IMG/VR virus record: IMGVR_UViG_3300046057_000065
Span: 1-30,022 of that record
Source of the DNA: a virus
Lineage: Duplodnaviria > Caudoviricetes
DNA: 30,022 bases
Reading direction: 5' to 3' (one strand)
In this document: one piece after another, positions 1 through 30,022 of the stretch
How positions within the stretch are numbered: position 1 is the stretch's first letter
How the letters are laid out: each line of letters opens with the position of its first letter
Notes under the pieces: model-generated
The model's database searches: none
The model's input: only the letters and a program-made list of their open reading frames with translations
What the model was told of the DNA's origin: nothing
Program-made: the position numbers and the translations under genes

Positions 1-222
1 CTACCCGTCGGTCGCCAGCATCTCCGCGTACCACTCCGAATGAACGAACCGCTGCGAACATCCCTGCTCGTGCGGGATCTCGTCAACGTTCTCCGCGACT
101 GCGAAGCACTCGAGACACATCACCTCACCCGTCGGCTCGCCCAGCTTGTAGCCGTCGACGCTGCGCGGCGAGTCCGATGTGACCAGCAAAAACTCGGTCT
201 CTGGTTCTGTGAACGATCTCAT
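1..222 (-). CDS. Small putative Zn-binding protein (73 aa)
   Basis: Acidic ORF with CLEC...H-x3-C motif; fifth of five tightly packed co-oriented ORFs. Confidence 0.75.
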   Translation of the reverse strand: MRSFTEPETEFLLVTSDSPRSVDGYKLGEPTGEVMCLECFAVAENVDEIPHEQGCSQRFVHSEWYAEMLATDG

Positions 223-225
223 GGA

Positions 226-414
226 TCAGGCGACAATCTCGGCATCTGACTCCAGTTCGACGTCGTCGACGAGCTCGTTCCCGACCTCGCGCCACTGACA
301 GCCGTTCCATTCGTACTCGACGCGGAGCCAGCGCTCGTCGACGGGCTCGAAGCGCAGCTTCCGACGTGCACCGACGTCGGGCTGCCACTCGACCGCGAAG
401 GCGTCCTCAGACAT
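226..414 (-). CDS. Hypothetical viral protein (62 aa, MSEDAFAVEW...)
   Basis: Acidic, Trp-rich C-terminal part of track ORF 226..843. ATG at 414 overlaps the stop region of the upstream gene. Confidence 0.75.
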   Translation of the reverse strand: MSEDAFAVEWQPDVGARRKLRFEPVDERWLRVEYEWNGCQWREVGNELVDDVELESDAEIVA

Positions 415-847
415 CGAGATCACCGTCCTCGGCTTCCCGCAGCTGCTGGACCACCGCCGCGGCGTGGCTGTTCGACTGATCGAGGAATTGGTCGCGCTCG
501 GCGCGAGCGGCCTGGATCGCCTCGCTGTCCCACGCGTCGCCCCATTCAGCGAGCGTCTCATCATCAAGCTCCGCGACCAGTTCGGCCACGACCTCGTCGA
601 CGAGGTCCTTGGCGGCACTGTCGAGTTCCTCGGCCGCCGCGAACGCCGCCCGGTCGTAGGACTCGCCGTCGACATCGGATGCGAGATCGTACGAGCGCTC
701 AGCGAGATCGAGGTATCGCCGGAGTCGTGTGTGCTCGGGGACGCTCTCGTAGATGTGGTTGTGCAGGATCGTCGCGTCGAACTGCTCGGCACGCTGGCGT
801 GCGATCTCGTTGAGGCGCTTCTGTGCGCTCCGGCAGAGGTCATTCAT
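407..847 (-). CDS. Hypothetical alpha-helical acidic protein (146 aa, MNDLCRSAQK...)
   Basis: Halophile-like composition begins at ATG 847; 8-nt overlaps with both neighbours. Confidence 0.8.
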   Translation of the reverse strand: MNDLCRSAQKRLNEIARQRAEQFDATILHNHIYESVPEHTRLRRYLDLAERSYDLASDVDGESYDRAAFAAAEELDSAAKDLVDEVVAELVAELDDETLAEWGDAWDSEAIQAARAERDQFLDQSNSHAAAVVQQLREAEDGDLDV

Positions 848-1007
848 CGCGACCACCGTCCTCGTCGCGGTCGCGGAGGACCGGGGCAACGCCGTCGACG
901 TCGTACCCCTCCGCGTTGAGCGCGGTGAAGATCTCGTTCGCCGCCTCGCGGAGCTCCTCATCGGTGACGTCCTCGTCGACGCCGAACACATGGAAGGGCG
1001 TCATCAT
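840..1007 (-). CDS. Hypothetical protein (55 aa, MMTPFHVFGV...)
   Basis: ATGA overlap with the SWIM gene stop; GAGGTG upstream; acidic. Confidence 0.7.
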   Translation of the reverse strand: MMTPFHVFGVDEDVTDEELREAANEIFTALNAEGYDVDGVAPVLRDRDEDGGRDE

Positions 1008-1519
1008 TTGTCCACCTCGAAGTGCTCGAAGCACGGCAGGTCGGTCATCGACTGACAGTCCTCGCACTCCTCGGCGCCGTCGACGTCGTCCTGGTCGTCG
1101 ACGTCGTCCTGGTCGTCGACGTCGTCGATCGAGGCGGTACCGCCGTCGGTCGCAGCGATCCGGATCTCGCCGTCGACGTGCTGGCCCAGCTGGTTGTCGA
1201 TCGACGTCCGGTCGACGTTGGCCGGGATCGATCGCTCGCCGGTCGCGAACGCCACGCGGCGGATGTGCTTACAGCCGCCGGCTGGTGAGCGATATTCGAA
1301 GTCCGCACACTCGCAGGCCGGCTGGTACGTGTCGACGAGGTACTCCTCGCCGCTCTCGGAGACGACCATGAACAGGCCGGTGGCGCCCTTTGCGCGGCCG
1401 TAGTCCGGGAGGACGGTCAGGTACTGCTCAAGCGCACGGACGTCGCGCTCGCCGATACTCTGCTCGGAGTCGTGGGCTTCAAGCCCGCTGGATACGTTAG
1501 TCGACATTGCTTCTGTCAC
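1004..1519 (-). CDS. SWIM zinc-finger protein (start GTG 1519 or ATG ~1507)
   Basis: CECADF...GGCKH matches the SWIM CxC-xn-CxH pattern; second C-terminal cluster CEDC...PCFEH. Confidence 0.85.
   Translation of the reverse strand: MTEAMSTNVSSGLEAHDSEQSIGERDVRALEQYLTVLPDYGRAKGATGLFMVVSESGEEYLVDTYQPACECADFEYRSPAGGCKHIRRVAFATGERSIPANVDRTSIDNQLGQHVDGEIRIAATDGGTASIDDVDDQDDVDDQDDVDGAEECEDCQSMTDLPCFEHFEVDK
1079..1126. repeat. 18-bp coding tandem repeat GTCGACGTCGTCCTGGTC x2.7 (DDVDDQ linker)
   Basis: Exact units at 1079-1096 and 1097-1114, partial unit at 1115-1126. Confidence 0.9.
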
Positions 1520-1521
1520 CG

Positions 1522-1587
1522 GAAGCGCGGGGTCGGTGTTCCAGCACCGGCCCCGGGAGTTTCTCCCAGGACGTCACCCCGCGCCTC
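1522..1587 (-). promoter_or_regulatory. Structured 5' leader (three-way junction) upstream of the SWIM operon
   Basis: Minus strand: 12-bp stem GAGGCGCGGGGU/ACCCCGCGCUUC enclosing CUGGGAG-AAA-CUCCCGG and CGGUG-CUGGAA-CACCG hairpins. Confidence 0.6.
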
Positions 1588-1700
1588 ACAGTACCATCTT
1601 CTACGCCCGGACACTTATGGTTAACGATGCGTAAAGGTTGTCAGTACGATGGTCGCAAAAGGTAAGTAGTAACGTGCATGACTAAGAGTATGGTGAATTT

Positions 1701-1931
1701 ATGAGTGACCAACCGATGGCGCTCCGGATTGACGACAAGATGGACGAGGTTCTCGACGTAATGACCCAGCACGGCTACGCTACGACCGGGATGCTCGTCG
1801 ACGAGACAGGCTACTCGCGGCCAACGGTCTCGAAGCGTCTCGATCGCCTCCACGCAGCTGGGAAGATTGAGTATATCCATGAGCCAACCGCGTTGTGGCG
1901 GCTTATTGAGGATCCTCGTGGGGGATCTTGA
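1701..1931 (+). CDS. Winged-HTH transcriptional regulator, candidate immunity repressor
   Basis: VLDVM...TTGMLVDETGYSRPTVSKRLDRL...GKIE HTH pattern; divergent from the early operon across an AT-rich gap. Confidence 0.8.
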   Translation: MSDQPMALRIDDKMDEVLDVMTQHGYATTGMLVDETGYSRPTVSKRLDRLHAAGKIEYIHEPTALWRLIEDPRGGS

Positions 1932-1998
1932 CGCGCTGGTAGCGACTGAACAAACGGTCACCGGTACGTACTTCACAATATATAATTACTATTGTCGT

Positions 1999-2184
1999 GT
2001 GAGCCTTACAATCGACCTGACCGACGAATCCCAGTTGCAACTTGAGAAGGCGGACATCACCGTTCAGGATGGGACAATACAGTTCTCACTCGAGGGAGAG
2101 ATACAGAACATTCCAGATCACGTTATGGCCGAGTACAATGGCGAGTCGCTACTACCGACAGAAGTCTCATTTGAGCGCCAATAA
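1999..2184 (+). CDS. Small acidic hypothetical protein (61 aa, GTG start)
   Basis: Acidic, beta-rich C-terminal part of track ORF 1867..2184; AT-rich AATATATAAT just upstream. Confidence 0.6.
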   Translation: MSLTIDLTDESQLQLEKADITVQDGTIQFSLEGEIQNIPDHVMAEYNGESLLPTEVSFERQ

Positions 2185-2245
2185 CGGAGATAGCACCGGT
2201 ATCGGAACCATTAATGGACCCATTGTTGATTGCGCTAGTATCGGA

Positions 2246-2521
2246 ATGAGTAATGAGCAGGCGGGATTCCAAAATGCGGACGCGGCCGTTTCATCAGGGC
2301 GTAGTTCTCCCGATAACGTCCAGATCGTCAAAGCGATTGCCGATCACGAAGAGACAGATCCACTAAACTTAGACTTCGTGCTGGGCGAGGAGATCGATAC
2401 AGAAGCACTGGAGACGGTCCTCGACGCGGATGCCGACAACGTCCACGTTACCTTCACGGTCGACGGGTTGGTTGTCACTGTCGCGAGCGACGGGACGATC
2501 ATGATCGCTGACGAGAACTGA
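2246..2521 (+). CDS. HalOD1-type haloarchaeal output-domain protein (91 aa)
   Basis: IVKAIADHEETDPLNL...LGEEIDTEALETVL...VTFTVDGLVVTVASDG fits the HalOD1 consensus (AVA...DP..L..L...IDPDAL..L...V.F...G..V.V..DG) as I recall it. Confidence 0.8.
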   Translation: MSNEQAGFQNADAAVSSGRSSPDNVQIVKAIADHEETDPLNLDFVLGEEIDTEALETVLDADADNVHVTFTVDGLVVTVASDGTIMIADEN

Positions 2522-2974
2522 AAGTCCAGCCCCTTTTGTCCGGCAAGCGTTGGTCACATCCGCGGCAGATTCTATGTCGAGAAGATCTCTTGCTGGATCA
2601 GTGGCTCTCATGAGGATCGTGTCATCCGGAAACCTTGGGGTGGCGGGGCTATCAGCCCGCCCACGGCAGACCGCCGTGTACTACTCCCGACACCACCAAT
2701 GGATAGGCCTAGACGTTGGGATGCTCGATCAGTAGTGGTGCCCCAGTGGATTGCTGGCAGCGATTTATTAGGGCGGCGTCTATACATAACTATTTTGGTA
2801 GTATCGGGGATGGCTATTGGAAATACACAATCTCACCGCCGGCATGCGCCCCTGACAGCGAATTGGCGGCATATTTGCGGATTAAAATAATTATCAGATG
2901 GTATAGTCCTACCTGCAGCTACTCAAAGTATACTCTACAGAAGATTTACAATAGATTGCTTCGACGTGCTGGGT

Positions 2975-3142
2975 ATGTCAAACGACGACGATCGAGGCTG
3001 GAACATCGTTGGGGGACTCGCACGCCCCGAGTGGCTCGCGAAACTGCTGGGGGCGTCCCGATCTGGTGAGACGTCGCACCTGGACAAGATCGTCCTCGCC
3101 GCGCTCGCGCTCCTCGCGACGAAGGCCGTCGGGCTGTGGTAG
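2975..3142 (+). CDS. 55-aa small protein with C-terminal hydrophobic helix (not in ORF track)
   Basis: Manual translation MSNDDDRGWNIVGGLARPEWLAKLLGASRSGETSHLDKIVLAALALLATKAVGLW*; TTTACAATA about 25-30 nt upstream (leaderless-type spacing). Confidence 0.6.
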   Translation: MSNDDDRGWNIVGGLARPEWLAKLLGASRSGETSHLDKIVLAALALLATKAVGLW

Positions 3143-3145
3143 CCG

Positions 3146-3220
3146 CTACACCCGCTTGCTCCGCGCCGACAGCTGCGAGCGGATCCGCTCGACGTCCTCG
3201 AGGTTGAGCGCCTCGATCAG
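3146..3220 (-). pseudogene. Possible 3' remnant of a displaced gene (LIEALNLEDVERIRSQLSARSKRV*)
   Basis: 24 codons with halophile-like codon usage, no start of their own, beginning at the stop of the 367-aa gene. Confidence 0.3.
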
Positions 3221-4320
3221 CGCTCTTCGACTTCGACCCGCCAGTTGACGTCGTTTGTCTCGATCACGAGCAGCCCAATCCCGTCCTGGGTGACAACGGT
3301 GGTCTCTTCATACGGTCCGATGTCGTTCGCCAGGAGATCGACCCGCTCACCGCGATGGTCCGCCAGCCAAACGGCCAAGTTCCCGTCATCTTCGGCTTCG
3401 ACGGTCACCTCAACGGTACCATCGAAGTCGATCGGGCCCATCCAGTCGTGCTGGTGGCCGGATGCGTCGACGGGCGGTGACTCGACGTCGGAGTCGGCGA
3501 ACCGCGGCTGGGTGACGTTTGCGCTCCAGTCACCGTCAGCGGTGACGTCCAGGAAGTAGTCGCCTTCCGAGAGCGAGAGAGCGACCGCGCCGTCATAGTC
3601 GCCGATCGTGTTGGTGAGGTACCCCTCCGTCTCGCCGGTCTGCTCGTTGATCAGTTCGACCTGGAAGTTGCTCTCTCCGGTGTGCTCGAGGTTGATCGCC
3701 GTGAACCCGCCTTCGACGGAGAAGCTCTTGGACGTGTCAGACCCTTGGCCGCTGAATGTCTGGGGCTCTGGTTCGTCGACCGTGGTCTCTTCGTCCTGGT
3801 CGTCGCCGGTCCCGCTGTCGTCGGTCTGGCCGGAGTCTCCGTCTGTACTGTTATCATCTGTACTTCCATCACCGCTGTCTGTCTGCCCGCCGTCTGTACT
3901 ATCGTCACTGCTGTCGTCGGTAGGGCCATCCGTGTCCTCACTCTCCCCGGAGTCGCCATCGCTAGTTCCGGGATCATCGGCATCCTCGACGTCGTCGGTG
4001 TTGTTGAGCTCTGCGTTAGGGGTGGTATCGCCGCCGTCGCCTGGCGCAACGGCGCCGATCACACCAAACACGAGGATTATCAGCACGAAGACGACAATCC
4101 CAGCGCTCCATCCCCCACCGCTGACGCCAGGAATCGCCCCCAGCGGCGAGTCTGCGACCGTATCACCGAGGCCATGTCGGTTCGTCCCGATCGCGATTAG
4201 GAGATAGAATGGGATGAGGAGTATCAAAAGTGGCAGTAGCAGGAGGTAGACCGCTCCAACGGCGATGTTCCGTTTTGTGTGTCCAGCCTTGAACAACGGC
4301 AGGTGATCGGCAATTGCCAT
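3217..4320 (-). CDS. Membrane-anchored surface protein: 2 TM helices, D/T/S/G-rich linker, two tandem beta-sandwich repeats
   Basis: Hydrophobic runs at about aa 20-44 and 74-92. Repeated SGxG...GxxNxxVxL...LxNxIGxY motif twice. Own AT-rich upstream region 4321-4353. Confidence 0.85.
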   Translation of the reverse strand: MAIADHLPLFKAGHTKRNIAVGAVYLLLLPLLILLIPFYLLIAIGTNRHGLGDTVADSPLGAIPGVSGGGWSAGIVVFVLIILVFGVIGAVAPGDGGDTTPNAELNNTDDVEDADDPGTSDGDSGESEDTDGPTDDSSDDSTDGGQTDSGDGSTDDNSTDGDSGQTDDSGTGDDQDEETTVDEPEPQTFSGQGSDTSKSFSVEGGFTAINLEHTGESNFQVELINEQTGETEGYLTNTIGDYDGAVALSLSEGDYFLDVTADGDWSANVTQPRFADSDVESPPVDASGHQHDWMGPIDFDGTVEVTVEAEDDGNLAVWLADHRGERVDLLANDIGPYEETTVVTQDGIGLLVIETNDVNWRVEVEER

Positions 4321-4428
4321 GACTGTTATCTTATTATTCAGATGTAAAATGTTACCGGGTGGTATCGAGCAGCTCCGTATATCAAAAGAGCTGGCTGAAT
4401 CAGCGCTGCTCGTATGAAAAGTGCGCAG

Positions 4429-4553
4429 GATCTCGGAACGGAACCCTCTTCGAGGGCCTCCGTGGGAAGAGCTTGGACGGTGGAGCGCTAGAACGCCGAC
4501 AACTGTGGTCGCCGTGATGGGCTCACCCTCGGTCAGGGTCAGTCCTCCGGATC
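4429..4553. ncRNA. Candidate multi-stem structured RNA at the end of the tail operon
   Basis: Outer stem GAUC(U)CGGA/UCCGGAUC encloses three paired arms. Structure inferred by eye only. Confidence 0.35.
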
Positions 4554-4563
4554 GGGAAGATCG

Positions 4564-5955
4564 TCATCGCTGTCGGAGGAGCGTCAGCTCGAACTCGTAC
4601 GGGTCGGCCGTCGCGTCTTCACGCGCTGCCGACCAGGAGTCCAGAACGTACGTACCTGTGTCGACCTCGGCGTCGTCGGGTGCGACGAGTTCGATCGTCA
4701 GGTCTTCGTCAGGGAGTGGGTCGACCGGGACGTTCCCGGCGTCCGGGAGCTGCCGGATTTGTGAAGCGCCGACGCGCGAGCCGGCCGCGAAGATATCCGC
4801 GGCGAGCTCGCTGTCGACGGCGATCGGGAGGTCGACCGAGGTGACGCCGTTCGACGACGACCGACTGATCCGCCGGATCGTCTCCCGCGTCAGGTTCATC
4901 GACGTCACGCCGAAGTCGAGGACCCACTCGGCGTTTGAAACCGTGACCGTCGTCGAGTCGGAGGTCGCCGGGTGCGCGTACGTCTCCTCGATCGACGCCG
5001 TCACGAGGTGCTCGCCGAGGTCCGACCCGGACGGCGTCCACGTCATCGTCACCGTGTTCGTCGACTCCGCGTCGACGCCGACCGTCGACGTCGAGACGAC
5101 CTCGGCGTCGCCCGTGATCGCCGGCGGCTCGCGAGCTCGCGGCCGATCGAGACCGAGGTCGAGCGACAGCTCCCACCGATCCTCGCCGGCCTCCGAGACC
5201 GAGTACCCGGCCGGGTGTACCTTCCGCTCCGAGAACGGCGGGACGAGCTTCTCCGGCGGCGTGACCGTGATCGGATCGAGCGCGCCGCGACTGATCCGGC
5301 GGAAGGCGCCGTACGCCGTCTCCTCGCGATCGACGTCGCCCGCCGCCTCGAGGTACTCGAGCGCGTCCTTCTTTGCCGCCGGGACGACTGCGCCGAACGA
5401 GACGACGTCGTGGTCCGTCTGAACAGTGATCGGCTCGAGGAGGACCCGAGCGACGCCCGTCTCGTTAGGGACGGCCCACGCCCGCACAGCGCGCCACGAC
5501 GTCGACGCATCTCCGCCCGGGGAGGTCGCCGTCGTCGTCCGCACCGCGACGACTGATCGAGAGACGGTCGCGTCCCCGCCGGGTGACTCCGCGAGCGTCG
5601 TCCGCGCCGACGTCGACGAGCGTGTGACGATCGCGTCGCCGGTCCCGTCCGCCGACGTCGTCCTCGAGATCGCGGCCGTCCGTGTGACGACCGCGTCGCC
5701 GGCGCCGCTCGCGAGCGTCGATCGAGCGCCGTCCAGAACGCGTGTGACGACCGCGTCGCCACCGGGAGAGATGGCCGTCGTCGTCCGTGTGTGTGTCTCA
5801 ACGACCGAGACGCTCGTCGAATCTGACCCTCCGACCGGGTCGTTGGCCGTGGCTGTCCAGTCGCCTTTGTCGTCGGTCGACGTCGACCAGTTGAGAGTGA
5901 GCGAGTCGGTCCCGCCATGATCGAGCGTGACCGTCGCGGAGTCGACCGTCGGCAT
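4564..5955 (-). CDS. Minor tail protein: two half-CARDB modules, 20/21-aa repeats, two possible distal-tail (Dit)-like domains
   Basis: Last gene of the tail operon; internal duplications visible in the protein; Dit assignment is inference. Confidence 0.7.
   Translation of the reverse strand: MPTVDSATVTLDHGGTDSLTLNWSTSTDDKGDWTATANDPVGGSDSTSVSVVETHTRTTTAISPGGDAVVTRVLDGARSTLASGAGDAVVTRTAAISRTTSADGTGDAIVTRSSTSARTTLAESPGGDATVSRSVVAVRTTTATSPGGDASTSWRAVRAWAVPNETGVARVLLEPITVQTDHDVVSFGAVVPAAKKDALEYLEAAGDVDREETAYGAFRRISRGALDPITVTPPEKLVPPFSERKVHPAGYSVSEAGEDRWELSLDLGLDRPRAREPPAITGDAEVVSTSTVGVDAESTNTVTMTWTPSGSDLGEHLVTASIEETYAHPATSDSTTVTVSNAEWVLDFGVTSMNLTRETIRRISRSSSNGVTSVDLPIAVDSELAADIFAAGSRVGASQIRQLPDAGNVPVDPLPDEDLTIELVAPDDAEVDTGTYVLDSWSAAREDATADPYEFELTLLRQR
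5491..5787 (-). repeat. Five 60/63-bp coding repeats (RTTxA..GGDAxVTR)
   Basis: CGTGTGACGA(C/T)CGCGTCGCC recurs at 5621, 5681 and 5741 (exact 60-nt period); protein units start at R57, R78, R98, R118, R139. Confidence 0.9.
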
Positions 5956-5956
5956 C

Positions 5957-6151
5957 TTACTGTTCCTCGACAGTCAGCTCGACGTCTCCCTCGCCGGCGC
6001 CGCCGAGGTTCTCGACCTCGACGTCGACCTCGAGCTGTTGCCCCGCCTCGACCGGCGAGTTCGTCGAGACGATGGTGACCTCGAGGTACGGGTCGTCTCC
6101 CCACGACCCCTCGCCCCACGCCTTCCGTCCCCAGCCGGCGTATCCGGTCAT
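5957..6151 (-). CDS. 64-aa protein: (WGxxx)3 motif plus N-terminal half of a CARDB/Ig-like domain
   Basis: GWGRKAWGEGSWG followed by VTIVSTNSPVEAGQQLEVDVEVENLG, typical of the start of haloarchaeal CARDB domains. Confidence 0.75.
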   Translation of the reverse strand: MTGYAGWGRKAWGEGSWGDDPYLEVTIVSTNSPVEAGQQLEVDVEVENLGGAGEGDVELTVEEQ

Positions 6152-6154
6152 GCG

Positions 6155-6508
6155 TTACTCCTCCGTTTCGGCGAGTTCGGCGAGCGTGTCTCCCGTGACG
6201 ACGTCGGCGAGCTCGTCGACGATAGTCTCGAGCGCGGCGACCTCGGCGTCGAGTCCGACTTCGTCGTCCTCGCGCGCCGCCTCGAGGTCGTCGTACGCGG
6301 AAGCGATCAACTCCCGGGTGTCCGCGGAGATTTTCTCCCGGCGTACCGAGACTCCCGGCGGCGCGTTTTCCTCCGCTTCGCGTGCCTCTCCAATCCGGAT
6401 ACTCGCCTCGAGGTCCTCGCGCTCGGTCGTCTCGATGACGTCGCGTTTGTCTAAGAGCCGGATTAGTGCGTTGAGGGTGTCGTGGGTGATCTGCTCTCGT
6501 TTCGTCAT
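6155..6508 (-). CDS. Helical acidic protein (117 aa), candidate tail-fibre assembly factor
   Basis: ATGA overlap with the fibre gene stop; position directly after the fibre; function inferred from synteny only. Confidence 0.65.
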   Translation of the reverse strand: MTKREQITHDTLNALIRLLDKRDVIETTEREDLEASIRIGEAREAEENAPPGVSVRREKISADTRELIASAYDDLEAAREDDEVGLDAEVAALETIVDELADVVTGDTLAELAETEE

Positions 6509-7353
6509 GGTAGGGTGTGACTGTGTTCGGGGAGACTGACGTTGTGCGGCCACATTTCGTTCAATACGATGCCGTATTCGTACTGATCGCTCGTGTTCTT
6601 GACCTCGAAAGCCCATTGATAAACGGTGTCCTCCGGGATGGCATCGCTCCACGAGTGGCTCGTATTTTCGCCGCTCGAGCCCGTCGAGCTCGCATATACC
6701 CAGTTGACATTCCTGCCTTCCTCTGGGACATATCCGACGCGCTCGAGGATCGCATCATAATCGAGGTCGAACGACAGATAATAGCCGTCGACCGGCCCCA
6801 ACAGGTCGAGGCGCTCGTCGCGGTAATAATGCACTTCTGTGGAATGGGGCGACGTCAGTTTTTGCGTCCCGTCTGACTCGTTTCCATTCCACCAGTCCGG
6901 GTTTGATTCACCGCTTTCGATATACCCGGTCGATTGCGAGGCGGGATTTGTCTCACTCGGGTAGGTGATATCCGACGCGTGTTGCCCGTCGACCGTATCG
7001 GCGTCGAGGTTTGACCCCGACCCTTGTGGGCTTACGCTTACCGTCTGACTCGTGTCGACGGAGATATTCCCACCGCCTGAGACCGGGTCGTGTAGGTCGT
7101 TCATCCCGGCGACGTCGCCGTTCGACCCGTGGACATTCGTCGCCGATTCGTGATCGGAGAGGTTACTCGCGTTCGTCGAGACGTCCGACTCGATCGAGTT
7201 GAGGATCGTGTCGAGCGGTTCGATCAGCCCGTCGTTGTTCGTTTCCGCGCTCCCGTCCTCGAGGATCAGATGCCACAGGTCGACGTAATCGTCGTCGGCA
7301 CCACTCATAAGCGGGAAGCCGTAGTTCGGGGTCTCTGGTGGGTCTTCAGCCAT
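6505..7353 (-). CDS. Tail fibre / receptor-binding protein
   Basis: N-terminal TPNYGFPL motif, short coiled coil ending HESATNVHG, QGSGSNLDADTVDGQHAS (LDADxxDG fibre motif), aromatic-rich C-terminal domain. Confidence 0.75.
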   Translation of the reverse strand: MAEDPPETPNYGFPLMSGADDDYVDLWHLILEDGSAETNNDGLIEPLDTILNSIESDVSTNASNLSDHESATNVHGSNGDVAGMNDLHDPVSGGGNISVDTSQTVSVSPQGSGSNLDADTVDGQHASDITYPSETNPASQSTGYIESGESNPDWWNGNESDGTQKLTSPHSTEVHYYRDERLDLLGPVDGYYLSFDLDYDAILERVGYVPEEGRNVNWVYASSTGSSGENTSHSWSDAIPEDTVYQWAFEVKNTSDQYEYGIVLNEMWPHNVSLPEHSHTLP

Positions 7354-7356
7354 GAG

Positions 7357-7707
7357 TTACACCTGCGGAAGTTCGACTGAGTGAGTCAGTTCGAGCTGGT
7401 CGTTATCGTCGATGATCACGTTTGCCCCCTCGAAATTGTCGTCGTGCGTCGCCGACGAACTGTCGCTCGTATGCAGGGACGAGCCCGAGAACTCGGTCGG
7501 CGTCGGGATATCCGAGTCGGCTCCCGTGATCGTCACGGAGAGGTCGACCGGGTTCGTCGACGGGTCGCCCCATGACGTCCGGGAGTCGTTCGCGATGTCG
7601 ATGCGCGTCACCTCGTTCCCCGCGTCGTCGATCAGTGCGATGTGCGACCATCGATTCGTTACGGCGGTTCGGAGGTCTTCGTATCCGAGCGCGTTGAAGT
7701 CTGACAT
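7357..7707 (-). CDS. Small beta-rich minor tail protein (116 aa)
   Basis: Between hub and fibre; WSHIALIDDAGNEVTR pattern resembles small fibre-associated virion proteins. Confidence 0.7.
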   Translation of the reverse strand: MSDFNALGYEDLRTAVTNRWSHIALIDDAGNEVTRIDIANDSRTSWGDPSTNPVDLSVTITGADSDIPTPTEFSGSSLHTSDSSSATHDDNFEGANVIIDDNDQLELTHSVELPQV

Positions 7708-7751
7708 TGATCTGTTTTCTGTCTGTGTTCTGATATATGATGTTTCCCCCG

Positions 7752-8786
7752 CTATCGGCCGGCGAGCGTCAGTTTCCGATTTGAGAGGAGGACGTCGACG
7801 GTGTCCCCCTCATCGTCGATCGAGCGCGTCGTCTCGATCACTCGGAGCCGCTCGTCGATGCCGTACGCGGGGAGCTGTACCGGGTACGAGTCGCCGACCG
7901 CCGGGCGCGGGTCGAACTGGTCGACGTCGAGCGCCGTCTCGACCTCGAGGTACTCCGGCGCGTCTGCGTACTCGTTCGCGAGCCGCGTCGCCCGTGCCTG
8001 TAAGCGCGAGCTCGACGTCGAGTCGATCCAGTCGACCTCCCACACCTGCCGCTCGCCGGCGTCGGTCGCGATCGCGGTCGCCTCCTCGTAGATCGTCGGA
8101 TCGTCGTCGGAGATGGCGCGGACGTCCGTCACCTCCTCACGGAGCGTCTGTCGGATCCGCGGCTCCTCGATCACGGCGCCCGCCGACGGAGAGACGACGT
8201 CGTCTCGAGCGGCGCCGCGCCGGTCGAGATAATCCACGGTGCCGTCCGGGTGGTACCTGACCTCGGCGCCGGTCGAGTCCGCGAGCTCGCGGAGCATCGT
8301 CGCGGCCGAGGTGTGGGTCGCCCCGTAGTCAATCGACGACGTCGTCTGCTCGACGACGCCGGTCGCGATCGACGCCGGCATCAGGTCGAGTATGTCCGAC
8401 GCGATCACGTCGTCGGCGGCGGCGCTGCGGGAGAACTCGACCGGCGGCTCGTCGTCGAGCGCGTCGCGTTCCCACGAGTCGATCTGGACGGAGACGGTCG
8501 TCCCGTCGAACTGCCAGTCATCGAGCCGGCCGCCGAAGATCGCCGTCCCGGTGTCGTCCTCGACATACAGCTCGTCATCACGCCGATCGACGAGGTCGAG
8601 GACGTCGAGCCACTCGTCGCGGAAGACGGCCGCCTCGCAGCGACCGACCCGGTCGAGCGCGCGCTCGACGCTGATCGTCGAGAGGGTGACGCGCTCGTCG
8701 TCGATCGCGGTCGGAGACGGGACGACGAGCTCGGATGTCTCGCCGCTCGCGTGCTCGATGACGAGCGTCAGGTCGGCAGTCGCCAC
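7752..8786 (-). CDS. Tail tip / baseplate hub (Tal/gp27-like) protein
   Basis: Follows the tape measure; IFGGRL, LRELADSTG.E....DGTVDYL and VGDSYPV...YGIDERLRVIE patterns typical of hub proteins. Confidence 0.7.
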   Translation of the reverse strand: MATADLTLVIEHASGETSELVVPSPTAIDDERVTLSTISVERALDRVGRCEAAVFRDEWLDVLDLVDRRDDELYVEDDTGTAIFGGRLDDWQFDGTTVSVQIDSWERDALDDEPPVEFSRSAAADDVIASDILDLMPASIATGVVEQTTSSIDYGATHTSAATMLRELADSTGAEVRYHPDGTVDYLDRRGAARDDVVSPSAGAVIEEPRIRQTLREEVTDVRAISDDDPTIYEEATAIATDAGERQVWEVDWIDSTSSSRLQARATRLANEYADAPEYLEVETALDVDQFDPRPAVGDSYPVQLPAYGIDERLRVIETTRSIDDEGDTVDVLLSNRKLTLAGR

Positions 8787-8788
8787 GA

Positions 8789-11146
8789 TCAGGCACCTCC
8801 GAGCGGGTCACGGCCGGAACGCCGATCTTCCGCGACGCCGAGCGCCCGGAGGACCTCTTTCTGACTGACGTCGCCGGCGTCGAGCGCGGCGAGGAGCTCG
8901 ACGACGCGCCGGAGGAGGGAGACGATTTCGTCATCCCTCGAGGCGGCCTCGACCGCCGCTGCGACGTCCTCGGCGTCGGCGCCCGCGTCGGCCTCGACCT
9001 CGCCGCGATCGGAGACCTGCGCCGACTGTACGACTTGCTCCCCCTCGTGGAGGTACGCGCGCCCCTCCTCCTCGATGTACCCGCCGGTGTCGAGCTGCGG
9101 GAGGTCGAACGAGCCGCCGCCGACCGTCTTCGACGGGAGCTCGCCGCCGACCTCCTGACCGGCGATTTCGGTACTGATCGACTGACCGCCGACCTCGACC
9201 TCGGGGAGCTCGATCGAGTCCGGGACGACCGCATTGAAGCCCTCGCGGACGGTCGAGCCGATCGCGTCACCGGCGCCGGAGAGTGCGTCGACGACGCCGT
9301 CGAATATCTCGCCGGCGACGCCGATCGCCGACCCTTTGAGGTCCTCGAGGACGCCGATGACGGCGCCTTTGACGTCCCACGTCCCGGTGAACCACGAGAC
9401 GAGCTCGCCCGCGGAGTCTTTGACGCCGTCGACGAGCCCGGTAAAGACGGACCTCGCCGTCGACGTCGACGCGCGGAACTGTGAGACGATCCGGCCCCAC
9501 GTCCGACCGAGGTATCCCTCGATCGCGGACCACGCGCCTTCCCAGTCGCCGCGGATCGCCGCGAGCGCGACGGTGATCGACGTCGATATCAGGTCGAGCG
9601 TTTGGTCGATCACGCGCCGGACGGTCCCGATCGCGAGCTCGACGACGGCGGTGATCTCGTCGCCGAACGTCGACCAAAGCGTCTGATACACGCCGAGGTA
9701 CAGGGAGAACGCCGTCTGTACGCCGGAGAGGAAGCCGTCGACGTACGGGCGGGCCCAACCGACGAACGACGTCAGTCGCGCCTCGAGGACGTCCCACGTC
9801 GCGGTGAACTCGGCCTCGAGCGGGGCAACGTGTGTCGCGTGCGCCGAGGAGAGGTACCCGAACAGGTTGTTTAGCGGCGGCATCGCGACCGAGACGGCCG
9901 TCTGTATCGCGCTCTCGACGGCGCCGAATGTCGAGTCGACGCCTGCCTCGAGCTGATCGAGCGTCGGCGGGACCGTCCGCTCGAGGTACCCGACGACGTC
10001 GTCGAGGTCGCCCGTGACGGAGCCGACGACGTCGTCGACGATGCCCTGTATCCCGAGGAAGTCCGTCTTCCACGCCGCCGCGAGGACGCCGGCGATCGCG
10101 ACGAGCGGGAGGATCGTCGTCATGAGCGCCCCCATCGCGCCCGTCACGGCGCCGAGTGACGGGACGACCGCCGAGACGTTCACCGTCGAGAGGAACATAC
10201 CGGCGGAGCCGGCGGCCATCATGACGGGCGCGAGAGCGTCGATCGGCCCGAGGAGCCCGCCGGCCGCGAGCTTCACGTCGTCGAAGCGGGCGCGGAGCCG
10301 ATCCATCGTCGTCAGGGAGTCGTTCGCGGCCTCGGCGTGTTTCCGCGTCGTCCCCTCGGCGTCCGCGAGCGCCTGCTGTTGCGCCTCGAGCTCGTCGTTC
10401 GAGAGGCCGAGGGAGTTCATGAGTTTGTCCTGATCGCCCTCGGCCTCGTTCGTCGCCTGACGGAACTCGCGCATCGCCGTCCGGGAGTCCATCCCTTTCT
10501 CCTCGAGCGCAGCGAGGATCGCCGCCGTATCGTCGACGGAGAGGCCCATCTCCTCGATTTCGGGCCCGACCTTCCGGACGGTTTTCGAGAACCCCTCGAC
10601 GTCCATCGTCGTGTTCCGAGCGATAAACGTGAAGGTGTCCATGTGCTCGTTCAGGTCCGAGACGTCCTCCCCCATCGCGTTGAGCGCGGGCCCCGCGCTC
10701 GAGGCGATCGACTGCGCCGAGGAGTCGGTCGCGTCGGCGACCATGTCGGCGGCCGTCGAGACCTCCCGGAGCTCGTCTTTCGTCGTGACTCCCTGACGGG
10801 CGAGCTCGTCCATCGTACCGACGGCGTCTCCCATCGGGAAGGTCGCGTTGCTCATCGAGGCGGCGAGCTCCTCGGTCTCGTCTCGAGTCAGCTCCGTCGA
10901 CGTCGCCGTCCGGCCGAGAGACTCGCGCCACTTCTGCGTCGAGTCGAGCGTCTGCTGCATCGCGCCGCCGGCGGCCGCGATCCCGCCGGAGGCAGCCGCT
11001 CCCGCGGCGTCGAACTCGAAAAGAGTGTCTTGAGTGTTCTCGGCCGCGTCGTCGAATTCGTTACTCGCGTCGGCGGCCTCGTTCGCGTTATCGACGAAGT
11101 CGCTCGCGTCGAGCTCGAGCGCGCCGCCGAGATTATAGTCTGCCAT
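8789..11146 (-). CDS. Tail tape measure protein (785 aa)
   Basis: Longest tail gene, directly after the chaperone pair; helical A/G-rich; central hydrophobic segment; periodic W/F; C-terminal LPQLDTGG...AYLHEGEQVV motif. Confidence 0.93.
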   Translation of the reverse strand: MADYNLGGALELDASDFVDNANEAADASNEFDDAAENTQDTLFEFDAAGAAASGGIAAAGGAMQQTLDSTQKWRESLGRTATSTELTRDETEELAASMSNATFPMGDAVGTMDELARQGVTTKDELREVSTAADMVADATDSSAQSIASSAGPALNAMGEDVSDLNEHMDTFTFIARNTTMDVEGFSKTVRKVGPEIEEMGLSVDDTAAILAALEEKGMDSRTAMREFRQATNEAEGDQDKLMNSLGLSNDELEAQQQALADAEGTTRKHAEAANDSLTTMDRLRARFDDVKLAAGGLLGPIDALAPVMMAAGSAGMFLSTVNVSAVVPSLGAVTGAMGALMTTILPLVAIAGVLAAAWKTDFLGIQGIVDDVVGSVTGDLDDVVGYLERTVPPTLDQLEAGVDSTFGAVESAIQTAVSVAMPPLNNLFGYLSSAHATHVAPLEAEFTATWDVLEARLTSFVGWARPYVDGFLSGVQTAFSLYLGVYQTLWSTFGDEITAVVELAIGTVRRVIDQTLDLISTSITVALAAIRGDWEGAWSAIEGYLGRTWGRIVSQFRASTSTARSVFTGLVDGVKDSAGELVSWFTGTWDVKGAVIGVLEDLKGSAIGVAGEIFDGVVDALSGAGDAIGSTVREGFNAVVPDSIELPEVEVGGQSISTEIAGQEVGGELPSKTVGGGSFDLPQLDTGGYIEEEGRAYLHEGEQVVQSAQVSDRGEVEADAGADAEDVAAAVEAASRDDEIVSLLRRVVELLAALDAGDVSQKEVLRALGVAEDRRSGRDPLGGA

Positions 11147-11345
11147 TTTTCAATAGGTGTTCTTTGTCGCCGTCGTCCGCGCGTTTGACCGCCTCCTCGT
11201 ACCACTCTATCCAGTACCGCTGATCCCCGAGCGGGAGTCGGCCGAACTCGGTGGGCCCGGAGACGCCGACGTGGGAGTACAGCCAGCCGAGATTCTGCCC
11301 GTAATCCGACTGTGCGAACTCCGCTATTCTGTCGGCGCGTTTCCC
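11133..11345 (-). CDS. -1 frame extension of the tail assembly chaperone (gpT equivalent; fusion about 235 aa)
   Basis: Open -1 frame GKRADRIAEFAQSDYG...GRL with no credible start of its own; entered at the slippery heptamer. Confidence 0.8.
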   Translation of the reverse strand, partial: GKRADRIAEFAQSDYGQNLGWLYSHVGVSGPTEFGRLPLGDQRYWIEWYEEAVKRADDGDKEHLLKNGRL

Positions 11346-11839
11346 CCGAGCGCGACCGATCGAGCTGTCTCGACCGCGTCGATCATGCCGACCGAGTCGG
11401 CCCACCAGTCGAGGTCATACTCGTCCTCAAGCGACCAGCTCTCGAGCGTCCCCCACAGGTACTCGGCGAAGTCCGTGATCGCGCCGCCTTCCTCCTCGAC
11501 CTCGTCGATCTTCTCGAGAATCTCGATCGAGGCGCGGCCGCTCGGCTTGCCGAACCGGAGCGCCCCCTCGCCGTCGACGGGGAGCGCGACCGTCCCGACG
11601 CGGCGGTCGGCGGTCATGCGGTACCCGGGCTCGTCGCCGGCGCCGTCGGTCTCGAGCTCGGCCGCGGTCGTCGCGTCGTTGTTCCCGTCGGCCGTGACCG
11701 GCTCCGGCGGCCTCTCGAGCTGCCGGCGCGTCTCCTTGAGCTCGCGTCGACGCCCCGACGCGGCCTCCTGCTCCGAGGCGACGTCGTCGAGCGCGGCGAT
11801 CAGCTCGCCGCTGTTCTCGAGTGCGGTGACGTCACTCAT
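11324..11839 (-). CDS. Tail assembly chaperone (gpG equivalent)
   Basis: Between tail tube and tape measure; ends ...GGN(APTE) over G GGA AAC. Confidence 0.85.
   Translation of the reverse strand: MSDVTALENSGELIAALDDVASEQEAASGRRRELKETRRQLERPPEPVTADGNNDATTAAELETDGAGDEPGYRMTADRRVGTVALPVDGEGALRFGKPSGRASIEILEKIDEVEEEGGAITDFAEYLWGTLESWSLEDEYDLDWWADSVGMIDAVETARSVALGGNAPTE
11339..11345 (-). other. Programmed -1 frameshift slippery site G GGA AAC
   Basis: In-frame X XXY YYZ heptamer four codons before the stop (lambda G/GT uses GGGAAAG). Confidence 0.85.
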
Positions 11840-11841
11840 CG

Positions 11842-12348
11842 TTAGGCGGTGCTACCGATTTCGCTGGTAGTATCGAGCCGGAGCGCACCCTCGATGTACC
11901 CGGTCATATCGTACAGCACGGCGTTCCCGCCGTCCTCGTACGAGCCGATATCCCACCGGACGTTATCGAAGGAGTCGATCGTCTCCGCCTCGGTGTTGTC
12001 GATCGCGACGTCCTGACCGAAGAACCACAGCTCGGCGGTCGGCCACTCGCGGTTACTGTCCCGGATATACTCGTCGGTGTCCGGGTCCTTGACGCCGAAC
12101 TGCTCGAGCGCGTCGCTCGAGACGGAGCGCGCCGTCTTGACCGTGATCTGCGGGTTCTCGTTCGTCGGGTCGACGATTGTCCGCGACCTCGTCGACGGCG
12201 TGTACTCCGAGGTCTCCTCGTTGAACTCGACGGTGATACTCTCCTCGTTCGTAAGCGCGACCGCGTGCGCGTCGCCGGCGCTGTCGATTTGGACGAGCGC
12301 GACCGTACGCGGTGCGAGTTTCGAATCTGACGTTTCGTTGATGCTCAT
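11842..12348 (-). CDS. Major tail tube protein
   Basis: 168 aa, beta-rich, canonical position between terminator and chaperone. Confidence 0.75.
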   Translation of the reverse strand: MSINETSDSKLAPRTVALVQIDSAGDAHAVALTNEESITVEFNEETSEYTPSTRSRTIVDPTNENPQITVKTARSVSSDALEQFGVKDPDTDEYIRDSNREWPTAELWFFGQDVAIDNTEAETIDSFDNVRWDIGSYEDGGNAVLYDMTGYIEGALRLDTTSEIGSTA

Positions 12349-12354
12349 GGCTGT

Positions 12355-12813
12355 TTACTCGTAAGTTGTGTTCGGGTCAGTTCGCTCGTACGTGACGCTC
12401 GTCACGCCGAGGTACCGATTCCGCTCGTCGTCGAAGGCGACCTCCTCGTCGGCGGTCACTCCCTCGGCGCCCCACCCGTCGCGGGACGTCGTCAGGATAT
12501 CGACGACGCGGTCCTTCAGCTCGATCAGCTCGAGGAGCGACCCGGGCGCCTCGGAGTCCTCGACGAACGACGTCGACGCGTCGACGAGCGCCCGGACCTC
12601 GAACTGTTTTTCCTCGAGCCGATTGTTCCGCTCCGAGGAGCTCCCCGAGACGCCGATCGCGACGAGCGGGTCGGCGTCAGTCTCTCGGGCGATCTGCGCG
12701 GCGACGACATCGCCGTCCGCGCCGAGGAGGTCGGACGCCTCGGCGTCCTCGTCGACCCACCGCAGCGAGTCGGCGAGGAGCTCGGCCGTCCGACCGTTCT
12801 CGTGGGACGTCAT
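12355..12813 (-). CDS. Tail terminator / completion protein (152 aa)
   Basis: ATGA overlap with the gp10-like gene; size and position. Confidence 0.65.
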   Translation of the reverse strand: MTSHENGRTAELLADSLRWVDEDAEASDLLGADGDVVAAQIARETDADPLVAIGVSGSSSERNNRLEEKQFEVRALVDASTSFVEDSEAPGSLLELIELKDRVVDILTTSRDGWGAEGVTADEEVAFDDERNRYLGVTSVTYERTDPNTTYE

Positions 12814-13295
12814 CCGAGCCCCACCTCCGCGGCGGCGTCCTCGATCGCCTCGAGGAGCCGGTCGAGCGCCCACTCGATGTTATCGTACAGCCCGGAGCGG
12901 AGGAAGCGGTGCTCCTCGATACCGGTCTCCGCGATCGACCGCGCGACCGGGTACGCAAGATCCTCGTCGCCGAGGACGCGCCCCGCCCAGCCCCGGAGCG
13001 CCGACGGCGGCGGGAAGAACGGATCCGTCCCCTCCTCGAGGGGCTGGGCGTAGTCGAGGTTCGTCCCGATGACGATCTTCAGGAGTGTCCCGCCGACGAC
13101 CTCCGCGAAGCCCTCGATCGACGAGGACAGCCGCCCCTCGTCGACCGGTGCCGCCTCGTCGGCCGTCCCGCGCATCCGGGCGGCGATGTCGTCGCCGGCG
13201 GACGCGAGTTCGTCCTCGAGGGCGTCCGTGAGGTCTTCGAGCGCCTCGCGGAGCTCCGTCGGTGAGCCTTCGACCCACGTCAGTTCGGACTCCAT
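12810..13295 (-). CDS. HK97 gp10-like neck protein (161 aa)
   Basis: APVDEGRLSSSI, GTNLDYAQPLEEGT and HRFLR motifs match the gp10 family (PVDTG.LR.SI / YA..VE.GT / PFL). Confidence 0.88.
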   Translation of the reverse strand: MESELTWVEGSPTELREALEDLTDALEDELASAGDDIAARMRGTADEAAPVDEGRLSSSIEGFAEVVGGTLLKIVIGTNLDYAQPLEEGTDPFFPPPSALRGWAGRVLGDEDLAYPVARSIAETGIEEHRFLRSGLYDNIEWALDRLLEAIEDAAAEVGLG

Positions 13296-13696
13296 CAGTC
13301 GGCCCTCTCGAGTTCGGCCTCGACCGAGACGACGTACCCCCGGCGGTGGTCCGTCTGCGTGTCGAGCCCGCGGATCTCGTACGTGGTCGATTCGCCCTCG
13401 ATGTCGACGAGGTCGCCCTCCTGGAGCTCGTCCGCGATCGCGGCGGCAAAGGTCACCGTCGCCGGGCGCTGGACGCGCTCGCCGGAGTCCTCCCGGACGA
13501 ACGACGTCGACCGGTCGTCGAACTGGCACGGGACATCCTCGGCGATCGGCTCGAGTGACGAGTCGTCGCCCGACTCGGTGTCGTTGATCGGCTCGCCGAT
13601 CGCGTTCGTCTCGATGGTGTCGTCGTCCGGGTCGAGTTCGCGATACCGGCGGATGGTCGCCCGGTCGGTCAGCGATACCTCGAGCCGGTGGCGCAT
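13295..13696 (-). CDS. Head closure / stopper protein (SPP1 gp16-like)
   Basis: N.IGEP...DVPCQF...LQEGDLV....TYEI pattern; follows the adaptor. Confidence 0.72.
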   Translation of the reverse strand: MRHRLEVSLTDRATIRRYRELDPDDDTIETNAIGEPINDTESGDDSSLEPIAEDVPCQFDDRSTSFVREDSGERVQRPATVTFAAAIADELQEGDLVDIEGESTTYEIRGLDTQTDHRRGYVVSVEAELERAD

Positions 13697-14329
13697 CTAG
13701 ATCACCATCGCGCCGCTGTGGTAGCTGTCCGGTTCGTACTGGGCGACCGTCCGGCGGACGTCCGCGCGGATCTCCTCCGGCGGGCGGAAGCTTGCGCTCT
13801 GGCCCGAGGGGAGCGACTCGCTCTCGAGGCCGTCCGTCTGGATCCGGTCGAGACGGGAGCGGACGAGCCGCACGAGCGCGTCGATGACCTCGCCCGGCGG
13901 CTCCTCGTAGCCGTACTCCCACTCGACGGTGATCGGCCCGTCGGGCCAGCTGGTGAGCGGGGCGGCCTCGAGGAGCTGGACGTGCGTCTCCCGAACGCGG
14001 ACATCGGTGTCGACGTCGAGCGCCGTGCCGTCGGCGTCGATCGACGTGACCGAGCGGACGGGGCGCTCTCGGAGCAGGAGGTCGTCGCCGACCGCTGCGG
14101 TGTCTCCGTAGAGCGTCGCCGTCGTCGTCGTCGGGACAAACCGCGTGTCCGCGTAGTTCGGGCCCTCGATCCGGTCGGACTCCTCGTCGAGGAAGCGCTG
14201 GAGCAGCTGCTCCCAGTCGCTCACGTCCTCGCCGTCACCGACCTCGTCGTCGACGCCGAGCGCCTCGGGACGATACGCGATCTCGTCCTCGAGGGTGGCG
14301 ACGTTCAGGTAGCGTTCGGGATCCGACAT
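13697..14329 (-). CDS. Head-tail adaptor (gp6/gp15-like)
   Basis: YLNVATL, RPVRSVTSI, ITVEWEYGYEEPPGEVIDA and ESESL motifs typical of long-type adaptors. Confidence 0.82.
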   Translation of the reverse strand: MSDPERYLNVATLEDEIAYRPEALGVDDEVGDGEDVSDWEQLLQRFLDEESDRIEGPNYADTRFVPTTTTATLYGDTAAVGDDLLLRERPVRSVTSIDADGTALDVDTDVRVRETHVQLLEAAPLTSWPDGPITVEWEYGYEEPPGEVIDALVRLVRSRLDRIQTDGLESESLPSGQSASFRPPEEIRADVRRTVAQYEPDSYHSGAMVI

Positions 14330-14332
14330 GGG

Positions 14333-14701
14333 TTACTCCTCCAGCTCGGCGCGGCGGACGCCGATGGCGTCCAGGACAGTGTCGCTGGTCTCGGCCTCGG
14401 CGATCGCCTCGAGGTGCTCGTCGACCTCGCCGGCTTCGACCCGCGCGGCGCGATCGTCATAGTCGGCCTCGAGCCACTCCTCGACGTCGAACTCGCCGTC
14501 GGCGGTACTGGCGCCGGCGTCGATGTCGGCATCGCCGGCGTCACCGCTGGCGGCCGTCTCGGCGCGGACGAAGTACCGCTTCTCCTCGAGGAGGCGCTCG
14601 CCGACGTCGGGATCGACGTCGACGACGTCGCCAGGCTCGGAGGTGAACCCCGGGCCGGAGTACCGGCTCGGCGAGTTCTTCTCACGGTGGCGCAGTTGCA
14701 T
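14333..14701 (-). CDS. Small capsid-adjacent protein (122 aa)
   Basis: PGDVVDVD...GERLL N-terminal motif and helical AE...TVLDAI..R C-terminus; directly after the capsid gene. Confidence 0.75.
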   Translation of the reverse strand: MQLRHREKNSPSRYSGPGFTSEPGDVVDVDPDVGERLLEEKRYFVRAETAASGDAGDADIDAGASTADGEFDVEEWLEADYDDRAARVEAGEVDEHLEAIAEAETSDTVLDAIGVRRAELEE

Positions 14702-14716
14702 GTGCGCTCACCCCGG

Positions 14717-15733
14717 TTAGGCCGTCGGCTCGGCCATGTTCTCGATGATCGAGACGGCCTCGCCCTGCTCGACGGCGAAGTCGATGCGGGAGGTGACGCC
14801 GTACTGGGCGAAGAGGTCGTTCTTGACGACCTTCTCGGACTCGGTGGTGACGTCGACCCGCATGTCCCGGTGGGGCGCGAACGCGAGGTTCATCGGGTCG
14901 GTGAACACCACAGTGTCGCTCTGGACCGCAGTCGACGGGACGATCGGGTAGCCCGTCGGCGTCGGCACCTCGTCGGTCGTCAGCATGGAGTCGCCGAGCG
15001 ACGTCTCCCGCTCCGCGAGGTCCTGGCGGTAGGCCATGACCTGCTTGGGGTGGGCGAAGAAGACGGGGTCGGTCGCGTTGAGGTACTTGTCCTCGATGTT
15101 GTACGTCAGGTCGAACAGGTGCCCCGAGGTGAGCGTGTCGGTCGCCCCGTCGTCGTCGACAGCGGCGCCGTCGCTCTCGGCCTCGACGATCCAGCCGTCG
15201 AGGATCGAGTAGAACGGGTGAGGGTCGCCCGACCCGTCGTCGAGCGTCGCGTCGGTGTCACCCTGGAACGCGAGCGTCTCGAGGTCGAACTGGTACTGGC
15301 TCGAGAACTGCGAGAGGATGATCTGCGCGGTGTTCTCGTACTCGATGGTGTCCTCGACGGTCTCCCGCGAGAGGTCCCAGCCGAAGCCGACCTTCGTGAC
15401 GTCGATGTCGACCTTCGAGCTGTCGATCGTGTCCGACTGGTCGGTGACGGACGAGTTCTCGCCGACCTCGCGCAGGAGGCGCTCGCCGACGCCGATCCGG
15501 TCGATCTGCGACTCGGGGCCGTCGACGGGCACCCGGCGGACGCGATCGAGGACGTTCGACTCGTCGATGACCTCCTGGTAGAATTCGGCGAACTGCTGGC
15601 GGTTCAGCCGGCCGCCGTCCTGGAAGTCGCCGGTCGTGATCTCCTTGATGACCTCCGCGTTCTTGTTGCGGATCGCGGAGAGCGTCTGTTCGCGGTTCAG
15701 CGTCCGTCCGCCGGAAAGCTTGACGACTGTCAT
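14717..15733 (-). CDS. Major capsid protein (HK97 fold)
   Basis: GGRLNRQQFAEFY, IDRIGVGERLL, LETLAFQGD and VFTDPMNL motifs; 338 aa; follows protease/scaffold. Confidence 0.92.
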   Translation of the reverse strand: MTVVKLSGGRTLNREQTLSAIRNKNAEVIKEITTGDFQDGGRLNRQQFAEFYQEVIDESNVLDRVRRVPVDGPESQIDRIGVGERLLREVGENSSVTDQSDTIDSSKVDIDVTKVGFGWDLSRETVEDTIEYENTAQIILSQFSSQYQFDLETLAFQGDTDATLDDGSGDPHPFYSILDGWIVEAESDGAAVDDDGATDTLTSGHLFDLTYNIEDKYLNATDPVFFAHPKQVMAYRQDLAERETSLGDSMLTTDEVPTPTGYPIVPSTAVQSDTVVFTDPMNLAFAPHRDMRVDVTTESEKVVKNDLFAQYGVTSRIDFAVEQGEAVSIIENMAEPTA

Positions 15734-17397
15734 CGGGTGAACACCTGCTTCTCGGTTTCGACCGCGTTCTTGCCCGTCTCACTGTTGCCGCCGTTGCCAC
15801 CGAGCTGGTCGGTGCCGGCGGTCGACTGCGAGAGCTTGTCGAGGCGCTCCTGGAGCTCCTCGACCTGCTTCTCGAGGTCCTCGTCGCCGCCTGAGCCGTC
15901 GTCGGCGCCGGCGCCCTTGCTGGTCCCGTCCCCGCCGTCGTCGGCGAGGTCGTCGATGCGCTTCTCGAGTTCGTCGAGCTTCTGCTCGACGTCGATGTCG
16001 GTGTCGTCAGTCATTTCGATGGTTGCGTCGATGTGGTCGCCGAGCCAGTCGGCGAAGTCGTCGGTGACGACGTTCTCTTCGGCGTCGCGATCGGCGTGGT
16101 ACTCGTCGAACGCGTTCTGCAGCGCGACGATCTGGTCGGGCGAGAGTTCCTCGGCCCACTCCATTTCCCACGACCACTCGCGGAAGTCGCCGACGGTGGC
16201 GTCACCGTGGTTCGTCGCGAACTCCTCGACGGTGTCCGCGACGATCTCGGCCTGCTCCGGCGTGAGTTCCTTGGCGACGGACTCGAGGGTCTTCTCGGCC
16301 ACCTTCTCGGAGTACGCCGTGAGGTCGAAGTCGAAGCGAGTGTCGTCTGAAAAGCGGTTCGTCTGGTAGTCGATGTCGTCGAGGTCCGACGCCAGGGCCG
16401 CCTCGATCGCGTCGTGGGCGGCCATCAGCGCGTTCCGGTTCTCCTGGTTGAGGGTCCGTCCCTCCTTGACGACGGTCGCGGCCTTCGCGAGCGTCGCTCC
16501 AGAGACCGCGGTGTCGCCGACGTCGACGTCGACGTCGGCACCAGGTCCCGGCCCGGCCGGCATCACTGCCTTCCGGAGGCGCTTGAGGAAGCCGACGTCC
16601 TCGTCGTCGAGGCCCCCGGCATCGGGATCGGTCGGGTTCGTGCTCATGTCATGTTTCTGTGTGGTGTCCGCATCGGCGGCGAGCGTCGCGAGCTTCTCGA
16701 GGGTCTCGCCCTTCGAGACGCCAGCTCGCTTCTCGACGCCATCGAGGAACGACCAGAGCCGACGGGCGTCCTCCTCGGTGTGGCCCCGATCGGCGAACAC
16801 GTCGACGAACTCCTCCTCGCCGGCGACATCGTTGACGATCGACTTCCCGATCGACTTCGCCGTCGCATACGTCGCACTCGGCACTGCCGGGATGTCGACG
16901 TCGCTCACCTCCGTGGTGAACCCGTTGACGATCTCCTCGAGGTCGTCGTCGACGGCCTCGATGTCGACCGCGTCGGGCACGGCGACCTCGTCGGGGAGGT
17001 CGTCCGCCGACTCGTACTCGACGACCTGGGAGACCTCGCCCCCGATCGAGAATCCGGTCAGGATCTCGTCGCGGATCAGGCCCCACAGCTCGTCATCGTG
17101 GTACTTGCGCGTCACGTACCAGGTCCCCGCCGGGAACGTCTCGCCGCCGAGCTCGATCGGCTCGTCCGCGAGGGCGTTCTCGACGAGTTCCGCGGCGTCA
17201 TCAGGGAAGCGGGCGTGCATGACCCCGTCGTCAGGATCGGGGTTGTACATCGCCCCGACCCCCTCCGGCCGGGGCCAGTCGCCCTGGCGGTCGACTTCCC
17301 ACGGAACGAGGACGGCGCCGGTCGCCGTCCGCTCCTCTTCGTCGACCTCCTTGATGGCGACGTGTTTCTCGAAGCGACGCGGCTCTGTCTCTGTCAT
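15730..17397 (-). CDS. Prohead protease (XkdF-like) fused to scaffold (555 aa)
   Basis: GAVLVP.EVDRQGD, VMH, GTW, LTGFSIGG and EVSDVDIPAVPSA motifs; C-terminal coiled coils. Confidence 0.88.
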   Translation of the reverse strand: MTETEPRRFEKHVAIKEVDEEERTATGAVLVPWEVDRQGDWPRPEGVGAMYNPDPDDGVMHARFPDDAAELVENALADEPIELGGETFPAGTWYVTRKYHDDELWGLIRDEILTGFSIGGEVSQVVEYESADDLPDEVAVPDAVDIEAVDDDLEEIVNGFTTEVSDVDIPAVPSATYATAKSIGKSIVNDVAGEEEFVDVFADRGHTEEDARRLWSFLDGVEKRAGVSKGETLEKLATLAADADTTQKHDMSTNPTDPDAGGLDDEDVGFLKRLRKAVMPAGPGPGADVDVDVGDTAVSGATLAKAATVVKEGRTLNQENRNALMAAHDAIEAALASDLDDIDYQTNRFSDDTRFDFDLTAYSEKVAEKTLESVAKELTPEQAEIVADTVEEFATNHGDATVGDFREWSWEMEWAEELSPDQIVALQNAFDEYHADRDAEENVVTDDFADWLGDHIDATIEMTDDTDIDVEQKLDELEKRIDDLADDGGDGTSKGAGADDGSGGDEDLEKQVEELQERLDKLSQSTAGTDQLGGNGGNSETGKNAVETEKQVFTR

Positions 17398-17484
17398 GTC
17401 TCGATCTCGGCCGGGTAGAAGCCCTCGAACAGCGGCCCCGGCGGGCATGTCGTCATCGGGAGTCGTCTGCTCAACCGCGCGGTA

Positions 17485-18327
17485 CTACAGCCTGATCCGG
17501 TCACCGGCCTCGATCGCCTCGAGGTCCTCCTCGGAGAGCTCGTCGGCGAACACCGGCACAACCGAGCACCGGCAGTTGGCGATCTCGCCGACCGGCGCCG
17601 ACGGATCACCCGGGTGCGCCAGGTAGACCCCGCCGACCTCGAAGGTATTGTCGACCGTCACCACCTGGCCGTCGGCGCCCTCGTGGGAGTCACGCTGCCG
17701 GCCGTCGAGTTCCGTCACCCAGCGCTCGGCCACGACGCCGTCGGCGTCCTGGTGGGCCGAGTGACTGCCCGTGTTCGACGTCGAGATCGTCGCCGTCCGG
17801 GCCGCCCGGCGGGCGACGTGGTCCTCGAGGTGGCCGTCGAAGAACTCGCTCTGCAGCTGGTCGGTGAGTTCGTCGATCGACAGCCCCTCCTCGTGGGCCG
17901 ACCGCAGCCACCGGGTGGCGTCCTCGGTGATCGTCTCGAGGGTCGACCCCGCGGCGGTGTCGACCCAGTCGTCGAGCTCCGCGAGGGTCCGGTCGGGGAC
18001 GACGTCGAAGGAGATGTCGAGCGCGTGCCGGCGTGCTGCGAGTTCGCGGCCGGCCTGGGCGCCCTGCTCGCCGCCCTCCCGGAAGACGGTCTCGAAGTCG
18101 GCGGTGTACTCGCCGAGCCGATCGTCGAGTTCGAGCCGGATCGTCTCCAGTGTCGAGAGGTCGACCGACTCCGACTCCACCGCCCCGAGGATGTCGTCCT
18201 CGAGCGGGCCGAGCGCGCCCTGGTACTCCTCGAGGAGCCAGTTGAACGCCCGCTCGACCTCGGGGGAGAACTCCACCTTCGTGACGAGGCGGCGGTCGGT
18301 CTTCGAGATCGTCGTCACCTGGCACAT
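17485..18327 (-). CDS. Minor head morphogenesis protein (SPP1 gp7 / Mu gpF-like)
   Basis: RAART, WVTELDGRQRDSH..ADGQ, HPGDP and NCRC motifs. Confidence 0.92.
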   Translation of the reverse strand: MCQVTTISKTDRRLVTKVEFSPEVERAFNWLLEEYQGALGPLEDDILGAVESESVDLSTLETIRLELDDRLGEYTADFETVFREGGEQGAQAGRELAARRHALDISFDVVPDRTLAELDDWVDTAAGSTLETITEDATRWLRSAHEEGLSIDELTDQLQSEFFDGHLEDHVARRAARTATISTSNTGSHSAHQDADGVVAERWVTELDGRQRDSHEGADGQVVTVDNTFEVGGVYLAHPGDPSAPVGEIANCRCSVVPVFADELSEEDLEAIEAGDRIRL

Positions 18328-18334
18328 GGTCTGG

Positions 18335-19903
18335 TCAGCCCTCCGCCTCCGCTTCTGTGGTCTCGGCGCCGCCCCGGGAGAGCCGCTCGGCGGTCCGGGC
18401 GGCCGCGGCGGCTTCCTCCCGGTTCTCCTCGAGGGCGCCCTCGAGGGCAGCGCCGGGCCCGACGTCAGGCGCGAGTTCGGCTAGCGTCGCGTTCGCGATC
18501 GCGTCGCTCATCCACTCGGGCTGGGGCTCCAGGCCGAACAGTTCGCGGGCCTCCCGGACGCTCATCCCGGCCTCGAGGGCGTTCACGATGATGTTCGCGA
18601 CCTCGGCCTCCTCGCGCTCGTTCTCGGCGCCCTTCGTCTGGAACTCGATCGTCCAGTCCTCGACGTCGAGCACCTGCTGGTGGATGATCCGGAACAGCCG
18701 GCCGGCGAAGCGCTCCTGGGCCGGCTCGATCTTCTCCTTCGTGAAGTCCCGGATCGCCTCCTTGATGTTCGACCGGTTGGAGTCGGCCATCACGCCGACC
18801 AGCTGCGGCGGCACCTCGTGGACCTTCGCGATGTCGTGCTCGTTGCGCTTGCGGTACTCGGTGAACGCCTGGTCCTCCTCGCCGTGGGCCTGCAGCTGCT
18901 CGACGCGGATCCGCGCGTCACCGGTGTCGTCCCCCTCGAGGTCGATCTCCTGGTTGTCGAGTTCCTCCGCCTCGAGGACGGCGACCCGGCGTCCCTCCTG
19001 GTCGCGGAGGCCGGTGATCAGGTTCTGGATGTCCTGGCGGGAGTCGTCGGTCAGCTGGCCGCCCTCGACGATCACGAAGTACTGCCCGAGGGCATCCCAC
19101 TCGAAGAACTCGCGGTTGAACCGACGGGCCTCGTGGTCGCCGACCATCGTCTCGATCTCGCTGACCCACGTCGGGATCCCGTAGTAGAGCGCGTTCGGGT
19201 GCGGGTTCGGCACGAACAGCACCTCGTTCGCGGGGTTGTCGATCCGGTTGCGCTCGCTCGAGACGTCGCCGGTCTCCTTGTCGACGTACACCGGGTCGGC
19301 ATTCCCGTTGACGTCGGTCCGGTAGCGGTCGCCCGCCTCGGCGAAGAACCGCGTCTCGCCATCGCGCTTCTGGACGTAGCCGTGGCCCGCGACGCGCTCG
19401 TCGGTGTCGGCCGCCTTCCGCACCCGCACCGACTTCGCGGGGAGGTGGGCGAGCCCGGCCAGCTGGTCGTCGGCTGTGTAGATCAGCTCGATCGCGAGCC
19501 AGCCGATCCCGTGGTAGTCCTGGCGGGCCTGCTCGAACACCTCCGTCGGCGTCGCGACGGTCGTCCCCTTCGGCCCGATCTTCCAGATCGTCTCCCGCCC
19601 GTACCAGAAGTCCTCGGCCGTCTCGAGTTGCTCGTCGCTGGGGTCGTCGGCGCGATCGTGGGGTACCAAGTCGAAGCCGAAGCCGACCTCCCGGCTCGCC
19701 TTCTTCGCGACCGCGACCGCGTGGGTCCCGTTCAGCTCCTGGATCGCCGCGAGTTGCGACGGCGGGTACGGCGGCTCGATCCCCTGGCCGATCGTCACGC
19801 CGGCGTTGCGCTCGTCGAGTTGGGTCGTCTCCGCGACCCGATTGAGCGCCTTGTCGACGCCGATCGTCGACGCCCCCACCCGGACCCGTGAGCCGTCAGT
19901 CAT
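18335..19903 (-). CDS. Portal protein
   Basis: IEPPYPP, YYGIP, FNREFF, IAKVHEVPPQLVG..N and MSVREARE motifs; follows terL. Confidence 0.93.
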   Translation of the reverse strand: MTDGSRVRVGASTIGVDKALNRVAETTQLDERNAGVTIGQGIEPPYPPSQLAAIQELNGTHAVAVAKKASREVGFGFDLVPHDRADDPSDEQLETAEDFWYGRETIWKIGPKGTTVATPTEVFEQARQDYHGIGWLAIELIYTADDQLAGLAHLPAKSVRVRKAADTDERVAGHGYVQKRDGETRFFAEAGDRYRTDVNGNADPVYVDKETGDVSSERNRIDNPANEVLFVPNPHPNALYYGIPTWVSEIETMVGDHEARRFNREFFEWDALGQYFVIVEGGQLTDDSRQDIQNLITGLRDQEGRRVAVLEAEELDNQEIDLEGDDTGDARIRVEQLQAHGEEDQAFTEYRKRNEHDIAKVHEVPPQLVGVMADSNRSNIKEAIRDFTKEKIEPAQERFAGRLFRIIHQQVLDVEDWTIEFQTKGAENEREEAEVANIIVNALEAGMSVREARELFGLEPQPEWMSDAIANATLAELAPDVGPGAALEGALEENREEAAAAARTAERLSRGGAETTEAEAEG

Positions 19904-20018
19904 CGTCGCCTCCGCTCGAGTCGCCGCCGTCCTCGAGGGCGTCCCGGACGTCCTCGACCGTCTCCGTTCCGCCTGCGATGCCGTGCTTCTCTCGGGTATC
20001 GGATGTGTCGTCTGTCAT
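19896..20018 (-). CDS. 40-aa acidic peptide between terL and portal
   Basis: MTDDTSDTREKHGIAGG...; ATGA overlap with the terL stop and 8-nt overlap with the portal start fill the gap exactly. Confidence 0.6.
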   Translation of the reverse strand: MTDDTSDTREKHGIAGGTETVEDVRDALEDGGDSSGGDDD

Positions 20019-21646
20019 AGGTAACTCACGCCTCCGTCGCCGCCGTCCGCGTCGTCGACGTCGTCCTGATCGCCGTCGTCGACGTGGAGCCGGCGGATCG
20101 CCTTCTCCGCCATGTACCACGCCATGATCAGGTCTGGCGTGTGGCCCTCGAGCGTCCCGTTTGACATCCGCAGCGACTGGGCCGCGGTGATGAAGTCCTC
20201 GGTGCCGTCGTGGCCCCGGTAGAAGTGGATCCGGCCGTTCTCGACGAGCGTCTGCAGCCGCGGGATCCCGTTCTCGAGGGAGTGCTTCTCCGAGCCGGTG
20301 TTGAACCCGACCGTCTTCGCCGCCAGCTGGGCGTCCCACTCGATCGCCGACTCGACGATGAACTGCTGGATCCCGTTGTCCTCGATCGCCACCACCGCCG
20401 GGTCGTACCGACGGTCGAGGCCGACCAGCGTCTCCTCGACTTGGCTCGGCTTCAGCCCTTTCGCTGCGATCGCCTCAAGGAGGACTCGCGTGCCGTCCCG
20501 GCGAACCAGCCAGGACTCGAAGGCTGCGTTGTCGCCGCTCGGGCTCGAGGCGGGGTCGAACGACACGACGATCGTCTCGCCGGGCCCCGCGCGGTACTGC
20601 TGTGGCGGTGAGCGCCCGCGGATCGAGCAGCCGCCTTCGTCGACGGGCTTGTCGATATCGGGCTTGTCGACGAGGTCACCCTCGGCACCAGAGAGTACGA
20701 GGCAGTACGCGCGTTGGAACATCTGCGATCCGGTCTTCCCCCGCTTCTCGCGTAGGAAGTCCGGGCCCCGCGCCTCGGGCCAGAGCACCTGGATGGTGTC
20801 ATCGCCGTCCGAGAGCGGGTTCTCGAGGTCGGTGTAGAGCTCCGGGTCCGGCCGGCGCTGCTGCCAGTCCGCATCGGCGCCGTACTCTTGGTCCCAGAAG
20901 TCGAGCACGAGCGGGTACTCGTAGAGTGGGAACTCCGTCTCCGCTCTGATGTACTCGTAGATATCGTCGGGGCGCTTCCGCGTCCCGATGAACACCTCCT
21001 GGGAATCGCGCTTCCCGATCGGCATTGCAGCGCCGGTGATCCACTGCCAGATATCGTGAGTGTCGCCATCGCCCTTCTCCTTGATAACGTCATCGAACAC
21101 GATGAGGTCTGCTCGCGCGCCTTCGAGGCCACCGAACAGCCATGCCGAGTTGAACGTCGAGCCGTTCGGGAACACCTTCGTCTGGATCGTATCCTCCTGG
21201 CGGACGTCCTCCTGAAGGTTCATTAGCCACGGCGAGCGACGGACCAGCTTGTTGAACTCGCGGTCGGCTTTGTCCTTCGCCTGGTCCTGGGTGTTCGTGA
21301 TCCAGAGGGCAGTGAAGCCGGGATCGTACTCGAGGCGGCCGGCGATGTACGTCAGAATGGTAAACGTCTTCAGCGCGTACCGGTGGGCGAGTAGCGCGAA
21401 GTCCTCACCCGCTGCGAACCGCTCGATCCAGTCGTAGTGCTGGGGGCCCAGCGGGACGAACTCGTCTGCCTCCTCGGCCATGTAGTCCTCCGAGACTCGA
21501 TTCGCGAACACCGACCAGGGACAGCCGTCGAGCGGGTTGAGGACTTTCCGCTGGACGGCCGGGTGTTCGTACTCCCGCCAGATCTCCTCGGCCTGTCGCT
21601 CTGGATCGAGCTCGTGCATCGTCGACGTCGCTCCGTCAGTTGTCAT
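20015..21646 (-). CDS. terL: Terminase large subunit (about 543 aa)
   Basis: Deviant Walker A HRYALKT, Walker B LIVFDD, coupling motif IGTR, LWPE, nuclease SFDPA ... IEDNG.Q ... TPDLIMA. Confidence 0.92.
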   Translation of the reverse strand: MTTDGATSTMHELDPERQAEEIWREYEHPAVQRKVLNPLDGCPWSVFANRVSEDYMAEEADEFVPLGPQHYDWIERFAAGEDFALLAHRYALKTFTILTYIAGRLEYDPGFTALWITNTQDQAKDKADREFNKLVRRSPWLMNLQEDVRQEDTIQTKVFPNGSTFNSAWLFGGLEGARADLIVFDDVIKEKGDGDTHDIWQWITGAAMPIGKRDSQEVFIGTRKRPDDIYEYIRAETEFPLYEYPLVLDFWDQEYGADADWQQRRPDPELYTDLENPLSDGDDTIQVLWPEARGPDFLREKRGKTGSQMFQRAYCLVLSGAEGDLVDKPDIDKPVDEGGCSIRGRSPPQQYRAGPGETIVVSFDPASSPSGDNAAFESWLVRRDGTRVLLEAIAAKGLKPSQVEETLVGLDRRYDPAVVAIEDNGIQQFIVESAIEWDAQLAAKTVGFNTGSEKHSLENGIPRLQTLVENGRIHFYRGHDGTEDFITAAQSLRMSNGTLEGHTPDLIMAWYMAEKAIRRLHVDDGDQDDVDDADGGDGGVSYL

Positions 21647-22367
21647 CGTCACCACCCTGCTGGTACCGCTGGCGGAGCGTCTCCCGGAGGAGTTCCTTTG
21701 TGTCATCGTCGACGGTGACTTCCGAGTCGGTCTCGAGGGACCCCTCGACTTCGAGGCGATCCTTGTAGACGCCGAGGGCCTCCCCCTTCGCCTGGAGGTG
21801 TTTAGACTGCTCCTGCCGCGCCATTGCCTGCCCTTTCAGGTCGGGCCGATCTCGCTCGAGGCCGTCGAACTCCTTCGTGTAGCGTGGCGACCCGTCGGCG
21901 GCGCGCAGCGGGTAGGACTCGCCCGGCATCACCGACGTTTCACGGTCAAGGAAGCGAATGATGACGTCGCGCTCGGTCGCCCACTCCGGCCAGTCCTCAT
22001 CCCCAGGCTCGACGATCTCCCACGCCGGCCACGTCAGCGGCGACTCGCGATCGGTCGAGACGGCATCGGTCTTCGGGACGACCCTGACGATTGGCTCATC
22101 CTCGAGCGCTTTCGACTCTGCCTTGCGAGCACGTTGGTACAGTTCCTCCTCGCGTTCGGCGATCTGGAGGCGCGTGTTCGCGTGCTCCTGCTCGATCTGC
22201 TCGAGGACTTCTTCGGCGGGCTCCTCGTTGAGGTAGCCTCGGATTGTCGACCGAGCGTAGGAGCCGATCCCCTCGTCCTCGAAACGGGCCTGGATCTCCC
22301 CGACGCCGAGGTTGTCAAGGTGGTGCCACTTGAGGGCGAGAGTGACGCGGCGTTGTTTTGTACTCAT
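21636..22367 (-). CDS. terS: Terminase small subunit (putative)
   Basis: N-terminal HTH (EIQARF...YARSTIRGYL), helical core, C-terminal LGVYKDRLEVEG; immediately upstream of terL. Confidence 0.75.
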   Translation of the reverse strand: MSTKQRRVTLALKWHHLDNLGVGEIQARFEDEGIGSYARSTIRGYLNEEPAEEVLEQIEQEHANTRLQIAEREEELYQRARKAESKALEDEPIVRVVPKTDAVSTDRESPLTWPAWEIVEPGDEDWPEWATERDVIIRFLDRETSVMPGESYPLRAADGSPRYTKEFDGLERDRPDLKGQAMARQEQSKHLQAKGEALGVYKDRLEVEGSLETDSEVTVDDDTKELLRETLRQRYQQGGDDDN

Positions 22368-22400
22368 TGGTTCGAAAAGCGTTCTCCTGTGTTCAGCTGT

Positions 22401-22417
22401 AATTTATACTTTAAATA
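22401..22417 (-). promoter_or_regulatory. Putative TATA box for the packaging/head operon
   Basis: Minus-strand TATTTAAAGTATAAATT, an AT island 34-50 nt upstream of the terS ATG. Confidence 0.55.
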
Positions 22418-22423
22418 GGGTAG

Positions 22424-22738
22424 TCAGTCATCGCGATCCTCGATCGTCTCGAGATCAAGTTCGGTCAGAGCCTGCTTGGCGGCGAGCCACTCGCCGACTT
22501 CGATTCCGTTGAGGACGGCGAGTGCGACGACCGCGGATGACCCGATGAGCGTCGGGTCGCCACCCATATTGATCGCGTACCACGCAATCCCGGCGACGAG
22601 GACGTTCGTCGTGATCGCCCGGACGACTTTGAGATGCTGCAGCATCCGGAGATCACCGCCAGTCCGTTCGATCGCCTTGTAGGCCTCGACGAGCTCGTCG
22701 TAGCAGTACCAGGGCCGGGATGATTGTCTCGTACTCAT
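22424..22738 (-). CDS. Small membrane protein (104 aa, about 2 TM)
   Basis: Hydrophobic hairpin AITTNVLVAGIAWYAINMGGDPTLIGSSAVVALAVLNG; ATGA overlap with the upstream gene. Confidence 0.78.
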   Translation of the reverse strand: MSTRQSSRPWYCYDELVEAYKAIERTGGDLRMLQHLKVVRAITTNVLVAGIAWYAINMGGDPTLIGSSAVVALAVLNGIEVGEWLAAKQALTELDLETIEDRDD

Positions 22739-23004
22739 GACCCATCGTTTCCTCCGGAATCGCCGTCGGACTGGAGTTCGTCGACGGCTTCGACGCCCTC
22801 TCCCATCGCATCGTCCCAGAGGTAGTACCCCGCGCCGACGGCGATCGCGACGGCGCCGAGCAAGATCAGCGAGTCCGGTTGCCGACCGGTCCACTCCATC
22901 GCCAGCCACGTCCCGAAGAACGCGAGGAGGATGATACCGGCGATGCCGGTCTTCAGAAGTCGTCTGTGGCCTGTACGTGCGTCGGAGGGAGTCTTGTCGG
23001 TCAT
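22735..23004 (-). CDS. Holin-like 2-TM protein (89 aa)
   Basis: Basic N-terminus (HRRLLK), two TM helices, acidic C-tail; holin function is inference. Confidence 0.75.
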   Translation of the reverse strand: MTDKTPSDARTGHRRLLKTGIAGIILLAFFGTWLAMEWTGRQPDSLILLGAVAIAVGAGYYLWDDAMGEGVEAVDELQSDGDSGGNDGS

Positions 23005-23006
23005 GG

Positions 23007-23396
23007 TTATGAAAGGATCCCGAGGATGTAGGCCTCAAACACCCAGTCTAATGGAGTGTGCTTGTAGAGCGAGTGCGACACCCAGTCGTCCCACATCGCA
23101 TAGACGCCGAACGCTGCGACCCAGAACGACGGCCGAGAGGCGTAGCGCTTGAATCGGACGAGGCCGACCGTCGCGATCGCCGTCCCGAGAAATGCACCTG
23201 CAGCGCCGGCGACGGTGTAGTACCGCCAGATCATGATGAACGAAAAGAGCCCAACACTGACACCCAGCGAAAGGAGGAGTGGTTCCCTGTCGGTGAACCG
23301 ATCCCAGGCGTACGTCGCAGCCCAGAGGGCGAGGATCGCTCCCCAGGTGAAATGATGCGGGGCGAGCGTCGCACCGTCCGGCTGCGCCTCGAGCAT
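23007..23396 (-). CDS. 4-TM membrane protein with HH and DDxxxH motifs (129 aa)
   Basis: PHHFTWG in TM1 and MWDDWVSH after TM4; start overlaps the upstream stop (GTGATG). Confidence 0.8.
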   Translation of the reverse strand: MLEAQPDGATLAPHHFTWGAILALWAATYAWDRFTDREPLLLSLGVSVGLFSFIMIWRYYTVAGAAGAFLGTAIATVGLVRFKRYASRPSFWVAAFGVYAMWDDWVSHSLYKHTPLDWVFEAYILGILS

Positions 23397-23923
23397 CACG
23401 ATCGCCTCGCTTTGCGAACACCGAGTTTCACGGCCCGCCGGAACAGTTCCGTGTCGTAGCCCTGGAGCGTGTCCCGTTCCTTCCCTGCGCGAACGGTCTT
23501 TCGAAGCATCCGCTCGTCGACGGCGACGCCGGCCTCTCGAAGCCGCTCGATCAGCGGTGTGGTAAGCCAAAGCGCCTGGATCTTCGAGAGCGTCTCCGAC
23601 TCGGCCCAGCAGCCGATCCGCGAGCAGCTTCGGCAGGTCGTCTTTGGAACGCCGCGCTGGATCTCGCCATACATGGCCTGGCCCTGGGCGGTCGGGCAGG
23701 GATCTCGCGAGTCGACGTCCTGCTCAAGCGTTGCGCGGGCAGTCCGGTGGTGGTCCTGAACGTCGAGCGGCTCGGCGCGTCGATCGAGGCGGGCCTCATC
23801 GATGTCCTTCACGTGCTCGAAACAGCCGTTGCAGACCCGCGGGTTGTGCCAGATCAGTCGATCGAACGCCTCGCCCGGCGAGACGTGCCCGTCTGTGGGG
23901 TCGGGAGAAGTTGTCGTACTCAT
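23396..23923 (-). CDS. Cys-rich (Zn-binding) hypothetical protein, first gene of the late region
   Basis: CNGCF and CRSCSRIGC motifs; 175 aa. Confidence 0.78.
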   Translation of the reverse strand: MSTTTSPDPTDGHVSPGEAFDRLIWHNPRVCNGCFEHVKDIDEARLDRRAEPLDVQDHHRTARATLEQDVDSRDPCPTAQGQAMYGEIQRGVPKTTCRSCSRIGCWAESETLSKIQALWLTTPLIERLREAGVAVDERMLRKTVRAGKERDTLQGYDTELFRRAVKLGVRKARRS

Positions 23924-24033
23924 GGTGAGAATAGCGTCGCTGCAGGGCGGACGACGATCACGGCCGCCGACGAGCGTCGGCGACTCCCGCGCCCTGTTGC
24001 GATCCGTTACCAGAAAATTTGGTTGCAGATTAC

Positions 24034-24285
24034 TTACGATTGCTGGCCTGCATAAATATTATAAAGAACTTTCCGAGCGTCGCCGGAATCGCGCGTCTTA
24101 GACAAATTGCACTGTCCTCCGAGCCGATCTAAAGCGAACCGAACAGTCGGCTCGGGGAGGTTCGTTCGATCGATCAGCTGGGCGACTGTGAGCGGGCCTT
24201 CGCGATCGAGGACGTCGTAGACGTAGTTGGCACTGGGCGGCAGGTCCTCACGGGCGTCGTCGTGACCGGCCGTTTGGTCAGTCAC
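24034..24285 (-). CDS. Archaeal winged-HTH regulator (83 aa from GTG 24285)
   Basis: LPPSANYVYDVLDREGPLT...TNLPEPTVRFALDRL...DARKVLY matches the haloarchaeal LPPSA-type wHTH pattern. Confidence 0.82.
   Translation of the reverse strand: MTDQTAGHDDAREDLPPSANYVYDVLDREGPLTVAQLIDRTNLPEPTVRFALDRLGGQCNLSKTRDSGDARKVLYNIYAGQQS
24058..24074 (-). promoter_or_regulatory. Putative BRE-TATA late promoter
   Basis: Minus-strand GGAAAGTTCTTTATAAT (purine-rich BRE plus TTTATAA) inside the 3' end of the wHTH gene. Confidence 0.6.
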
Positions 24286-27200
24286 TTGGGGGGTCACCCG
24301 TACTGGCCGCCGATTGCCAGTCCCACTCACCACCTCCGGACTCGGTCGTTGCCGTCTCCTCGTGTTCAGTCGACACAGTGGGGTCCCGAATCGCCAACGA
24401 CCACGTATAGGAGTCCAATACGTGATCGTTGGTGGTTAGTTGCGACGTGGTATCGACGACGCCGGCGTTCGGCGCCCCACTGTCGGCATACACGGTCGCG
24501 CCGTGGTCGCCCGCCTTCTCGAAGGCTTGCACGGCGGGGTTTCCAAACTCGTCATCACAAAGCCGTTTGAGCGTCGTCCGGACGTGCTCTTTCGAGCAAC
24601 CGACTGACTCCGCGATCTCCCGTGCGGTCTTCGTTCCAGCGTCACTGCGGAGCGCGTCGACGATCTCGCGCTGTGTGTCGGTGAACACCCACTCGACGCC
24701 CGGCACCTCGACGTCGGCGAGACCGGCGGGCATCGCATCGGTTCGGACGAACACAGTTGCGTGGGAGTCGTCCTCGCCGGGATCACGGGCGTACCGGCCC
24801 GCGGCCTGGGCAGTGTGGTTCTCGCGAACGCTCGCGAGGATCTCCTGGGCGACGTCGGCGTCGGGCCCTGAGAACGTGCGACCAGATTCGCGCTGCTCAC
24901 CGGTGCCGTCACAGGCGTCACATCCCTCGTCGTGCGTACTACACGTGTCTATCTCGCAATGGCCGTCACATGTCCCTGTTCCCTCGCAGTGGCCACAGTC
25001 GACGATCGTTGGCTCAGCGTCGAGATCAAGTTCGGCAAGGAGGTCGACGACGAACTTATCGCCGGGGTCGAGACACCCGTTCACCAGCCCAATCCGTTCC
25101 TGTGCAAAGTCGTTCCGAGACTTCTCGGAACCGTAGGTCATCACGTCCGGTTGGGTACAGCCGGCGTCCTGCATGAGCGTTTCGAGGCGGTCCTCGACGT
25201 TTTTGGTAGTGAGCGCCGTCCGGAAGTTGTCCCCATACTCGTCGACGAGATGTTCACAGAGGGCCTGGGCCTTCCCTTCGTTGAAGTACTTCCCGCTCGC
25301 GAGCGGCCGGGTTGCATCGCCCACCTGGACGACGCGAAGGCCGCGCTCGAAACGCCGCCAGAGCTGTCGCTCTTCGGAGTCGAGGACGTCCTTGATCTGG
25401 ATACTCGGATGAACGTTTACCATCCACTTCGGGCGGGCGGGCCAGGCGTCGAGGCCGACCACGCTGCGAGCCTGCGAGAAGTCCGGCGCCGACCGGACGG
25501 TCCGCAGCTCATTGTCATCGTCGAGCGTGACGCTCACCCACTCACGGTTCCAGGCGTCGTCGTCGACGGCCTGGGCGTCGAGGCGCGGCGGCTCGTGGGG
25601 CGTCTTCCCGAAGCGCCGGCCGTTGCCGCGTTCCTCGGCGTTGAAGATCGCCCGCGCCAGCGCCGGCGCCAGCGTGTGGGCTCGATCGTCTTCGAAGTAG
25701 TGTTCGAGCGGCGGCTCCTGGTGGAGCGCATCGCGCAGCTGCTCGCGCTCCGCTGCGGCGTCGGTCCCGTACTGGTCGTTCAGGGAGAGCTGGATGAACG
25801 CCTCCCAGGTCGTAACCGGTGCGTCGATCGCCTGGAGGTAGGCGGTAACCGCTCGCTCGACGCGGTTCTTTTCGAGATCCTCGACGAAGCCAGGCTCCTC
25901 GTCGATCACGAGGTTCGTCCCGAGGCGAAGTCCTGGGACGTGGGCAAAGTTGTGGGTCGCGAAGACGACGTCGACGTCGTCGCGAACAGCGCGGTAGGAC
26001 TCCCACTGCGAGATCGCGCGGCACGTCGACGGCGTCTCGTCGAAGTCGCCCTCCTCTTCGTCGTACGTCGTCTCACCAGAGCAGCACGGCAGGTCGACGC
26101 CCTGGTCGTTGTGCTCCTCGAGGCGCCGGTGGGCCGCGGAGAACGGGATACCCCTGCCTTCGCACATATCCGCGAGCCACTCGGAGGCGGCCGTCCCGTT
26201 CATCGTGATCGGCGTGTACTCGAGCTCCTCGTCGGCATCCGTAGCGGGCGGATCATAGTCACCGGCGGCGACATCGCACGCCTCATGCCGGGACTGCAGC
26301 GCGAAGTAGTCGACGTCGGCCTCGCGAGCGGCCTCAATCGCCTCGTCGCGAGCGTCCCGCGTCGCGTGAAGGTGGACGACGGGCGCGTTCCCGGTGATGC
26401 CGTCAAGCGTCTGGTCGTTGTTCCAGGGCGTCGTCGCGACGGTGTGGGACTTCCCCAGCGACGTCGGCGCGTCGACGACGGCGGTGTCCTGGTTGCGCAT
26501 CACTTCGGTGATCGTCGCGAACAGTTCGTCGCGAGCCTCGCGCGTCGATGGCCAGTCGAGACCGCGCTTCTTCGCCGCCCGCTTGCGCTCGTGGTGGTCG
26601 AGCGCTTCGAGCTGCCCGAGCGGGAGCGCACTCGTCGGTTGTGCTGACCCCTCGGTTTCGCCTCCGGAATCTGGTTCGTACTCGGGGATCGCGAAGCCAA
26701 GCTCGCGGAGTTCCTCGAGACCGCGGAACCAATCGGCGCCCTTCGCGATCTTCCCCCGCGTCCAGCCACCTGCCGCGATCAACGCCATCTCGACGACCGT
26801 CCCGTGGTCACCGTTGGCAGTGTCGACCCACGTCCCTTTCTCGTCGATATAGTTCGCGTTGCCCGACTCGTAGTTCGTTCCCCAGAGAGGGATAAACGCC
26901 TTCTTCCCATCGCCGGAGTGGTCCTCGGCTTCGCTGACATTCTCAGTCCAGCGGTGGACGATCGTCTTCTCGGCGACCTCGAACGCATCGAGGTTCTCCA
27001 CCGCACGGTAGATCTCGTCGAGGTTATCGGTTGAACCGGAGTTCACATCGTCAGCCGTGTTGGTGCCAACTGGTTCGCCCGTTTCGAGTTCAGCACGACG
27101 GGCAGCCTGCAGTCGGTCCTGTTCGCGCTGGGTTTCAACCCAGCGCTCAAGGGCAGCCTGCCAGTCACCGGTCTCCTGGAACTCGTCCGGCCAGAGCGTC

Positions 27201-28261
27201 GCGACAAGATCGCCGACGTGGTCGGCGTGGCCAGTATCAGTAAACTCCTGTGCCCAGCTCACGGTCTCGTCGACGAGCCCATCGTCGACATCGTCGATCG
27301 GGACGAACGGGTAGTCGGTGCTCCTGCTGGTGTTGGTATTGAGCGGATGGACGACGCCATCGATGCGCTTGTGGATCGACAGCGGCGCCTTATACTGGCG
27401 GTTCTTGTTGTTGACGTAGTCCGCCTCGAACAGGCCCTCTGCCTCTGGGATTGCCTCACGGACCTCTTCGTCGATGTCGGCGAGCCAGTCGTTCAGCCGA
27501 TCGGCGAGTTCAGCGAAGATCCGCTCACGAGCATCTTCGTCGAACTCCTCGGCGATTGGCAGCGTCGCTGCGGGCGCGCCCATGACGTAGGCACCACCGA
27601 CGGAGTCGAGTGCGAACACGGCATCACGGCCGCCCATGAGCTCGGCGAACGCGTCGATGTACTCGGCGAGAGCCTCCTCGACGATGGCCTGTTTCGCCTC
27701 AGGAAGCGGTCGCTCCTTGTGTTCGCTCTCGAGATCGATGTCAGCGAACGGGGCAAACGCCTGGATATCGCCGTACTCGGGAGTCGGCTTATCCTCGATC
27801 CAATCGGGGCCGTCGTCGGTTCTCGTAAATGCCGATTCGTCGTGGAACGCGTCGCTGTAGTTCGTCAGAGCGTAGAGGCTGCGGGCGTCCTCGTCGTCGC
27901 ATACGTTTGAGGTGATCGTGTAGAGATCTCGTTCGAGCGTTTTCACGCGCCCCCAACCGTCGATACCGTCTTCGAGATCAGCAATATCAGTGGCCGGCCG
28001 GCGCGTGTACCAGCCAGCGTTGCCACAGAAGGCGCCGGTCGGAATATCCTCGACCGACGCGAGCTCCTCGAGGACGGCGTCGACGTTCTGGTAGTGCTCT
28101 CTGACAGCTTCATCACCGGGGGTGTCCTCGGGAACTCCCGTGCTCGTTGTTCCGTCGACAGACTTCTCTTCCGTCCCGTCTGGCCGGCAGTTCAGGCAGA
28201 GATGCCCAGACCCAAAGCGTTCTAGGTCTTCAGTGCCTCCGCAGCGGAAGCACTCCGTCAT
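24278..28261 (-). CDS. Multidomain replication protein: Zn ribbon, AEP-like primase/polymerase, SF2-like helicase, HTH (about 1327 aa)
   Basis: CFRC..CLNC; FADIDL, DSVGGAY, RQYKAPLSIH (AEP-like); APTSLGKS, VIDEEP, QAAGRYAR (SF2 motifs I, II, VI); C-terminal TAREIAESVGCSKEHVRTTL. Confidence 0.8.
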   Translation of the reverse strand: MTECFRCGGTEDLERFGSGHLCLNCRPDGTEEKSVDGTTSTGVPEDTPGDEAVREHYQNVDAVLEELASVEDIPTGAFCGNAGWYTRRPATDIADLEDGIDGWGRVKTLERDLYTITSNVCDDEDARSLYALTNYSDAFHDESAFTRTDDGPDWIEDKPTPEYGDIQAFAPFADIDLESEHKERPLPEAKQAIVEEALAEYIDAFAELMGGRDAVFALDSVGGAYVMGAPAATLPIAEEFDEDARERIFAELADRLNDWLADIDEEVREAIPEAEGLFEADYVNNKNRQYKAPLSIHKRIDGVVHPLNTNTSRSTDYPFVPIDDVDDGLVDETVSWAQEFTDTGHADHVGDLVATLWPDEFQETGDWQAALERWVETQREQDRLQAARRAELETGEPVGTNTADDVNSGSTDNLDEIYRAVENLDAFEVAEKTIVHRWTENVSEAEDHSGDGKKAFIPLWGTNYESGNANYIDEKGTWVDTANGDHGTVVEMALIAAGGWTRGKIAKGADWFRGLEELRELGFAIPEYEPDSGGETEGSAQPTSALPLGQLEALDHHERKRAAKKRGLDWPSTREARDELFATITEVMRNQDTAVVDAPTSLGKSHTVATTPWNNDQTLDGITGNAPVVHLHATRDARDEAIEAAREADVDYFALQSRHEACDVAAGDYDPPATDADEELEYTPITMNGTAASEWLADMCEGRGIPFSAAHRRLEEHNDQGVDLPCCSGETTYDEEEGDFDETPSTCRAISQWESYRAVRDDVDVVFATHNFAHVPGLRLGTNLVIDEEPGFVEDLEKNRVERAVTAYLQAIDAPVTTWEAFIQLSLNDQYGTDAAAEREQLRDALHQEPPLEHYFEDDRAHTLAPALARAIFNAEERGNGRRFGKTPHEPPRLDAQAVDDDAWNREWVSVTLDDDNELRTVRSAPDFSQARSVVGLDAWPARPKWMVNVHPSIQIKDVLDSEERQLWRRFERGLRVVQVGDATRPLASGKYFNEGKAQALCEHLVDEYGDNFRTALTTKNVEDRLETLMQDAGCTQPDVMTYGSEKSRNDFAQERIGLVNGCLDPGDKFVVDLLAELDLDAEPTIVDCGHCEGTGTCDGHCEIDTCSTHDEGCDACDGTGEQRESGRTFSGPDADVAQEILASVRENHTAQAAGRYARDPGEDDSHATVFVRTDAMPAGLADVEVPGVEWVFTDTQREIVDALRSDAGTKTAREIAESVGCSKEHVRTTLKRLCDDEFGNPAVQAFEKAGDHGATVYADSGAPNAGVVDTTSQLTTNDHVLDSYTWSLAIRDPTVSTEHEETATTESGGGEWDWQSAASTGDPPSD

Positions 28262-28389
28262 GCTGGCCCCCCAGTAGTTTCCTCGCCGATTTTGCGGTGC
28301 TGCTCGCACTCAGGACACCACAGAACGCCATATCTGGGCGAGGGCATCAGAATGGTGTCGCACTCCTCGCACCGTTCGATGTCCGTCAC
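28258..28389 (-). CDS. 43-aa zinc-finger microprotein (not in ORF track)
   Basis: MTDIERCEECDTILMPSPRYGVLWCPECEQHRKIGEETTGGPA*; GTGA overlap upstream and ATGA overlap with the replicase start. Confidence 0.8.
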   Translation of the reverse strand: MTDIERCEECDTILMPSPRYGVLWCPECEQHRKIGEETTGGPA

Positions 28390-28871
28390 GCCGACTCACC
28401 TCTCGGGTTCTGGAGGATTTTAAAGATCGCCGTCCAGGAGATCTGACGGTACTGGTCAGCTGACCGACCACCGTCACCGGCGTCCCACCAGTCACCGTCG
28501 ATGATTACGTCGATGGTCCGGGCGTCGACGAGCGCCATCCGCAGCACGCGCTCGGTGTTGCGCTCGACGACCGCGAGGACGTAGACGCCCTCGGCGTCGA
28601 CGAGCTTCTCGTGGTTCTCGCGACGGATCCACCAGCGCCCGGCGCGATCGTCGTAGTCGGGATAGCACGACTTTACCTCCGCGAGGGTCCCTGCCTCGAC
28701 GACCGGGACGCTCGAGAGCTCGATCTCGACGTCGGCGATGAACTCCAGATCGTACCAGCTATCGCGCTCGTCGCGATCTTCGGCGACGGGGTCGAGCGGC
28801 CACCGCTCGCAGGCGGCGTCCTCGACGTCGAGGCCGCGCTCGCGGTTCTTCGCGACCGTCACGCCAGACAC
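28386..28871 (-). CDS. PD-(D/E)xK nuclease-fold protein (resolvase-like)
   Basis: G.DVE ... WYD ... AEVKSC catalytic pattern. Confidence 0.7.
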   Translation of the reverse strand: MSGVTVAKNRERGLDVEDAACERWPLDPVAEDRDERDSWYDLEFIADVEIELSSVPVVEAGTLAEVKSCYPDYDDRAGRWWIRRENHEKLVDAEGVYVLAVVERNTERVLRMALVDARTIDVIIDGDWWDAGDGGRSADQYRQISWTAIFKILQNPRGESA

Positions 28872-28909
28872 CCCCGAGACGCCGCAGTCGATATCGCATC
28901 ATGTACTAT

Positions 28910-28989
28910 ATCCTTGTCAGGAGTACGTAGAGCGAGAACCGCCGAGACTGGCGGCTCTCGAACCTGTTGGGCTTGGGTATGACAAGGAT
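28910..28989. repeat. Nested inverted repeats at the tRNA-provirus junction
   Basis: ATCCTTGTCA (28910-28919) / TGACAAGGAT (28980-28989) perfect 10-bp IR around an 11-bp stem hairpin (28933-28960). Confidence 0.85.
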
Positions 28990-28997
28990 TTGATGAG

Positions 28998-29147
28998 TGC
29001 CCGGGGAGGGCTCCGAACCCTCGATCTCCGCATGTCCCAGGTTCGAGGCTCGGCAGTCCTCGTACGGACATGAGAGGCTTCCAAGGTACCGCACCGAATC
29101 TCTGAACCCTATGAGTGCGGCGCTATGTCCAGCTAAGCCACCCGGGC
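28998..29147 (-). tRNA. tRNA-Met(CAU), elongator type, with 76-nt intron (29034-29109)
   Basis: GCCCGGG/CCCGGGC acceptor stem, CCGCA-CUCAUA^A-UGCGG anticodon arm, GGUUCGGAGCC T-arm; bulge-helix-bulge motif (CUCA/UGGG helix, UAG and ACA bulges) at position 37/38; CCA not encoded. Confidence 0.96.
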
Positions 29148-29275
29148 TCGACTCGCAGTTGTCGGGTGATTACCTTGAACCTTCTCATCTTCCGCGACCC
29201 CGTGTGGGAATCACCTGCAGACGGGAGTGAGAAAACGGCCCGCGGTTTTAAGCCACGGGGGAGAAAGATTGGACC

Positions 29276-30022
29276 ATGAGCGTACCCGGTGTAGTCGAAT
29301 CGACACTCGGCGACGAGTCGGTGGCCGCAGAGGTACCGCTCGGCGGCGAGGACGTGCTGTATATCACGCCGACGAGAACGATGATCTACCGGGCCGAAGG
29401 CCTGTTGAGTGACGAATCTGTCGAGGAGTATCCACACGACGCGGAGCGACTGACTCTCAAAGAAGGTCGACGCAAGACGCGGTTCAGCCTGGAGTATCCC
29501 CTGGAGGGGACTAAGGAGTTCACCATTCCTTCGAACCGGACGGAGCAGGCCGTCCACCCGGTGCTGGCCGGTATCATGAACGCCAGCGGCGTCACCGACA
29601 CCGGCGAGACGGTCGTCAAGACCTACCGGTTCAGCGAGATGACGCTCGCCATCACCAGCGAGCGCCTCGTCAAACACGTCGGCGAAGTCGTCTGGGACGA
29701 GGACTACGAGGAGTACCACTACGCGGACGTGACCGGGTTGACGTTCGAGGAGGGGAGCGTCGCCACCCAGATCGTCCTGGAAGTCGACGGCCGCCAGCAG
29801 CGGATCAAGGCACCCAAAGAACACGCCCGCGAGGTCCGCGAACGTCTGACCCAGGCGCTGTGTTCCTACTACGACGTCACCTCGATGGACGCGCTGCTCG
29901 CGGCGGTCGCACCCGACGAAGACGTCGAAGAGGAGCCGGCCGAAGAGACCGGCAGCGACGTGTTCGGCGAAGGCGTGGATCCGCTCGACGCCAACCCCCC
30001 GGTTCCCGACGACGAGACGGGT
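29276..30022 (+). CDS. Conserved haloarchaeal host protein (MSVPGVVESTLGDE..., DUF7115-like), truncated by the window end
   Basis: Open frame from ATG 29276 to the end (absent from the track because it has no stop); TTTTAAG TATA at 29246-29252; family name from memory. Confidence 0.85.
   Translation, partial: MSVPGVVESTLGDESVAAEVPLGGEDVLYITPTRTMIYRAEGLLSDESVEEYPHDAERLTLKEGRRKTRFSLEYPLEGTKEFTIPSNRTEQAVHPVLAGIMNASGVTDTGETVVKTYRFSEMTLAITSERLVKHVGEVVWDEDYEEYHYADVTGLTFEEGSVATQIVLEVDGRQQRIKAPKEHAREVRERLTQALCSYYDVTSMDALLAAVAPDEDVEEEPAEETGSDVFGEGVDPLDANPPVPDDETG

Follow-up and report, generated by a model that had tools for sequence, protein, structure and literature searches.

The restoration of an incomplete immunoglobulin (Ig) fold by a second polypeptide is a known principle, also in a siphovirus baseplate. 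In Tuc2009, according to the available text of PMC4742702, a 25-residue hairpin of BppU completes the sheet of BppA domain 2, giving a titin-like domain. Ig trans-complementation is likewise described, in the available part of PMC5222588, for obscurin-like-1/myomesin and for chaperone-usher donor-strand complementation, where the resulting link is strong and mechanically resistant. Trimer docking is described for TssG, in which triangular loops made of triple LG repeats hold TssK trimers (PMC8406304, in part), and for the Dit hand of phage p2, a triangular loop that sits inside the receptor-binding trimer's cavity (PMC9692632, in part). In HFTV1, three fibres are anchored on the hub, and the accessible portion of the preprint (bioRxiv 2024.12.09.627619) describes no Ig sockets for the baseplate-tail connector gp41.

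Here we analyse a locus in which a CARDB/Ig-like domain is split between a 64-aa protein (the donor or "plug") and a 463-aa "socket" protein. As in Tuc2009 BppU/BppA, one Ig-like sandwich would be formed from two gene products, judging from sequence and a predicted complex, and would hold an accessory part on the baseplate of a siphovirus; this is a likeness of arrangement and not of compared sequences. In Tuc2009, as far as the source describes it, a C-terminal hairpin of the scaffold completes an accessory, carbohydrate-binding protein, whereas here the domain is cut near the middle, the scaffold holds the larger half twice per chain, and the donor, a 64-aa protein in its own right, contains about 43 residues of the domain and has no carbohydrate-binding domain. 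In addition, the plug is a minimal adaptor, its payloads vary among relatives and the host is an archaeon. The locus shares with chaperone-usher systems and obscurin-like-1/myomesin the restoration in trans of an incomplete Ig fold. However, a single strand or linker is donated in those systems, as the source presents them, while half a domain would be donated here: the cut lies at profile position 44/46 of 96 instead of removing the last strand only, and no chaperone, usher or polymer is implied. By analogy with the TssG feet and the p2 Dit hand, the three hydrophobic-Gly repeats of the plug might form a triangular trimer-docking loop; in the descriptions available those loops are covalent parts of the scaffold, whereas the repeats found here lie on a detachable plug, contain Trp/Tyr and have putative binding. 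Finally, as in the frameshift-added Ig/Fn3 domain of SPP1 gp17.1* (PMC9022992, in part), Ig-like sequence lies out of frame with a tail gene, but in the SPP1 type a slippery site precedes the addition of a complete domain, while in our case the domain itself is interrupted and the downstream gene begins at a start codon of its own. An incomplete search of the literature returned no description of this arrangement. What is new is the mid-domain cut, the presence of two sockets per ring subunit, the minimal adaptor whose payload is exchangeable, the occurrence of another split connector in the same clade, and the archaeal host.

A CARDB/Ig domain divided between two tail genes

The window (the whole stretch of 30,022 nucleotides analysed, a 30-kb virus record) carries a morphogenesis module on the minus strand, with terminase, portal, head protease, capsid protein, head-tail adaptor and tape measure protein recognized by Pfam or PHROG matches. 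Genes 3′ of the tape measure gene encode, in this order, proteins of 344 aa (with a weak Prophage_tail match, E 0.031), 116 aa, 282 aa and 117 aa, followed by the donor and socket proteins. The acidic character of the proteins, related sequences in halite metagenomes and homologues in Natrinema and Saliphagus indicate a haloarchaeal tailed virus; as no sheath gene was seen among the 28 ORFs scanned, it is likely a siphovirus. Their position at the end of the tail module, together with the fold, suggests that the donor and socket proteins are virion baseplate components. Elsewhere in the window, a 1343-aa ORF (24278-28309) combines a partial PHROG of unknown function with a C-terminal winged helix, and probably encodes a replication protein. 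The features of the locus are as follows:

6505..7353, minus strand: putative tail fibre of 282 aa that may be the cargo of the Trp-Gly loop
6155..6508, minus strand: 117-aa gene between the fibre candidate and the donor (phrog_18438, function unknown); possible fibre chaperone, judging from its position
5957..6151, minus strand: 64-aa donor (plug) gene, P0001; an ORF with 13 stand-alone homologues, 55-100% identical
6098..6133, minus strand: three Trp-Gly repeats (aa 7-18) that, by analogy with PMC8406304 and PMC9692632 (both in part), likely make up a triangular loop on which a trimeric fibre docks
5960..6091, minus strand: N-terminal half of the CARDB/Ig domain, strands A/A′, B and C; profile positions 3-44, PF07705 positions 2-42
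5953..5959, minus strand: junction TAA G ATG; the last donor codons contain the ribosome-binding-like word GAGGA
4564..5955, minus strand: 463-aa socket protein P0002, likely a distal tail ring protein
5797..5952, minus strand: socket 1, CARDB/Ig C-terminal half, aa 2-53; profile positions 46-95
5488..5796, minus strand: Ser/Thr/Ala/Gly-rich repeat stalk, aa 54-156, from the alignment; pLDDT 40-47; variable in length and absent in several relatives
5140..5487, minus strand: tail-tube-type barrel A, aa 157-272
4930..5112, minus strand: socket 2, orphan C-terminal half within the inter-barrel linker, aa 282-342; profile positions 43-94
4567..4929, minus strand: tail-tube-type barrel B, aa 343-463, from the structure model

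An initial annotation had read the end of the 64-aa protein as the first half of a CARDB domain, the start of the large protein as the matching second half, and an internal segment of the latter as a second C-terminal half. Comparison with a 96-position profile, built from 71 intact CARDB repeats in 20 haloarchaeal multi-domain proteins, supports all three assignments. The 64-aa protein matches profile positions 3-44 (38 bits), aa 3-53 of the large protein match positions 46-95 (29 bits), and its aa 283-340 match positions 43-94 (15 bits), the latter being the weakest match of an internal half among the close members of the family. The cut is located in the turn after strand C and leaves 43 + 52 residues. 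With the Pfam CARDB model (PF07705), the 64-aa protein alone scores 17.2 bits and the 463-aa protein alone gives no match, and only a read-through of both ORFs with an X at the break (27.3 bits, E 4.2e-6) passes the gathering cut-off of 22.7 bits.

The two ORFs (5957-6151 and 4564-5955) meet at GAA CAG TAA G ATG CCG, as had been proposed, and deletion of one T does produce the in-frame sequence CAG AAG ATG. Positions 5953-5962 are covered by contigs of four of four runs, and no indel is listed there; over the aligned contig pieces, the four runs show 0, 38, 34 and 0 differing letters. This check concerns contigs instead of raw reads and a single study, and X1 may be the source. The TAA G ATG junction is identical in three virus records (L001, L002 and L006), and it is kept in L006 even though the large protein of this record is 42-46% identical to that of the window. 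Other junctions are TAATG (L003) and TAA followed by 10 nt (L026). A GAGGA word precedes the ATG of the second ORF, as in several other genes of the module, and the terminal EE of the donors may be kept partly because of this overlapping word. Coupled re-initiation, which we take to be the ordinary reading of TAA G ATG with GAGGA, would produce two proteins from the junction.

Donors and sockets among relatives

To delimit the family, a profile search of 1.84 billion representatives (best 150) was combined with further searches. In 30 of the proteins collected, a long linker separates the two core domains; another 74, with one or both core domains, were taken as outer relatives. The fragment P0037, three multi-CARDB proteins and three members of the P0038 cluster were left out of these counts. 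Among the matches listed, none of the 30 socket-family proteins is fused to the donor half, and none contains an N-terminal half or a whole CARDB domain. The internal C-terminal half is detected in 28 of them at a domain E value of 0.05 or less, and by eye in the other two. A second C-terminal half lies within the first 8 residues in 17/30, and one protein has an extra C-terminal half behind its N-terminal domain, again among the matches listed. Within the same scope, no half-domain is found in the 74 outer relatives, three of which have an intact CARDB domain before the core. The stand-alone donors (n = 13) are 64-69 aa long, are 55-100% identical and all end in (V/I)EEQ; EEQ is found at the equivalent position in only one of the 71 intact CARDB repeats. 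In a quick tree, 29 socket-bearing rows group together (SH-aLRT 94), a group that also includes the intact-CARDB protein P0065 on a long branch. A single origin of the socket group is plausible on this basis. The internal half is the sole half in 12 of the 29 rows.

Two loci deserve mention. The L018 provirus (G179:C2) is one of the cases with an intact CARDB domain before the core: a WD40 propeller, the intact CARDB domain, a stalk and a two-barrel core make up one 887-aa gene. It immediately follows the conserved small tail gene, and the locus shows no separate gene for a fibre. In the Saliphagus genome L007 (6205-6396 and 6697-8115), barrel B is found only as a relic beside an integrase-like gene; a membrane protein encoded there is 38% identical to the product of the 367-aa gene that follows the socket gene in the window (3217-4320). 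The L007 locus is likely a decayed provirus.

Two rival explanations of the junction were considered. One is a sequencing error or a recent single-base insertion that created a pseudogene, as the restoration of the frame upon removal of one T might suggest. The absence of a listed indel in contigs of the four runs, the presence of the split in three other virus records and the existence of separate gene products across the family make this possibility practically negligible, and the inserted base contemplated by the initial annotation can be dismissed. The other explanation is a programmed +1 frameshift or bypass that fuses the ORFs in some ribosomes, with the free 64-aa product as a by-product. 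The TAA G ATG sequence, near-identical in four records, does lie in the +1 frame, read-through restores a domain above the Pfam cut-off, and phage Ig domains are often added in this manner according to the available text of PMC9022992. However, at the four loci where donor and socket genes adjoin, the frame of the ATG stays open for just 6 codons before it, a stretch with neither a homopolymer nor an evident re-pairing codon; no shift-prone site is seen there. Moreover, the second ORF has its own conserved ATG preceded by GAGGA, and a fusion cannot complete the internal half, which is the only one in many members of the socket group. The junction is visible at six loci only, four of which are close relatives or letter-for-letter alike, all in the +1 frame, but in the other two the donor is followed by an unrelated gene. 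In L003, the N-terminal half again ends in EEQ and makes up the C-terminal part of an Fn3 protein of 150 aa, the gene that follows at TAATG has no C-terminal half, and the socket protein, with an internal half only, lies three genes further on. In L026, a similar donor ends in TEQ, 10 nt before an unrelated 633-aa gene that lacks a C-terminal half, and the record ends before any socket gene. Because these donors do not adjoin a socket gene, a frameshift cannot join the parts, and +1 recoding, also raised in the initial annotation, is improbable.

The predicted ring protein and its plug

The core of the large protein is modelled as two tail-tube-type beta-barrels, the kind of domain found in Dit, BTC and hub ring proteins. 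In a fold comparison, hub, tube-initiator and HFTV1 tail rows were tied within about 2 Z, and Foldseek gave no match at E <= 0.001. With such a fold, the protein would likely form a trimeric, pseudo-hexameric distal tail ring. Relatives without a stalk (P0024, P0025, P0029, P0032 and P0033) are a near-exact tandem of socket + barrel. In the window, the stalk between socket 1 and barrel A is made of repeats of about 21 residues rich in Ser/Thr/Ala/Gly/Arg, in variable number, and similar stalks occur in outer relatives. A motif of the form V.SGE...V..GE.E.Y is found at the C- or N-terminus of ring proteins P0024, P0032, P0071, P0084 and P0100.

The initial annotation had envisaged that the 64-aa protein could complete both half-domains in trans, unless the orphan half folded with other strands of its own chain. 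In the monomer model, the strands of the orphan half (271-310) are left unpaired, and in the co-folding model the internal socket is filled by the 64-aa protein (0.71, compared with 0.00 for the best control). Donor residues 20-64 make up the modelled interface, with canonical B-E and C-F strand pairing. Resemblance to Ig folds of known structure, which the halves of a split domain would be expected to show, may account for the co-folding result. Socket 1 is modelled with low confidence in the monomer (pLDDT 45-64).

The three Trp-Gly repeats noticed at first reading are indeed present at aa 7-18 of the 64-aa protein. A triple aromatic/Leu-Gly pattern occurs within the first 45 residues of all 13 donors (shuffled mean, 0.1), with hydrophobic-Gly repeats about five residues apart, as in trimer-docking loops. 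Among the matches listed, the pattern is also found in 3 of the 30 socket proteins, all of them without an N-terminal half (shuffled mean, 0.0), and at the N-terminus of 13 of the 74 outer relatives (shuffled mean, 0.3). Its N-terminal location in the three kinds of proteins suggests that it is the usual N-terminal arm of the family, moved onto the plug. As to the cargo, the 282-aa protein has no Pfam or PHROG match, and an Atlas feature match to a Phage_fiber_2 cluster (0.76) is only a lead. The N-terminal motif of the 282-aa type is found at four of four loci with a Trp-Gly donor and at neither of the two loci with an Fn3 donor, a comparison of few, related loci. The resemblance of the Trp-Gly pattern to the TssG and p2 loops, together with this co-occurrence, tips the balance slightly towards docking of a fibre, with the 282-aa protein as candidate cargo. 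In other halite samples, contigs break or diverge inside the fibre candidate (6561-7452), while the donor region is conserved; in L002, L006 and L025, proteins that share their N-terminus with the fibre candidate differ in their C-terminal parts.

Other interpretations of the plug and the sockets were considered. If C-terminal halves of one chain, or of ring neighbours, paired together, the 64-aa protein would be a relic or would bind socket 1 only. The existence of two C-terminal halves per chain in 17 of the 30 proteins, among the matches listed, fits such pairing, but many relatives have the internal half alone, the monomer model does not pair the two C-terminal halves with each other, co-folding seats the donor in the internal half, and donors are conserved down to 55% identity with a fixed end; we thus view pairing of this kind as very improbable. 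A less remote, albeit unlikely, alternative is that the plug does bind but merely caps the half-domains, or serves as a surface-binding decoration whose aromatic residues contact S-layer glycans, with no fibre docking. That phage Ig-like domains are exposed accessory adhesins, as stated in the available part of PMC9022992, is in its favour, and so is the fact that no family match marks the 282-aa protein as a fibre. Against it, the triple aromatic-Gly pattern is spaced like the repeats of trimer-docking loops (PMC8406304, in part), 16 of 104 ring proteins among the matches listed carry it N-terminally, and an Fn3 connector replaces it at two loci that lack this type of fibre.

A putative second split connector and its implications

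L003 and L026 each encode a fibre-like protein whose C-terminal Fn3 domain is devoid of its last strand. The truncated domain of L003 covers PF00041 positions 1-70 of 84 at the very C-terminus. In both records the missing strand begins two proteins, the donor and a downstream protein. The parts involved are:

L003: 1999-2847, 1059-1511 and 3065-5530
L026: 6680-7135, 7146-9047 and 9050 onward

When compared with the fused natural protein P0019, the C-terminal parts stop at 161-163 and the N-terminal parts start at 167 in four of five cases and at 171 in the remaining one. The split-Fn3 genes of L026 are 2 nt apart. In L003, a gene for a 72-aa hydrophobic membrane protein (2847-3065) lies between the split-Fn3 parts and has a one-base overlap with each neighbour. 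The Fn3 domain of the L003 donor is 48% identical to the N-terminal Fn3 domain of a socket protein in that subgroup, which suggests the same logic: an arm of the ring protein moved onto the plug. Placement of the last strand on the N-terminus of another protein would also follow the logic of donor-strand complementation, as portrayed in the available part of PMC5222588; by sequence, this feature is found only in the L003/L026 Fn3 split.

Our preferred explanation is that complementary CARDB/Ig halves join two proteins. The 64-aa plug would fold only on completing one of the half-domain sockets of the 463-aa protein; the latter would trimerise into a pseudo-six-fold ring at the tail tip. Each ring chain would expose two half-Ig sockets, including the N-terminal one, and each socket would receive one plug. 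The three Trp-Gly repeats of the plug would anchor the trimer of the 282-aa fibre, so that two sockets per chain in a trimer would likely provide up to six fibre-docking loops and double the attachment fibres. Complementation of the split domain in trans is highly probable and use of both sockets, a prediction, is quite probable; the explanation as a whole, up to six docking loops included, is probable though held with a little less confidence. A conceivable evolutionary route is that in short-linker relatives the arm is a covalent part of the N-terminus, giving three arms per ring; insertion of a C-terminal half into the linker, with the arm supplied in trans, would have created a second site per chain. 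A broader proposal, for which we see even chances, is that haloarchaeal siphoviruses use a code of two connectors: a split CARDB that places six arms on a trimeric ring, and a split Fn3 that clips adhesins onto the arms.

If these views are correct, small "hypothetical" genes that resemble frameshift errors or fragments of pseudogenes would encode adaptors essential to the virus, and junctions of this kind should not be repaired during annotation. A natural, salt-adapted split Ig pair, and the orthogonal split Fn3 of the relatives, would moreover be candidate tools for protein tagging or assembly in halophiles. Fibre-docking loops, lectin or Fn3 chains could be swapped gene by gene, changing host range or valency with the tail core untouched. 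The arrangement offers a testable answer to the questions of how a three-fold tail-tip protein may carry six arms and how archaeal viruses may reshuffle their adhesion modules.
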